Assembly (NCBI GenBank): GCA_964575955.1
Contig: CAZNTG010000011.1
Coordinates: 1 to 62,399 of the forward strand
DNA from: an uncultured Thermoproteaceae archaeon
Lineage (GTDB): Archaea; Thermoproteota; Thermoprotei; Thermoproteales; Thermocladiaceae
Length of the DNA: 62,399 nucleotides
Direction: 5' to 3'
The number at the start of each line of letters is the position of its first letter. Within the stretch, counting starts at the first letter, position 1. Both the position numbers and the translations under genes were made by a program. The notes under the pieces are model-generated. The model saw only the letters and a list, made by a program, of their open reading frames with translations. It had not been told where the DNA came from and did no database searches. Shown one piece after another: positions 1 through 62,399 of the stretch.

Positions 1-1
1 T

Positions 2-142
2 GTTGAAGGTTCTAAGTGTAAGGTTTGTGGTGAAGAAATAGAAGAAGGAGAAAACGCATTCAAAACACTATCAAACATATACAAACACTTCAAAGAAAAA
101 CACCCAGAAATAATAGAAGAAGTAAAAACAAAAATATCATAG
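2..142 (+). CDS. 3' part of a C2H2-type zinc-finger protein (truncated by window edge)
   Basis: Own translation: VEGSKCKVCGEEIEEGENAFKTLSNIYKHFKEKHPEIIEEVKTKIS*; CxxC...HxxxxH pattern. Confidence 0.65.
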   Translation, partial: VEGSKCKVCGEEIEEGENAFKTLSNIYKHFKEKHPEIIEEVKTKIS

Positions 143-215
143 TGATAGCAGAGTATTGTAGTGTTTTAAATTAAATCTTTTCTCTCTTTTTCTATCTCTA
201 TAATTCTTCAATATT

Positions 216-1028
216 TTATGTACAGGGTGGATATGTTAATACTTCTTTTCCTCTAGATATTGCTACAAGCTCTATATAGTTACATATTCCACTCTTCAAT
301 ATTTTTGGTAGTAGTACTTTCTCTACTTGAAATATTCCAGCCCATTCATCCATATGTACTGTTATTCTTACAGGTCTATCAATTCCCTTACTAATTTCAA
401 CTCTCTTTATGCTTAATGCAGATACTGCATGAATATCAACTTTTCCAAGTCTATATGGAACTCTAGCTCTACCTTCAGCCATGTCTAGACCATCACCAAT
501 CTTCACACTACCAGCTTCAACTGTTAGACATTCTACATCTGTCTCTGTACAATATATTGCATGCATTACCTCTTGTCTAATGTTGTAGTGTATTCTTCTA
601 CTATATCTACCCTTTTCAGGAAGTATCTTTGGTAATATTCTATCTAGTATATCTTTAGCCATTAAAGCACCTGTATATTCATGCCTATCTCTATGTACAG
701 AATTTCCAATATCGTGAAGATATGCTCCAAGAAGAACTATCAACTTAGCTTCTTCAACATCTGTACATGTACCATCTTTCAAACATGTAGGCATTATATT
801 AGCCTCAAGTAGTAGATTAAATATCTCAAGTGCTGCACCTGCAGCAATTTTTGCATGTGTAGGTCCATGATCATTATATCTTAATCTATGTACTGCAAAT
901 ATGTTTGCAAGTCTAAGAAGTTCTTGAACTTCCTCATCTTCATCTAAGACCTGTATTGCTCTGCTAAGTAGTGGACTTTCTCTAGCATGCTTCTCTAGAA
1001 GAGATGGAGATACTATAGCAACATGCAT
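216..1028 (-). CDS. HD-superfamily metal-dependent phosphohydrolase
   Basis: NDHGPTH, LHDIGNSVHR and DGLDM..GRAR motifs. Confidence 0.85.
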   Translation of the reverse strand: MHVAIVSPSLLEKHARESPLLSRAIQVLDEDEEVQELLRLANIFAVHRLRYNDHGPTHAKIAAGAALEIFNLLLEANIMPTCLKDGTCTDVEEAKLIVLLGAYLHDIGNSVHRDRHEYTGALMAKDILDRILPKILPEKGRYSRRIHYNIRQEVMHAIYCTETDVECLTVEAGSVKIGDGLDMAEGRARVPYRLGKVDIHAVSALSIKRVEISKGIDRPVRITVHMDEWAGIFQVEKVLLPKILKSGICNYIELVAISRGKEVLTYPPCT

Positions 1029-1068
1029 TATATATAAGATCTGCTATACCTACTAAATAACAGTGACT

Positions 1069-2076
1069 CTACATGTCATATATACAACATTCAGGATCTT
1101 GACTAAATAGATCTCCAAAGTATGAGAATGCTCTTGCTCTACAACCACCACAAATATCTCTATACTTACAATCTCTACATCTTCCAGATAAATCTCTAGA
1201 TCTCAATCTTCTAAAAACTTCAGAATTGATAATATCTTCAAGAGAACCTTCTCTAACATTACCGACCTTATATGGTAAGTATGGACATGGATATACATCG
1301 CCTGTAGGAGAAATGTACATGTATGATATACCAGCAATACATCCAATACTTCTACCTCTTGTAATAGAATTATAAATATCTGGTCTAGACAATTTTAAAT
1401 ATGGCCAAAATTGTGGTATACATGTTGGTTTTACATTAATTCTATTATAGAAACCATATTCAACAGCTTTTAAACATACATTCAATACTTCTCTAATATC
1501 TAGTTTAATATCTTCATAGTATTTAAATGCTCTACCAACAGGAACTACGTGAAATATGTGTAGATTATCTATATCATTCTTAATACAGAATTCTACCATG
1601 TTAATAACATCATCAACATTATACTTACAGAGTGTGAAATTTATTTGAATTTTTATACCATAATCTTTCAATATTTTTAAACTATTTACAACATGATTCC
1701 AAAGTCCTTGAATACCTCTAAATCTATCGTGAATTTCAGGTTTTGTTGAGTCAAGACTGATAGCTATAAATTTTAGATTAGAATCAGCAAGTTTCTTAAT
1801 GATATATTCATTAAGTAGAAGTCCAGAAGTTGCTAATGCAGTATTTATCTTCTTAGAATCTGCATATCTTATAAGATTGAAAATGTCAGATCTAGTTAAT
1901 GGTTCACCACCTGAAAATACTAGTATTCTAGTACCAATATTGTGAAGTTGATCTATAATATTCATACATTCATCTTCTGATAATTCATTTGGTAATCTCT
2001 TAGATGCATCTCTATAACAGTGTGGACATTTTAATACACACATATTTGTAATACCGAAAGATACTAATGTGAACAA
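1069..2076 (-). CDS. Radical SAM/SPASM protein (NirJ/AhbC-D-like)
   Basis: CxxxCxxC (CVLKCPHC), SGGEP, SPASM cysteines CIAG...YPCPY...CRDC...CGGCRARA...DPEC. Confidence 0.75.
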   Translation of the reverse strand: MFTLVSFGITNMCVLKCPHCYRDASKRLPNELSEDECMNIIDQLHNIGTRILVFSGGEPLTRSDIFNLIRYADSKKINTALATSGLLLNEYIIKKLADSNLKFIAISLDSTKPEIHDRFRGIQGLWNHVVNSLKILKDYGIKIQINFTLCKYNVDDVINMVEFCIKNDIDNLHIFHVVPVGRAFKYYEDIKLDIREVLNVCLKAVEYGFYNRINVKPTCIPQFWPYLKLSRPDIYNSITRGRSIGCIAGISYMYISPTGDVYPCPYLPYKVGNVREGSLEDIINSEVFRRLRSRDLSGRCRDCKYRDICGGCRARAFSYFGDLFSQDPECCIYDM

Positions 2077-2089
2077 TATGCCCCCAAGA

Positions 2090-2713
2090 TTATATATTTT
2101 GAGTACAGATTAATTTTATATCTTTCAAAGTGTTGATATTCTTAAAAACATCACCAAAAATCTTAACTATAGTATCAGCATCTATGAAGTGTGTATTATT
2201 TGAAAATTCTAATATAGCTCTTACAGGAACTTTATCCCAAACTTCTGGTCTATATTTTCTAAATATTTTGAGTATAGTCTCAATTCTATATATAGCTACT
2301 AGAGGTTCTAGAAAACCACTTCTCCATTTAGGTATTACACAATCATAATCATCTTCAAAATTTTCTATTAAGAATTTTATAAATTCTTTAGAGATGTTTA
2401 CTAGATCTACAGGTATTGTTAAGATGTGACTATACTTCCTTCTTAAGAATATTGCTGCAGTTACAATACCTGAGAGAGGATGATATTTATCAAATATGTC
2501 TCTAATAAGTACAACTTTATCTACTCTATCTATCACGTTGTAAATTTTATGATAATTATCTTTAACAACTACATACACTTTATCGAATATTTTTAGTATT
2601 GTGTTGATCTGTTTGTTTATTAAAAATTTGCCATATATCTTAACTAGACATTTATCAATTCCAAATCTACTACCTCTACCTCCAGCTAGTATTATAGCTC
2701 CAATTTTTGACAC
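2090..2713 (-). CDS. mobA: Molybdenum cofactor guanylyltransferase
   Basis: ILAGGRGSRFGIDK, PLSGI, EPLVAIY and FKNINT motifs. Confidence 0.85.
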   Translation of the reverse strand: MSKIGAIILAGGRGSRFGIDKCLVKIYGKFLINKQINTILKIFDKVYVVVKDNYHKIYNVIDRVDKVVLIRDIFDKYHPLSGIVTAAIFLRRKYSHILTIPVDLVNISKEFIKFLIENFEDDYDCVIPKWRSGFLEPLVAIYRIETILKIFRKYRPEVWDKVPVRAILEFSNNTHFIDADTIVKIFGDVFKNINTLKDIKLICTQNI

Positions 2714-2741
2714 AATGTTCCGATATTCATATTAGGTAGGT

Positions 2742-4163
2742 ATGTATTTAAATTACGTGTCTGCTGAAGTCATTAAATCTATAAAATTTGGAACAGATGG
2801 TGTTAGAGGTATTATTGATGAAGATTTTAATGAACTTATAGTTGCTTCAGTTGTTGAAGCTTCTATTAGATATTTCTCTAAGAAGAGAGATATTGGTAAA
2901 GTAATTGTTGGATATGATACACGTAGAAAAGCTGATCATTATGCTAAGATTGTTGTTAAGATTTGTAGAGATAGTGGAATTGAAGTTAGTCTAACTGATA
3001 GACCAACACCGACACCTGTAATATCTTGGGCTGTTAGATACTTTAAGTATGATCTAGCTTTTCAAATAACTGCAAGTCACAATCCACCACAGTATTGTGG
3101 TATCAAGGTTATAGATTGGAATGGAGCATCAATATCTGATGAAGATGCTGAAGGTATAATGAGTATATTACAGAGAGAGAGTGAGGATATATTTTCAAAA
3201 GTTAAAGTTTTAGAATATTCAATTCCTGACTTGTTGATAAATTTAAGAGATCCATATGTTGAGTATGTAGTATCAATTTCAGAAAAACCTAGGAGAAAGT
3301 TGAAAATTCTGTTCGACCCCATCTATGGAACAACTATAGGTTTCACAGATGAGATATTGAGAAGGTTAGGACATGAAGTACATACAATACATGATGTGTA
3401 TGATCAAAATTTTGGAGGATTATTACCATGTCCTGAAGGTGAAAACTTGAAGAGATTGAAAGATGTTACCATCAACGGTAAGTATGACCTAGCGATATCT
3501 CATGATGGAGATGGAGATCGTATTGGTGTTGTTACTGGTAGTGGAAAGATCTTAACAGGTAATGAAATACTTCTACTCTTCGTATATGAATATTCTAAAA
3601 CTGGTAAGATAAGGTCAGTAGCTAGAACAGTAGCAACTACAAGTCTTGTAGATAAGATATGTAATGAATATGGCATAAAGCTAGTAGAGACACCTGTAGG
3701 GATCAAATACATAGCTAAACTATTGATAAAGGGAGAGGTAGATATTGGAGGTGAGGAAAGTGGTGGTGTAGCTTTTAGATGGCATATACCTGAAAAAGAT
3801 GGAATATACACAGCTTCATTAATATCAAAAATACATTCAGATGTTGGTATTGATAATATAATAGATGAAATATATAGAAAATATGGAGAACCAAAATTTA
3901 AGAGATTTAAGATAGAAGTCAAAGAAAATCCAAAGATAGTATTTGAGAAGTATAGAGATAGAATTTTAGAAGAGATAAAGAATATTTGTATGAACATAAA
4001 CACTATTGACGGTATTAAATGCATGTTACAGGACTACTCCTGGATACTCATTAGACCTAGTGGTACAGAACCTGTAATTAGGATATACTGTGAAGAGTAT
4101 AGTCAAGATTCGTGCAGTAGTGTTTTAGAGAAGATAATTACAATTTTTCAAAATATAGGTTAA
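2742..4163 (+). CDS. Phosphoglucomutase/phosphomannomutase family protein (start may be GTG 2757)
   Basis: FGTDGVRG, TASHNP phosphoserine loop, DGDGDR metal loop, GEESG, RPSGTEP. Confidence 0.92.
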   Translation: MYLNYVSAEVIKSIKFGTDGVRGIIDEDFNELIVASVVEASIRYFSKKRDIGKVIVGYDTRRKADHYAKIVVKICRDSGIEVSLTDRPTPTPVISWAVRYFKYDLAFQITASHNPPQYCGIKVIDWNGASISDEDAEGIMSILQRESEDIFSKVKVLEYSIPDLLINLRDPYVEYVVSISEKPRRKLKILFDPIYGTTIGFTDEILRRLGHEVHTIHDVYDQNFGGLLPCPEGENLKRLKDVTINGKYDLAISHDGDGDRIGVVTGSGKILTGNEILLLFVYEYSKTGKIRSVARTVATTSLVDKICNEYGIKLVETPVGIKYIAKLLIKGEVDIGGEESGGVAFRWHIPEKDGIYTASLISKIHSDVGIDNIIDEIYRKYGEPKFKRFKIEVKENPKIVFEKYRDRILEEIKNICMNINTIDGIKCMLQDYSWILIRPSGTEPVIRIYCEEYSQDSCSSVLEKIITIFQNIG

Positions 4164-4200
4164 AAAATTTATATAATCTTACAAAATCTCGGCTAACTAT

Positions 4201-4494
4201 ATGGAACGTAATGTTAGTGAAAATAGGCTAGTTGTAAGATGTCCAAGATGTGGAAATCTTGTAAATATTTGTGAAATTTTAAGACAAGAATCACCAACAC
4301 ATACATACGTATTTTCTAGATATGTGATAGTTAGATGTCCAAGATGTGGTTATATATTTGAACCTATAACTGAACATTACATATATGAAGCGGAGAAGTA
4401 TATACCTAATAATAGGTCTAGTAATTCTAGCAATAATAGCAACAGCACTATACTACGAGATAGTAGGTATATCGAAGAAATCTCAAAAAACTAG
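4201..4494 (+). CDS. Small zinc-ribbon protein
   Basis: Two VRCPRCG repeats; the low-complexity tail overlaps the next gene. Confidence 0.6.
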   Translation: MERNVSENRLVVRCPRCGNLVNICEILRQESPTHTYVFSRYVIVRCPRCGYIFEPITEHYIYEAEKYIPNNRSSNSSNNSNSTILRDSRYIEEISKN

Positions 4495-5146
4495 CACTAT
4501 ATCAACAATCTATCATGGAGATGTTCTAGTAATTCTATATCCATATTTTAGATGGGAAGAATATTATGAAGTATTTAAGATATTGTCAGAAAATGGTTAT
4601 CATATAGATGTGCTATGTATGAAGAATGGTAGTAGAATAGTTGGGATTGATACGAGAGGAGGTTTACATTATGTTAACTGTAAATTTAATGTAGGTAGTG
4701 TAGATTTGTTTAAAATTGTTAGAAATCACAATGCTACAGTATTTATAGGCGGTCCAGGACTATACTGTATACTTGACATATATGCTTCTAAGATAGGTTT
4801 AGTAAAGCTAGATTATGGATGTTTAAAAATGTTAGGAAAATATGCTAACTTTGCTTTAAAATATCTAAACTATGGTGTTAAAGTTGCAAAAATAGCATAT
4901 AGTAGTGGAAAGATTGTTGCAGCTATATGTGTCGCACCTACAATACTGGCAATTGCAGGATTACTACATAATAGACCATTCACCTTGTATAGATGTGATG
5001 TTACTTTGAGACTTGTAAAATATTACAATTCTACAAATGTTCTAGATAGACCTGTTGTAATATCAGGAAGAGTAATTACAGGTAGAGGACCATCTGCAGC
5101 TAAGGATTTTGCAGAGAGTATTTTGAAAGTCTTGACAAGTCGCTAG
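4385..5146 (+). CDS. DJ-1/PfpI family protein with N-terminal membrane anchor or signal peptide
   Basis: FIGGPG, AAICVAP nucleophile elbow, ITGRGP; basic plus hydrophobic N-terminus. Confidence 0.75.
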   Translation: MKRRSIYLIIGLVILAIIATALYYEIVGISKKSQKTSTISTIYHGDVLVILYPYFRWEEYYEVFKILSENGYHIDVLCMKNGSRIVGIDTRGGLHYVNCKFNVGSVDLFKIVRNHNATVFIGGPGLYCILDIYASKIGLVKLDYGCLKMLGKYANFALKYLNYGVKVAKIAYSSGKIVAAICVAPTILAIAGLLHNRPFTLYRCDVTLRLVKYYNSTNVLDRPVVISGRVITGRGPSAAKDFAESILKVLTSR

Positions 5147-5184
5147 GAGAATAATTATTAACATGTTAAATAATACCGATATAT

Positions 5185-6693
5185 GTGGATAATCTAGACC
5201 TAAATGTCAAGTTGAAAAAGTATGAGAAGGCTATACATGTATTTAAGATAGCTCTAGATCTTGCACGTAGACTTAGAGATTTTAGATGTGAATTAGACTC
5301 ACTAATTCATGCAATATCTGGAGGTTTTGTAGAACCAGGACCATCAGGATCTTTAACTAGGGGAAAGTTTGAAATATTACCAACAGGTAGGAACTTCTAC
5401 ACAATTGATCCTAGAACAATACCAACACAGTCAGCATGGGAGATTGGTGTTAAATGTGGTAAAGCTCTACTTGAGAAATACTACTCTAAGTATGGTAGAT
5501 ATCCTGAATCCGTAGGATTCGTACTTTGGAGTATTGATGCATATAAGGCTGATGGTGAAGAACTTTCAGAAATACTATACCTCATAGGTGTTAGACCTGT
5601 ATGGGATTCTTATGGTAATGTTGTAGGTTTGGAACCAATACCTCTTGAAGAGCTTGGTAGACCTAGAATTGATGTTACAGTTAGGATTAGTGGAATTGTT
5701 AGAGATACATTACCAAACTATATATACTTGATAGATAGAGCTATAGAAATTGTATTAAACCTAGATGAGCCTATAGATATGAACTTCATAAAGAAGCACT
5801 ATCTAGAATTTTTAGAGAGGTTGAAAATGTTTAATATTAATGATGAAGAACTTGCAAAATGTAGAATATTTGCAGAACCTCCAGGAGCATATGGTGCAGG
5901 TGTTAATTATGCTGTTGAATCATCAGCATGGAGAAGTAGAGAAGATCTTGGTAAGGTATGGATATCATGGTCAGGATATGCATATACACGTAAAAGTTTT
6001 GGAAAACCTGCACATGAAGCATTAATACTAAACTTGGAAAAGGTAGATGCTGTTGTTAGAAATAATCCAACAGATGAACATGACATATTCTCATGTTGTT
6101 GCTATTTTGCATATCATGGAGGATTTTACACTGCAGTAAAAACTGTTAAACGTGGTGAAGTTGAAATATATCAAATAGATACATCAGACATATCTAAGAT
6201 AGATGTTAGAGATATAGAGGATGAAATTGAGAGAATTGTTAGAGCAAAACTACTAAACGATAAATGGATTGAAGAGATGAAGAAGCATGGATATTCAGGT
6301 GCTAGCGAATTTTCCAGAAAAATACTACATCTATATGGTTGGGCTTCAACTACAGGTAAGGTTAAAGATTGGATATTTAATGAAATTTCTAATAAATATG
6401 TAATTAATGATGAGATGAGAAGATGGTTTATTGAGAATAATAAGTATGCACTTGAAGAGATTACTAGAAGATTAATAGAAGCTGCTGAACGTGGAGTTTG
6501 GAATCCTGATCCTGAAATTTTAGATAAGTTGAAATCTATATATCTAGAAATTGAAGGTTATCTAGAAGATGAGGTTGTAGGCGAGGTTCAGGGAGGTTCT
6601 ATAGACATTGTATCTCCTGAAGATTATGATGATTATAAGAAGCTAGTATCTAAATCTGAAAAAGCTATGAATATTGTAGAGAAAACTCAATAG
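5185..6693 (+). CDS. cobN: Cobaltochelatase CobN/ChlH-family, C-terminal half only
   Basis: PGPSGSLTRG, LPTGRNFY, ELGRPRIDVTVRISGIVRD, GAYGAGV, WIEEMKKHGYSGA; 502 aa versus about 1200+ aa for full CobN. Confidence 0.85.
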   Translation: MDNLDLNVKLKKYEKAIHVFKIALDLARRLRDFRCELDSLIHAISGGFVEPGPSGSLTRGKFEILPTGRNFYTIDPRTIPTQSAWEIGVKCGKALLEKYYSKYGRYPESVGFVLWSIDAYKADGEELSEILYLIGVRPVWDSYGNVVGLEPIPLEELGRPRIDVTVRISGIVRDTLPNYIYLIDRAIEIVLNLDEPIDMNFIKKHYLEFLERLKMFNINDEELAKCRIFAEPPGAYGAGVNYAVESSAWRSREDLGKVWISWSGYAYTRKSFGKPAHEALILNLEKVDAVVRNNPTDEHDIFSCCCYFAYHGGFYTAVKTVKRGEVEIYQIDTSDISKIDVRDIEDEIERIVRAKLLNDKWIEEMKKHGYSGASEFSRKILHLYGWASTTGKVKDWIFNEISNKYVINDEMRRWFIENNKYALEEITRRLIEAAERGVWNPDPEILDKLKSIYLEIEGYLEDEVVGEVQGGSIDIVSPEDYDDYKKLVSKSEKAMNIVEKTQ

Positions 6694-6717
6694 GAGTAGT
6701 GACATAATAGTTAGCTA

Positions 6718-7701
6718 ATGAGTAGTAAAGAACATATAATTAAGAGAGGTCTTGAAGAGGTTATAAGAGATGAAGAGTTGAAAAGTGTCTTATCTAGAGA
6801 TAAGTTAGTATGTTATGTAGGTTATGAACCAACTGAGAGAATTCATGTAGGATGGCTAGTATGGATATTAAAGTTGAAAGATATACAGAAGGCAGGTATC
6901 GATATAAAGATTCTAGAAGCTACTATACATGCATGGATTAATGATAAGGGAAGTATTGAAGAATTAGAAGAGTATAAGAAGAATGTTAGAAAGATTATTG
7001 AGAAATTAGGAATATATGCAACATATATCGATAGTTCTGAAATAATTACAGATCCTGAATATGTTAGACTTCTAATACAGGCAGCAAAAAACACAACATT
7101 AGATAGAGTTAAGAGAGCCATAGTTGTACTTAAGAGAAGGATTGAAGAAGTTGAACAAGATTTTTCAAAAATACTATATCCACTAATGCAGGCTGTAGAT
7201 GCAATATATCTAAATGTTGACTTTGCCTTAGGTAGTATTGATCAAAAACCAGCATATACAATGTCTAGAGATATAGCAGTTAGATTAGGTAGAAAACCAG
7301 TAATAATATTGTGTACACCACTAATACCTGGTCTTAAAGCACCACTACTAGAAGATATTGATAATTTAGATGAAGTACTTGTATATGCTAAGATGTCATC
7401 TTCAAGACCTGATGATGCAATATTTCTAGACGATGATCCTGAAACAGTTGAAAGAAAGATAATGTCATGTCCATGTAAACCAAAAGAAACATTACTAAAT
7501 CCAATATTGAGCATTGTTAAACATGTAATACTACCATACTACGAGAAGATAACAATAGAGACAAAGACTAAGAATGTAGAAATAACGATAGATAATGCAG
7601 AAGAAATAGATAGATTATATAGAAGTGGAGAGCTAACTCCTGAAGAGTTGAAGAAGGCATGTAAAGACTACCTCATAGAGATGTTAGAAAAATTGAAATA
7701 G
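6718..7701 (+). CDS. tyrS: Tyrosyl-tRNA synthetase (divergent, possibly a paralog)
   Basis: YVGYEPT, HVGW (HIGH), YPLMQAVD, KMSSS. Confidence 0.8.
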   Translation: MSSKEHIIKRGLEEVIRDEELKSVLSRDKLVCYVGYEPTERIHVGWLVWILKLKDIQKAGIDIKILEATIHAWINDKGSIEELEEYKKNVRKIIEKLGIYATYIDSSEIITDPEYVRLLIQAAKNTTLDRVKRAIVVLKRRIEEVEQDFSKILYPLMQAVDAIYLNVDFALGSIDQKPAYTMSRDIAVRLGRKPVIILCTPLIPGLKAPLLEDIDNLDEVLVYAKMSSSRPDDAIFLDDDPETVERKIMSCPCKPKETLLNPILSIVKHVILPYYEKITIETKTKNVEITIDNAEEIDRLYRSGELTPEELKKACKDYLIEMLEKLK

Positions 7702-7739
7702 AAAAACTTAAAAATATACAGCAAAAATTGTGAAAACGA

Positions 7740-7872
7740 GCCTCGGGTAACCCGGCCATAGTCGGGGCGTAACACCCGGACTCATCAGAACCCGGAAGTG
7801 AAACGCCCCGACGCCGACCGTAGTACTGGGGTCCGAGAGGCCCCGGGAAGCGGCGGTGCTGGGGCCCGAGGC
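7740..7872 (+). rRNA. rrf: 5S ribosomal RNA (stand-alone)
   Basis: GC-rich island; GCCTCGGG...CCCGAGGC terminal helix; conserved CCCGGACTCATCAGAACCCGGAAG and AGTACTGGGGTCCGAGAGGCCCCGGGAA. Confidence 0.93.
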
Positions 7873-7889
7873 CCTATCTTTATATTTTA

Positions 7890-7946
7890 CACATCAGAGC
7901 TTGAGCCCCTCCTCACTCCTCAGTTATTTGAGACTCATCATCTCCT
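7890..7946 (-). ncRNA. Box C/D 2'-O-methylation guide sRNA
   Basis: Minus strand: C ATGATGA (7941-7935), guide GTCTCAAATAA, D' CTGA, C' GTGAGGA, guide GGGGCTCAAGCT, D CTGA (7897-7894). Confidence 0.85.
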
Positions 7947-8085
7947 CAACCTCTAGCTATAACTATTGAAGGTTAGCACTATATTACTCTTGTTATCATC
8001 GTGTATACGTATCGTTTACGTATACATGGATTCTAGATGAAACTGTAAGGATATAGAGGTTCTTACCCCTATATATCTGTGAGAT

Positions 8086-9666
8086 ATGTTTGGTAAGGTT
8101 GAGATTGTTGAGAAGAATGTTATTAAGAAGAAGATTAGGAGAGGTATATTTAGAGTTGCTATAGCATATCCGTCAACGTATATGGTTGGTATGTCTTCAT
8201 TAAGCATTCATCTTCTTTACAATATTTTGAATAATATCGATTTTGTATATGCTGAACGTGTATTTATGGAAGGTTCAGGACCTTATAGAAGTGTTGAGAC
8301 AGGTACACTATTAAGAGATTTTGATTTAATTCTATTTTCTGTACATTATGAACTTGACTATGTTAATATTGTTAAAATGCTTGAGAGAAGTGGTATTAAT
8401 CCAATATCGAGATATAGAAATAGAAAGCCTATAGTAATAGTTGGTGGACCTACAGTTACTGCAAATCCTGAACCTGTAGCAGATATTGCAGATATAGTGT
8501 TTTTAGGTGAGGTAGAGCCTGTAATTGATAAGATAATTGAGAGAATATACATCTCAAAAAATATTGAAGATCTTGCAGATATTGAGGGAATATATATACC
8601 AAGTCTAGGTAAGTATGAAGTGAAAGTTGTTAAGAGTCTAAATCTAGATAATACTCAATATCCTACAAGACAAATCATAACATTAAAAGCACCTAAAAAT
8701 TATACTCCAGTATTTGGTAAAGCATATTTTTTAGAAATTTGTAGAGGTTGTCCATACCTATGTAAATTCTGTATGGAATCTCATATTCAACATCCATTTA
8801 GATATAGAAGTTTTAGTAATATAGTCAGAATATTAGAATCTTCAGAGTTGGATGAAGATATTGATAAGATTGTTATAATAGGTCTAGGAGCTCAATCACA
8901 TCCTGATTTTAGAAAAATTATACAGTATTTATTAGATAACTACAATCTTGAGATTAGTGTTCCATCATTAAGAACGGATGTTCTTGAAGAAGAGGATATA
9001 GAATTAATATCTAGAACAGGTCAGAAAGCGTTAACTATAGCTCCTGAGAATAGTGAGAAAATTAGGATGTTCTTAGGTAAATATTTTGGTAATGATAAAA
9101 TATTTAAAATATGTGAATTATCTAGAAAATATGGTTTTGATCATATTAAACTATATTTCATAATTGGAATACCTAATGAAGATGATAATGATATTAAAGA
9201 ATGTGTAGATATTGTTAGGAAAGTTTGTAAGATATTTAATGGTAATGTATATGTTAGTGTAAATCCTTGGATTAGAAAACCTCAAACACCACTTCAATAT
9301 ATGAAACCTTTAGATATGGATGTTGTTGATAAGAGAATTAAATATTTTGTAGAGAATTTAAATTGTAGATATACTACCTATGACATATTTTTAGCATATG
9401 CTCAAATGCTTCTCTCACTAGGTGATAGAGATGTTTCAAAAATTATTATTGATGCATCTAGATTAGAAATGAGTAATCTTTCTAGAAGTCTTTGGAGAAG
9501 AATTTTGAGAAAATATTCAGACTTATTTAAGAAGTATGTATTTTCTCAATACGATATTAATAGTGAATTACCTTGGTCACATGTTAAGTCTAGTATTGAT
9601 AGTCGTATTTTATGGAGAAGATATGAGGAGAGTATTAGCATGTTTTCTAGAGGTAATAACTTATAA
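8086..9666 (+). CDS. B12-binding-domain radical SAM protein (TIGR03960-like), function unknown
   Basis: AYPSTYMVGMSSL, YELDY, GGPTVTANPEP, EICRGCPYLCKFC, TIAPE, KLYFIIG, KPQTP. Confidence 0.8.
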   Translation: MFGKVEIVEKNVIKKKIRRGIFRVAIAYPSTYMVGMSSLSIHLLYNILNNIDFVYAERVFMEGSGPYRSVETGTLLRDFDLILFSVHYELDYVNIVKMLERSGINPISRYRNRKPIVIVGGPTVTANPEPVADIADIVFLGEVEPVIDKIIERIYISKNIEDLADIEGIYIPSLGKYEVKVVKSLNLDNTQYPTRQIITLKAPKNYTPVFGKAYFLEICRGCPYLCKFCMESHIQHPFRYRSFSNIVRILESSELDEDIDKIVIIGLGAQSHPDFRKIIQYLLDNYNLEISVPSLRTDVLEEEDIELISRTGQKALTIAPENSEKIRMFLGKYFGNDKIFKICELSRKYGFDHIKLYFIIGIPNEDDNDIKECVDIVRKVCKIFNGNVYVSVNPWIRKPQTPLQYMKPLDMDVVDKRIKYFVENLNCRYTTYDIFLAYAQMLLSLGDRDVSKIIIDASRLEMSNLSRSLWRRILRKYSDLFKKYVFSQYDINSELPWSHVKSSIDSRILWRRYEESISMFSRGNNL

Positions 9667-9690
9667 GTGTAGTATTGTGACTAGATGTGA

Positions 9691-11379
9691 ATGGAAAGTC
9701 TAGAAGCTAAATCTCATCTTGTGGATATTTCACGTTTCAATCTTCCTAAGAGATATCTACAGTTTATTAATGATTCTAAAATTCAGGAATATTATAAAGA
9801 GAAGTTTGATCTTCCTCCAACATGTAGAGTTGTGAAGAAGACTAATAGTGTATGTCCAATATGTAGGAGAATTGTTGAAGCTGTAGTATATGAACATGAT
9901 GGTGCAATATGGATTAAGAAGAGCTGTCCTGAACATGGAATGTTTTTAGATATGTATTGGGGTGATGCAGAGCTATACTACTACTATATTCAGTGGGACA
10001 GGTGTGAGTATATTGGTAGTGGTGTTGAAAATCCTAATGTAGATTGGGAACATGTCAGGAAGAGTGGTCTATGTCCATATGCTTGTGGTCTATGCCCAAT
10101 GCATAGGTCATGTACAATACTTGCAATAATTGACGTAACTAATAGATGTAATATGAGATGTCCAATATGTTTTGCAGATATTAAGACAAGTCTAGAATAT
10201 GTATACGAACCTGATATTGAGACTATAGATAAGATGTTGAAGACTTTAAGAAATGAAAGACCTTGGGCTCCAAATGCACTACAATACTCAGGTGGTGAAC
10301 CAACATTGAGGAATGACCTTCCTGAACTTGTAAAACTCGCTAAAGAGAGAGGTTTTAAACATGTTGAAGTTAATACAAATGGTATAAGAATTGCACTAGA
10401 CATATCATACTATAGGAAACTTCTAGAAGCTGGAATGTCCACACTATATCTCCAATGTGATACTGTTGATCCTAAGAATATGCTAATATGGAATTATAGG
10501 AGATACGATCCTAAAGCATATGTAAACATCAGGTATAGAGTTATTGAAAATGCTAGAAAGATTGGACATAGATCTATAGTACTAGTTGTAACAGCTATAA
10601 AAGGATATAATGATAAAGATCTTGGAAAAATCGTAGAATTTGCAATAGAGAATAGAGATGTTGTTAGATGGGTAAATATACAACCTGTAGCATTTGCAGG
10701 TATGGCAAGACTATACACTCAGGAAGAGCTTAGAAAGATGAGAATAACAATACCAGATGTAATAATTGAAATTGAGAAACAGACAAACGGTCTTATAAGT
10801 AGGTGGGATTGGAGACCTGTAAATTGGCCTGTAGCACTTGCAAAAGCACTACAAGCATTAACAGGTGAGGTTAAGCCTCTCTTCACGAATAATCCTGTAT
10901 GTGGTGCATCAGCATTTATATACTACGATCCTGATAGAAAGATGCCAATACCAATAACTAGAATTGTAGATGTTGATGATTTTGAAAAGATGTGTTGGGA
11001 TATCTATAACACAGCTATAAAAGGTGGTGTATGGAGAAGTATTGCAAAGACAAAATTATTAAAACTTGTGAAGTATGTAAGACATAAACTTATAAGAGAT
11101 TTAATACTAAATGTAGTATTGAAGAGAGACTATGAATCACTTGGACAACTAATGTTCAATATTGTTGGTCTAGGAATAATGCACTTCATGGACTGTATGA
11201 ACTATGATATTGAGAGAGTCAGGAGATGCACTATACACTACGCAACTCCTGATGGTAAGATAATGCCATTCTGTACATATAACAACTTCCATAGACCAAA
11301 TGTTGAGAGAAGATTTTGCATACCTGTTGAAGAATGGTTAAAAAGACATCCAGGTAAATCAATATCAAGCTACGTATAA
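9691..11379 (+). CDS. tes: Tetraether lipid synthase (Tes/GDGT-MAS, MJ0619-like radical SAM)
   Basis: N-terminal CPIC...KKSCPEHG metal site, CPYACGLCPMH, DVTNRCNMRCPICFA, MHFMD..NYDIERVRRCTIHYATPDG..PFCTYN. Confidence 0.88.
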   Translation: MESLEAKSHLVDISRFNLPKRYLQFINDSKIQEYYKEKFDLPPTCRVVKKTNSVCPICRRIVEAVVYEHDGAIWIKKSCPEHGMFLDMYWGDAELYYYYIQWDRCEYIGSGVENPNVDWEHVRKSGLCPYACGLCPMHRSCTILAIIDVTNRCNMRCPICFADIKTSLEYVYEPDIETIDKMLKTLRNERPWAPNALQYSGGEPTLRNDLPELVKLAKERGFKHVEVNTNGIRIALDISYYRKLLEAGMSTLYLQCDTVDPKNMLIWNYRRYDPKAYVNIRYRVIENARKIGHRSIVLVVTAIKGYNDKDLGKIVEFAIENRDVVRWVNIQPVAFAGMARLYTQEELRKMRITIPDVIIEIEKQTNGLISRWDWRPVNWPVALAKALQALTGEVKPLFTNNPVCGASAFIYYDPDRKMPIPITRIVDVDDFEKMCWDIYNTAIKGGVWRSIAKTKLLKLVKYVRHKLIRDLILNVVLKRDYESLGQLMFNIVGLGIMHFMDCMNYDIERVRRCTIHYATPDGKIMPFCTYNNFHRPNVERRFCIPVEEWLKRHPGKSISSYV

Positions 11380-12494
11380 TGGATCTAGTAAAGTATGTGG
11401 AGTTTAAGAGAAAGTTGAGAAAATACTTAGAGGAGAAGCTAAGTCCTGAGTCTATATCTAAAGCTTCTCAAGATCATCACTCAAAGAGACCTCCAAGACC
11501 TTGTGGTATGACAGTACATACAGGTATTGGATGTTCACTATGTTGTACATATTGCTACATATATGATATGGGATTCCCAAGAAAAGTAACTAAATACCCA
11601 CTAACAGGACTTGAAATGCTCTATGCATTAACAATAAATCCATACTTCGCACCTGGGAGAGGAGGTACTATGATAGCTATGGGTGCAGTATCTGAACCGT
11701 TCCTACAAGAAACTTTAGATCGAAGTTTAGAATATATAAAGACTTTCGGAACTATAGGTAATCCTACACAGATAAGTACTAAAGTTCCAATAGACGAACA
11801 TTATGTTAAAATCATAGCTGAGGCATGTCCACATATAAGTTTTCTGGTAACTGTAATATCTTTAAGAAATTATAGAAAACTTGAACCATTAGCACCAAAT
11901 CCTGAAGATAGATTAAGATTTTGCGGTATATTGACTAGATATGGAATTCATGTATCAATATTTATGAGACCAATAATTCCAGGAATTACAGATGTAGAAG
12001 CTGAAGACATATTAAATATAGCTAAGTCGTATGGTGTTAAGAATGTTGTTTTAGGAACATTGAGAGTTACTAAGAGAATATTCAAAAACTTGTTAAAGGT
12101 GGGTATAGACTTATCTAATAGAATATCGAGATTATCGGATAGAGATCAATATCCTATAAAAGGTCATGATTTGAAAATTAAAATATTTAAAATTGCTGAA
12201 AAGCTTGGTTTTAAAGTATTTGAAGCTGCATGTGGTGCTAATATAGAAGCTTCAAATCTTGCATGTATTGCATGTGAGTGGGGTCCATGTGGAGATTTAA
12301 ATAAACTACCTGAAGTATCTGAGAAAGATATTGTTGAATTATGTAGAGAGCTTGGTTATGAGGTAGAAAGTGTATCTATCACAGGTAGAGATGAGAAGAT
12401 ACAAGTACATGTTAAGTCAGGTCCTAGTCTTAAGATTCTTGAAGTTTGGCTTAAGGAGCTTACTAGAAGGAAAGTTCTAGTCAGGAGAGTATAG
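11379..12494 (+). CDS. Radical SAM protein (SplB-like crenarchaeal family), function unknown
   Basis: HTGIGCSLCCTYCY, SEPF, QISTK, RPIIPG; TAATG coupling to tes. Confidence 0.75.
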   Translation: MDLVKYVEFKRKLRKYLEEKLSPESISKASQDHHSKRPPRPCGMTVHTGIGCSLCCTYCYIYDMGFPRKVTKYPLTGLEMLYALTINPYFAPGRGGTMIAMGAVSEPFLQETLDRSLEYIKTFGTIGNPTQISTKVPIDEHYVKIIAEACPHISFLVTVISLRNYRKLEPLAPNPEDRLRFCGILTRYGIHVSIFMRPIIPGITDVEAEDILNIAKSYGVKNVVLGTLRVTKRIFKNLLKVGIDLSNRISRLSDRDQYPIKGHDLKIKIFKIAEKLGFKVFEAACGANIEASNLACIACEWGPCGDLNKLPEVSEKDIVELCRELGYEVESVSITGRDEKIQVHVKSGPSLKILEVWLKELTRRKVLVRRV

Positions 12495-12499
12495 GTATA

Positions 12500-13210
12500 C
12501 TATCTATATGGTACTACTTCAAAGATAACTACTCTCTCACTCTTAGCATGTGAATTACATGTGAATGGTCTTCCAAAAATTTTACTAGCAATACCACTTA
12601 AAACACCTCTTAAGAAGTGTATTAATGCTGTCTTTATGTCTATATCAAGAGCTATCTCAATCTTATTTGCACTTAAGTGTAGTACTGAAAAACTTCTAAA
12701 AAATCCTGATATTTTTAGATATTCTAATGTTGTTATCAATCTCTCGCTCAATTTCTCATCACTAAGCTCTAAAGTATCAACTAGCTCTTTACCATATACA
12801 TGTCCAAGTCTGAATAGTATTGGTAATATTACTTCAGAACCACCGCATCTAATAACATCATCTACAGCCTTCTCTAGAGGTTCAATACTCAATGTTATGT
12901 ATTGAGGAGATCTATCTACAAGTATTCTAGAACTTTCAACACTTCTCTTCACAAGTCCTGAAACTTTACCCTCTTCTTCAGGTTTGCAGGATATTGCTAG
13001 ACCAATCTCATCATTTAGAAATCTTATCAATTTTGGTTCTCCTCTTCCCTCTCTAATAATCATTGTGAGAGTTTCTGCAAGTTTCTCTAATTGACCTGGT
13101 CTCATCTTACCCATTATAAACAAGGTCTGTGGCCCTCTCTCAATTCCTCTCATGCTGACTATTCTTAATATAATTGATAACGAGTTTATAAATTTATTTA
13201 CAATTAACAA
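12500..13210 (-). CDS. Degenerate ACT-like plus V4R-domain protein
   Basis: ILFRLGHVYGKEL and HFLRGVLSGIASKIFG are V4R-like; similar architecture to the neighbouring gene. Confidence 0.55.
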   Translation of the reverse strand: MLIVNKFINSLSIILRIVSMRGIERGPQTLFIMGKMRPGQLEKLAETLTMIIREGRGEPKLIRFLNDEIGLAISCKPEEEGKVSGLVKRSVESSRILVDRSPQYITLSIEPLEKAVDDVIRCGGSEVILPILFRLGHVYGKELVDTLELSDEKLSERLITTLEYLKISGFFRSFSVLHLSANKIEIALDIDIKTALIHFLRGVLSGIASKIFGRPFTCNSHAKSERVVIFEVVPYR

Positions 13211-13235
13211 TTGTCAATACAATTCTAAGAAATGC

Positions 13236-13973
13236 TTAAGAACTAGATAACATAGATATAACAACTTCATACTCAGTTAAGTTACATTTAACACGCTCAT
13301 CAACTATACGCATACTTGGAATACACTTCTCTAAAGAACCTGTGAGTAGGCCTTTAGTGAAGTAACAATTTTCTAGACATTTAACGCCTCTAAGTTCTAA
13401 TGGCTCTTTTAACACTATTACAAGTTTATTCTCTACAATATCAATCTTAAACTCTTTTAACAGGTTTAGAGATCTCATAATATTCAACAATGCAGTTAAC
13501 CTTAGTACGGTATTTTCAATTTTTGAAAGTTCTTCAGCATAATACTGTGCTAGGCATTGACCATACATATATCCAAGCTTGTAAAATATAGATGCTGCAA
13601 CAGGTTCTCCATAATTATTCGAAATTTCTTTAATAGCATCCTGTATGATGTTTATCGGAAATATTACAACATCTGGAACAGTTTCTGAACCTGTAAGTTC
13701 AAAAACATGTATATCAAGTACAAACTCAAGATCTTTTAATTTTTCTAATACTAGCGGTACATAGTTTTCAGCAAAAATCGTTATTTGAGCTTCTTTCTTG
13801 TTGTTTATTACTCCTCTATGAAATACGTGTGATGATGCTATGTTTATTCCTGCTTCAGCTAAAATTTTCGTACATGCTTGAAGTACGCCGGGTCTGTCTA
13901 TTACACGAAGTGATAACATGTGTATCCTAGGCTTGTTCTTGTTATTCTCTACGGACTTTAATCCCAATACCAT
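13236..13973 (-). CDS. ACT plus V4R domain protein (putative ligand-binding regulator)
   Basis: DRPGVL...GINI (ACT); FYKLGYMYG and CYFTKGLLTG...ERVKC (V4R). Confidence 0.75.
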   Translation of the reverse strand: MVLGLKSVENNKNKPRIHMLSLRVIDRPGVLQACTKILAEAGINIASSHVFHRGVINNKKEAQITIFAENYVPLVLEKLKDLEFVLDIHVFELTGSETVPDVVIFPINIIQDAIKEISNNYGEPVAASIFYKLGYMYGQCLAQYYAEELSKIENTVLRLTALLNIMRSLNLLKEFKIDIVENKLVIVLKEPLELRGVKCLENCYFTKGLLTGSLEKCIPSMRIVDERVKCNLTEYEVVISMLSSS

Positions 13974-14142
13974 ATAAAATTTTTCAATAAAACTCGTATA
14001 TATAATCTTTCACTTTGACACTCTCTGACAGTATCTCACTATGTTTTCGAGATTATGAAATACTTCTATGTGTATTAATGATACATGTTGAACTGTTTCA
14101 ATGCTTCTTACCGTTATATGTATTTCAATCTCTATTTTTGAA

Positions 14143-14916
14143 CTATGGTTTTCTTAAGAATATTAAGAATCCTGTGTGTGCTATCATCCAAGTCTCTGGT
14201 CTAAGCTCATCTGGATTCGGTTTCCATTTACGTAATCCTATCTCTACAACTTCAACATCTATGAATCTTACTTCTCTATTCTTTCTCAAAACTTTTTCAA
14301 CTTGTAGAATGCTTGGTACATATATTGTTAATGTACATCCATGTTTTAATATTCTATAAGCTTCATTCATGACATCCCAAGGTCTACCCATGTCTAGAAC
14401 TACCGCATCTACATAATTATCAGGTAGGTCAAATCCATCTTTAATAACATCTCTCTCTTTAAATTCTACATATTTTTCAAGTCCAACCATTGATAAGTTT
14501 CTCTTTGCAATTTCTATGAATTCTCTCCTACATTCATATGATATTACTTTACCATTAGGCTTCACATAGTATGCTAGGAATGTTGTCATGAATCCACTAC
14601 CACATCCTGATTCTACAACAATACTTCCTGAAGATATTCCTGATTTGAGTATTATGTATGCAGCATCTTTTGGATATATTACTTGTGTCGGTCTTTCATA
14701 CTTCTCAAACATTATATCTTCAATTCTTGGCTTTGTAATAATAATCTCATGTCCAAGACTTGTCTTTATTTTAGAACCATATTCAACACCTATGACATTT
14801 TCTAAATTTACAACACCTCTAATAGTACATATCTGTTTCCCCCTTTCAACTCTTGAGACTATCCTAACTTTATCACTATAAAGTAATATCCAATCACCTT
14901 CTCTAACACTTGACAT
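14143..14916 (-). CDS. trmI: tRNA (adenine57/58-N1)-methyltransferase
   Basis: QVIYPKD, ESGCGSG, DAVVLDMGRPW, HTGFL. Confidence 0.92.
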   Translation of the reverse strand: MSSVREGDWILLYSDKVRIVSRVERGKQICTIRGVVNLENVIGVEYGSKIKTSLGHEIIITKPRIEDIMFEKYERPTQVIYPKDAAYIILKSGISSGSIVVESGCGSGFMTTFLAYYVKPNGKVISYECRREFIEIAKRNLSMVGLEKYVEFKERDVIKDGFDLPDNYVDAVVLDMGRPWDVMNEAYRILKHGCTLTIYVPSILQVEKVLRKNREVRFIDVEVVEIGLRKWKPNPDELRPETWMIAHTGFLIFLRKP

Positions 14917-14951
14917 ATCTCAAAATATTAGATTAAGATCTTTAGGAAAAA

Positions 14952-16175
14952 TTACTTCTTCGATAATAATGCTATGAAAAATCCAGGTGAGAAATCGTGA
15001 ATATGTGGTAGAAATCTTGCAACCATATAATCCCAATCGTTACCTGAAATTCCAATCTCTTTATATGGTATATCTACATACTCTAATTCAAATCCTATCT
15101 TCAAAGCTTCTTCAACAACTTTCTCATTCTCTAGGACAGTTATTGTACATGTAGAGTAGATTAATTTACCACCTCTCTTCAATAATCTATATGCAGGTTT
15201 TAGAAATTGAAGTTGATATCTATATGAAACTTCTACATCTCTCATAGTTTTAACTTCGATCAATTTAGGTCTAACACCAAGACTTGTACATGGTGGATCT
15301 ATTAATACTTTATCAACTTTATTAACAATTTTTGGAAAATCTACATCTATATATCTAGAATCGTGAATTAAGATATCACACATGTTATACATTTTCAATC
15401 TATTTAAACTATCTATAGTATCTTTAACTTTTGGAAAACTTCTATCAAAAGCTAAAACTCTACATCTACCTACCTGTATTATATGTGTCAATTTTCCACC
15501 TGGTGCACAATTCATATCAACCACTAGCTCACTATGGTTAGGATTTAATATTTTTGCAACCCATTGTGCAGCAATACTTTGATCATATATCAAACCTCCT
15601 TTATATTCTTCAAGTTCTCTTAATGATGGTACTCTATACTTAGTTATTAACACTTTAACAGCAATTCCCTTTCTACTCTTCCTAATTTCATCTTCACTCA
15701 TCTGAGCAATACCATATCCAACTTCTTCACCTGTCGGTGCAATTATGGTAACTTCATCACCCTTCTTAACACCTTTAGCCTTTACAACTCCTGGAGCGTA
15801 TAGATTAGCTCCAACATATACACTCTCAGCAGCGTATTTGTCAGCTACAACTATCTTTCTACAGGATGGTATTTTGAAAGGACCTTCAACTTCAAACCAT
15901 AGTGCTTCAGGAATGTGTTCATCTAGATGTACCTTATAGCCTTTATCTTTCAATTTTCTATAGAGTTCGTAGGGATCTACTAGTAACGTATTAACTCTAA
16001 CATAATATCTACTTGTTGGTTTTCTAATACTTCTAAAAATACTATCAATCTCTCTATCATTGAAATACTCTGTCAGATACCTATACAACTCTCTATCTAT
16101 AAATATACCTCTCACAATCTCAATCAATCCTTCAAATCTAGTCTTAGGCATGTATGGTTTACCATCCCTCTTCAC
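14952..16175 (-). CDS. PUA-domain RsmB/NOP RNA m5C methyltransferase (NSUN6-like)
   Basis: PUA (GANLYAPGV), DMNCAPGGK, DPPCT, YSTCT. Confidence 0.85.
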   Translation of the reverse strand: MKRDGKPYMPKTRFEGLIEIVRGIFIDRELYRYLTEYFNDREIDSIFRSIRKPTSRYYVRVNTLLVDPYELYRKLKDKGYKVHLDEHIPEALWFEVEGPFKIPSCRKIVVADKYAAESVYVGANLYAPGVVKAKGVKKGDEVTIIAPTGEEVGYGIAQMSEDEIRKSRKGIAVKVLITKYRVPSLRELEEYKGGLIYDQSIAAQWVAKILNPNHSELVVDMNCAPGGKLTHIIQVGRCRVLAFDRSFPKVKDTIDSLNRLKMYNMCDILIHDSRYIDVDFPKIVNKVDKVLIDPPCTSLGVRPKLIEVKTMRDVEVSYRYQLQFLKPAYRLLKRGGKLIYSTCTITVLENEKVVEEALKIGFELEYVDIPYKEIGISGNDWDYMVARFLPHIHDFSPGFFIALLSKK

Positions 16176-16306
16176 TATTAGATCAGGTATAGTATTGTGG
16201 AGATATTAAGTCATTTTCTAATAATCTCAAACTTTAATATTCTTACCATCGCTGTTCGATTTCTAAATGAGAAACTTTTAAAAAGTAAAACTACGCATTA
16301 CTCTAT

Positions 16307-16990
16307 ATGCCAACTCAAATGCCTACAATAGGTGAAAAATTTCCAGATATTGAAGTTGAAACAACTATAGGAAGATTGAAACTTCCAGAATACTTTAAAG
16401 GTAGATGGTTCGTACTTTTCAGCCATCCTGCAGATTTCACACCTGTATGTACTACAGAGTTTATAGCATTTGCATTGAAGTATGAAGATTTTAAGAGATT
16501 GAATACTGAGTTGATAGGTTTGAGTATAGACAGTGTATATAGTCATATCAAATGGATTGAATGGATAAGAGAGAAGTTTGGTATTGAAATAAAGTTTCCA
16601 ATAATTGCAGATCCTAGAGGTGAAATTGCTAGTAGATTAGGAATGCTTCATGCACAATCAGCATCACATACAGTTAGGACAGTATTTATAGTCGATGATA
16701 ATGGAATAATTAGAGCAATACTATACTATCCACAGGAAGTTGGTAGAAATGTATACGAAATTTTAAGACTTGTAAAAGCTCTACAAATATCCTCAAAATA
16801 TGGAGTTGCACTACCAGCAAACTGGCCACATAATGAGCTAATTAAAGATAGAGCTATAATACCACCAGCCAAGACTATCGAAGAAGCTAAAGAGAGATTG
16901 AAAAAGTATGAATGTTATGACTGGTGGTTCTGTCATAGGGAAGTATCTAGAGAAGATATCGAAGATGCATATAGATACTTCAAAGTCTGA
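16307..16990 (+). CDS. Peroxiredoxin (archaeal Prx6 type)
   Basis: [22 protein letters not shown]. Confidence 0.95.
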
Positions 16991-19067
16991 AATTTAGAAT
17001 TTTCTTAACAGCATTCTTAACAATATCTCTAGCACTTATCTCATCAATATTTAAACTAGCTGCAACATCTTTAATACTCTTACCCTGAATAATTTTACAA
17101 ATTAATGCCACAAGTTCACTCTTACTAAATAGATCATACTTCTCACTATTTAGTAAATATTCTACAAGTTTTATATAAGCAACATCTTGAACATACTCAA
17201 CTTCATAATTTTCAAAATATTTTAAAAATATACTACGTCTTCTATCCTGTAAGCTAGATATTGAGAGTTTAATACTCGACTTAACATCTAAGTTAAGTAT
17301 TATCTCAGTAAGTATTTCAGAATCAAGATCTCTATAAACACTGGATGCTAATAATATTAATCTACGTTTAAAATCTTGCAATATACCTACTACAAAATCT
17401 ATACATCTATCACTTATGGGTTTTAATACACCATAATTATAATCTCCAGTTACTTTATTAAATCTTGGAGATATGTAGAATGGTTTATACATATTTCTAA
17501 ACCAAAATTTCAAAACTTCACTTCTTGAAAATAGTGAAGATATAATATCAATACCCCTAACCTTAGCAATATCTTCAATATATTTCAATAATCTACTTCC
17601 AATACCTCTTCTTTGAAATCTAGAGTGTACTGCTATTCTATGAATTCTCCATATTCTAAATCTATAAATGCTGGATGTTCCATATCTTGAAAGTATTGTA
17701 AATGTACTAAGTCCTGGAAGAATACTTCCTGAAATAGCTTTATCAATAATCTTCTTAGTAGAATGTTCAACTCTTACATGAGCTACAGCTACAGGTTTAC
17801 CATCATATTCACATGTAAATAATATATGTTCATCACTATCTAAAATGTACTCAATATCGTCTGGACTATATCTATAATGTGCATCTCTAAGTATTGTTAT
17901 AAGTCTTCTAAAATATTCAACATCCTTAATAAGGTAATCCTTATCAACAATCTTAAATTTTAATTTTTCTAAATTTATAAAGTCTAAATAATCTTCAGAA
18001 CTATCTAATACGTAGGTATAGTTCAACCATCTCTCTAGTGGATCATTTATACAATATCTAACAGGTTCATATAAATCTACAACTATCCCTAATCCTTTTC
18101 TTAAAACTTCATTTTGAATATAATGCTCGTAGTATTTTCCTGTACCTTCATAGCCATATGTTGTTATTGTTATTATAACTTTATAACATTTAGATAAGAT
18201 TTTTCTAAATCTACTAATACCAATTCTAGAAGCTTCATCTATCATAACTATAGGCGAGACTATCTTCGAACCTGGTTCAACAATTCTTACTGTGTATTCA
18301 TCTATTTTTATCATATTTTTTGAAAATTGTGCATCTTTTCCTGATGCTTTCTCTAGACCTTTAATGTAGGAGTCTGGTATATCTTCTGAAGGATATATAA
18401 GTTCTATAAATGGTATGTTATATTTAGTGAATAGTATGTATGTTAGATAGCCTAGTAGGAATGTCTTACCTCTACCTCTACCACCTCTAATAATTAGAAC
18501 TTTCTTCTTAATATCTTTCATAAATTTTTCAAATATTTCTAGACATCTTCTTTGGCTATCTGTAAACTCTTGAATACTATATTTCAATTCTATATTTGGA
18601 ATTTTATGAACTATTACATCATTTTTATGAATTATTAAACAACATTCACATTTCTCTAGCATTAGTTTAATATATTTGTCATATCTAACTCCAAATCTTC
18701 CAATATTTTGACTATACATATCTTCAAAATATAGTGTTAACACTCCCCCACTTCTTATTGTTTCTGAGACTGTACATACCATGTTTGGATTTAGTTTAGA
18801 TTTTCTAAGATCTATAATTACGTAATCATATTCATGTCCTAGAACTTCTCTATACTTATCTATCTCTACTACATCTATCTTCATTCCATATTTTGATAAA
18901 TCTTCTATATTTGATGTTAGTAGTAGTACATCTCTACCATATCTACTTAGTGTGTTTAATACTTTTTCAAATTCTAATCTATCACATGCTAGAATTCCTC
19001 TTAAATTTCTTCTCTTAACTTCAAGTATATATTTTTCAACTATATCTAGGACATGTCTATTCATCAT
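16980..19067 (-). CDS. tmcA: RNA cytidine acetyltransferase (TmcA/NAT10-like)
   Basis: [51 protein letters not shown]. Confidence 0.85.
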
Positions 19068-19121
19068 GTGATGATTTGCCTGGGGTCTCTGACTAGTGAT
19101 GATAGGAGCACATGCTGACTT
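19064..19121 (+). ncRNA. Box C/D guide sRNA
   Basis: C GTGATGA 19068-74, guide TTTGCCTGGGGTCT, D' CTGA 19089-92, C' GTGATGA 19096-102, guide TAGGAGCACATG, D CTGA 19115-18. Confidence 0.9.
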
Positions 19122-19726
19122 TATACTTTTCGCATTATTGGTACACTACTTGCAATATCTAGATAGTTTTTCAATATCTTATATCCAAACTCTGTTCCTA
19201 TAGATTCAGGATGGAACTGAATACCATATATATGTAGTTCCTCATTTTCAATAGCCATAATCTCATTATCGTCAAGACTAATTGCTGTCAATTTAAATCC
19301 TGTAGGTACAGTATCAATTACAAGACTATGATATCTCATAGCTTTGAAAACTTCAGGTAGATCTCTCAATAATTTTGAATCTTCTACACGCTTTATAGGA
19401 CTAGTCTTACCATGCATTATCGTTCTAGCTCTCCTAATCTTAGAACCAAAAACATATCCAATAACCTGATGTCCTAGACAAACTCCAAGTATCGGTATCT
19501 TACCTTTAAGATACTTCACAACATCGATAGATACACCAACATCTCTAGGATTTTCAGGTGATCCAGGTCCTGGAGATATTATGATAGCGTCAGGCATCAT
19601 ACGTTCAATACCTCTAACATTAATCTCATCATTCCTAACAACTAGAGGTCTAGCTCCAAGCTCACCAACAATCTGAGCAATATTATACACAAAGCTATCA
19701 TAGTTATCTATTATCAATACAATCAT
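19121..19726 (-). CDS. trpG: Anthranilate synthase component II (glutamine amidotransferase)
   Basis: IDNYDSF, SPGPG, GVCLGHQ, RYHSL, QFHPES. Confidence 0.92.
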   Translation of the reverse strand: MIVLIIDNYDSFVYNIAQIVGELGARPLVVRNDEINVRGIERMMPDAIIISPGPGSPENPRDVGVSIDVVKYLKGKIPILGVCLGHQVIGYVFGSKIRRARTIMHGKTSPIKRVEDSKLLRDLPEVFKAMRYHSLVIDTVPTGFKLTAISLDDNEIMAIENEELHIYGIQFHPESIGTEFGYKILKNYLDIASSVPIMRKV

Positions 19727-19770
19727 ACCCTAACAATACGTTATGTAGATATTAAATCTTACCTAGAAGA

Positions 19771-20547
19771 ATGTTGATAAATAGTGAATTAGGTTATCAA
19801 AATATGAACATAACTTTAGAAGAAATAGTGAAATTTAGATATAAAATTATTGAAAGTTTGAAGAAGTGTATAAAGATATGTGAGAGAGAGTTACCATTAA
19901 ACTCACTTAGAGATAGTATATTAAGTAAAAACAAGACTAATAATATTGGCATAATTGTTGAATATAAAAGGTCAAGTCCACGTGGAATAGTTAGACTTGA
20001 CGTAAAACCAGATGAATATGTTGAGAAGTATAGAAATATTGCATGTGGATTTTCAGTACTTGTAGAACCATACTGGTTTTTAGGAAGTTTAGAATATATT
20101 CCATTAATTAAGAATATATCAAAATTACCAATACTTTATAAAGATTTTATAGTTGATGAATGGCAAATAGATCTTGCATGGTATTTTGGTGCAGATGCTA
20201 TTCTCCTAATATATGAAGTACTTGAAGATAAAATTGATAGATATGTTCAACACTGTCTAGATCTTGGACTTGAAGTTGTTTTAGAATCTCATGATCCAAA
20301 TATCCTCATTGAATTTTCTAAAACTTTTAATGATAGGGTTCTCCTAGGTTTAAATTCTAGAAATTTGAAGACTTTAAATGTGGAATTTGAAAAATCTTTA
20401 AATAATTTAAAGATGTTGAGAGAGAATGTTAAGAATAGGTTAATTATTTTTGAAAGTGGTATTTCTAGTTTAGATGATATTAACAATATTTGGAAGTTAG
20501 GTGCAAATGCAGTTTTAGTAGGTACATTTTTTATGAAAAGTTTCTAG
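19771..20547 (+). CDS. trpC: Indole-3-glycerol phosphate synthase (start may be ATG 19804)
   Basis: EYKRSSP, SVLVE, PILYKDF, GADAILLI, NSRNL, ESGI. Confidence 0.9.
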   Translation: MLINSELGYQNMNITLEEIVKFRYKIIESLKKCIKICERELPLNSLRDSILSKNKTNNIGIIVEYKRSSPRGIVRLDVKPDEYVEKYRNIACGFSVLVEPYWFLGSLEYIPLIKNISKLPILYKDFIVDEWQIDLAWYFGADAILLIYEVLEDKIDRYVQHCLDLGLEVVLESHDPNILIEFSKTFNDRVLLGLNSRNLKTLNVEFEKSLNNLKMLRENVKNRLIIFESGISSLDDINNIWKLGANAVLVGTFFMKSF

Positions 20548-20596
20548 TCATATACTCTAGGTATAACTTATAAATAAGACATTAAATTCGATATAT

Positions 20597-21331
20597 GTGT
20601 CTCCATGTACAAAGTTGATACTGTACCTTACAGCTACATATCCTAATGTTGATACTTTCTTAACGATGTTAGAGACTTGTAGTAGTGTTGTTGATATGTT
20701 TGAGATTGGTGTTCCAACAGAAAATCCGAAATATGATGGTCCAACAGTTAGGATGACTCATAGAGAAGCACAGATACGTGGTGTTGATGCTTTAAAAGTT
20801 GTTAAAGGTAGAATTTCGAAAGATTTTGTAGTTATGGCATATTTTGAAGATTATCTAAATAATCTTGATAAATTCTTTGAAACTTCTTCTGAGATTGGTG
20901 CAAAATCAATACTATTTCCTGATCTACTATTTGACTATTACGATATGGTTAATCTATACTATAGAAAATGTCTAGATTATGGTTTAAAACCATGCTTCTT
21001 CATATCTAGTAAATTTCCATATAGAGAAGTTGAGAGATTGTTAAAGTACGAACCATACTTCATATATCTAGGATTACAGGCATGTAGTGGTATTAGATTA
21101 CCAATATTTATAGAACGTAATGTGAAGATTTATAAATCGATAATTGATAATAACTGTCCACTTATTGTAGGTTTCGCAATTAGAAGACCTGAAGATGTTG
21201 AACTTTTAATAAAACTTAATGTTGATGGTATTGTTATTGGTTCAGCATTTATTAAAGAATTTATAACATGTGGTTTAGAGTGTGGTTTAAAACTTCTTGA
21301 AAGTTTGAGAAAGGTTATAATGGGGTGTTAG
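20597..21331 (+). CDS. trpA: Tryptophan synthase alpha subunit
   Basis: FEIGVP..NPKYDGP, FPDL, VGFAI, DGIVIGSA. Confidence 0.88.
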   Translation: MSPCTKLILYLTATYPNVDTFLTMLETCSSVVDMFEIGVPTENPKYDGPTVRMTHREAQIRGVDALKVVKGRISKDFVVMAYFEDYLNNLDKFFETSSEIGAKSILFPDLLFDYYDMVNLYYRKCLDYGLKPCFFISSKFPYREVERLLKYEPYFIYLGLQACSGIRLPIFIERNVKIYKSIIDNNCPLIVGFAIRRPEDVELLIKLNVDGIVIGSAFIKEFITCGLECGLKLLESLRKVIMGC

Positions 21332-21332
21332 T

Positions 21333-22589
21333 ATGGTATCTGTACCACACTACTGGTATAACATAGCTGCTGATCTTCCAATACCACTACCACCTGTTAG
21401 AGATCCTTATGAAGGTCCTTCACGTATTGAACTTCTAACTAAGATATTACCATCAACACTTATAGATCAGGAGTTTAGTGGTGAGAGATGGATTAGAATT
21501 CCTGATGAGATTCGTAGTGTCTATGAGAGGATTGGTAGACCAACACCATTTAGACGTGCTGAAAATCTTGAACGTTATCTAGGTACTAAAGCTAGAATAT
21601 ACTACAAGTTTGAAGGTGTGCTTCCAAGTGGTAGTCATAAGCTAAATACAGCAATAGCACAGGCATACTATGCACGTCAGGATGGTGCTAAAGAAGTTGT
21701 TACAGAGACTAGTGCTGGTCAGTGGGGTCTTGCTGTGTCTATAGCTGCAGCACTTCTAGGTATGAAAGCTATAATATTTATGACACGTGCAAGCTACATA
21801 TCAAAACCACAGAGAAGAATATTAATGCAGGTATTAGGTGCTGATGTATATCCAAGTCCAAGCAATTTAACAGAATTTGGCAAGAAACTTCTTGAGAAAG
21901 ATCCTAACCATCCTGGTAGTCTTGGAATAGCTATTAGTGAATCTGTAGAATATGTACTTCAAAAACCAGAAGAGAGGAAGTACCTACCTGGAAGTGTTAT
22001 GGAGTTCGTACTTATACATCAGACAGTTATTGGATTAGAAGTACTTGAACAACTACCTGAAGAACCTGATTACATGATTGCATGTGTTGGTGGTGGTTCA
22101 AATTTTGGAGGTTTTACATATCCTATAATTGGTATGAAGCTTAGAGAAGAAGGTTTTGAGAAGACTAGATTTATAGCTGTAGAGTCTAAGGCAGCACCAA
22201 AGTTGACATGTGGAAAATACATGTATGATCATCCAGACACATCAGGAATATTACCAATGATTAAGATGTATACTCTAGGTAAAGATTATGTACCACCACC
22301 AATACATGCAGCAGGACTTAGATATCATGGAGCAGCTCCAAGTCTTTCAATCCTTGTAAAGCTTGGAATTGTAGAAGCAGTAGCATACGAACAGGAAGAG
22401 GTTATGAAAGCTGCTCAAATATTTGCAAAGACTGAAGGTATAATACCTGCACCAGAGTCAGCACATGCTATAAAGGCAGTTATAGATATTGCAAAAAAGG
22501 CAAGTCCAGGAACTGTAATCGTATTCAATCTTAGTGGTCATGGATTACTAGATACAGATGCATACAGTAAAGTATTGGGAATATCTTAA
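21333..22589 (+). CDS. trpB: Tryptophan synthase beta subunit, TrpB2 type
   Basis: GSHKLN (PLP Lys), TETSAGQWG, CVGGGSN, PAPESAHA, NLSGHG. Confidence 0.93.
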   Translation: MVSVPHYWYNIAADLPIPLPPVRDPYEGPSRIELLTKILPSTLIDQEFSGERWIRIPDEIRSVYERIGRPTPFRRAENLERYLGTKARIYYKFEGVLPSGSHKLNTAIAQAYYARQDGAKEVVTETSAGQWGLAVSIAAALLGMKAIIFMTRASYISKPQRRILMQVLGADVYPSPSNLTEFGKKLLEKDPNHPGSLGIAISESVEYVLQKPEERKYLPGSVMEFVLIHQTVIGLEVLEQLPEEPDYMIACVGGGSNFGGFTYPIIGMKLREEGFEKTRFIAVESKAAPKLTCGKYMYDHPDTSGILPMIKMYTLGKDYVPPPIHAAGLRYHGAAPSLSILVKLGIVEAVAYEQEEVMKAAQIFAKTEGIIPAPESAHAIKAVIDIAKKASPGTVIVFNLSGHGLLDTDAYSKVLGIS

Positions 22590-22624
22590 CAATACTTAAC
22601 TAATAGTCAATCATTCGAATATCT

Positions 22625-23350
22625 ATGAAACTAATAGTAGTTGTTGATAATGAGGGAGGTCCTGGCCTAATACCTGAATGGGGTCTATCAATATATATAG
22701 ATTTTGGAGATAGAGCAATAATATTCGACACTGGAGCTAGTGAGGAGGTGTTTAAGTATAATTTTGAGAATTTAAAACTAAGTATGGATAAGGTAGTAGC
22801 ATGTGTAATATCTCATGAACATGGAGATCATACAGGAGGTTTAGGTGCTGTAGTTGAGTATTGTAATAGAATTCCAATATACCTACCATACCCATCAAGA
22901 CTTTCATATGAAATATCAAGAATATGTCAAGTAAATACTAATAAGAATATTACAAAAATTTTAGATAATGTAATATTAGTAAATTTCTCAAACTCTCTAA
23001 TACCTGAGCAATGTCTTGTAATTGATATAGGTAGAGGTGTTGTAATGATTACAGGATGTTCGCATCCAGGAATTGAACATATGGTTAGACATGTTATGGG
23101 ATTATTTAAGAAAGATATTCTACTACTCATAGGTGGTTTCCACCTATTTAACCTACCTATTAGCGATGTTAGACATATGGCAGATAAGTTCTGTAGAATG
23201 CATGGTCTATTGAAGATATGTCCACTACATTGCACTGGTAGAAATTTTGCAAATTTTGTTCGTGAACTATGTCCTGAAAGGTACATTCCCGGACATGCTG
23301 GAACTATGATAGAAATATCTGAAGATGGGTCTATAAGTTACATATCTTGA
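22625..23350 (+). CDS. Metallo-beta-lactamase fold hydrolase
   Basis: FDTG, SHEHGDHTGG, GCSHPG, GGFH, HCTG. Confidence 0.85.
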   Translation: MKLIVVVDNEGGPGLIPEWGLSIYIDFGDRAIIFDTGASEEVFKYNFENLKLSMDKVVACVISHEHGDHTGGLGAVVEYCNRIPIYLPYPSRLSYEISRICQVNTNKNITKILDNVILVNFSNSLIPEQCLVIDIGRGVVMITGCSHPGIEHMVRHVMGLFKKDILLLIGGFHLFNLPISDVRHMADKFCRMHGLLKICPLHCTGRNFANFVRELCPERYIPGHAGTMIEISEDGSISYIS

Positions 23351-23435
23351 ATTAGAGAAACATATTTAAAACATTTCTAAACTTTCTAGCTGGGATCTAC
23401 ATGGAATAAAGAGTGGTACGTATGAGATAAAGTCG

Positions 23436-24554
23436 TTGAATGAGCTTAGGATAATAATATCAACGTTAAGGAAATATCGTGGATATGCAACAACACTAAT
23501 TAGTCTATACATAAACGCTAACAGACCAATGCCTGATGTTGTAAACATGCTTAGACAAGAGTGGGCTATTGCTGGTAATATAAAAGATAAGACTACTAGA
23601 ACACACGTTCAAAGTGCTCTTGAGAGAATTATAAATCAGCTTAAAGGTATGAATAAAGCTCCACAGAATGGTTTAGCAATATTTGCAGGTTTTCATATGA
23701 AGAGTCCAGGTATGTATGATTGGGTTATGTACATGATAATACCTCCAAGACCAATAAACACATTTAAGTACATATGTGATCAAGTATTTCATACAGAGAT
23801 CTTAGAACAGATGTTAAATGTGGGCTCTGCATATGGAATAATAGTTATCGAGCGTGGAGAAGCTATAATAGCAATACTTAGAGGAAACTATTGGGAAGTT
23901 GCTAAACATGTAGAATTTTACGTACCAGGAAAACACCACGCAGGTGGACAATCATCTGTCAGATTTAAGAGACAGATAGAACATCTAGCAGACGTATTCT
24001 ACAAGATGGTTTCTGAAGAAGCTAACAGGATACTACTAAACATACCAGATCTAAAAGGTATAATTGTTGCAGGTCCTGGACCTACAAAAGAAGATTTCCT
24101 AAAAGCAGACTATCTAGACTATAGATTAAAGCAGAAGGTTATAGCTGTTGTAGATGCATGTTGTGCAAATGAGTATGGAGTTATTGAAGCTATAAAGAGA
24201 GCATGGAAGCATATTAGAGATAACGAATATGTAAGATCTAAAAAACTCATGGAATTGGTAACATACTACGCAATTAAGAAACCTGACATGATAGTTTATG
24301 GAAAAGAGAAAGTTTGGGATGCTATAAATGCAGGTATAGCACAGACAGTCATAGTTAGTGAAGGTGTTGGTGAAGATGAGATAATGCAACTAATGATTGA
24401 ATGTGATAGAAGAAGTATAAAGCTTGAAGTAATACCAACATCAGTTGAAGAAAGTAAGATGCTTGAAGGAACATTTGGAGGATATGTAGCAATACTTAGA
24501 GCACCATCCTACCTAATAGAACAAGAAATGGAACAGCTAGACTTTGGATACTAA
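23436..24554 (+). CDS. prf1: Peptide chain release factor aRF1 (true start uncertain)
   Basis: NIKD (NIKS variant), YICD, GKHHAGGQS, GPG..K, FGG. Confidence 0.95.
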   Translation: MNELRIIISTLRKYRGYATTLISLYINANRPMPDVVNMLRQEWAIAGNIKDKTTRTHVQSALERIINQLKGMNKAPQNGLAIFAGFHMKSPGMYDWVMYMIIPPRPINTFKYICDQVFHTEILEQMLNVGSAYGIIVIERGEAIIAILRGNYWEVAKHVEFYVPGKHHAGGQSSVRFKRQIEHLADVFYKMVSEEANRILLNIPDLKGIIVAGPGPTKEDFLKADYLDYRLKQKVIAVVDACCANEYGVIEAIKRAWKHIRDNEYVRSKKLMELVTYYAIKKPDMIVYGKEKVWDAINAGIAQTVIVSEGVGEDEIMQLMIECDRRSIKLEVIPTSVEESKMLEGTFGGYVAILRAPSYLIEQEMEQLDFGY

Positions 24555-25476
24555 AATAACAAATAGTTAATATGGCAAGGAAGTATAGAATTAGACCTCT
24601 AATACACACATAATAACAACGTTCACAATCTTCAATACTTGGTAGATTACCCTCACCAACACTATATTCAGAAATTTTTTCAAGTCTAACATTGAGAACT
24701 GAAGAAATTGCAGAGAAAACTAACCTAGCATTAATACTAGAAACATTAGAATTTCTAAAATACTTAACAAATCTTCTAAATGTATCTAAACTAAAATTAG
24801 AAATTACGAGACATATTGATAACAATACTGAACCTGGAATATTTAGAATAGTATCAACAATTGCAGAAAATTTACCAATCTCTCTATAAGGTTCATATCT
24901 ATAACCAACTAGAGAATCTAGAGTATTTGCAATTCTCTGAAGATAAGAACCAACAGGACCTAAAATAACATACCAAAATACTGTACTTGAAAATCCATCT
25001 ACAAGAGATTCAACAAACGTCTCAATTAATGCAGAATTTACATGATAATCATCTAGTGAAAATACATCTCTTCTAACAATCTCCTGAAGCAGAACTCTAG
25101 CAACTCCCCTCTCACCACATCTTAATCTTCTCAATATTTCTCTATAATACCAAAATAGCAATCTTAAACTAATAGTATACTTATTAAAACATATTAGCAC
25201 TACTATACATAAAAATCTTACAATAGTAATATCGTAGTATCTTACAAATATTATGAGAGGAATTATACAGTATATAGATATTAACAATATCTCAACAAAT
25301 ATCCACAACAATACACCATTAATGAAATTTTTCTTCATCCTACTTAATAATTTAGAACCTACTATCCAACATATTCTAACAGGATGTATTGGACATACTT
25401 TATCTCTAACTTCACCATCTATAATATCTAGTAGTAGTGTTCCTAATAGAATTACTATCAAATCTATACTATACAT
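24496..25476 (-). CDS. cbiB: Cobalamin biosynthesis protein CbiB/CobD (adenosylcobinamide-phosphate synthase)
   Basis: HPV, IVRRDV, ESLVDG, NTLDSLVGY; membrane segments. Confidence 0.85.
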   Translation of the reverse strand: MYSIDLIVILLGTLLLDIIDGEVRDKVCPIHPVRICWIVGSKLLSRMKKNFINGVLLWIFVEILLISIYCIIPLIIFVRYYDITIVRFLCIVVLICFNKYTISLRLLFWYYREILRRLRCGERGVARVLLQEIVRRDVFSLDDYHVNSALIETFVESLVDGFSSTVFWYVILGPVGSYLQRIANTLDSLVGYRYEPYREIGKFSAIVDTILNIPGSVLLSICLVISNFSLDTFRRFVKYFRNSNVSSINARLVFSAISSVLNVRLEKISEYSVGEGNLPSIEDCERCYYVCIRGLILYFLAILTICYFSIQSLAVPFLVLLGRMVL

Positions 25477-26225
25477 GATAATACTAGAAGAGATATATGT
25501 CTACCAATTTCTATAGAATATCCAAGAACATCACCACTAATTCCACCTAGGGCTTTTATAGGAATTGATATCAATATTAGTGTTATTACTGTCGTTGACG
25601 TGAGGTATATTGTTGCTTTTATCGGTCCTAAAAGGAGAATTGATAATAGAGTATTCACAGATATAGGTATTAGAATTAGCTGTCTGTACCTTCTAACACC
25701 TTTATATACAATGCTTCCTAATCCTTCATGGATAGGTCTACCCATTCTTGCACATATACTACAGCTAAGTCTAGAGTAGTATTCTGATAATAATATCTTA
25801 GTAATAATTTCGATAAGATTTCTAGAAATTATCATAGATATTAGACCTAGAGATAATATTATGAATAGTGCAGATGCACCTACAGCTCCAATTCTAGGAT
25901 CTTTCAATACTTCAAATCTTCTCTCTCTTGGTGCAAATAGAGCATCAACAACATCTGTCAAACCGTCAATATGTAACATACCTGTCAAAACTAGCATAAT
26001 ACTGTACGACAATGTCGATACTATGTACATGTTTAGAGATATGTTAAGTAGGTATAGTATGAGTATAGGTAAGCAACAAATAGCACATATGATAGGACTT
26101 ACAGTCAAAACTACAAGATCAACATATTTTAAAATATCGTAAATACTCTTTCTAGAACTACATGGTATTATTGTAAAGAAAGATATATGACCTTTCCAAA
26201 TCTCTAAAATATCACTTAAACTCAT
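25464..26225 (-). CDS. cobS: Adenosylcobinamide-GDP ribazoletransferase (cobalamin synthase)
   Basis: FFTIIP, TGMLHIDGLTD..D, KDPRIGAVG, GGISGDVLG. Confidence 0.9.
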   Translation of the reverse strand: MSLSDILEIWKGHISFFTIIPCSSRKSIYDILKYVDLVVLTVSPIICAICCLPILILYLLNISLNMYIVSTLSYSIMLVLTGMLHIDGLTDVVDALFAPRERRFEVLKDPRIGAVGASALFIILSLGLISMIISRNLIEIITKILLSEYYSRLSCSICARMGRPIHEGLGSIVYKGVRRYRQLILIPISVNTLLSILLLGPIKATIYLTSTTVITLILISIPIKALGGISGDVLGYSIEIGRHISLLVLSCIV

Positions 26226-26231
26226 ACTATA

Positions 26232-27296
26232 CTACTTATTGAATATACTCTCTAGAACATCTATGAGAATATCATTTTCATCTCTAGACCTTAGAGATAT
26301 TCTAAATAGATAATCTCCACTACTTAATATGCAGTACTTCCTTATTTTAATACAATATTCTTCAAGAACCTTAGCTAAATCTAGCTTAGCCTCTATGGGA
26401 ATTATATGTATGTCAGATCTATATACTTTCAAAAAGTTTGAAAGTATTCTAAATAATCTATCACTCTCACTAACCACATATTGCCTAGTTTTAATTATAA
26501 AATCTCTATAATACTTCCTAAATTCTACCAACTTCTCAAGAATAAATTCCTCTAATGTTGATAATGGCCAATCAGAATTTAGGAAGTACTTTACAATTTT
26601 TCCTGCTATATATCCTAATCTTAATCCTGGTAATCCTAATATTTTTGATAATGATTTTACTATTATAACATTATCATAATTTAGCAATTTCTTTACATTA
26701 TCCATATCTGTTTTAAAATCTATAAATGTCAAATCTATAAGAAATATATTACTTCTATGCGATTTTTCTATGATATTTACTACATTTTCGATATCTATAT
26801 ATGTTCCTGTTGGGTTGTTAGGATTTACTATAACTATTAAGCTATTTTTCTCATTTTCGATATTTGATAAATCTGGAACTATTCTCAAATTATCTACATA
26901 GCTCTTATAGAATTTTAATTCTATACCTAGGTTTTTTGCAAATTTTATATAGTCTATGTATGTGAGATTTTGTATACATACTCTACTGGGTCTTAGATGT
27001 AGATATGTTAAGATTATTCCATATGATGCACCTGGTGTTGGCTGTATTAGTTCATAGTCTAGTTTTTCTAATGTTGATATGTTTTGTATTATGTTTTCTA
27101 TATCTGCAAATTTTTCTATATCTCTAATTGTGAATTCTGTTTCTATTATTGATTTTAGAAATTTTGGTGCTCCTAGTGGATTTATGTTTGATGAGAAGTC
27201 TAGTTCTCTCTTTCTTCTAATTGTTCCTCCATGTTTTTCCATGTATTCTTTTACATCTATATATTCTACATTCCTCTTAGTATATTCAGTATTCAC
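26232..27296 (-). CDS. PLP-dependent class I/II aminotransferase, likely threonine-phosphate decarboxylase
   Basis: HGG, DFSSNINPLG, NPNNPTG, KSLSKILGLPGLRLGY; cob gene context. Confidence 0.78.
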   Translation of the reverse strand: MNTEYTKRNVEYIDVKEYMEKHGGTIRRKRELDFSSNINPLGAPKFLKSIIETEFTIRDIEKFADIENIIQNISTLEKLDYELIQPTPGASYGIILTYLHLRPSRVCIQNLTYIDYIKFAKNLGIELKFYKSYVDNLRIVPDLSNIENEKNSLIVIVNPNNPTGTYIDIENVVNIIEKSHRSNIFLIDLTFIDFKTDMDNVKKLLNYDNVIIVKSLSKILGLPGLRLGYIAGKIVKYFLNSDWPLSTLEEFILEKLVEFRKYYRDFIIKTRQYVVSESDRLFRILSNFLKVYRSDIHIIPIEAKLDLAKVLEEYCIKIRKYCILSSGDYLFRISLRSRDENDILIDVLESIFNK

Positions 27297-27380
27297 CGTT
27301 TCAAGTTAAAACCTTTCTATGCAGTTTTTAAGCTAGACCACAAGATTTAATAGTATCATCAGATACCTAATAGTTCAGGT

Positions 27381-28547
27381 ATGAAGGTTACTATATCGAT
27401 AATAAAGGCAGACATTGGTGGCTGCCCTGGTCATGCATGGGCACATCCAAAAGCTCTTGAGTTTGCTGCTGAGAGACTTGCTGAAGCTCAGAAGAGTGGT
27501 CTAATAATTGATTACTACGTATTTTCCTGTGGTGATGATATGTCACTATTGATGACTCATACAAAGGGTGAGAATAATCCTGAGATACATAAGCTTGCTT
27601 GGGACATATTTAAAGAAGCTACAGAGAACATTGCAAAGAAGTTGAAACTGTACGGTGCTGGTCAAGATCTTCTGAAAGAGACGTTTAGTGGTAATGTTAG
27701 AGGTATGGGTCCACAAGTAGCTGAGATGGAGATTGAAGAAAGACCAAGTGAGCCTATTGTTGTCATTGCTGCAGATAAGACTGAGCCAGGAGCCTTCAAT
27801 CTACCACTATTTAAGATGTTTGCAGATCCATTCACAACAGCTGGACTTGTAATAGATCCAGCAATGCACACAGGATTTAAGTTTGAGATTATCGATGTGT
27901 ACGAAGGTAGAGTGTACGTACTTGACAGTCCAGAGAGAATGTACGACATTCTAGCACTAATTGGAACACCTGGAAGATATATAATTAGGAGAGTATACAG
28001 GAAGGAAGATCTACTACCAGCCTCAGTAATAAGTGTTGAGAGACTTAACTTAATAGCTGGAAAATATGTTGGTAAAGATGATCCTGTTGGAATAATTAGA
28101 GCTCAACATGGACTACCAGCGGTTGGTGAGATCTTAGAAGCATTTGCATATCCACACATGGTTAGTGGATGGATGAGAGGAAGTCATAGTGGACCACTAA
28201 TGCCAGCAAAGATGACAGCAATAATACCTGAGAAGAAGATTGCATTAGGACCAAAAATGACAAGATTTGACGGTCCTCCAAAAGTTATTGCACTAGGATT
28301 CCAACTACATGACGGATATCTAGAAGGACCAGTAGACCTATTTGATGATCCAGCATTTGACTATGTAAGATTAATTGCAAGCTTCGTAGCTGACTACATA
28401 AGAAAGATGGGACCGATAATGCCACACAGATTACCACCAGAGGAGATGGAATATACAACACTACCAAAAGTACTTGCAGCATTGAAATATATACCACTTG
28501 AAGAATATGAGAAAGATAGATACAAATACTTAAAAGAACACTCATAA
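27381..28547 (+). CDS. fbp: Bifunctional fructose-1,6-bisphosphate aldolase/phosphatase (class V FBPase)
   Basis: IKADIG, GDD, YGAGQDLL, ADKTEPGAFN, YVGKDDP, GWMRGSH. Confidence 0.96.
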   Translation: MKVTISIIKADIGGCPGHAWAHPKALEFAAERLAEAQKSGLIIDYYVFSCGDDMSLLMTHTKGENNPEIHKLAWDIFKEATENIAKKLKLYGAGQDLLKETFSGNVRGMGPQVAEMEIEERPSEPIVVIAADKTEPGAFNLPLFKMFADPFTTAGLVIDPAMHTGFKFEIIDVYEGRVYVLDSPERMYDILALIGTPGRYIIRRVYRKEDLLPASVISVERLNLIAGKYVGKDDPVGIIRAQHGLPAVGEILEAFAYPHMVSGWMRGSHSGPLMPAKMTAIIPEKKIALGPKMTRFDGPPKVIALGFQLHDGYLEGPVDLFDDPAFDYVRLIASFVADYIRKMGPIMPHRLPPEEMEYTTLPKVLAALKYIPLEEYEKDRYKYLKEHS

Positions 28548-28607
28548 GTTAAGTATATAGATACTAAATTTGAAAACTTTTTGAAAAATCTCTAACTTTC
28601 TTCTACT

Positions 28608-28664
28608 TAACATGATGAGGGAGGTGATCTCAGATTAGTGAAGAGGATAGCAGAAGCTGATCTT
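28608..28664 (+). ncRNA. Box C/D guide sRNA (D' guide complementary to the 16S 3' tail)
   Basis: C ATGATGA 28612-18, guide GGGAGGTGATCT, D' CAGA 28631-34, C' GTGAAGA 28638-44, guide GGATAGCAGAAG, D CTGA 28657-60. Confidence 0.85.
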
Positions 28665-28701
28665 AGTAAAGTTTAAATTTGAAGAATCTTCACTACGCCT
28701 C

Positions 28702-30000
28702 ATGTCTAAAAGTACTACTCTGGACTTTACTAGTTGGACTTCTGAACAGTGGAGATTATTCATAATAACATCTATAAGTTTTCTTATTGATGGTCTCATA
28801 TTCTCTATATCCCCATTAATAATATATTCTATAAATACTCTAGTTAAATATGCAACATACATATTGGGAATTAATATGATCTTCTGGACTCTAGGCTCCA
28901 TACTTCTAGGTAGACTTGGAGATATTATTGGTAGAAAATTGACATTTCTAATAGTATTAATACTAGAATTCTTATCAATAGGCTTACTATACATATTCTA
29001 TACTAATGTAATACTATTTACATTTCTAACATCATTAGCATGTTTTTCAATAGGTGGTGAATTTGGAGCTGCATTTTCTGCAATTGCAGAATTGACTCCC
29101 CCTGATCATAGAGGTAAAGCTATACTTTTAGCAAGTAATTTCTGGAATTTAGGAGCTGTAATTATATCTTCACTATCACTCTTATACAAATACTTTATCA
29201 ATCCTATACTCCAAATTAAGTATCTACTAGCATCAACATTAGTAATAGTCGTATTGACAGGATTTGCAAGAATAGGATTTCCTGAATCTATTAGATGGCT
29301 AGTTATTAAGGGTAGAATTGACGATGTTAAGAGAATCTTATTGAAATATAATATTAAGCTTGATGATAATGTATTAAATGAGTATAAGGTTAAGCATAAT
29401 GTATCTATAGGTAAAATATTTTCAAAATATAGCTATAGAATAGCTATACTACTCATATTGACTATAGCTGTATATGTGACATATTTCATACCAACATTTT
29501 ACCTACCATACACTCCAGATTTTCCATTTAGTTATAACACTATCCCACTTATAATATTAATATCAAATTTAGGATCGTTTATTGGAGCTTTTCTACTAAT
29601 ACCTATAATTGATAGAGGTAGAAGAATTTCAACATTCATATCTCTACTAGGAGGCTTTATTACAGCATTGATAATGATATTTTCAATAGTGTTTAAGAAT
29701 ATTTACATATTTCTCATAACACTATTTTGGAATATGGTATTCTCTCAATGGAGTTGGTCTTGTATTAGTGCACTTCAGAGTGAGCTATTTCCAACAGGTG
29801 TAAGATCTACAATTATAGGATTTTTTGTAAGTTTTGAAGGAATTCTAACAGCAATATTAACATTTCTTGAAGCATTTTTAACAGCTAGCATATGTATGAC
29901 TATAATAGCATTACTCTGGCTTGCTGGTCTTATAGCATCTCTATCATGGCTTATTAGAGGAGTTGAAAGTGCTAGAATCTCTGTAGATCTACTAGTCTAA
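28702..30000 (+). CDS. MFS transporter
   Basis: GRLGDIIGRK motif A, GGEFG, PESIRW, ELFPTGVR; about 12 TM segments. Confidence 0.9.
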   Translation: MSKSTTLDFTSWTSEQWRLFIITSISFLIDGLIFSISPLIIYSINTLVKYATYILGINMIFWTLGSILLGRLGDIIGRKLTFLIVLILEFLSIGLLYIFYTNVILFTFLTSLACFSIGGEFGAAFSAIAELTPPDHRGKAILLASNFWNLGAVIISSLSLLYKYFINPILQIKYLLASTLVIVVLTGFARIGFPESIRWLVIKGRIDDVKRILLKYNIKLDDNVLNEYKVKHNVSIGKIFSKYSYRIAILLILTIAVYVTYFIPTFYLPYTPDFPFSYNTIPLIILISNLGSFIGAFLLIPIIDRGRRISTFISLLGGFITALIMIFSIVFKNIYIFLITLFWNMVFSQWSWSCISALQSELFPTGVRSTIIGFFVSFEGILTAILTFLEAFLTASICMTIIALLWLAGLIASLSWLIRGVESARISVDLLV

Positions 30001-30051
30001 CACTTCATAGCAACTCTTTTAAATCCCAACATCTACTACTTGTTGAGTATC

Positions 30052-30501
30052 ATGTCATCAACCGGATTTAAACCAATAGTTAGAATAGGAGATACGGACT
30101 TAGATGGATATAAGGCAGTAGCATATGCATTAACGAAGATAAAGGGTATAGGTATATCTACAGCATTTGCAATATGTAGATACCTCGGAATTGACCCATT
30201 AACAAAACTTGGAGAACTTCCTGAAGATGTAATTAAAAGACTTGACTGGGCTGTCAGAAATCTACACCAATTTGCACCTGGATGGTTTGTAAATAGACCA
30301 AAAGATCCAGAAACAGGAAAAAATATACATCTAATAGGTGCAGACCTAATACTCGCAGCTAAGAAAGATATAGACTTAATGAAGAAGATTGGATGTTGGA
30401 AAGGTATTAGACATAAACTTGGACTTAAAGTTAGAGGACAGAGAACAGTCACAACAGGAAGACTTGGACTTACAGTTGGAGTTTCAAAAGGTAAGAAGTA
30501 G
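30052..30501 (+). CDS. rps13: 30S ribosomal protein uS13
   Basis: VRIGDTDLDG, IKGIG, RHKLGLKVRGQRT..TGR; ATG 30052 preferred over TTG 30040. Confidence 0.95.
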   Translation: MSSTGFKPIVRIGDTDLDGYKAVAYALTKIKGIGISTAFAICRYLGIDPLTKLGELPEDVIKRLDWAVRNLHQFAPGWFVNRPKDPETGKNIHLIGADLILAAKKDIDLMKKIGCWKGIRHKLGLKVRGQRTVTTGRLGLTVGVSKGKK

Positions 30502-30503
30502 AA

Positions 30504-30800
30504 CTATCTTAAACAGCTACACAATACTATAAGTAGAACTATCATAACGATTAAAACAATCAATATAAAATATGACAGTAGAAATCCAGAATTCCAATAT
30601 CTCTCAACTATACCAAACTTACAGTAGGAAAATCTTCCTGTCGTATTTATAGGAGATGTCATGTTTGTAAAACTCTTATTAACTCTATGAAACATATCTA
30701 TAAACTTACCTACGCAGTATTTCAATATTGGTATTATTGATATACATATAGATATTAGGAGAATGCACATTAATATATCTGAAAATTCTATACCATCCAT
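30504..30800 (-). CDS. Small two-TM membrane protein
   Basis: 98 aa from ATG 30800, two hydrophobic segments; starts 1 nt after the upstream microprotein stop. Confidence 0.55.
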   Translation of the reverse strand: MDGIEFSDILMCILLISICISIIPILKYCVGKFIDMFHRVNKSFTNMTSPINTTGRFSYCKFGIVERYWNSGFLLSYFILIVLIVMIVLLIVLCSCLR

Positions 30801-30801
30801 A

Positions 30802-30906
30802 CTACACACCTAGCATTATTAGTATTTTATGTATAAATCTACATAATAGTAGTAGTATTATTGCAATTATTATATACATAATGGTTGTTGTTATATACCT
30901 GATCAT
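30802..30906 (-). CDS. 34-aa hydrophobic microprotein (not in ORF track)
   Basis: MIRYITTTIMYIIIAIILLLLCRFIHKILIMLGV*; ATGA overlap with upstream ORF. Confidence 0.45.
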   Translation of the reverse strand: MIRYITTTIMYIIIAIILLLLCRFIHKILIMLGV

Positions 30907-31001
30907 AGTACTCCTAGAACTTTCAATATTGCTAGTCCTATGCTTATTGCTAGACTAGACATTAATATTATATTTAGAATCTCTTCAACTATCTCCTTCA
31001 T
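30903..31001 (-). CDS. 32-aa hydrophobic microprotein (not in ORF track)
   Basis: MKEIVEEILNIILMSSLAISIGLAILKVLGVL*; TATAAATA box about 21 nt upstream of the ATG. Confidence 0.45.
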   Translation of the reverse strand: MKEIVEEILNIILMSSLAISIGLAILKVLGVL

Positions 31002-31048
31002 GTTCTATATATGTCTACAAGATATTTATACCACGTATAGCATACTTG

Positions 31049-33031
31049 TTATGTAGTGAGTTTTGCGAAACTATTTCTAATCTTTCTTAAGAGTCTATCT
31101 AAGTCTCTTGCTAATATTCTCTTACACTCTATCTCTTCAATATCATACTTTGGATGTCTATTTTCACTTAAAGCTTCCTCAATAGTCTTTCTAGTAACAA
31201 TCTCGTATACTCTTGCCTCAATCTTGCCAGGTAAAGCTCTCACAACTCTACCAACTCTCTGAATCATCTGTCTTGAACTTCCTGTTCCTGAAACTATTAT
31301 AGCAACATCAGCATCTGGAACATCAATACCTTCATCTAGTACTGTTGTTGTTACTATTATCTTTATATTACCTCTAGCAAAGCTTTTGAATATGGTTTCT
31401 CTATCGCGAGTGTTTCCTGTTATTAATGCAACTTCTCTAATCTTCTCTCTAATTCTCCTATAGATCTCTTCTGCCTGATTTATATATTGTGTAAATATTA
31501 ATATCTTACTACCGAGCTCATATTCAACATCTACTATCTTCAACACTACATCAATTTTCTTACGTGCTTTCAATGCTATAGATTTTAATTGATTAATATT
31601 CTTAGCTGAATCGTATTGTTCTTTTTCATCTTCTTCAAGATCAACATATATTCTATAATGTCTTATAGGTACTACAAGTCCATACCTTATCAATTCTCTA
31701 TAAGTTACTCTATATATTGGTTCTCCACATGCAAGATATATTAAATGTTCATTACCATCACTACGTTCAACAGTTGCTGAAAGTGCCATCCTGTATGGTG
31801 CTGAAATTTGAAACATAACTTCTTTAAATGTTTCTGCAGGTACATGATGACATTCGTCAGCTATTACAAGATCGAAATAATCTCTCAATTCCTCAATCCT
31901 CTTGACTGCTGTATGGTATGTACATACTGTTATATCTCTAAGTTCATCATACTTACCACTCATCCTACCTGGAATATATCCAAGATGTTTAACGATTCTA
32001 CTATACCACTGTTCTAATAATTCTTCAGTAATTACTAATATTAAAGTTCTTACAGATAGTTTATATATTGCTTTTAATGCTATAAATGTCTTACCACCAC
32101 CTGTAGGTATTACAATAGTTCCTCTATACCTATTATTAATCCACCTGTTTAATGCTTCTTCTTGAAATGGATATAGAGTTACTCTATCTTGAAGATTTCT
32201 AACTCTTCTTGGAGTATGTTCAACAAATTCTACTCTATATCCAAGATCTCTCAATATCTCAGCAACTTTCTCTTTGAAAAATTGTGGAAAATATATTCTC
32301 CAAGTTCCATTAGGAAGTTTCAATACATTTTCTCTCCTAATTGCAGGTATTAGTAATTCTTGAATGTTACCTTCCTGATCTACCTTATTATATTTGATCT
32401 TTAGTTGAGACATTAATTCTCTCAATAGTCCTTTCTTTATGAAGTTTAATTCAACATAATTTTCGTGAACTTTAGCTGTCCACCATGATAATCTCTTTTC
32501 AAATATCTCTCTACTCTTCTTACTTTCTAACATGAATTCTCTAGCTCTTTCTATAGATAACTCTAGATTTCCTATTGTTGGATATTGTGTTATCTTCTCT
32601 TTAAATTCTTGTAATGCAATATCTACATATTCTTCATATGAGCTTACTCTACTTAGATATTTCGTATCTTTTCTTATGAAATTTCTAACATAGCATGGTA
32701 TTGATATTATATGAACATTGTCCACACTATCTATTATACATTCTCTAATTTCATCAGGTATGTTAACTTCACTATCTACCTCTACACCAACTGCCCCACC
32801 TTCACTTGTTGTGAATATTGATTCAAGTATTGTCTTAATCTCGCTAGGCTTTAGCTCTAGTATATCTTTCAATTTTATTAATGTTGATGTTGATAGTACT
32901 CTACCTTTCCAATACTCTCCTGTCCATCTAAATCCAAGCTTTTTCAATTCTTCCTTAGCTGCAAATACTCTATCACGTGGCCAATCTCTAACTATCCTGA
33001 TACTATCATTAATAACTACTTTGAACAGCAC
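31049..33031 (-). CDS. XPB/Rad25-like SF2 helicase with long N-terminal extension
   Basis: LYPFQ, PTGGGKT, DECHH, LSAT, LDEGIDVP, QRVGRVVR. Confidence 0.85.
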   Translation of the reverse strand: MLFKVVINDSIRIVRDWPRDRVFAAKEELKKLGFRWTGEYWKGRVLSTSTLIKLKDILELKPSEIKTILESIFTTSEGGAVGVEVDSEVNIPDEIRECIIDSVDNVHIISIPCYVRNFIRKDTKYLSRVSSYEEYVDIALQEFKEKITQYPTIGNLELSIERAREFMLESKKSREIFEKRLSWWTAKVHENYVELNFIKKGLLRELMSQLKIKYNKVDQEGNIQELLIPAIRRENVLKLPNGTWRIYFPQFFKEKVAEILRDLGYRVEFVEHTPRRVRNLQDRVTLYPFQEEALNRWINNRYRGTIVIPTGGGKTFIALKAIYKLSVRTLILVITEELLEQWYSRIVKHLGYIPGRMSGKYDELRDITVCTYHTAVKRIEELRDYFDLVIADECHHVPAETFKEVMFQISAPYRMALSATVERSDGNEHLIYLACGEPIYRVTYRELIRYGLVVPIRHYRIYVDLEEDEKEQYDSAKNINQLKSIALKARKKIDVVLKIVDVEYELGSKILIFTQYINQAEEIYRRIREKIREVALITGNTRDRETIFKSFARGNIKIIVTTTVLDEGIDVPDADVAIIVSGTGSSRQMIQRVGRVVRALPGKIEARVYEIVTRKTIEEALSENRHPKYDIEEIECKRILARDLDRLLRKIRNSFAKLTT

Positions 33032-33070
33032 CTCAGAATATTAATAGACTAGCTAGCTTATAACATACTG

Positions 33071-34096
33071 ATGTCCTCTACACCCTATATAGACTACCCA
33101 AGATGGTCAGAGCTTGCACAAAATTCACTAAGTATAAGCATTGAAATACCTGAGGTGGTTAAGGTTGGTAATGTTGAGATTAGGTATAGGAGAGATTTTA
33201 AAGGTATTATAATATCTGGAATGGGAGGTTCAGGAATTGTTGGAGATATTATTAGAGACTCTATACAAGACATTGTAAAAATTCCAATTATAGTTAATAA
33301 AGATTTAAAACTTCCAAAATATATAGATGAAGAATATCTAGTTATTGCAATAAGCTATTCTGGAAATACTATAGAAACTATAAAATGTTATGAAGAATGT
33401 ATAAAGAATGGAATTCCCGTAATTACAGTATCTACTGGAGGTAGATTAAAAGATCTTGCAAATATGAACAACACTCCACATATAACTATTCCAAAAGCTA
33501 CAGCTCCAAGATATGGATTACCATGTCTACTCTATGCAACACTTAGAGCTATTGGAAAAGTATTCAATATTGAAGATAAGATATTAAATATGTGTGAAGA
33601 AAGTATAACATATATAAAGAAGGCTTTTGAAGAATATTCTAGAAAATTTAAACACCTAGTAGACATATTAGCTAATAAGTTCATAATGATATACGTGCCA
33701 AGTCCTCTATCATCTCTAGGATTTAGATTTAAAAATGATATGAATGAAAATGCAAAACAGCCTGTTGCTGTATGTATACTACCTGAATCTGAGCATAATG
33801 ATCTTGCAATACACATTAGAGATATACCTAATCTTGAAATATTGATAGTTAAATCTAAAACTTTGGAAAATACAGAATATGATACTCATATTAAAGCTAT
33901 GATGAAGGTATTAGAGGAGTTAAATAGAAAATACATATTGATAGAGCTTGAAGGTAATACAATACTTTCAGAAATAATGTATGGTATAACTAGTCTTGGA
34001 ATGTTGAGTGTAGATATAGCATATAGACTTGGTATTGATCCTGTTAAGATTGAGGCAATTGATAGAGTTAAGAAATATGTTACAGAAAGATCTTAG
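33071..34096 (+). CDS. Bifunctional phosphoglucose/phosphomannose isomerase (SIS)
   Basis: GMGGSG, SYSGNT.ET, PRY, NENAK, PESEHN, DPV. Confidence 0.9.
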   Translation: MSSTPYIDYPRWSELAQNSLSISIEIPEVVKVGNVEIRYRRDFKGIIISGMGGSGIVGDIIRDSIQDIVKIPIIVNKDLKLPKYIDEEYLVIAISYSGNTIETIKCYEECIKNGIPVITVSTGGRLKDLANMNNTPHITIPKATAPRYGLPCLLYATLRAIGKVFNIEDKILNMCEESITYIKKAFEEYSRKFKHLVDILANKFIMIYVPSPLSSLGFRFKNDMNENAKQPVAVCILPESEHNDLAIHIRDIPNLEILIVKSKTLENTEYDTHIKAMMKVLEELNRKYILIELEGNTILSEIMYGITSLGMLSVDIAYRLGIDPVKIEAIDRVKKYVTERS

Positions 34097-34904
34097 AGTA
34101 TGATAGTGTTCTCCTAAGTTTATATATTGGTATAGTATTTCTGAAATTTTCCAAAGTAGATTTATCCAACCTATGCTCAACATACTTCTCACCTATACCA
34201 AGATCTATCTCTACAACTCCCCAAGGATTTACAACAATACTCCTACCTGTGAATAGTTTTGAATATTGATTACATACAACTATGAAAATACCATTCTCAT
34301 GTGCTCTAGCTTGAGCTAGAAATCTCAAAGTATCTTCTTTTAAATCACCTCTAAACCATGCAGCTGGTATAAATACAACATCAGCACCATTCAACATGTA
34401 TACTCTAAAAAGTTCTGGAAATCTTATATCAAAACATATAGCACATGCAACATGCATATCACATATCTTAACTACAGGACTTGGAATAGAACCTCTACTA
34501 AATATTTTAGATTCTGAAAATCCATAAGCATCAAATAGATGAATCTTACGATACTTAAGTAATATATCTCCATTATTATCTATCAAAATTGCAGAATTAT
34601 ATATAGAATTTCCACATCTTTCAATAATTGTAGCTAGCACATGTATAGAATATTCACGACATATACTTCTCAACATATTTACAAAATCTCCATAAACATC
34701 TTCAGAAACATTATAAATAAGCTCGGGACTTTTAAACATATCTTCGCGAAAATACATAAAATACTCAGGCAGTATAACGATATCTGCCTTATTTAAAAAC
34801 CTTGATAAATACTTCTGGAGTTTATGAATATTTTCATATTTATTATCACAAGTCTCTATCTGAAGAATACCAACATGCATAGTTGAGAAATTGTAGATCA
34901 ACAT
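34080..34904 (-). CDS. Carbon-nitrogen hydrolase (Nit family)
   Basis: LPEY, YRKIHLFD, ICFDIRFPE triad motifs. Confidence 0.9.
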   Translation of the reverse strand: MLIYNFSTMHVGILQIETCDNKYENIHKLQKYLSRFLNKADIVILPEYFMYFREDMFKSPELIYNVSEDVYGDFVNMLRSICREYSIHVLATIIERCGNSIYNSAILIDNNGDILLKYRKIHLFDAYGFSESKIFSRGSIPSPVVKICDMHVACAICFDIRFPELFRVYMLNGADVVFIPAAWFRGDLKEDTLRFLAQARAHENGIFIVVCNQYSKLFTGRSIVVNPWGVVEIDLGIGEKYVEHRLDKSTLENFRNTIPIYKLRRTLSYSKIFL

Positions 34905-34930
34905 TTAAAAATATGAAACTTCTAGGCTAT

Positions 34931-34987
34931 ATGAATGATGAGAGGTAGAAGGACGGAAAAATGAAGAAGGATTTGAACGCTGAGTAC
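34931..34987 (+). ncRNA. Box C/D guide sRNA, predicted tRNA Cm56 guide
   Basis: C ATGATGA 34935-41, D' CGGA 34954-57, C' ATGAAGA 34961-67, D guide AGGATTTGAACG (antisense to GUUCAAAUCC), D CTGA 34980-83. Confidence 0.85.
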
Positions 34988-35044
34988 TTCATAAGATATG
35001 TAAGTTGTGTAGAAATGAATTAATATAGATGTGCCTCTATACTG

Positions 35045-35890
35045 ATGCTGTACATGAACTCTACATCTATCTCATTCAAAGATTTTATAAGATATTTCAA
35101 AAACTCTAAATCATATAAATCACTATATAATGGTTATGAGGTTTTAAGAGAGATGTTTACTGAGAATTGTTATAGATTTATATCATTTACAGAGCATCTA
35201 GTTATTGAAGACCTACCATACTACACGTTATTAAAACTTGTTGATCATAATCTAGTTAATGCATTTATGACCTACTCTAGAGTTTTAGATATTGAACTTT
35301 GTAGAATATTTGATATAGATTTTGAAGATTATGATAAACTTTACGATACTTTAAGAGAAGTTATGTTAAGTTTTGTTAAAGATATTTCTAATACGTGTCT
35401 CAGATCTCCTTCAGATCTCTTAAAATGTTTCTTCAAGTTCTTAGGTAGACTTATCAATAAGAAATCATTGTTCATTAATGCTTCTTCAAAAGATGTTGAA
35501 ATATTTATTCCTGATGTTGTACATACGTTATTTGCTAAAGTTTTATTAGATATTGATGAGAGTTTTAATAATGCTCTAGATATTTTGAATGATGAGAGAA
35601 AGATTTGTGATATAATGTTTGAATATGATAAGATTGGTGCAGTATTTCTATATGGTAGTCTTCCAAAACATCATGTTCAGTGGTGGTCTGCTGTTAGAGA
35701 TGGTCTTGACTATGCTATTCAGATAACTCCAATATTTGAGTATGATGGTAGTTTAAGTGGTGCTAGAATTGAAGAGTCTATTACATGGAATCAGTTGAGA
35801 CCTAATGGTAGAGGTGTGTCTATTGTTGGTGATCCTGTAATTATATTTCCGATATTGGTAAATGCTGTGTTAGAAGATTTGAATATTTAA
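35045..35890 (+). CDS. Deoxyhypusine synthase-like protein, catalytic Lys absent
   Basis: KHHVQWW..RDGLDYAIQIT..EYDGSLSGAR...GD..IIFPIL; SWGK replaced by TWNQ. Confidence 0.8.
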   Translation: MLYMNSTSISFKDFIRYFKNSKSYKSLYNGYEVLREMFTENCYRFISFTEHLVIEDLPYYTLLKLVDHNLVNAFMTYSRVLDIELCRIFDIDFEDYDKLYDTLREVMLSFVKDISNTCLRSPSDLLKCFFKFLGRLINKKSLFINASSKDVEIFIPDVVHTLFAKVLLDIDESFNNALDILNDERKICDIMFEYDKIGAVFLYGSLPKHHVQWWSAVRDGLDYAIQITPIFEYDGSLSGARIEESITWNQLRPNGRGVSIVGDPVIIFPILVNAVLEDLNI

Positions 35891-35904
35891 TTAAACATTC
35901 TTAC

Positions 35905-36072
35905 TTACCTATAGCTTGCTAAGTCTATTTGAAGTCCACATTTTGGACATTGAACTACCGTGGGTGCGCATCCATATATTGAGGCTAGCATGCATGTTAA
36001 GCATCCTGATTCTGGAAGTACTACTCTAAATTTTGTTCCACATCTTGGACAGGTTACTGTTACTACTGACAT
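35905..36072 (-). CDS. 55-aa Cys-rich zinc-ribbon protein (not in ORF track)
   Basis: MSVVTVTCPRCGTKFRVVLPESGCLTCMLASIYGCAPTVVQCPKCGLQIDLASYR*; fills the intergenic gap. Confidence 0.75.
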   Translation of the reverse strand: MSVVTVTCPRCGTKFRVVLPESGCLTCMLASIYGCAPTVVQCPKCGLQIDLASYR

Positions 36073-36158
36073 ACGTATAGTAGTTCTATTATGTTTAAGA
36101 TCTTTTTCAAAACTCTTTTAGGTAAGTCTTAATTATATAGTTTAGATATATCTAAATC

Positions 36159-37031
36159 TTAATATTTCTGTGTTCTTATTGCTATTATCATAGATATTAG
36201 TATTAGTATTGCTCCAAGAATTTGTAGAGGTTTCATAATTTCACCAAGCATTAACCATGCAAATATTGCTGCAAATGCTGGCTCTAATAAGTATATCAAT
36301 GCTGCAACTTCAGGATATACAAAACGTTGTCCATATACCTGTAGTGAAAATGCACCTACTGTACATACAGTTCCAAGATATGTTAATCCTAGTATTGTAT
36401 CTACTGTTAAGTTTATTGTATATCTATTGAATAGTGTTGAAATTATAAATAATGATGCTGGTATCATTTCAAAAAATGTAAAACATAGTGGATCAACATC
36501 ACTAAACTTAGATACTAGTATGACCTGTGCTGCCCATGCTACAGCTCCTAGAAGTACTAGAAAATCTCCAAGATTGAAACCTCCCGTTGGTAATGTTAGT
36601 AGGTATAGTCCAAGTATGGCTAGAAGTAGTTCAATTCCTAGAAATATGCTATATCTCCTCTCTATCAATGCGACATATATATGTACAAACACTACGTTAA
36701 GCTCGGTTATAAATGCTGAATTTGAAGCTGTTGTAAGACCTGTACCCCAACCTTGAAGCCATAGTCCTAGAGCATATGCTATACCTGTAACTAGACCACC
36801 AAATATTTCTCTTCTAAATTTTTCAACACTCTTCTTAAAAACTCTATAAACTACATATGGTAGAAGACAGGTTATTGCTATCATACTCCTAATCCAAGTA
36901 TATGAAAAACTTCCAATATTACATACAACTATCTTAATTATTGGAAATGTAGAACCCCAAAATAGTGTTGCAAGAAGAAGCGATATGTATCCTCTAATAA
37001 CTCTACTCTTACTAATCTCAACATTACTCAT
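36159..37031 (-). CDS. DMT/EamA family transporter
   Basis: FWGSTF, TASNSAFI, GDFLVL, LLEPAFA; about 10 TM. Confidence 0.88.
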   Translation of the reverse strand: MSNVEISKSRVIRGYISLLLATLFWGSTFPIIKIVVCNIGSFSYTWIRSMIAITCLLPYVVYRVFKKSVEKFRREIFGGLVTGIAYALGLWLQGWGTGLTTASNSAFITELNVVFVHIYVALIERRYSIFLGIELLLAILGLYLLTLPTGGFNLGDFLVLLGAVAWAAQVILVSKFSDVDPLCFTFFEMIPASLFIISTLFNRYTINLTVDTILGLTYLGTVCTVGAFSLQVYGQRFVYPEVAALIYLLEPAFAAIFAWLMLGEIMKPLQILGAILILISMIIAIRTQKY

Positions 37032-37086
37032 TTGAGAGATAGTATTAGAAGACTAGACTAAACTTAAAGATGATCATGCTGTATGT

Positions 37087-37142
37087 AGATTCAGCTGGTC
37101 TAGTACTCATCACTACTCTGACCGTGACCTCTCATCACCTCT
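37087..37142 (-). ncRNA. Box C/D guide sRNA overlapping the ubiX 3' end
   Basis: Minus strand: C GTGATGA (37138-32), guide GAGGTCACGGT, D' CAGA, C' GTGATGA (37113-07), guide GTACTAGACCAG, D CTGA (37094-91). Confidence 0.85.
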
Positions 37143-37691
37143 CCACCTTCTATAAAGATTATGTTTTATACCTAACATATCTAGAACTTTACCAACTACG
37201 TAGTTTGTCAAGTCTTCTACATCTCTAGGTTTTGTATAGTATGTTAATGTTGGTATTACTATATGTACACCTCTTCTCCTCGCTTTTAACATGTTTAAGA
37301 TATGTTGAGAGTCTAGTGGTGTTTCTCTAGGAACTACTATGACTTTTCTACCTTCTTTGAGTGCTACATCAACAACTCTAGTAGTTAGTGTTGAAGCTCT
37401 TGCATGTGCTATATCTGATAGAGTTTTCATAGTACAGGGAGCTACTATTACAGCTTTAAAATATGTTGAACCACTGGCAATGTCTGCATCAAGCTCATCA
37501 TCACTATAATACCTATCGACATATTTAAAAGCTGTACATCTATACTTATCATCAACCTCATACCTAAGTACTCTCCAACCCCATCTAGTTACTATTAGTG
37601 CAATTTCATCATTTGTCAACCTTTTCAATTCTTCAACAATTCTAAGACCTATAATACTACCTGAAGCACCAGTTATCGATATTATAAACAT
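37113..37691 (-). CDS. ubiX: Flavin prenyltransferase
   Basis: ITGASGS, IASGS, APCTMKTL, LKEGR, PRETP; ATG 37691 preferred. Confidence 0.92.
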   Translation of the reverse strand: MFIISITGASGSIIGLRIVEELKRLTNDEIALIVTRWGWRVLRYEVDDKYRCTAFKYVDRYYSDDELDADIASGSTYFKAVIVAPCTMKTLSDIAHARASTLTTRVVDVALKEGRKVIVVPRETPLDSQHILNMLKARRRGVHIVIPTLTYYTKPRDVEDLTNYVVGKVLDMLGIKHNLYRRWRGDERSRSE

Positions 37692-37742
37692 CGCAATCTG
37701 TGATCGGAAAAATATTTTAAACACTATACTAATACTCTTATC

Positions 37743-37804
37743 AAGCCCCTCAGAGAGTACAGAAATGTACTCGATGAAGAGGGGACGTACCCAGTGGCCT
37801 CAAC
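37743..37804 (+). ncRNA. K-turn hairpin ncRNA, candidate atypical H/ACA-like guide
   Basis: CCCCT-CAGA-GAGTACA-GAAA-TGTACTC-G-ATGAAG-AGGGG: GNRA-capped stem, D/C-like kink-turn and second stem; GC-rich in an AT-rich gap; TTTTAAAC upstream. Confidence 0.6.
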
Positions 37805-37857
37805 TTAAGAAATTTAGAAGATAGGTATAATTGAGATAGTTGGAACGTTTTTTACGA

Positions 37858-38292
37858 TCATGAAGAACTTGAAGATCCTCCTCCCGATCCTCCACCTGTT
37901 GCTGGTTTTGGTGCTGGCTTTGCAGCTGGTTTTGGTGGTGGTGCTGGTATTCTAAATATTCCAACAAACTCACTCTTCTGTGGTCCTGGTACTAGTGGTG
38001 GTGCTTTTGACATCTTTATAGATCCTGTTGGGCATGATGTTGCACATTGTCCACACATTATGCATCTAGTGTAGTCAAATACTATTATCCTCTCCTTTCT
38101 GTCTTGCTTAATTACATGTCCTGGACATGCTCTCTCACATGTTCCACACAGCTTACATGTCTCTACATCAACTACTGGTAATGCTCTGAAATATTCGGGT
38201 GGTTTTAAAGCTCTCTCAACTATTTCAGGTATTGGTTCTGTATATGGTTTCTTAACAATCCAAGAAATTAGACCTATAGTCTTTCTCGTCAT
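37858..38292 (-). CDS. Hydrogenase 2x[4Fe-4S] subunit (NuoI/EchF/HycF-like)
   Basis: CKLCGTCERACP and CIMCGQCATSCP; Pro/Gly/Ser-rich tail. Confidence 0.88.
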   Translation of the reverse strand: MTRKTIGLISWIVKKPYTEPIPEIVERALKPPEYFRALPVVDVETCKLCGTCERACPGHVIKQDRKERIIVFDYTRCIMCGQCATSCPTGSIKMSKAPPLVPGPQKSEFVGIFRIPAPPPKPAAKPAPKPATGGGSGGGSSSSS

Positions 38293-38301
38293 ATTCTCAC
38301 C

Positions 38302-39267
38302 TTAGACTATTCCTGCTATCTTTAACATGCAGATGACTATTAAGTTTACTACGCTTAGTATTGTAGTAATTATCCAATATATCTTAGGTGCCTTATATGG
38401 TTGTAATCTTGCTGTTAATGCGTCTACAAACGATACAACTATAGAGAATATGAATGCTATAAATATGACCCATAGAACCCATATAGCGGCCATGTATGAG
38501 TTTGTTGCCATTGTGCTTATTGTAAATCCTGGTAAGTTTGTGAATACTATAGCAAATAGTAGTGCAAGTGCGTAAAACTCCATCTTGTGAGCAAATTCTA
38601 ACAATGCAAGTCTCTTACCACTATACTCTAACAGTACTCCCTCCATAAGTTCAGTCTCTGCTGTAGCTATTGAGAATGGGTTTAGTATAGCTTTGATAGG
38701 TACACACATGACATATGCAGCTGCTGATAGTGGTAGATACATTATTATAGGTCCATGAAGTGCTTGCCATGTAATTATCTTGAATATGTTTGTAGTTCCT
38801 GTAAGTATGAATATTGTTATTAGAACAATTACGAATGGTAACTCATACATCAATACCGCAAGTAATGCTCTTCTAGCACCAACGATGGAGTATGGGTTGT
38901 TAGATGCGTAGCCTGCCAAGATTAGTAGAACTGAGACCATTAGGAGAGAATATGCTATAAGTATGAGATCACTTAGAGAGTAGAATATTGGGAAGATGAG
39001 TACTGGGAGAGATATTGCAACAGCAAAGCATAGAGCTGGCATTAGTGTAAACCATCCTCTACTAGCTGTTGCTGGTATCAAATCTTCCTTATATAGTAAC
39101 TTTACTAGATCAGCATACTCCTGCCACCATGGTGGTCCAACTCTACCATGAACTTTAGCTCTAATCTTCCTTCTCAACCATCCAATATATGGACACATCA
39201 GTCCTGCAAATAATACTGCTAGAACTGCAGCACCAATCTTGGCTAATGCTAGTAGTGGGCTAGTCAT
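38302..39267 (-). CDS. Hydrogenase membrane subunit (NuoH/EchB/HycD-like)
   Basis: RKIRAKVHGRVGPP, DLVKLLYKE, PFSIATAETELMEG..LEYSG; GAGGTGA SD before ATG 39267. Confidence 0.9.
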   Translation of the reverse strand: MTSPLLALAKIGAAVLAVLFAGLMCPYIGWLRRKIRAKVHGRVGPPWWQEYADLVKLLYKEDLIPATASRGWFTLMPALCFAVAISLPVLIFPIFYSLSDLILIAYSLLMVSVLLILAGYASNNPYSIVGARRALLAVLMYELPFVIVLITIFILTGTTNIFKIITWQALHGPIIMYLPLSAAAYVMCVPIKAILNPFSIATAETELMEGVLLEYSGKRLALLEFAHKMEFYALALLFAIVFTNLPGFTISTMATNSYMAAIWVLWVIFIAFIFSIVVSFVDALTARLQPYKAPKIYWIITTILSVVNLIVICMLKIAGIV

Positions 39268-39271
39268 ATCT

Positions 39272-39730
39272 TCACCTCTTACCCTTCTTTTCAAGTTCTG
39301 CCATTTTTGCAGCTTTAGCCTCTAACAACTTTGCAGCTTCTGCAAGTCCTGCAGCTATTAAGTATGGTCTTGGTGGACATCCAGGTATGTACACGTCTAC
39401 AGGTATTACCTCATCAACACCAACAATAGCATATGAGTCATACCACACACCTTTACCACATGCACATGTACCAACAGCGACAACAATCTTAGGCTCAGGC
39501 ATCTGCTCATATATCTTCTTTAGAATTGGAGCAACATACCTATTACATGGACCAGCAACTAGGAGTATGTCTGCATGTCTTGGAGAACCTACAAGCTTAA
39601 CTCCAAGTCTCTCAGGATCGTATCTTGGACATATTGCTGCTAAAATCTCTATCTCACATGCATTACATGAGGTAGCATTGAAATGGTATAGCCATAAACT
39701 TCTTCGAAATGAACGTTCTCTAAGTCCCAT
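39272..39730 (-). CDS. Group-4 [NiFe]-hydrogenase small subunit (NuoB/EchC-like)
   Basis: SCNACEIE, SPRHAD, GTCA, PGCPPRP. Confidence 0.92.
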   Translation of the reverse strand: MGLRERSFRRSLWLYHFNATSCNACEIEILAAICPRYDPERLGVKLVGSPRHADILLVAGPCNRYVAPILKKIYEQMPEPKIVVAVGTCACGKGVWYDSYAIVGVDEVIPVDVYIPGCPPRPYLIAAGLAEAAKLLEAKAAKMAELEKKGKR

Positions 39731-39844
39731 AAGCTATCCCGCACTTAATATATATAACTTAGAACTTTTTAACTCTGCTTTCACTATACACGTGTAAAGA
39801 ATATCAAGTTTAACACTTTTAAGTTAGTTTCTAAATTATTAATA

Positions 39845-41827
39845 TTGGTATCATTCATGCAGGTTATATACGTAGGACCTTGGTATATAGTAGCACTATT
39901 AGCACCACTAATATTTTGTCCTCTAGCTTTAATATCTAGAAGATCTGCGCCAATAATATCACTAATATTACAGTCAATATCTCTAGGCATTGTTCTTGCA
40001 TCACTACCATTTATAGCAACAGGAAAGATAATAGAAGTAATTGCAGGTAAATGGCTAGACCTGTCAAGTCTAGGCTTCGTATCTTACATAGCATTTAGAA
40101 TTGACGTTCTCTCATGGTTGATGTTATTCATAATTACATTCATTGGATTACTAATCTTCATATATTCTGTAGGATACATGGAGCATGATCCATACGTACC
40201 AAGATTCTGGCTCTTCATGCTCATGTTCTCAGGTTCTATGATTGGTCTAGTAGCTACAGATGACATGTTTCTACTATTCCTATTCTGGGAGATAACAACT
40301 CTCTCAAGCTTTGCCTTAATCGGTCATTGGGTACACTATGAGAGAGCATTATATGGATCTATTAAGGCATTGATGCTCACAGGTTTTGGTGGATTAATAA
40401 TGGCTATCGGACTGTACATACTTATGGTTAGTGCACACACACCACTCATAAGTGTACTCTTTACAAAACTTAACACACTACCACCACAGGTTGTCAGTAT
40501 TGCAGCTGCATTAATATTGATCGGAATTATGGCAAAATCTGCACAATTCCCATTCTTCACATGGTTACCAGATGCAATGGAGGCACCTACACCAGTTAGC
40601 GCATTTCTACACAGTGCTGCAATGGTTAAAGCCGGAGTCTACCTATATGCAAGATTTATACCACTATTTGCACAGAATCTATATGTTGCATGTGGAGCAC
40701 TTGCAATATTTGCAATAACTGCACTTATCGGAGCTATGTATGCAGCAATTGAGAGTAATGCTAAGAGAATTCTAGCATACTCAACAATTAGCCAACTTGG
40801 ATACATGCTTGCAGCCTTTGCACTATCAAGCATATTACTTGGACTTGCACCAACAGTTACTGGAAGTCTAAGAACAGCACTACTACTACTGTCAGGATTT
40901 GCAATGCTTGCAGGAATGCTACACCTACTAAATCATGCACTATTCAAAGCAGCACTCTTTCTAGCTACAGGCGCTGTAGAGCATGAGGTAGGTACTAAAG
41001 ATATCGATGAGATGGGTGGATTTATAAGACAGACACCTAAGCTAGCTGCAGGATTTACAATATGTGTACTAGGTCTAGTAGGTGTTCCACTATTCAATGG
41101 ATTTATCAGTAAGTGGATGATATATCAATCACTGATAGGTGCATTAATTAGAAATACATCAGTAACACTACTACTCCTAATAACACTTGCAATACTACTA
41201 TTCGGTACAGCACTAACAGCTGCCTATGGAATAAGGATGATATATGGAATATTCTTCGGTCTCTCACCAAAGAGACTACATGCAGCAGAGCCACCATACG
41301 TCATGTTGATACCAATACTCATACTTGCTGCTGGTGTAATATTCCTTGGAGTATGGCCAAACATTGCACTAGCACTATTCCACATAATGCCATCACCATA
41401 CGCAGTAACCTATGTACCACCACTAAGCTTCATAATAATACCTGTAAGCTTTGGAACTGCAACATCAATATCGATGATATATACAGCAATACTATTTGGA
41501 ATTGCAATATTGATAGGACTATTCGGATTCTTAAGTAAGGCTAAGCTTAGAACAGTATCAGAACCATTCATTGGAGGTGAAAGTCTAAGCATAGTGATAG
41601 AGCATGGAGTACCTAAAGCAAAGATAAGATCAGAATCATTCTTCTACGAAATTAAGGAAGTATTTACAGCAGTTAGAAGGAGGATTAATCCAGATGCTGC
41701 ATATCACGCATTTGCAAAAGCATTTGATGGAGTATCTAAAGGATTGAGATATCTAGAAGCTGGACATATCGTACTATATCTTGGACTTATAATTATTGGT
41801 GTAATAATAATACTAGCCTTTCTATAA
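39845..41827 (+). CDS. Antiporter-like membrane subunit (NuoL/MrpA/EchA-like)
   Basis: FWE, KSAQFPFFTWLPDAMEAPTPVSAFLHSAAMVKAG, AYSTISQLG, NHALFKAALF. Confidence 0.92.
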   Translation: MVSFMQVIYVGPWYIVALLAPLIFCPLALISRRSAPIISLILQSISLGIVLASLPFIATGKIIEVIAGKWLDLSSLGFVSYIAFRIDVLSWLMLFIITFIGLLIFIYSVGYMEHDPYVPRFWLFMLMFSGSMIGLVATDDMFLLFLFWEITTLSSFALIGHWVHYERALYGSIKALMLTGFGGLIMAIGLYILMVSAHTPLISVLFTKLNTLPPQVVSIAAALILIGIMAKSAQFPFFTWLPDAMEAPTPVSAFLHSAAMVKAGVYLYARFIPLFAQNLYVACGALAIFAITALIGAMYAAIESNAKRILAYSTISQLGYMLAAFALSSILLGLAPTVTGSLRTALLLLSGFAMLAGMLHLLNHALFKAALFLATGAVEHEVGTKDIDEMGGFIRQTPKLAAGFTICVLGLVGVPLFNGFISKWMIYQSLIGALIRNTSVTLLLLITLAILLFGTALTAAYGIRMIYGIFFGLSPKRLHAAEPPYVMLIPILILAAGVIFLGVWPNIALALFHIMPSPYAVTYVPPLSFIIIPVSFGTATSISMIYTAILFGIAILIGLFGFLSKAKLRTVSEPFIGGESLSIVIEHGVPKAKIRSESFFYEIKEVFTAVRRRINPDAAYHAFAKAFDGVSKGLRYLEAGHIVLYLGLIIIGVIIILAFL

Positions 41828-41866
41828 TAGGAAATTCTTATAACCTTTCTCAAATATTTTTTACAT

Positions 41867-42280
41867 ATGTCAGAATATTCTGACATACTCCCACCATATG
41901 TAGAAATTGAAAAGACAAAACCACAACTATTTGTTAAATGTCCTAGAGAGAAGATTAGAGATCTAGCTCAACATTTCGATAAACTAAAGCTTAGATTAAC
42001 CACACTCTCAGCTTTAGATCTTGGAGATAAGTTCTGCGTAATTTACCAATTCGCATTCTACCCAGCAATACATAATGGCAGGATGGGTGTTATACATGTT
42101 AAAGTTGAAGTTCCTAAAGATGATGCAAGAATACCAACAGTGAGCGATATTCTACCACCAGCATATCTATATGAACGTGAGGTTTGGGAGTTCTTTGGTA
42201 TAGTATTTGAAGGACATCCAAAACTAGATTACCTATTCCTGTCACCAGAATTTCCAAAGTTCCCACTTAGAAAATCATAA
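41867..42280 (+). CDS. Hydrogenase subunit (NuoC/EchD-like)
   Basis: YEREVWEFFGIVFEGHP, PLRK. Confidence 0.88.
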   Translation: MSEYSDILPPYVEIEKTKPQLFVKCPREKIRDLAQHFDKLKLRLTTLSALDLGDKFCVIYQFAFYPAIHNGRMGVIHVKVEVPKDDARIPTVSDILPPAYLYEREVWEFFGIVFEGHPKLDYLFLSPEFPKFPLRKS

Positions 42281-42403
42281 TCATATACTGAATAATTACT
42301 CAATATACACATCACACATATTTTTCGTATATCAATCTTCTAAATATTTCTACACTAGTGTAACCTTTAATAAGGAGAAATATGGAGATTATATGGGGAT
42401 AAA

Positions 42404-43630
42404 GTGAGCTCAATAATTCCGGTAGGCCCCTACCATCCTGCACTTCATGAGCCACTATTAATAAAATTGTATGTTGAGGGTGAATATGTTGTTGATGCTG
42501 ATGTCAAGTTTGGACATGTTCATAGAGGATTAGAATGGCTTGGTGAGAGACGTACCTGGATTCAGGTTCCATATCTAGCTGAGAGAATATGCGGTATATG
42601 TGGTGATGTTCATAGAAGGACGTATATTGCAGCTGTCGAGAAACTTCTAGATATTGAACCCCCACCAAGAGCTCAATATATTAGAGTTATAATGCTAGAA
42701 CTTGAGAGAATACACAGTCATCTTCTCATAATTGCAGCACTATTCCACGCAATGGGGTTTGATGCATGGTTTATGCAGATAATGGCTATACGTGAGAAAA
42801 TTATGGATCTATGTGAGCTAATTAGTGGTAATAGAAAGCACTACGCCATGTCTGTTATAGGTGGTGTTAGAAGAGATATTCCAGACGAGTTGAAGCCAAA
42901 GATTTTGAGAGTTATTCAGGAGGTTAGAGACTATACTAGAAAGGTCATAATACCTGTAATGGAGAGTGATAAGACATATCTAGCAAGGACTAGAGGTATA
43001 TCAGTAATACCGTATGACATAGCATTGAAATACTCACTTGCTGGCCCAACATTGAGAGGTTCTGGAGTATATTCAGACATAAGGTATGATGAGCCTTATG
43101 AAGTATATCCAGAAGTTGAGTGGTATGTTGTTACACATACTGATGGTGATAATTGGGCTAGAATGTATGTACGTGCTGTAGAGACGCTAGTATCATGCGA
43201 CATAATTGAAGATTGTCTAAGAAAGATGCCTAGTGGAGATATAATTCATCCAAAGGCAAAACCATGGCTTAGAGTACCTCCCAGAGTTCCTGAAGGTGAA
43301 GTAATGGCTAGATCTGAGGCACCTCGTGGTGAAGTTGCACACTATATACGTAGTACTGGTGGTGATAGACCTGACAGATGGAGAGTTAGAGCACCATCAT
43401 ATGCAAACTTTGCAGGAGTTAAGCCACTTCTGGTTGGCACTCACATAGCTGATGTTCCAATATCATACACATCTATAGATCCATGTTTATCATGTACTAA
43501 TAGGTTTGAGATTGTTGATGTTAAGACAGGTAAGGTTAAGGTTATGACAGAGCTTGAACTTAGAATGCTTTCACGTAAGTATACTAAATGTCTAAAGGAT
43601 GGGCTTAATAAGAAGGTTTTCACTATTTAA
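42404..43630 (+). CDS. Group-4 [NiFe]-hydrogenase large subunit
   Basis: GPYHP, HRGLE, L1 ERICGIC, EAPRG, L2 DPCLSCTNR plus C-terminal extension. Confidence 0.93.
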   Translation: MSSIIPVGPYHPALHEPLLIKLYVEGEYVVDADVKFGHVHRGLEWLGERRTWIQVPYLAERICGICGDVHRRTYIAAVEKLLDIEPPPRAQYIRVIMLELERIHSHLLIIAALFHAMGFDAWFMQIMAIREKIMDLCELISGNRKHYAMSVIGGVRRDIPDELKPKILRVIQEVRDYTRKVIIPVMESDKTYLARTRGISVIPYDIALKYSLAGPTLRGSGVYSDIRYDEPYEVYPEVEWYVVTHTDGDNWARMYVRAVETLVSCDIIEDCLRKMPSGDIIHPKAKPWLRVPPRVPEGEVMARSEAPRGEVAHYIRSTGGDRPDRWRVRAPSYANFAGVKPLLVGTHIADVPISYTSIDPCLSCTNRFEIVDVKTGKVKVMTELELRMLSRKYTKCLKDGLNKKVFTI

Positions 43631-43695
43631 TACATATCAAAGTAGTCATCTTCCATATACATACTTTTTATAAAATACTTAGAACTATGTAGCTT

Positions 43696-44292
43696 GTGGG
43701 ACTTCCCACTATAGCAATAGACACCACTGTAGGATTTATAGCTGCCATAATGTTTGGCTACGTATCTTCAAGATGTATTGTTGCTAGTAGTATACTAGCA
43801 GCAATATTGATACTATTAGCAACGATAGCTCTACCAGCAGTTTTAGGAAATTTAACAATAATTGAGATCTTATCTACATGCATATTTGCTGCAGCATTCA
43901 TAATCTATGGAGGTCTTGTGAGAAAGGCTGGTGGTAGAGCTGAGTATAATCCTAGACTTCCATCAGTATTTTTAGCAATTCTCACGATAATAATATTCTA
44001 CATTGCTTGGTACTCCTTTAAGGTTATTAATATACCTGTAGAATTTCTAACATACATATCTATAGCATTTGCACTAGTCTTTGCAACATTCCTATTTAGA
44101 GATACTGCTAAGATGGGTCTATCATTAATGATAGTGATATGGTGTCTACACTCAATAATACCTGAAACATATGCATTAATTGGTGTTGGTCTTGAAATAT
44201 TCTGCCTAGTTGCTGTTGGTGCAATGGTGTATTTCACATATAGAGAATATGGTACTAGAAATGTTGATGTTATGGTGAAGTTGAGATACTAG
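43696..44292 (+). CDS. Small multi-TM hydrogenase membrane subunit (HyfE/NuoJK-like)
   Basis: About 6 TM, C-terminal YGTRNVDVMVKLRY; cluster context. Confidence 0.6.
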   Translation: MGLPTIAIDTTVGFIAAIMFGYVSSRCIVASSILAAILILLATIALPAVLGNLTIIEILSTCIFAAAFIIYGGLVRKAGGRAEYNPRLPSVFLAILTIIIFYIAWYSFKVINIPVEFLTYISIAFALVFATFLFRDTAKMGLSLMIVIWCLHSIIPETYALIGVGLEIFCLVAVGAMVYFTYREYGTRNVDVMVKLRY

Positions 44293-44302
44293 GGGTGAGA
44301 TC

Positions 44303-45721
44303 ATGAACATAGTACTTCAACTCCTAATAGCTGGACTAGTAACGACATTTGCAGCAGCTGCAGTATCACCAGCTAGTTATCGTGCTGGTGCTTCAGTAGT
44401 TACTGCAGGTACTGTAGCAGGACTAATATTATCAATACAGATGTTAATAATGACATTTATAGAAAACCTCTCAACGTGTATAAGTATAGGATCACTGCTT
44501 TTTGCCATTAACAAGCTAACAGCATTATTTACATTTACTGTATTTGTAATAGGCTTTGCATCTGCATTATATGCAATTGACATACTGCCCAAGAGAGCGG
44601 AAGCGGTGCTTCCACCATTTCTGTCGCTATTCATATTCTCTGTAGCACTACTTGGACTATCTGCAGACTTCGTGACTGCATGTATAATGGTTGAACTTGT
44701 AGCATTGTCTATAGTATTCCTAATGTTTGCTGGTGATAAATATGCAAGTGAGGCTGGGCTGAAGTATCTATACATGACTCTCCTAGGCACAATAGTTGAA
44801 CTGGCTGGCATAGGATTACTGTACGGTTCCTATAAATATGTAAACATTGTAGGTTTATCTTTATTCTCTATAGGACTACTACTCAAGGTTGGCGTATTTC
44901 CATTCCATGCATGGCTACCTGATGTGCATGCGAGAGCACATACGTCTACAAGCGCCATCTTGTCAAGCGTAGCTGTAGCTGCTGGTTATGTTGCGCTGAT
45001 AAACATACTTATCTATCACTACATCAATATACTATCAATATTGGCACCATATGGGTACATACTACTCGGGTATAGTATGGCTAGCATGTTCTACGGATCT
45101 CTATGCGCAGTAACTCAGCCAGAGGTTAAGAGAGCATTAGCATACTCAACAATAGGACACATGGGATTTGCAGGAGTACCATTAGCATTAGCATTAATAA
45201 TACCTAAGGCAGCTGCAACATTCTTTGCAATATCTGTATTGTATGCCATTGTTCACTCGCTCGGGAAGGCACTGCTATTCTTAGCAGGCGGTATACCCGT
45301 GTCACTATATAGAGCAGCTGAATACACACTTCTAGGTGGACTGTTTAGAAGACACAAGGTAGCGACATGGACATTCCTAGGAGGTGCACTTACACTATCA
45401 GGACTTCCACCACTGCCCGGTTTCTTTGCTAAGCTATTTGTGCTTTACTCATTAGCATATGCGACAATAGTACTACACAGCTGGGTGATGGGTGGATTAT
45501 TAGGATTGGCAATCGGAATTGCAATAGTAACACCAGCATACGCAATTAGAAGACTATGGCATAGAACATTTCTAGGAGAGGCTAAGGAGTATCCAGAAGT
45601 GAGAAAGACGTATCTAGCAAATGCAGCATGTATAATACTGATGCTAACATTACTGATACTAGGAACATTACCACTATTCGCACTACTAGGACAAATTCTA
45701 GTCCCACCAATACACCTATAA
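44303..45721 (+). CDS. Antiporter-like subunit (NuoN/MrpD/HyfF-like)
   Basis: EAGLKY, KVGVFPFHAWLPDVH, AYSTIGHMG, HSLGKALLF, GLPPLPGFFAK. Confidence 0.88.
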   Translation: MNIVLQLLIAGLVTTFAAAAVSPASYRAGASVVTAGTVAGLILSIQMLIMTFIENLSTCISIGSLLFAINKLTALFTFTVFVIGFASALYAIDILPKRAEAVLPPFLSLFIFSVALLGLSADFVTACIMVELVALSIVFLMFAGDKYASEAGLKYLYMTLLGTIVELAGIGLLYGSYKYVNIVGLSLFSIGLLLKVGVFPFHAWLPDVHARAHTSTSAILSSVAVAAGYVALINILIYHYINILSILAPYGYILLGYSMASMFYGSLCAVTQPEVKRALAYSTIGHMGFAGVPLALALIIPKAAATFFAISVLYAIVHSLGKALLFLAGGIPVSLYRAAEYTLLGGLFRRHKVATWTFLGGALTLSGLPPLPGFFAKLFVLYSLAYATIVLHSWVMGGLLGLAIGIAIVTPAYAIRRLWHRTFLGEAKEYPEVRKTYLANAACIILMLTLLILGTLPLFALLGQILVPPIHL

Positions 45722-45723
45722 AA

Positions 45724-46206
45724 CTACTCTTCTAAAATCTCTAATAGAAAATTCACAACTTTATTCACACCCTTCTCAACTTCACTACTAAGCTCACACT
45801 CTTCAAACTCTTCATCACATATAGACAAATCTTTAATACATATACCTATAAATATTGGTTTAAAATTACCCTTAACATTCTTTATAAAATCTAAAACGAG
45901 AGAGACAGGTAGTTTATGAGTACTCACAGTTAAGCCTCTACTTAAACAATCTCTTATATTTTCAAAATCTTCAATATATATAACATCTCCAGGCTTTATA
46001 GATTCTCCCTCTGGTATTACGGCATCTACAATTATTAATTTTTGAAAATCTTTTCTAAGAATTTCACCTAGACATCTTTCAAAACCCATATCACATATAA
46101 CAACACTATCTCCATATCCATACTTCTCTAATCTTCTACAAACTTCAATACCAGCTCTATCATCTCTATAGAATATGCTTCCTAGACAGACTATAAGTGT
46201 TTTCAT
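45724..46206 (-). CDS. Hydrogenase maturation endopeptidase (HycI/HybD family)
   Basis: LGSIFYRDDRAG, IVDAV, STH, LSSEV. Confidence 0.85.
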   Translation of the reverse strand: MKTLIVCLGSIFYRDDRAGIEVCRRLEKYGYGDSVVICDMGFERCLGEILRKDFQKLIIVDAVIPEGESIKPGDVIYIEDFENIRDCLSRGLTVSTHKLPVSLVLDFIKNVKGNFKPIFIGICIKDLSICDEEFEECELSSEVEKGVNKVVNFLLEILEE

Positions 46207-46254
46207 GTAGATGAAAATTGTTAATTTATTTATAGAATTTTAACCTACTCCTTA

Positions 46255-48753
46255 TCAGTATTCTTTACCTCCATATATTCTGAATATTATGTCTTTAAAT
46301 ATCTCGTATTCTTCTGTCTCTCCAACTTTTCTATACTTCAATAGTTGTGCAATCTCATTAAGCTTCTCTAACATTATCTTCTTCTCAATAGATGCTATTA
46401 GTAGTCTTGTTAGTATTACAGCATCAGGATTTACACTTACATAGTCAATACCTGCACGTACTAGGAATTCTACTATGTCTGGATATACTGATGGTGCTTG
46501 ACCACATATGCCTACTGTCTTTCCATATCTATGTGCTTTTCTAATTATCTCAAACATTGCTCTTAGTACAGGCTTCTCTCTCTCATCGAAGTATCTTGGA
46601 TTTTCTCTTACGAGTATCTCATTATCTCTATCGACACCCATCACTAGCTGTGTTAAGTCATTACTACCTATTGAAAATCCATCTACATACTCTGCAAATT
46701 CTTCTACAAGTATTGCAATACTTGGAACTTCTGCCATAGCTATGACTTTGAAATCTCTTCCACGTATAAGTCCCTCTTCTTCAAGCATCTTGTTGAATGC
46801 CTTCAACTCCCATGGTGCACGTACGAATGGTACCATGACATGTACATTCTTTAGACCCATCTCATCACGAACCTTCTTAACAGCTCTAAGCTCAAGTCTA
46901 AATGCCTTCTCATACATTGGACTTATATACCTAGAAACTCCTCTCCAACCAAGCATTGGATTTCTCTCTTCAGGTTCAAACTTCTCACCACCTGTCAATT
47001 GTCTATACTCGTTAGTCTTGAAGTCACTAAATCTCACAATTACAGGTCTTGGATATATTGCAGATGCTACCTGTGCAATAGCGTCTGCTAGTAATGTTAT
47101 AAACTTCTCTTCTTTACCAATACTTATCAAGTATAGTGGATGTTCTTTAATTACACTACTTATAGTAAATTCAATTCTCATCAATCCAATACCGTCAAAT
47201 GGTAGATCTTTATATTCATGAATCTTGTCTGGAACCCCAAGATTCATGTATACTCCCGTTCCTGTTCTTACACTTCTATATATGTGTATTATTATCTCTT
47301 TAGGTGCAACACCTACTGCAGGTGCTGCCTCTACCTTCTTCTCCTCAACCTTAACAGCACCTTCATATACTACACCTCTAGAACCATCTACAGTATATAC
47401 CTCACCATCTTTCAATACTTGTGTAGCATTTCCAGTACCTACAACTGCAGGTATTCCAAGCTCTCTACTTACAATTGCTGCATGACTAGTCATACCTCCC
47501 TCATCTGTCACAATTGCTGCAGCAATCCTCATATATGGTACCCAGTCAGGATTTGTCATTTTCGTTACAAGTATATCACCGGGCTGCATCTTCTTTGCAG
47601 CTTCCTCAACTGTTAGACATATCTTAGCTCTACCTGTTGCAATTCCCGGACTTGCAGGTACACCCTTAGTAACAATCTTAGCCTCTGTTATTGGTACTTC
47701 TCTCTTCGCCTCTTTCTTCTCCTCCTCAAACTTACGACTCCAATATGTTTCATATCTTGCCTGTACTATGAATATATTATTTGGATATGGTAAATCTGCA
47801 TCAATAGCCCACTCAATATCCATTGGATTATTGTAGTGTTGCTCAAGCTTGATACCATACTCTGCAAGTTTTATAGCTTCTTCATCTGTTATGCTTGGAG
47901 CATTTGCCTTATCAGGTGGTAATTCTACAGTTTTTGTAAGTCCTTTCTCATCTCTAACAACTGCAATCTTCTTAGTATTAATCTTCTTATCAATAATCTT
48001 CAAACTCTTCTTATCAATAACAAACTCGTCAGGTGTTATCATTCCAGCAACAATACCTTCACCAAGACCCCACACAGACTCAATAACAACCTTATCTCTA
48101 TCACCAGTTACTGGATGTAGTGTAAACATCACACCTGCAGATCTAGCATTTACAAGTTTTTGAACAACAACAGACATGAATGTCTTATCATGAGGTATGT
48201 TATGTGAATCTCTATATGCAATTGCTCTCGCTGTAAATAGGCTAGACCATATCTTCCTCACGTAGTATACTACATCATCCTCACCTCTAACATTTAGATA
48301 TGTATCCTGTTGACCTGCAAAACTTGCTTCTGGAATGTCTTCAGCTGTTGCACTAGAACGTACAGCTACAGGAACGTTATCAATACCAACTCTCCTACAC
48401 AACTCTCTATATGCTTGTCTAATCTCATTCTCAATTTCTGGAGGCATTGGCTGAGACTCGATAAGACTTCTAATCTTCTTCTCAGCCTCTTCATACTCTC
48501 TAGGATCACGAGTCCTAACTACCTCTCGTAAAATTTCGAAAATCTTATCACGAAGACCAGTCTTCTCAATAAAGTACTTGTATGCATCTGCAGTAACAAC
48601 AAAACCTGGAGGTACAGGTATTCCAAGTCTAATCATCTCACCGAGATTAGCAGCCTTACCACCAACCTTCTCACGCATGTCCTTATTAACCTCTTCAAGC
48701 CACTTCACAAATCTAAATGACGTTACGAGAGTTGACTCACCAGTCACGCTCAA
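46255..48753 (-). CDS. ppsA: Phosphoenolpyruvate synthase
   Basis: GGKAANLGE, VRSSATAED, TSHAAIVSRE, RFSDFKTNEY, SIGSNDLTQ, ICGQAP. Confidence 0.96.
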   Translation of the reverse strand: MSVTGESTLVTSFRFVKWLEEVNKDMREKVGGKAANLGEMIRLGIPVPPGFVVTADAYKYFIEKTGLRDKIFEILREVVRTRDPREYEEAEKKIRSLIESQPMPPEIENEIRQAYRELCRRVGIDNVPVAVRSSATAEDIPEASFAGQQDTYLNVRGEDDVVYYVRKIWSSLFTARAIAYRDSHNIPHDKTFMSVVVQKLVNARSAGVMFTLHPVTGDRDKVVIESVWGLGEGIVAGMITPDEFVIDKKSLKIIDKKINTKKIAVVRDEKGLTKTVELPPDKANAPSITDEEAIKLAEYGIKLEQHYNNPMDIEWAIDADLPYPNNIFIVQARYETYWSRKFEEEKKEAKREVPITEAKIVTKGVPASPGIATGRAKICLTVEEAAKKMQPGDILVTKMTNPDWVPYMRIAAAIVTDEGGMTSHAAIVSRELGIPAVVGTGNATQVLKDGEVYTVDGSRGVVYEGAVKVEEKKVEAAPAVGVAPKEIIIHIYRSVRTGTGVYMNLGVPDKIHEYKDLPFDGIGLMRIEFTISSVIKEHPLYLISIGKEEKFITLLADAIAQVASAIYPRPVIVRFSDFKTNEYRQLTGGEKFEPEERNPMLGWRGVSRYISPMYEKAFRLELRAVKKVRDEMGLKNVHVMVPFVRAPWELKAFNKMLEEEGLIRGRDFKVIAMAEVPSIAILVEEFAEYVDGFSIGSNDLTQLVMGVDRDNEILVRENPRYFDEREKPVLRAMFEIIRKAHRYGKTVGICGQAPSVYPDIVEFLVRAGIDYVSVNPDAVILTRLLIASIEKKIMLEKLNEIAQLLKYRKVGETEEYEIFKDIIFRIYGGKEY

Positions 48754-48877
48754 CTACACGTCTAGATAACTTTTAAGGTTTTATTCAGAATAATGTTTAA
48801 CAAATGGCGAAGGATAGATATAGGATTTAACTATAATTGTCTTGAATAATAAAGAAATGTAGTAGTTTATAGTGTAG

Positions 48878-48934
48878 AAAAATGATGAAATGAACCCTGA
48901 TTGATAGATGAAAGTGCCTGGCGCAGCTGATCTC
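48878..48934 (+). ncRNA. Box C/D guide sRNA
   Basis: C ATGATGA 48882-88, D' TTGA 48901-04 (or CTGA 48897), degenerate C' ATGAAAG, guide TGCCTGGCGCAG, D CTGA 48927-30. Confidence 0.7.
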
Positions 48935-49176
48935 TACCTTCCTGGCAGTAACTGTATTTGCTGTGTCTTACTACCAATATCTTGATATCTCATAATTAGT
49001 AAGTGTATTGCTACTCTTATTGCTTCTGATCTTGATGGGAAGTATCCTTTCTGTACAAGCTTCTCCAATTCTCTAATCATCCACTCCGGCAAATGGACAC
49101 TAATAAGCTTCATACGTTCACGAGATTGAGCATTTTCATGCTTCGATTCATTTATTTTAACACCTTTACCACTCAT
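48934..49176 (-). CDS. Ribbon-helix-helix (CopG/Arc/MetJ; CdrS-like) transcriptional regulator
   Basis: MKLISVHLP...LVQKGYFPSRSEAIRVAI. Confidence 0.85.
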   Translation of the reverse strand: MSGKGVKINESKHENAQSRERMKLISVHLPEWMIRELEKLVQKGYFPSRSEAIRVAIHLLIMRYQDIGSKTQQIQLLPGR

Positions 49177-49377
49177 TGATCATATACATGTCTCAAATGC
49201 TTTTTAAGGATTATTACTCTGCCAAACATTTCTGTATCGTAGTATCGAGAGTTTGGTGAAGTACATATTCAGGACAGAAAACCTGAAGCAGGACTGGTAG
49301 TACAGTCAATATATATAGAAGGTTTAAAGGTTAGAAATAGATAAGTTTAGAAGTGCGTCTATATATATTCAGGATTT

Positions 49378-50841
49378 TTACTTAGCTGCTACCGCCTCAT
49401 CCTTTATCGATTCAAATATTGCTCTTCTGTAGTATCTCTTAGTCATGTCTGGTGGTACTAGTGTTAACTCATCTTCTGGTAGTATGCTCAGTACTTCCCA
49501 TGCTAGGTCTAGTGTTTGTTCAAATGTTCTTCTCTCGTAGAATCCTTGTGTTAAGAACTTTCTCTCAAATGCATCTGCAAATCTTAGATATCTCCTCTCT
49601 CTCCATCCAAGGTTTGCCTCTCCTACTAGTATTGCAAGCTTTCTAATCTCGACAGCTTTTGCATATGCTGCTACTAGCTGATTACCAACATACTTGTGGT
49701 CTTCTCTTGTCTTACCTTCACCTACAGCATCTTTCATAAGTCTTGAAAGGCTTGCAACACCTACAAACTCACCTACTACGTCTATTGGTGGGTAGATTCC
49801 TTTACCCCAAAGTGCTCTACTTAGAATTATCTGACCTTCAGTTATATATCCTGATAAGTCTGGTATTGGGTGTGTTATGTCGTCGTGCGGCATTGTGAGA
49901 ATTGGGAATTGTGTTAAGCTTCCCTTCTTACCTACAACTTTTCCACATCTCTCATATATTGTTGCTAAGTCTGTATACATGTATCCTGGATATCCTCTTC
50001 TACCAGGTAGCTCACCCTTACTGCTTGATAACTCTCTAAGACCTTCACAGTAGTTTGTCATGTCTGTCAAGATTGCTAGTACGTGATATCCCTTCTCCCA
50101 TGCTAGATATTCTGCAATTGTTAATCCAATTCTAGGTGCTAAGATACGCTCTGCTACTGGGTCATTTGCCAAGTTTAGAACTACTACAAGTCTTCTCAAT
50201 GCTCCAGTCTTCTTAAACTCGTTTAGGAAGAATAGTGCCTCCTCCATCTTAAGTCCAATACCTATGAACACGATGGCGAACTCCTCCTCCTTTCCTGGAA
50301 CTGTTGCTTGTCTAGCTACCTGTGCAGCTACTAAGTTGTGTGGTAGTCCTGATCCTGAGAATATTGGCAACTTCTGTCCACGAACCATTGTGAACATTGC
50401 ATCGATACCACTAATACCTGTCTCAATTGGCTCGTTTGGTGGTATTCTAGTGTATGGGTTTAATGGTTCTCCCATAACATCTCTATAGTCCTCTGCTGGT
50501 GGTAATGGTAATCCATCTCTAGGCATTCCCTTACCATCTAGAACTCTACCAATCAACTCTTCAGATACAGGAACTTTCAATGTCTCTCCATAGAATCTCA
50601 CAGTACTTCCAAGTGCTGGAAGTCCTAACGTACCTGTTAGGACTTGTGCAACTGCAAAGTTTTCACCAACCTCAACAACCTGTACTGTTCTTGGAACTCC
50701 GTCAGGTCCTGTAACTACACCGATCTCTCCATATGCAACACCTCTAGTTCTCTCAATAATTATTAGTGGACCCTTAACCTCTCTAACTGTTGAGTATTCT
50801 GAGATACCCTTAATTAGAGGAGCCTCAACTAACTTAGCCAA
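49378..50841 (-). CDS. atpB: A/V-type ATP synthase subunit B
   Basis: [56 protein letters not shown]. Confidence 0.96.
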
Positions 50842-50909
50842 GTCTAACCCCCTACGATACTAGGTTTATACCTATTTTAAAGCTTTATAGATGACTTCGC
50901 AGTAACACT

Positions 50910-50965
50910 ATAGATGATGAAATTCCTTTAAAGTGAGAGATGAGCAAACACCCCTTTCTGATTTT
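50910..50965 (+). ncRNA. Box C/D guide sRNA (D' guide to the 16S central pseudoknot region)
   Basis: C ATGATGA 50914-20, guide AATTCCTTTAAA, D' GTGA 50933-36, C' ATGAGCA, guide AACACCCCTTT, D CTGA 50958-61. Confidence 0.82.
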
Positions 50966-51058
50966 AATGTTTCTTCATAAACTCTTCATGATGCATTTAA
51001 GAAATATGAGAGAAGTTTTATTAAAGGGGTCACACTTATAGCAGAGAAGTGGTTTAAC

Positions 51059-51343
51059 ATGAGATTCTGTCCTAGATGTAGATCCATACTCATACCTGTC
51101 AAGAGAGGTGATAAACAGATTCTCAGATGTTCAAGATGTGGATATGAAGAGGAAGTTACAGATAAGACTAGGAGTGACTATGTAACTAGAAGAGAAATTG
51201 CTGAAGAGAAGCATACAGGTGTTGCAATATCTAGAGAATCTGAAAGAGCTATGACAAGCGAAGAGAGAGAACTACTAGAAGACTACCATAAACAACTTCT
51301 AGAAAATCTATACGAAACTGAGAGAGAAAGTGAAGAAGATTAG
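51059..51343 (+). CDS. TFS/RpoM-like protein with N-terminal Zn ribbon only (TFS2-like)
   Basis: MRFCPRC...CSRCGY; no C-terminal Zn ribbon or DE motif; acidic tail. Confidence 0.75.
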   Translation: MRFCPRCRSILIPVKRGDKQILRCSRCGYEEEVTDKTRSDYVTRREIAEEKHTGVAISRESERAMTSEERELLEDYHKQLLENLYETERESEED

Positions 51344-51383
51344 GAAAAAACTTAATTAACAATATACAAGACAGGGAATAGTC

Positions 51384-51602
51384 ATGGGTAAGGAAGTTAA
51401 GGCTAGAGCACACACATGGTATGAGGTAGACTACAACACAGGAACAATAAAGTTCTTGAGAAGATTTTGCCCAAGATGTGGAAGTGTAATGGCATATCAT
51501 AAAGTTCCTGTACCTAGATGGCATTGTGGAAAATGTAATTACACAATATTTGAAGTACAGACAAAACCTACTGAAAAACCTGCAAAAGCTAAGAGAGGAT
51601 AA
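51384..51602 (+). CDS. rps27ae: 30S ribosomal protein eS31 (S27ae)
   Basis: CPRCGSVMAYH...RWHCGKCNYT. Confidence 0.93.
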   Translation: MGKEVKARAHTWYEVDYNTGTIKFLRRFCPRCGSVMAYHKVPVPRWHCGKCNYTIFEVQTKPTEKPAKAKRG

Positions 51603-51609
51603 CTAATTT

Positions 51610-53001
51610 ATGGAAGATTTAAAAATTGATACATACATACTTGAAGCATCTAGAGAGTTTAAAATCAAGATAATTAAAGAATATTTATCACCAATACTTG
51701 AAATCCCAAAAGTTATAATTGAGGAAGAGAGGAAGGATAGAGAGAGTATCTTAATGTTTAAAAATATTAAAGAATTTGAAAACTACATAGCAATTTCAAA
51801 CATTCTAAATACAAGAAGAAAACTTAGAAAATTATTAAATGCTAATAATGATGAAGATGTTTATAGAAAGATATTAAATGCTATAGATTCTATAGATAGT
51901 AAACTTGTAGGTATTGTAGAAGTTTCAAATCATGACTATAAGGTTTTGAAAGACTTTGATATCACAAAGTTTCCATTTGCAAAATTTTACGATAATGAAT
52001 ATGATAGATATCTAACATCAGGAGTTGTCATTGGTCTTGACATATCTACAGGATTTGTAAATATGTCTATCCATAGATTAACACCGATAGATAAAAATCA
52101 TCTTGTAATAAGACTTGTCCCTAGACATCTATACTCAATATGGTGTAGAAATAGAGATCTAGGTAAAGATACTCCTATAGCAATTGTGTGGACTATAAAT
52201 CCAGTATTTCTACTTGCTGCAGCATGTTCACCACCTTTTGGATATCCTGAATTGAATCTTATTGAAAAGTTTGTTGGCTTTCCTGTTAAAGTATTTTTTG
52301 ACGATTATGAAATTCCAATACCTGTAGATGCTGAAATTGTTATGATTGGTAAATTACTTAAAGAAGGACAACATATTGAAGGTCCTTATGCCGATATTTT
52401 AAGATTGTATGATGATGTTAGAATGCAACCAATAATAGAGATAGAGAAGGTGTATATTCAAAATTGGAGAAATAGAACATTTGTACACTATCTAGTTCCT
52501 GGACTTGGTGAACATAGAATACTTATGAGCATTGAGAAAGAAGCTAAAATTTGGAAGTATGTTAGTAATGTTGTACCTAAAGTTAAGGCTGTTAGATTAA
52601 CTCCAGGTGGTGGTTCTTGGCTTCATGCTGTAATATCGATATCTAAAAATACTGATGGTGATGCTAAGAATGCTATAATTGCAGCATTTGCAGCACATCC
52701 ATCACTTAAACATGTCGTAGTTGTTGATGATGATATTGATGTTGATGATCCTGAACAGGTAGAGTGGGCTATAGCAACAAGATTTAGAGCTGATGAAGAT
52801 CTAGTAATTATTAGAAATGTTAGAGGATCAACACTAGATCCATCATGTATAGATCAGTCTACTGGTCTTACAGTTAAGGTTGGTATTGATGCTACAAAAC
52901 CATTAAAGAATAGTCATAAATTTGAAATTGTGAAAAATAGTGTTCATGTTGAATATAGTTATGAAGAGTTGAGTAATGTAGATAGTATTGACTGGTTTTA
53001 G
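51610..53001 (+). CDS. ubiD: UbiD-family prFMN-dependent decarboxylase (possibly anhydromevalonate-phosphate decarboxylase)
   Basis: SIHRL, EGPYAD, VVVDDDID, WAIATRF, GSTLDPS, GIDATKP. Confidence 0.85.
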   Translation: MEDLKIDTYILEASREFKIKIIKEYLSPILEIPKVIIEEERKDRESILMFKNIKEFENYIAISNILNTRRKLRKLLNANNDEDVYRKILNAIDSIDSKLVGIVEVSNHDYKVLKDFDITKFPFAKFYDNEYDRYLTSGVVIGLDISTGFVNMSIHRLTPIDKNHLVIRLVPRHLYSIWCRNRDLGKDTPIAIVWTINPVFLLAAACSPPFGYPELNLIEKFVGFPVKVFFDDYEIPIPVDAEIVMIGKLLKEGQHIEGPYADILRLYDDVRMQPIIEIEKVYIQNWRNRTFVHYLVPGLGEHRILMSIEKEAKIWKYVSNVVPKVKAVRLTPGGGSWLHAVISISKNTDGDAKNAIIAAFAAHPSLKHVVVVDDDIDVDDPEQVEWAIATRFRADEDLVIIRNVRGSTLDPSCIDQSTGLTVKVGIDATKPLKNSHKFEIVKNSVHVEYSYEELSNVDSIDWF

Positions 53002-53038
53002 TTTTATAAATCTACACAGTAGTTAGACATAAGAAATA

Positions 53039-53683
53039 ATGAATACTACAGATGATGATAAGTTAAGACTTGATGGAATTACTGAGGAAGTTAGAAAATT
53101 CCTACTTGACTATATGACTATTCTAGAATTGAAGAGGAGAGTTGAAGAGAGATTGAAAGAGTTTGAAAGACAGAGACAACATGCTAAACATCATAGAAAG
53201 AAGATACGTCATGGAATTTCAGGTCTCAGATCAACACTTAGAAATCTTGATCATAGAAGAGAAGTGATAGTTAGAACTCTAGAAGCTAGAATTGCTAGGA
53301 GTGTAGGTGTTGTAGATATTCAAAATATTAAAATAGTTCCTAAACATCTAGCACAGGATGGTAAATGTGGTAGATACTATATTACAGAATTACAAAATAT
53401 TAATGTTGAATTAAAAACACCAATAATATTGATAATAGAAATACCAACATTAGAGGTCGATAAAGCTGAACAGCTTCTATATATTATTAATGAGATATTT
53501 AGAATATTTTCAAAACTTGGACTTTCAATAATTTTAGACTTAAAACGTTTAAAGATGGAAGATTCAGAATATGGTACTGCGATTGAATTATTGAAACGTA
53601 GTGGTTTCAATATTCAGGAAAGGTCTAGAGAGAAGGTTAGGAATGTTGTAATATACTACAATCCTGAAGAGGTAAATCTATAG
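53039..53683 (+). CDS. Hypothetical protein with N-terminal coiled coil
   Basis: 214-aa ORF in host codon style; no motif recognised. Confidence 0.6.
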   Translation: MNTTDDDKLRLDGITEEVRKFLLDYMTILELKRRVEERLKEFERQRQHAKHHRKKIRHGISGLRSTLRNLDHRREVIVRTLEARIARSVGVVDIQNIKIVPKHLAQDGKCGRYYITELQNINVELKTPIILIIEIPTLEVDKAEQLLYIINEIFRIFSKLGLSIILDLKRLKMEDSEYGTAIELLKRSGFNIQERSREKVRNVVIYYNPEEVNL

Positions 53684-53690
53684 CATCTAT

Positions 53691-53864
53691 CTACTTCTTA
53701 GTTTCTTGTTTAAGTTTGTAATAGTTTGCTAATATTGGACAATTCTTACCATCCGATAGACAATGTTCTATATATTTGCCTCTCCTCAATCTCCACTCTT
53801 CTGGAGGTATTAGTATGCATCTATCTCCATCTCTAGTGCTTTGATAAAATATGCATTTACCCAT
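53691..53864 (-). CDS. 57-aa four-Cys putative metal-binding protein (not in ORF track)
   Basis: MGKCIFYQSTRDGDRCILIPPEEWRLRRGKYIEHCLSDGKNCPILANYYKLKQETKK*; starts 2 nt after the GPN stop. Confidence 0.7.
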   Translation of the reverse strand: MGKCIFYQSTRDGDRCILIPPEEWRLRRGKYIEHCLSDGKNCPILANYYKLKQETKK

Positions 53865-53866
53865 AT

Positions 53867-54646
53867 CTACTCAACATAGTCATAGTCTTGACCTCCAATA
53901 TATATTTGATGAAGAACTCTATAGAGTTCATCAAGTCCTTCACCTGTCTTTGCTGATACTGGTATTAGTCTAGATATTGTGCCCATTGCTGATATTACTT
54001 CACTAATCTTCTCACTAAGCATTAGTTCAAGTTTTCCTCCAAATCTTTCAACTTCCATATTTAGAGCGTTTAGAAGTTCTTCAGGTTCTTCAGCCCATGA
54101 TAATATCTGTTCGATGGTTCCTTTATCAACTAGGTCTATCTTATTTAAAACATTTACTTGAGGTTTATTAAATTTGAATTGTGATGATAGTGATAGTAAC
54201 ATTGATGATATAAATCCTGTAGGTGTCTTAGCATATACTGAATCTATAACAAAAACTATAGCACTACGTTCAGCACTTAGCTTAGATATTAGTAGTGGTC
54301 CACTACCTCTAAATGCAAATATCTCCATCTGACCTGGAGTATCTATAAGTATGTATGTTGCACCGATTGAGTGTATTATTTCTCTAATCTTGTCTGCATT
54401 AACTATGAGTGTGTCAACTGCAGCTAATATTGATGCATTTGGCCCTAACTTGTACTTCTTAGCTATTTTTCTAGCAGATACAATATCTCTAACATCTACA
54501 TCAGCTATGTATGGTAGATAGTCAACAGCTGGATCAAGATTTACTAAAGCTACATCATAACCCTCTCTTTCAAGCCATTCTCCAAATGAGCTTACTAGAG
54601 TTGTCTTTCCACTACCTGCAGTACCTATGAAGAATACTGTAAACAT
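53867..54646 (-). CDS. GPN-loop GTPase
   Basis: GTAGSGKT, NLDPA, LGPN, DTPGQME, NKID, SAK. Confidence 0.93.
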   Translation of the reverse strand: MFTVFFIGTAGSGKTTLVSSFGEWLEREGYDVALVNLDPAVDYLPYIADVDVRDIVSARKIAKKYKLGPNASILAAVDTLIVNADKIREIIHSIGATYILIDTPGQMEIFAFRGSGPLLISKLSAERSAIVFVIDSVYAKTPTGFISSMLLSLSSQFKFNKPQVNVLNKIDLVDKGTIEQILSWAEEPEELLNALNMEVERFGGKLELMLSEKISEVISAMGTISRLIPVSAKTGEGLDELYRVLHQIYIGGQDYDYVE

Positions 54647-54679
54647 ATCTACACTCGAAATCTCTAACTACTTAGATAT

Positions 54680-55225
54680 TTAAGATGGTTGCTTTAAGAC
54701 TTTTAGAAGTACTAGATCATCATAATCATATATCTTCCACATAAGATCATACTCATCCTCAATATTAGCACCAATATTTTTCAAAATTCTATATGCAGTA
54801 TACCAATCAACAATTAGATATCCAAGTTTTTTAAATAGATTAATTACAGGTATATTATATTCCTGTGTTGTTGCTATAATAGCAGAAACATCCCTACTCT
54901 TAAAAACATTCTCGCAATATTCTACAAGTCTTCTACCAATACCTCTACCTCTAAAATCTCTCCTAACACACATATAGTAAATATGTCCAACATCTATACC
55001 AATATTAACAACTTTAAACTCAATAAATCCCACAACATCATTACAAACCTCTGCAACATATACTTCATGATTTTTTAAACCCCTCTTAGCATAATATGCA
55101 TGCCAATTAGAAAAGCATGAATCTATTAAATTTTTAATCTTATCAAGATCCTTCTTACAAACTTTCCTAATTACAACATTTAAACCATCAACATTTATAA
55201 GAAACCTAGACATATCTTCTAACAT
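54680..55225 (-). CDS. GNAT family N-acetyltransferase
   Basis: CV...FRGRGIG, N.PVINLFKKLGY. Confidence 0.85.
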   Translation of the reverse strand: MLEDMSRFLINVDGLNVVIRKVCKKDLDKIKNLIDSCFSNWHAYYAKRGLKNHEVYVAEVCNDVVGFIEFKVVNIGIDVGHIYYMCVRRDFRGRGIGRRLVEYCENVFKSRDVSAIIATTQEYNIPVINLFKKLGYLIVDWYTAYRILKNIGANIEDEYDLMWKIYDYDDLVLLKVLKQPS

Positions 55226-55565
55226 AGATAAACACTACCCTCATTATAAAACTGAGCGTTTTAAGATGCAGATAGAATGATTTATATCTAAAATCTTCAG
55301 GATGTAATTGTTAAGAGATTTTCTTCACAGACTATCACAGGAAGAGGATATATAAGGGAGTATAGGTAGAGTTTATTCATAATTTAAATAAATTTCAGGA
55401 AATTTCACTAGTATACATCCCTATCATCTATATTAAAGAGGTAGGATTGCACATATGTAGAATCTAACTCTAAATATCAGGATTATGAGAAAAGAGAAAA
55501 ACAGATAGGTAAAGAGTTTTGACAAACTTTTATAGATAGACAAGTTACAACGTAGTGAAACTACT

Positions 55566-56252
55566 ATGAGACGTACAGTCCTGATAGCAACTTTAGCCAC
55601 TACAATAATTGCATTAATATTCATAGGAGCTATAATGGCGTCAGCAACACGTTTCGCAATATCACAATAAACCGTGAGTGTTAATGTTCATGTACCAACT
55701 ACATACACTATGAAGTTCATGCCGTACAGTGGAGTTAATGTAAAGACACAAGCACAAAACATACCGATCACAGACATCTATGTAGTACCTCCAAAAGGCT
55801 ATAGATGTATGGGAGGAAACTGCCATGACTACCTCTACATACTATTCAATCAAAGCGAATTTACAAATTATATGAATAGTAATCCAAATGGTATTGTCAT
55901 ATGTATAAAGATTGTTGAAGGAACAAGCACAGTATACACAGCATGTAAGATCATTGCACCAACAGGAAGCGGATCTTACGGCGTCTTCTTCTACGATTTC
56001 CAAAATATGAAAATCATGAGATCATGTGGTCAAAATGGAATGGATACAGATTCAGGAGTCATGATGAACTATTGTAGATGTGTAAATTGTCCATGTAGAA
56101 ACAAGTATGTCGTTATAAGATTTGCACTTACATCATGCATAAACGGACAGGAGAAAGAATATTCACTACCATGGCAGCCTAAAGATCTACAGAATATAAA
56201 CATCTACGTAATTGCAGAAGCATCATCACCGCCGGCATCAGGAACATCATAA
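55566..56252 (+). pseudogene. Secreted Cys-rich protein (putative SipW-processed fibre subunit) interrupted by in-frame TAA at 55668
   Basis: ATG 55566 gives MRRTVLIATLATTIIALIFIGAIMASATRFAISQ*, in frame with the 192-aa ORF at 55674. Confidence 0.65.
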
Positions 56253-56272
56253 TTTAAATTTAAAATAGTAAT

Positions 56273-57838
56273 ATGACATTTTTCTAAAAAGTTTGTATAT
56301 ACATATTTAATACTTATCATAATACTATTACTAATCTTCATAATACTGTTCTGTCCTATAAGATTTGGAGGTAATACAGGATACTTCTCTATAGATACTA
56401 GATCTATGGTACCCTCCCTATATCCGGGAGATCTCGTAATTACAAAACCAGCAGAGAACTATCATGTAGGAGATATTGTTGCATATATAGCACCTGGAGG
56501 ATATGTTATTATTCATAGGATAGTTGGACGTGTGAATTCTACATGCTACATAACTAAGGGTGATGCTAATCCTGTTCCTGATCCCTGGATCGTGTGTAAG
56601 AATAATATAGTTGGCAAAGTTATACTAAGAATACCACTACTAGGCTATGTACTAGACTTCGTTAAAAGTAATCCAATAATGCTTGTCTTAGCAGCGTCAC
56701 TTCTTGGAGTTGTAATATCACTACCTGTAATTGCAGTCTATCTTCATGAAGGTAGGTCAGAAATTAAGATTAGCACCGTGGAGTATACTAGACGTAGGGA
56801 TTATCCTAAACTAAGTACTAGAACTCTCATAATATTAACAATTGGAGTTGCAATATTGACACTAGCTATGACCTGTGCAATGTATGTTAATATATCTAAA
56901 TTAAAAGATTACAGAGTTGTTACATTAAAAATAAGACTTTCAGTGTATTATTTAATGTTAGTCGTGTAATATCACTAACAGACAATGCATTATATAGAAA
57001 TAGAACATTAATAAACTCAAAGTATGTATATATAAAGATAGTTAAATTAATAACACTGAAGCCTACGTTTAAACTTAAGACATATACTAACAATACATCA
57101 ATTAGAGTACTATATTGCAACATGATAGTTCTACTTAAAGCCTTACATGAATATGGATGGACGAAGATACTATACGTCTCAAATAAATGCAATAATTCAA
57201 TAGTAGCTTTGAATATTACGAAGATAATAAATACGATAAGAAGAATAAGTAGTGAGACAGGAGTGTGGTCAACATTCTATAACATAATTCTCAAGATGAA
57301 TATTCTCCTTGAAGAATACTCTAATAATAGACTACGTTTCAGATCTATACATGGTGAATGTATACTGACTATAGATTTTGATGATAATATAATTAAATTC
57401 AAAAATTGTACATCAATATACACATTCTATAAGTATTATACTGTTAAGAGATTAGTAACAGTACCAACATTTATAGGAAACATACCTGTACGTAATTTGA
57501 AAATCATATCACTATTACTAATACCTCTCCCAATAATATCAATAATAATATCAACAATACCATATATGAGAGATAGAAGAGTTTTAAAAGGTAGGTATAC
57601 TGTAAAAGACATATTCGACATCTATGGTGATAATATAGTTGAAGGTGATTTAAAAGCTACATTACCTAGAAATGTGGAGGTAGTATATGTAAATAATTTC
57701 AATGATCTAGTGAAAATATCTAAAGGTTTAAAGGTGCCTATAATGCATAGCTTAGAAAAACTTGGCTATGGAAAAACTTTACACATATTCTATGTCGTAT
57801 ATAATAATAAGGCATATTTATACGAGATTACCGAGTAG
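56273..57838 (+). pseudogene. Signal peptidase I (SipW/S26B) fused to a DUF5305-like membrane domain, broken by two frameshifts
   Basis: SMVPSLYPGDLVI, IIHRI, TKGDAN..PDP, IPLLGY; ATG 56273 out of frame at T5 (56279-83); second shift near A5 (56927-31); downstream frame open from 56900. Confidence 0.7.
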
Positions 57839-58712
57839 TCCTACAAACATCACCTAACATACATTCTCCACATCTCGATTTTGTACAGAATTCTCTATCA
57901 ATAACATAGCTCACAGTCTGTATCCATGAGCTTAGTCTGCCGAAGTATTTGTATGTTAGACCTGTTACACATCTACTACTTCTTGGACAGGTGTCACATG
58001 TATATTTTATGCAGTAGTTCTTTGATGGATATGTAATTTCAATATTTTTAAATAATTTAAACTTCTTTATAAATCTTGAATAGTGTATGTCTGTTGGTGC
58101 TATTTCAGTTGTACATTTTGTAAATATTAAGAATGCATCTGCAACTTTTGGACCAACATACTTAATTTTTAATAATCTTCTTCTAATATTCCAGAAGTTA
58201 TCTTCAATATCTATATCTAGAAGCTCTTGAAAAACTTCTGAAAGTTGAACTATTTGATAACTAGTACCAATTTTCAACACTATGTCTCTATCTAAGTATT
58301 GTAGATTATCTGTTAATTCACATAGCTTATGTATCCATCTAATGACGTTGGTGTAGTAATCTGTATTTCTTGATAGAAATGTTGATATAAGTATTATTTT
58401 ATAATCTTGTCTTGATACTGAGATTCTTATACAGGATACCTTCTCTATGAGTATATCTATAAAATCTCTATAATCTCTAGAAACGTCACTTACATATCTC
58501 TCAGGTTCATACCATAGTCCTGTGATATCCATAACATATTCAAAATCTTCACAACTTTCTACCTCAACAATGTTATTAATCTGTCTCAAAGTTAAGCCCT
58601 TACAATATCCACAAATCTTCACATACTTCCCATCTTCAAATTTAAACATTGTTAATGTAAAGCTTGGATATAAAGTGTATTTTAGAGAATAGTTCTTAAC
58701 TTCTAACTTCAT
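57828..58712 (-). CDS. HhH-GPD superfamily DNA glycosylase/lyase
   Basis: LLKIKYVGPKVADAFLIF helix-hairpin-helix, APTDIH; Cys clusters. Confidence 0.78.
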   Translation of the reverse strand: MKLEVKNYSLKYTLYPSFTLTMFKFEDGKYVKICGYCKGLTLRQINNIVEVESCEDFEYVMDITGLWYEPERYVSDVSRDYRDFIDILIEKVSCIRISVSRQDYKIILISTFLSRNTDYYTNVIRWIHKLCELTDNLQYLDRDIVLKIGTSYQIVQLSEVFQELLDIDIEDNFWNIRRRLLKIKYVGPKVADAFLIFTKCTTEIAPTDIHYSRFIKKFKLFKNIEITYPSKNYCIKYTCDTCPRSSRCVTGLTYKYFGRLSSWIQTVSYVIDREFCTKSRCGECMLGDVCRTTR

Positions 58713-58714
58713 TA

Positions 58715-59518
58715 TTATATCATGAAGCTTGGAATATTGTCAGGAGTTACAGCTTTAATTGGTTTTAAATTGTATTTTTGTAATAATTTAACAACATGTG
58801 GATATAGTATCACATATTCAGGATCTAGTGCTTCTTCAAATATTGGATGTATATTTCTTAGTAAGTCTATAAATTTCTCAATTTCATCATCTGTTGAGAA
58901 GCTTAACATAACTGCAGGATATACTTGCTCTCCTGGCTTCATTCCATATTCTATAAGTTTTTCAAGAGCTTTCAACTGTATGTAGAAGTATTCAGGTTTT
59001 GCACCTGTAATTTTATGAAATGTTTCAGGACTTGTACCTTTTATTGATACTCTAACTATAAGCTTACTATATTTTGATAATTTCTTTGCAAAATCATCAT
59101 CTATCCCAATCTCTATACCGTTTGTCTCAAGTATAAATTTTATCTTTATATTCATCTTCTCTAATTTATCAAGCATTGATATTAGGTGTTGTTTTGATAT
59201 TGTTGGTTCAGCACCACTAAGTCTTATATATCTATAACCTCTCTCTAATGCTATTGATAGTATTTTTGATAATGCTTTTTCAGGTGTGTAAAATGTTCCT
59301 GTATCAACTCTATAGGAACCTCTACTCCAAGACCAGCAAAATCTACATCTCATATTACATCCAACAACATCGCCTGTAGCAATACCACCATACCATTTCC
59401 CACCTCTAAACCTGTAATATCTTCTCAACTCTACACCATTCTCAATTCTACAAACTTTATCATATATTGCTCTTCCAAGCTGAATAGGATCATAACCTTT
59501 AGACACGTATATATTCAA
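58715..59518 (-). CDS. Radical SAM protein
   Basis: YGGIATGDVVGCNMRCRFCW, RLSGAEP, FILETNG, VRVSIKG. Confidence 0.82.
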   Translation of the reverse strand: MNIYVSKGYDPIQLGRAIYDKVCRIENGVELRRYYRFRGGKWYGGIATGDVVGCNMRCRFCWSWSRGSYRVDTGTFYTPEKALSKILSIALERGYRYIRLSGAEPTISKQHLISMLDKLEKMNIKIKFILETNGIEIGIDDDFAKKLSKYSKLIVRVSIKGTSPETFHKITGAKPEYFYIQLKALEKLIEYGMKPGEQVYPAVMLSFSTDDEIEKFIDLLRNIHPIFEEALDPEYVILYPHVVKLLQKYNLKPIKAVTPDNIPSFMI

Positions 59519-60298
59519 CTATCCTCTTCTTATTGGTATTCCTCTTCTCTTAACAACCTTATCACAATACTTGCCCATCAATATTGATATAGTTGAAATA
59601 GTTATGAAATAGATTGGAGATAGTAGGTATAGTAGATCTATCGGTAGATAATTTGAAGAGTATGCAGCTCTAAGTAAATCTGCAGCAAGTGTTGTCGGAA
59701 TTATGAAAGATAAAGTACCACTAGTAAATTGAGGTGGTATTACTGTACCTATAAGGAATATAAATTCGAAAAGACTAATCCAAGCAACTTCAACAGGAGA
59801 GAGGACTAGTATAATTCCAGTCAATGTTGAACCAAGTAGAAATAGAGGAAGAGAACATATGAGACCTATGATAAACATAGTTAATGATTTTGGAACTATG
59901 TACATAATAGATATCTTGACATACATAGTAGCTATTGAGAAGATAGTTATGAAAGATATTAGTGGAATTAGAAGACCATCAGTTAAGATACATATTATAG
60001 AATATTCTAAAATACCTACACCACACTCAATAAATAGATCCGTCAAACCTTGATAATAGTAAAATCTAAAATAGTCAACACTAGTCCAAACACCACTTGA
60101 AACTATATTAAAAGTTAATATACCTGGAAAATATGTATAGAGAGTTTTTATAGGATTTGGAGATAATACAAGCGCTGGACAAACTACGATAATTATCCAA
60201 AGTATAGTACTTACTAGATATGCAATATATGAAGACTTGTGAAATTTTACAAGTCTAATACCTAGGTATACAAATTTTAAATATTTACGAATATTCAT
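59519..60298 (-). CDS. ABC-2 type exporter permease
   Basis: About 6 TM; operonic with the ABC ATPase. Confidence 0.7.
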   Translation of the reverse strand: MNIRKYLKFVYLGIRLVKFHKSSYIAYLVSTILWIIIVVCPALVLSPNPIKTLYTYFPGILTFNIVSSGVWTSVDYFRFYYYQGLTDLFIECGVGILEYSIICILTDGLLIPLISFITIFSIATMYVKISIMYIVPKSLTMFIIGLICSLPLFLLGSTLTGIILVLSPVEVAWISLFEFIFLIGTVIPPQFTSGTLSFIIPTTLAADLLRAAYSSNYLPIDLLYLLSPIYFITISTISILMGKYCDKVVKRRGIPIRRG

Positions 60299-61125
60299 AG
60301 ACCTCTTCTAATATACTTGTCAGACTTTAAAGATACTACTACAGAAGTTGATATGTACAATGTGAGAAGTATTACAAATATGATAATCATACTCTTAACA
60401 ATAGTATTTTTAAGTAGTAAATTTTGAAGTATAATGCATATCTCAGGTAGTGGTGTCGTATACGCTAGAATTCTTATAAATATTGGTACGAAGTTTATAG
60501 GTATAAAAATTCCAGTTCCAGCTATAATAGCAGGTACAAAAACTTGAGATATTATCCATGGTCTTTTAACATTTAATATTAACGCTACAGGTAGTGATAT
60601 TATTAATGTATAGTATGCTAATGCTATACCTGTGATTATAAATATTGGAAGTAGTATTAAATATGTAAATAACCCACTAAGATTAGACACAATAAGTAAT
60701 GTTGGAATTAGATATATTGTTGATACAATACTTGAGATAATTCCACTAACAAGTGCATAAGCCATATAGTATAGGTATAGATCTACACTTTGAGCAATCA
60801 TATATATAACCTCTGTAAAATTTATCTCATAGATAACTATTTGAGACACGGATCCTACAATATCTGCAACTATTGACAATAATCCTGAAAGTGATATTAA
60901 TGCTGCAACTATCTTACTTAGAGAAATATTATTACTCACCTGAAATATTTGTATAAACCTATGTATAAACTTTGAAGTACCACCAACACTGATAGCAATT
61001 CCAATTATTGAAATTGCGAAAAATATAGATATGAAGGATAGCACTACATACTCTCCAATGTTATTTCTTATGAATATAAACTCTCTATATACTAATGCTT
61101 TAACTATGTTTAAAAATTTCATCAA
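60295..61125 (-). CDS. ABC-2 type exporter permease
   Basis: About 6 TM, GIFIPINFVP..IRILAYTTPL. Confidence 0.75.
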   Translation of the reverse strand: MMKFLNIVKALVYREFIFIRNNIGEYVVLSFISIFFAISIIGIAISVGGTSKFIHRFIQIFQVSNNISLSKIVAALISLSGLLSIVADIVGSVSQIVIYEINFTEVIYMIAQSVDLYLYYMAYALVSGIISSIVSTIYLIPTLLIVSNLSGLFTYLILLPIFIITGIALAYYTLIISLPVALILNVKRPWIISQVFVPAIIAGTGIFIPINFVPIFIRILAYTTPLPEICIILQNLLLKNTIVKSMIIIFVILLTLYISTSVVVSLKSDKYIRRGL

Positions 61126-62093
61126 CTCTCCCTACCTATTGCAGCTAGATAGGCATCTTCTAATGTTGATTCTGAAAGTTTTAAATCTAGAACATCTACA
61201 CTACCATTTCTCAATAATTCTATCAACCTATTCATAATATCTTCTCTCTTACCTTTTACATATATTATAATTCTATCATTGTTAGAATCTATTCTTATTG
61301 TATTTAATTCTCGCTGTATTTCTTGTATAACCTTACTATCAGGTTTTCTTAATTTTAATTCTATCTTTGTTGTTAATCCTAGCCTAATTTTTAATTCTTC
61401 TGGAGTACCTATAGCTATAACTCTACCCTTATCTATTATTGTTATGTAGTTTGAGATTGATTCTATCTCATGCATATTGTGACCTGTTATCAGTATTGTC
61501 TTACCTTCTCTAGATAATTTCATTAAAAGCTCTCTAATCATTCTAGCACTTTCAACATCTAATCCTAGTGTTGGTTCATCGAGGATAAGTATGTCAGGAT
61601 CTGTCATTAATGCCTTAGCTATAGATATCTTAGCACGCATACCTAGACTATACGTATAGTATGGTCTTCTATACGCAGTCTCATCAAGACCTACAAGTTC
61701 TAAAACTTCTTTAGCTCTCTTAGTAGCATCTCTCTTAGACATTCCCTTTAAAATTCCATAAAAGATCAAATTTTCCAAACCACTCATAGATTGATAAAAT
61801 CCCTTAGAAATATCAAGAACAACACCAATAATTTTTCTAACACTATCAGAATCTTTAACAACATCATAACCCTTAATTCTAGCAGTACCACTATCAGGTA
61901 GTATTATGGTAGACAAAATCTTAACTAGAGTAGTCTTACCAGCACCATTAGGACCTAGAAGTGCATGAATAGTGCAAGATTTAACATTAAAAGAAACTCC
62001 TCTCAAAGCCTCAACAACACGCCTCTTCCTAAAACCTTCACGCACAACATACCTCTTCCATACATTAATAACTTCAATACAATACTCAACCAT
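61122..62093 (-). CDS. ABC exporter ATP-binding subunit
   Basis: GPNGAGKTT, YSLGM, ILDEPT, TGH; start moved to ATG 62093 because the longer 5' extension runs into a C/D sRNA. Confidence 0.92.
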   Translation of the reverse strand: MVEYCIEVINVWKRYVVREGFRKRRVVEALRGVSFNVKSCTIHALLGPNGAGKTTLVKILSTIILPDSGTARIKGYDVVKDSDSVRKIIGVVLDISKGFYQSMSGLENLIFYGILKGMSKRDATKRAKEVLELVGLDETAYRRPYYTYSLGMRAKISIAKALMTDPDILILDEPTLGLDVESARMIRELLMKLSREGKTILITGHNMHEIESISNYITIIDKGRVIAIGTPEELKIRLGLTTKIELKLRKPDSKVIQEIQRELNTIRIDSNNDRIIIYVKGKREDIMNRLIELLRNGSVDVLDLKLSESTLEDAYLAAIGRES

Positions 62094-62123
62094 TATCACA
62101 ATATTGAAAATGACACTATTATT

Positions 62124-62180
62124 AAAATCAGACGCTGGCGGTTCAATCATCAATCATCTAAGGGTGCGTTCATCATACAC
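62124..62180 (-). ncRNA. Box C/D guide sRNA
   Basis: Minus strand: C ATGATGA (62176-70), guide ACGCACCCTTAG, D' ATGA, C' TTGATGA, guide TTGAACCGCCAGCGT, D CTGA (62131-28). Confidence 0.8.
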
Positions 62181-62287
62181 ATAAGCACTAAACAATTAAA
62201 CATTATAAAAACCAAATGGTAAGATAAATCCAGTATCAACACGATAAACAACTCTGAACAACAATAAGAAGCGTAAAATAAATATAT

Positions 62288-62399
62288 TTTTATTCATTTT
62301 ATTCATTTTATTCATTTTATTCATTTTATTCATTTTATTCATTTTATTCATTTTATTCATTTTATTCATTTTATTCATTTTATTCTTTTTATTTATTTT
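62288..62399. repeat. Tandem 9-bp repeat (TTTTATTCA), 10 perfect plus 2 degenerate copies, running to the window end
   Basis: Direct reading. Confidence 0.95.

Follow-up and report, generated by a model that had tools for sequence, protein, structure and literature searches.

A DHS paralog without the catalytic lysine

The window, a 62,399-nucleotide stretch of the genome of an uncultured Thermoproteaceae archaeon (G000), carries a forward-strand gene for a 281-residue protein (P0001) of the deoxyhypusine synthase (DHS) family, here termed a C-type subunit. The features of this locus, numbered from the first base of the window, are as follows.

35020 to 35027, forward strand: TATA-like box TTAATATA, following a purine-rich run, read from the sequence
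35045 to 35890, forward strand: C-type DHS subunit gene (P0001, 281 aa), an open reading frame without stops and with a DS-domain match
35183 to 35200, forward strand: SFTEHL in place of SFT[AG]NL on the NAD face (sequence comparison)
35270 to 35281, forward strand: TYSR in place of TT[AG]G on the NAD face (sequence comparison)
35651 to 35683, forward strand: YGSLPKHHVQW, with His288 retained and GGG gone (sequence comparison, predicted structure)
35702 to 35722, forward strand: GLDYAIQ, with a new invariant Gln226 (sequence comparison)
35744 to 35767, forward strand: DGSLSGAR, the polyamine/NAD loop 313-320, retained in P0001 and lost in all N-type partners
35774 to 35794, forward strand: ESITWNQ, with Glu323 and Trp327 retained, Ala324 replaced by Ser, and Lys329 replaced by Gln250 (alignment)

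P0001 matches the Pfam DS domain (PF01916) with an E value of 1.5e-38 (133.2 bits, cutoff 27) and falls below every NCBIfam dhys cutoff (TIGR00321 / PRK01221: 112.5 versus 304.25 bits and, at best, 157.7 versus 350 bits). Its nearest solved sequence is an archaeal DHS, 8PUT (E = 1.7e-38), which is also the best Foldseek match (E = 1.9e-16, TM = 0.76) of a confident AlphaFold model (pLDDT 88.1, pTM 0.87); TM scores to DHS structures range from 0.76 to 0.82, and a search of the ESM Atlas returned ordinary DHS clusters only. Compared with the genome, the gene shows no compositional mark of a recent transfer (GC3 of 0.199, genome median 0.195). Crenarchaeal promoters have a characteristic spacing, and on that basis the position of TTAATATA suggests that the true start of the gene may be the ATG at 35054 and would fit a predicted near-leaderless transcript beginning near that codon. 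A promoter scan with a bacterial model, applied here to an archaeal host, found 6 sites where 8.7 were expected. No transcript of the reading frame was seen in the single RNA run, which covers only 35892 to 36042, outside the gene. Convergent on the C-type gene is a small ORF (35905 to 36072, reverse strand, 55 aa) with two CxxC zinc-ribbon-like motifs, for which all Pfam matches are below cutoff and similar DNA exists in another genome (G013).

The intact frame and the C-terminal hallmarks of DHS that the first-pass annotation had read from the sequence (KHH, GLDYA, DGSLSGAR) are borne out, and so are the departures it had listed. When P0001 is aligned with 8PUT (EAISWNK) and human DHS (EAVSWGK), ESITWNQ places a Gln at the position of the catalytic Lys329; YGS stands where GGG is expected, SFTEHL and TYSR are present as described, and directly beyond TYSR the RIGN loop and the Tyr176 helix are deleted. 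The Gln codon (CAG, 35792 to 35794) is not an assembly error, because a contig from a run of a second study (X2), which covers 35460 to 35840 with a single synonymous difference, leaves it unchanged, and because the orthologs also encode Gln, as CAG or CAA.

All five full-length C-types in our survey read ES[IV]TWxQL, with Gln at the Lys329 position in 5/5, and share nine further invariant changes, several of them near the Lys329 pocket. The Glu of SFTEHL is invariant in all five and occurs in none of 78 canonical sequences. Gln226 occupies the position of Tyr305, which is Tyr in 75 of the 78, and Gln212 (human position 291), likewise new and invariant in C-types, lies one helical turn ahead of the lost Gln295. 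Position 295, an eIF5A-loop contact, is Gln in 78/78 canonical sequences and Ala, Gly, or Ser in all C-types. The fixed Gln 329, Ser 324, Gln 305, and Gln 291 look like a coordinated rebuilding of the lysine pocket. An unrelated DHS-family protein (P0228, 341 aa) reads EARSWMQ at the Lys329 position and has both faces otherwise intact; this single sequence is possibly an error or possibly a one-chain lysine-free DHS.

A second DHS gene and no canonical DHS in the host assembly

A family search of the host genome (94.69% complete, 15 contigs) yielded two DHS matches only, the window gene over profile positions 99 to 287 and a gene elsewhere in the genome over positions 1 to 224. The latter encodes the putative partner, and its location is given here with that of the presumptive substrate gene.

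Contig C6, 386290 to 387243 (L001:1441-2394), outside the window: N-type partner gene (P0031), a DHS-family match
Contig C6, 598187 to 598573 (L003), outside the window: aIF5A gene

The canonical dys gene that the first-pass annotation looked to is missing from this assembly; the other DHS is the N-type P0031, which also lacks the lysine. Six-frame searches of G000 with a canonical profile, with a profile of the C terminus alone, and for the pattern E[AS][ILV][ST]WxK found no further DHS, and the C-terminal profile found no separate small gene for the missing loop. P0031 retains SFPADI, TTAG, DHD, RIGN, DGAFG, GGG, and SDAT and is without KHH, DGSLSGA, and the entire EAxxWxK segment. Its named relatives are Vulcanisaeta, Caldivirga, and Thermocladium proteins, which points to a Thermoproteales host. 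Its gene is flanked by a methyltransferase gene on one side and a gene for a family 4 glycosyltransferase on the other, which is where most relatives have canonical dys. A DS match is present in each of the 30 other genomes of the family; 25 single full-length genes were aligned (five genes broken into pieces at one locus were left out), and the catalytic lysine is invariant in these 25. Identity to family relatives is 26 to 31% for the C-type and 41 to 55% for the N-type. The methyltransferase gene is conserved directly upstream of dys at three loci (L001, L014, L037) and in most class relatives, across many families, and may be connected with aIF5A.

We looked for a compensating lysine at every alignment column of the two subunits, and none stands at any column able to replace position 329. 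The only lysine common to both subunits is the ordinary KHH lysine, and the basic residue two positions after the C-type Gln is Arg in 2/5 C-types and occurs in canonical enzymes too.

Complementary active-site halves

DHS active sites are formed between two protomers, and in trypanosomatids these are two paralogs. The S3 Table of PMC7581365, on human and trypanosomatid DHS, assigns each residue of the site to protomer A1 (the NAD side), given in trypanosomatids by DHSp, or A2, given there by DHSc; the A2 residues are His288, Asp313-Ser317, Glu323, Trp327, and Lys329. We mapped 28 A1 and 13 A2 positions by motif onto 78 canonical archaeal sequences. For a few of them the human numbering follows known human motifs; the rest follows the table and the alignment.

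P0001 retains 9/28 NAD-side and 9/13 catalytic-side positions, and the reading that it cannot work alone stands. P0031 is close to its mirror image, with 24/28 and 3/13. Across the C-types (n = 5), 8 to 12 NAD-side and 8 to 10 catalytic-side positions are kept; across the N-types (n = 4), 24 to 28 and 2 to 5. Canonical sequences (n = 78) have medians of 28/28 and 13/13, values that are high by construction since these sequences define the allowed set. Lys329 is deleted or unalignable in all four N-types, and Tyr176 is present in all four. The N-type of a third host (G717) has 28/28 NAD-side residues and an intact KHH and looks like an early stage of partner remodeling.

By these retained residues, P0001 corresponds to the DHSc-like half of the protomer table and P0031 to the DHSp-like one. 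As in DHSc, P0001 has kept His288, the 313-317 loop, Glu323, and Trp327 while its NAD side is degenerate, but the catalytic lysine of DHSc is absent (Gln250). Absence of the lysine is a DHSp trait that P0001 shares; the remainder of the DHSp profile (NAD side retained; Asp316, Glu323, and Trp327 lost) is reversed in P0001 and found in P0031. P0001 does not hold both active-site faces in one chain, as a canonical enzyme does. The likeness to the trypanosomatid pair drawn in the first-pass annotation thus stands for the two-paralog arrangement and fails for the role, the window protein being DHSc-like rather than DHSp-like. Judged by their residues, P0001 and P0031 would together make up one complete site but for the lysine.

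Distribution and pairing across archaea

C-types were found as P0001, P0003 (54% identity), P0004/P0005 (45%), P0158 (38%), P0159 (33%), and a fragment, P0295. P0158 lies on contig L033 of an uncultured Thermofilaceae genome (G065, 94% complete) that has a C-type and N-type pair and no canonical DHS. In G717 (90% complete), which belongs to another class of the phylum, probably Sulfolobales in the broad sense, an N-type is the sole DHS. A metagenome contig (L036) bearing a C-type gene beside tRNA-His is 99 to 100% identical to G717 DNA over 1-2106, 2454-4341, and 4287-6887 (∼6.6 of 8.5 kb), and this C-type gene is missing from the fragmented G717 assembly. In the sister of G717 (G718, 99% complete), canonical dys occupies the locus where G717 has its N-type. 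In G718, a LAGLIDADG-like ORF (L117:845-1574) lies directly downstream of tRNA-His, where L036 has the C-type. Pairing is thus direct in two genomes (G000 and G065) and inferred in one species (G717); the tree suggests that P0003 pairs with P0032.

C-types are rare: judged by score on top matches, they occur in 2/120 genomes of the class, 1/401 sampled genomes of the phylum (G000 itself), and 0/325 genomes in the order of G717. The lysine is present in 313 of 329 distinct full-length DHS-like sequences; the others are 7 C-type entries, 7 N-type entries, and 2 unrelated exceptions. No genome with both a C-type and canonical dys was found in the class, the phylum sample, or the order of G717. 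The ancestral dys locus is held by an N-type in all three hosts, and the single ancestral gene is retained in the sister species G008, G064, and G718. These counts come from three incomplete host genomes (90 to 95%) and from a small sample of five C-type lineages and three pairings.

There is no conserved operon partner: the neighbors of the C-type gene differ in the window, L033, and L036, and C- and N-type genes are unlinked. Pattern searches of viral contigs gave 56 matches, none of them a relative. In genomes of two families (f4 and f5; L071-L075 and L077-L082), canonical dys is accompanied by a second paralog of the DHS family that has RFYD for RIGN and DF[IV]Q for KHH; we rejected these genes as C-types because they retain WGK, and they are probably a polyamine-synthesis paralog. 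In another protein (P0163, 441 aa), canonical DHS is fused behind a decarboxylase domain that we take to be SpeD-like from its motif.

Evolutionary history and selection

The five C-types form one clade (100/100) in both of our trees, the second of which has 35 rows (32 picked from the first 86 plus 3 added), and the N-types nest with their own hosts' canonical genes in three places in both. A single N-type clade is rejected (p-AU = 0.0015), as is an origin of the C-types by local duplication (p-AU = 3.5e-6 for G065 and 1.3e-8 for G000), with the provisos that the groups were defined once the first tree was already known and that C-type branches are long enough for attraction not to be wholly excluded. 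Common descent of the C-types is further supported by ten invariant residues that are rare in canonical sequences and by a shared loop deletion. The tree topology indicates that N-type partners arose three times independently from the hosts' own dys, and the same loop is lost in each of the three origins.

The C-type tree conflicts with host taxonomy, the G000 gene being nearer to that of the G717 species (another class) than to that of G065 (same class). In the window, the gene lies with a zinc-ribbon ORF and an EamA transporter gene in a variable slot (34984 to 37090) between a nitrilase-family gene and ubiX; in genus relatives the same slot holds a PLD-like gene (G010), a weak Csx1-like gene and two others (G009), or the start of an ATPase-like ORF (G008). 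Together, the conflict and the variable slot favor horizontal transfer of the C-type. The transfers are old, because C-type codon composition is adapted to each host (GC3 of 0.20, 0.31, and 0.65). Within the nitrilase-family gene, 34404 to 34443 includes 30 to 40 bases in common with very deep, unrelated contigs of two runs (X1 and X2), perhaps a spacer or a chance shared word.

The survey of lysine-less homologs and substitution rates that the first-pass annotation had proposed finds a gene that is neither unique nor evolving neutrally. Synonymous sites among the five C-types are saturated (pS 0.78 to 0.96), and pN is 0.22 to 0.25 on the catalytic face versus 0.39 to 0.51 elsewhere. Frames are intact at 33 to 55% identity, with 49 invariant columns concentrated on one face. 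These substitution patterns indicate that C-type genes are under purifying selection. In comparisons of N-types with their canonical sisters, the pattern is reversed in G000 and G065, where pN is 0.25 and 0.32 in the NAD part and 0.44 and 0.43 in the C-terminal part; for G717 the aligned parts are similar (0.15 and 0.18) apart from the deletion.

Substrate, proposed chemistry, and alternatives

Neither the substrate nor its supply appears altered. The aIF5A lysine loop ([TP]GKHG) is intact in the three hosts and matches that of relatives around the lysine, and 12/12 genomes tested have genes for spermidine synthase and for SpeD-family and arginase-family proteins, with the same content as in relatives that have canonical DHS. 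In the known enzyme, the lysine holds the aminobutyl unit while diaminopropane exits and the lysine of IF5A comes into the same tunnel (PMC7226451, PMC9117371, PMC10042821). With Gln in place of Lys329 an enzyme-imine is impossible. Spermidine and eIF5A Lys50 bind in a mutually exclusive way at overlapping positions, so dehydrospermidine is unlikely to be attacked directly while still intact, and the scheme has to include hydrolysis as an assumed step. There is a precedent in bacterial homospermidine synthase, described as a lysine-free NAD/His/Trp aminobutyl transfer in which 4-aminobutanal is held noncovalently (PMC4725965).

We infer the binding, stoichiometry, substrate, and chemistry of the pair on the basis of residue complementarity, the absence of canonical DHS from the assemblies, selection, tree shape, and synteny. 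That C-type and N-type form an obligate heteromer is very probable. The fuller statement, a heteromer most likely of 2+2 with one composite site per dimer that aminobutylates aIF5A without an enzyme-lysine intermediate, we regard as evenly balanced between right and wrong. The N-type would give the NAD pocket, Asp238, the RIGN loop, and a Tyr176-bearing surface to hold the loop of aIF5A; the C-type would give His288, the 313-317 loop, Glu323, and Trp327; and one of the two interface sites per dimer would work. Spermidine would be oxidized with NAD and the imine hydrolyzed with release of diaminopropane; 4-aminobutanal would be kept noncovalently over Trp327 by the new Gln and Ser residues; and the aIF5A lysine would form a Schiff base directly, to be reduced by NADH as in the bacterial enzyme. 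Historically, the C-type gene would have arrived by horizontal transfer, after which the host catalytic face would be dispensable and lost, a loss that locks the pair in. The broader scenario, in which a transferred lysine-free half-subunit repeatedly captured an essential dys in unrelated hyperthermophilic archaea, turned the resident into a cofactor-supplying partner, and yielded a heterotetramer that aminobutylates aIF5A without the covalent enzyme-imine considered indispensable in this family, is more tentative and falls somewhat short of an even chance. Several observations weigh against aminobutylation of aIF5A by the pair. Human K329A is inactive, with no hypusination and almost no spermidine dehydrogenation (PMC10042821), and Entamoeba DHS requires its lysine (PMC7909649). 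Gln295 is lost in all C-types, so aIF5A could be no longer the acceptor; the genes are unlinked, the C-types share no neighbors, and one RNA run beside the gene showed no transcript of it; and the hosts are incomplete genomes from few lineages with long C-type branches.

The same heteromer and composite site might instead perform another reaction. The donor could be putrescine, agmatine, or a longer polyamine, oxidized at a terminal amine with loss of ammonia; aIF5A could receive another group; or the product could be a small molecule, for instance homospermidine. The invariant changes at 291, 305, and 329 (all to Gln), at 324 (to Ser), and at 295 (loss of Gln) do remodel both donor and acceptor sides. 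A new product would account for the retention of a transferred gene that displaced the resident catalytic face three times, and some paralogs in the DHS family make other products (NCBIfam PRK00770 and PRK02492; PMC5178350). This reading has to contend, however, with hosts that have no other DHS left to modify aIF5A, an unchanged lysine loop, an N-type that keeps Tyr176, which human DHS requires for the eIF5A loop (PMC10042821), polyamine genes like those of canonical-DHS relatives, and no co-inherited neighbor genes, and we consider it unlikely though deserving of weight. We think it improbable that the pair is a dead complex that binds aIF5A, NAD, and polyamine as a chaperone, sensor, or store, with aIF5A unmodified or modified by an unrelated enzyme. 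Such a complex would suit the lack of a replacement lysine in either subunit, and human K329A still binds NAD, spermidine, and eIF5A (PMC10042821), but strict His288, Glu323, and Trp327 and a Gln fixed in two codons and five lineages over saturated synonymous divergence exceed what binding needs. G000 is moreover not depleted in polyproline (90 PPP, 3.5× expected, a figure that has no matched control), and the archaeal deoxyhypusine pathway is thought essential (PMC5178350).

The first-pass annotation had taken P0001 for a regulatory or scaffold subunit of a catalytic DHS, which does not agree with the lack of any lysine-bearing DHS in G000, G065, and G717. A dead paralog could still activate a lysine-bearing enzyme missing from the assemblies, given that these are 90 to 95% complete, that one lacks a gene known from its own species, and that dead activating paralogs are known (PMC3663545); however, the third gene would have to be absent from three independent assemblies in which the ancestral locus is N-type, C-type and canonical dys occur together in no genome found, and P0001 has retained the catalytic face and lost the one an activator provides, so we rate this very improbable. 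Independent decay of two DHS copies with no joint function is scarcely credible: the very rare distribution, unlinked genes, and lack of an ORF transcript in a run restricted to 35892 to 36042 would be expected of it, but intact frames at such low identity, invariant columns gathered on one face, pN far under saturated pS, and a mirror-image loss three times over are not. On this point the earlier preference for function rather than decay is upheld, with Gln in all orthologs and purifying selection.

Comparison with known systems

We propose that the window gene is the catalytic-face half of a lysine-free complementary pair that, from the sequences compared, recurs in three archaeal lineages and whose chemistry is possibly new. 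The pair extends the DHSc/DHSp arrangement, which the literature searched describes only for trypanosomatids and Entamoeba, to archaea; a report of a split or lysine-free archaeal DHS was not found in the open-access literature, although supplementary alignments of PMC5178350 (Fig. S8) and PMC3663545 could list archaeal paralogs. A lysine-free form that occurs naturally and is under selection would mean that this fold can make deoxyhypusine in another way, that aIF5A can receive a new modification, or that some archaea live without deoxyhypusine. The system likewise offers, three times over, a natural example of a homomer becoming an obligate heteromer, each partner having lost the same loop independently.

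Canonical archaeal DHS (TIGR00321, PRK01221; PDB 8PUT, 7CMC) has its fold, C-terminal motifs, and ancestry in common with the C-type but is a homotetramer from one gene with Lys329, whereas here there are two genes and no Lys329. A eukaryote-like tandem DHS fusion (P0248, 608 aa) has EAISWGK without RIGN in domain 1 and RIGN and DGSLGD without the SWGK segment in domain 2, which gives it the look of two complementary halves joined in a single chain that retains the lysine. Bacterial homospermidine synthase, as described in PMC4725965, has bound NAD, a His, an acidic triad, a Trp, and no enzyme lysine; the likeness is to the proposed mechanism only, since its fold is unrelated, its site lies within one subunit, and its acceptor is a small molecule. 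Trypanosomatid DHSc/DHSp (PMC3663545; PDB 6DFT) and Entamoeba EhDHS1/EhDHS2 (PMC7909649) are likewise reported as two paralogs with complementary interface halves, and the DHSc/DHSp division is as here, one paralog giving the NAD side and the other His288, Asp313-316, Glu323, and Trp327, with one working and one dead site per dimer. In those accounts the catalytic subunit retains Lys329, whereas the archaeal pair has Gln there and no subunit with the lysine. The archaeal pair also loses more, the RIGN loop in one subunit and the 313-329 loop in the other, so that its dead site probably binds no NAD. Finally, DHSc/DHSp is eukaryotic, whereas the archaeal pair combines one catalytic-face clade with partners recruited three times from resident dys.
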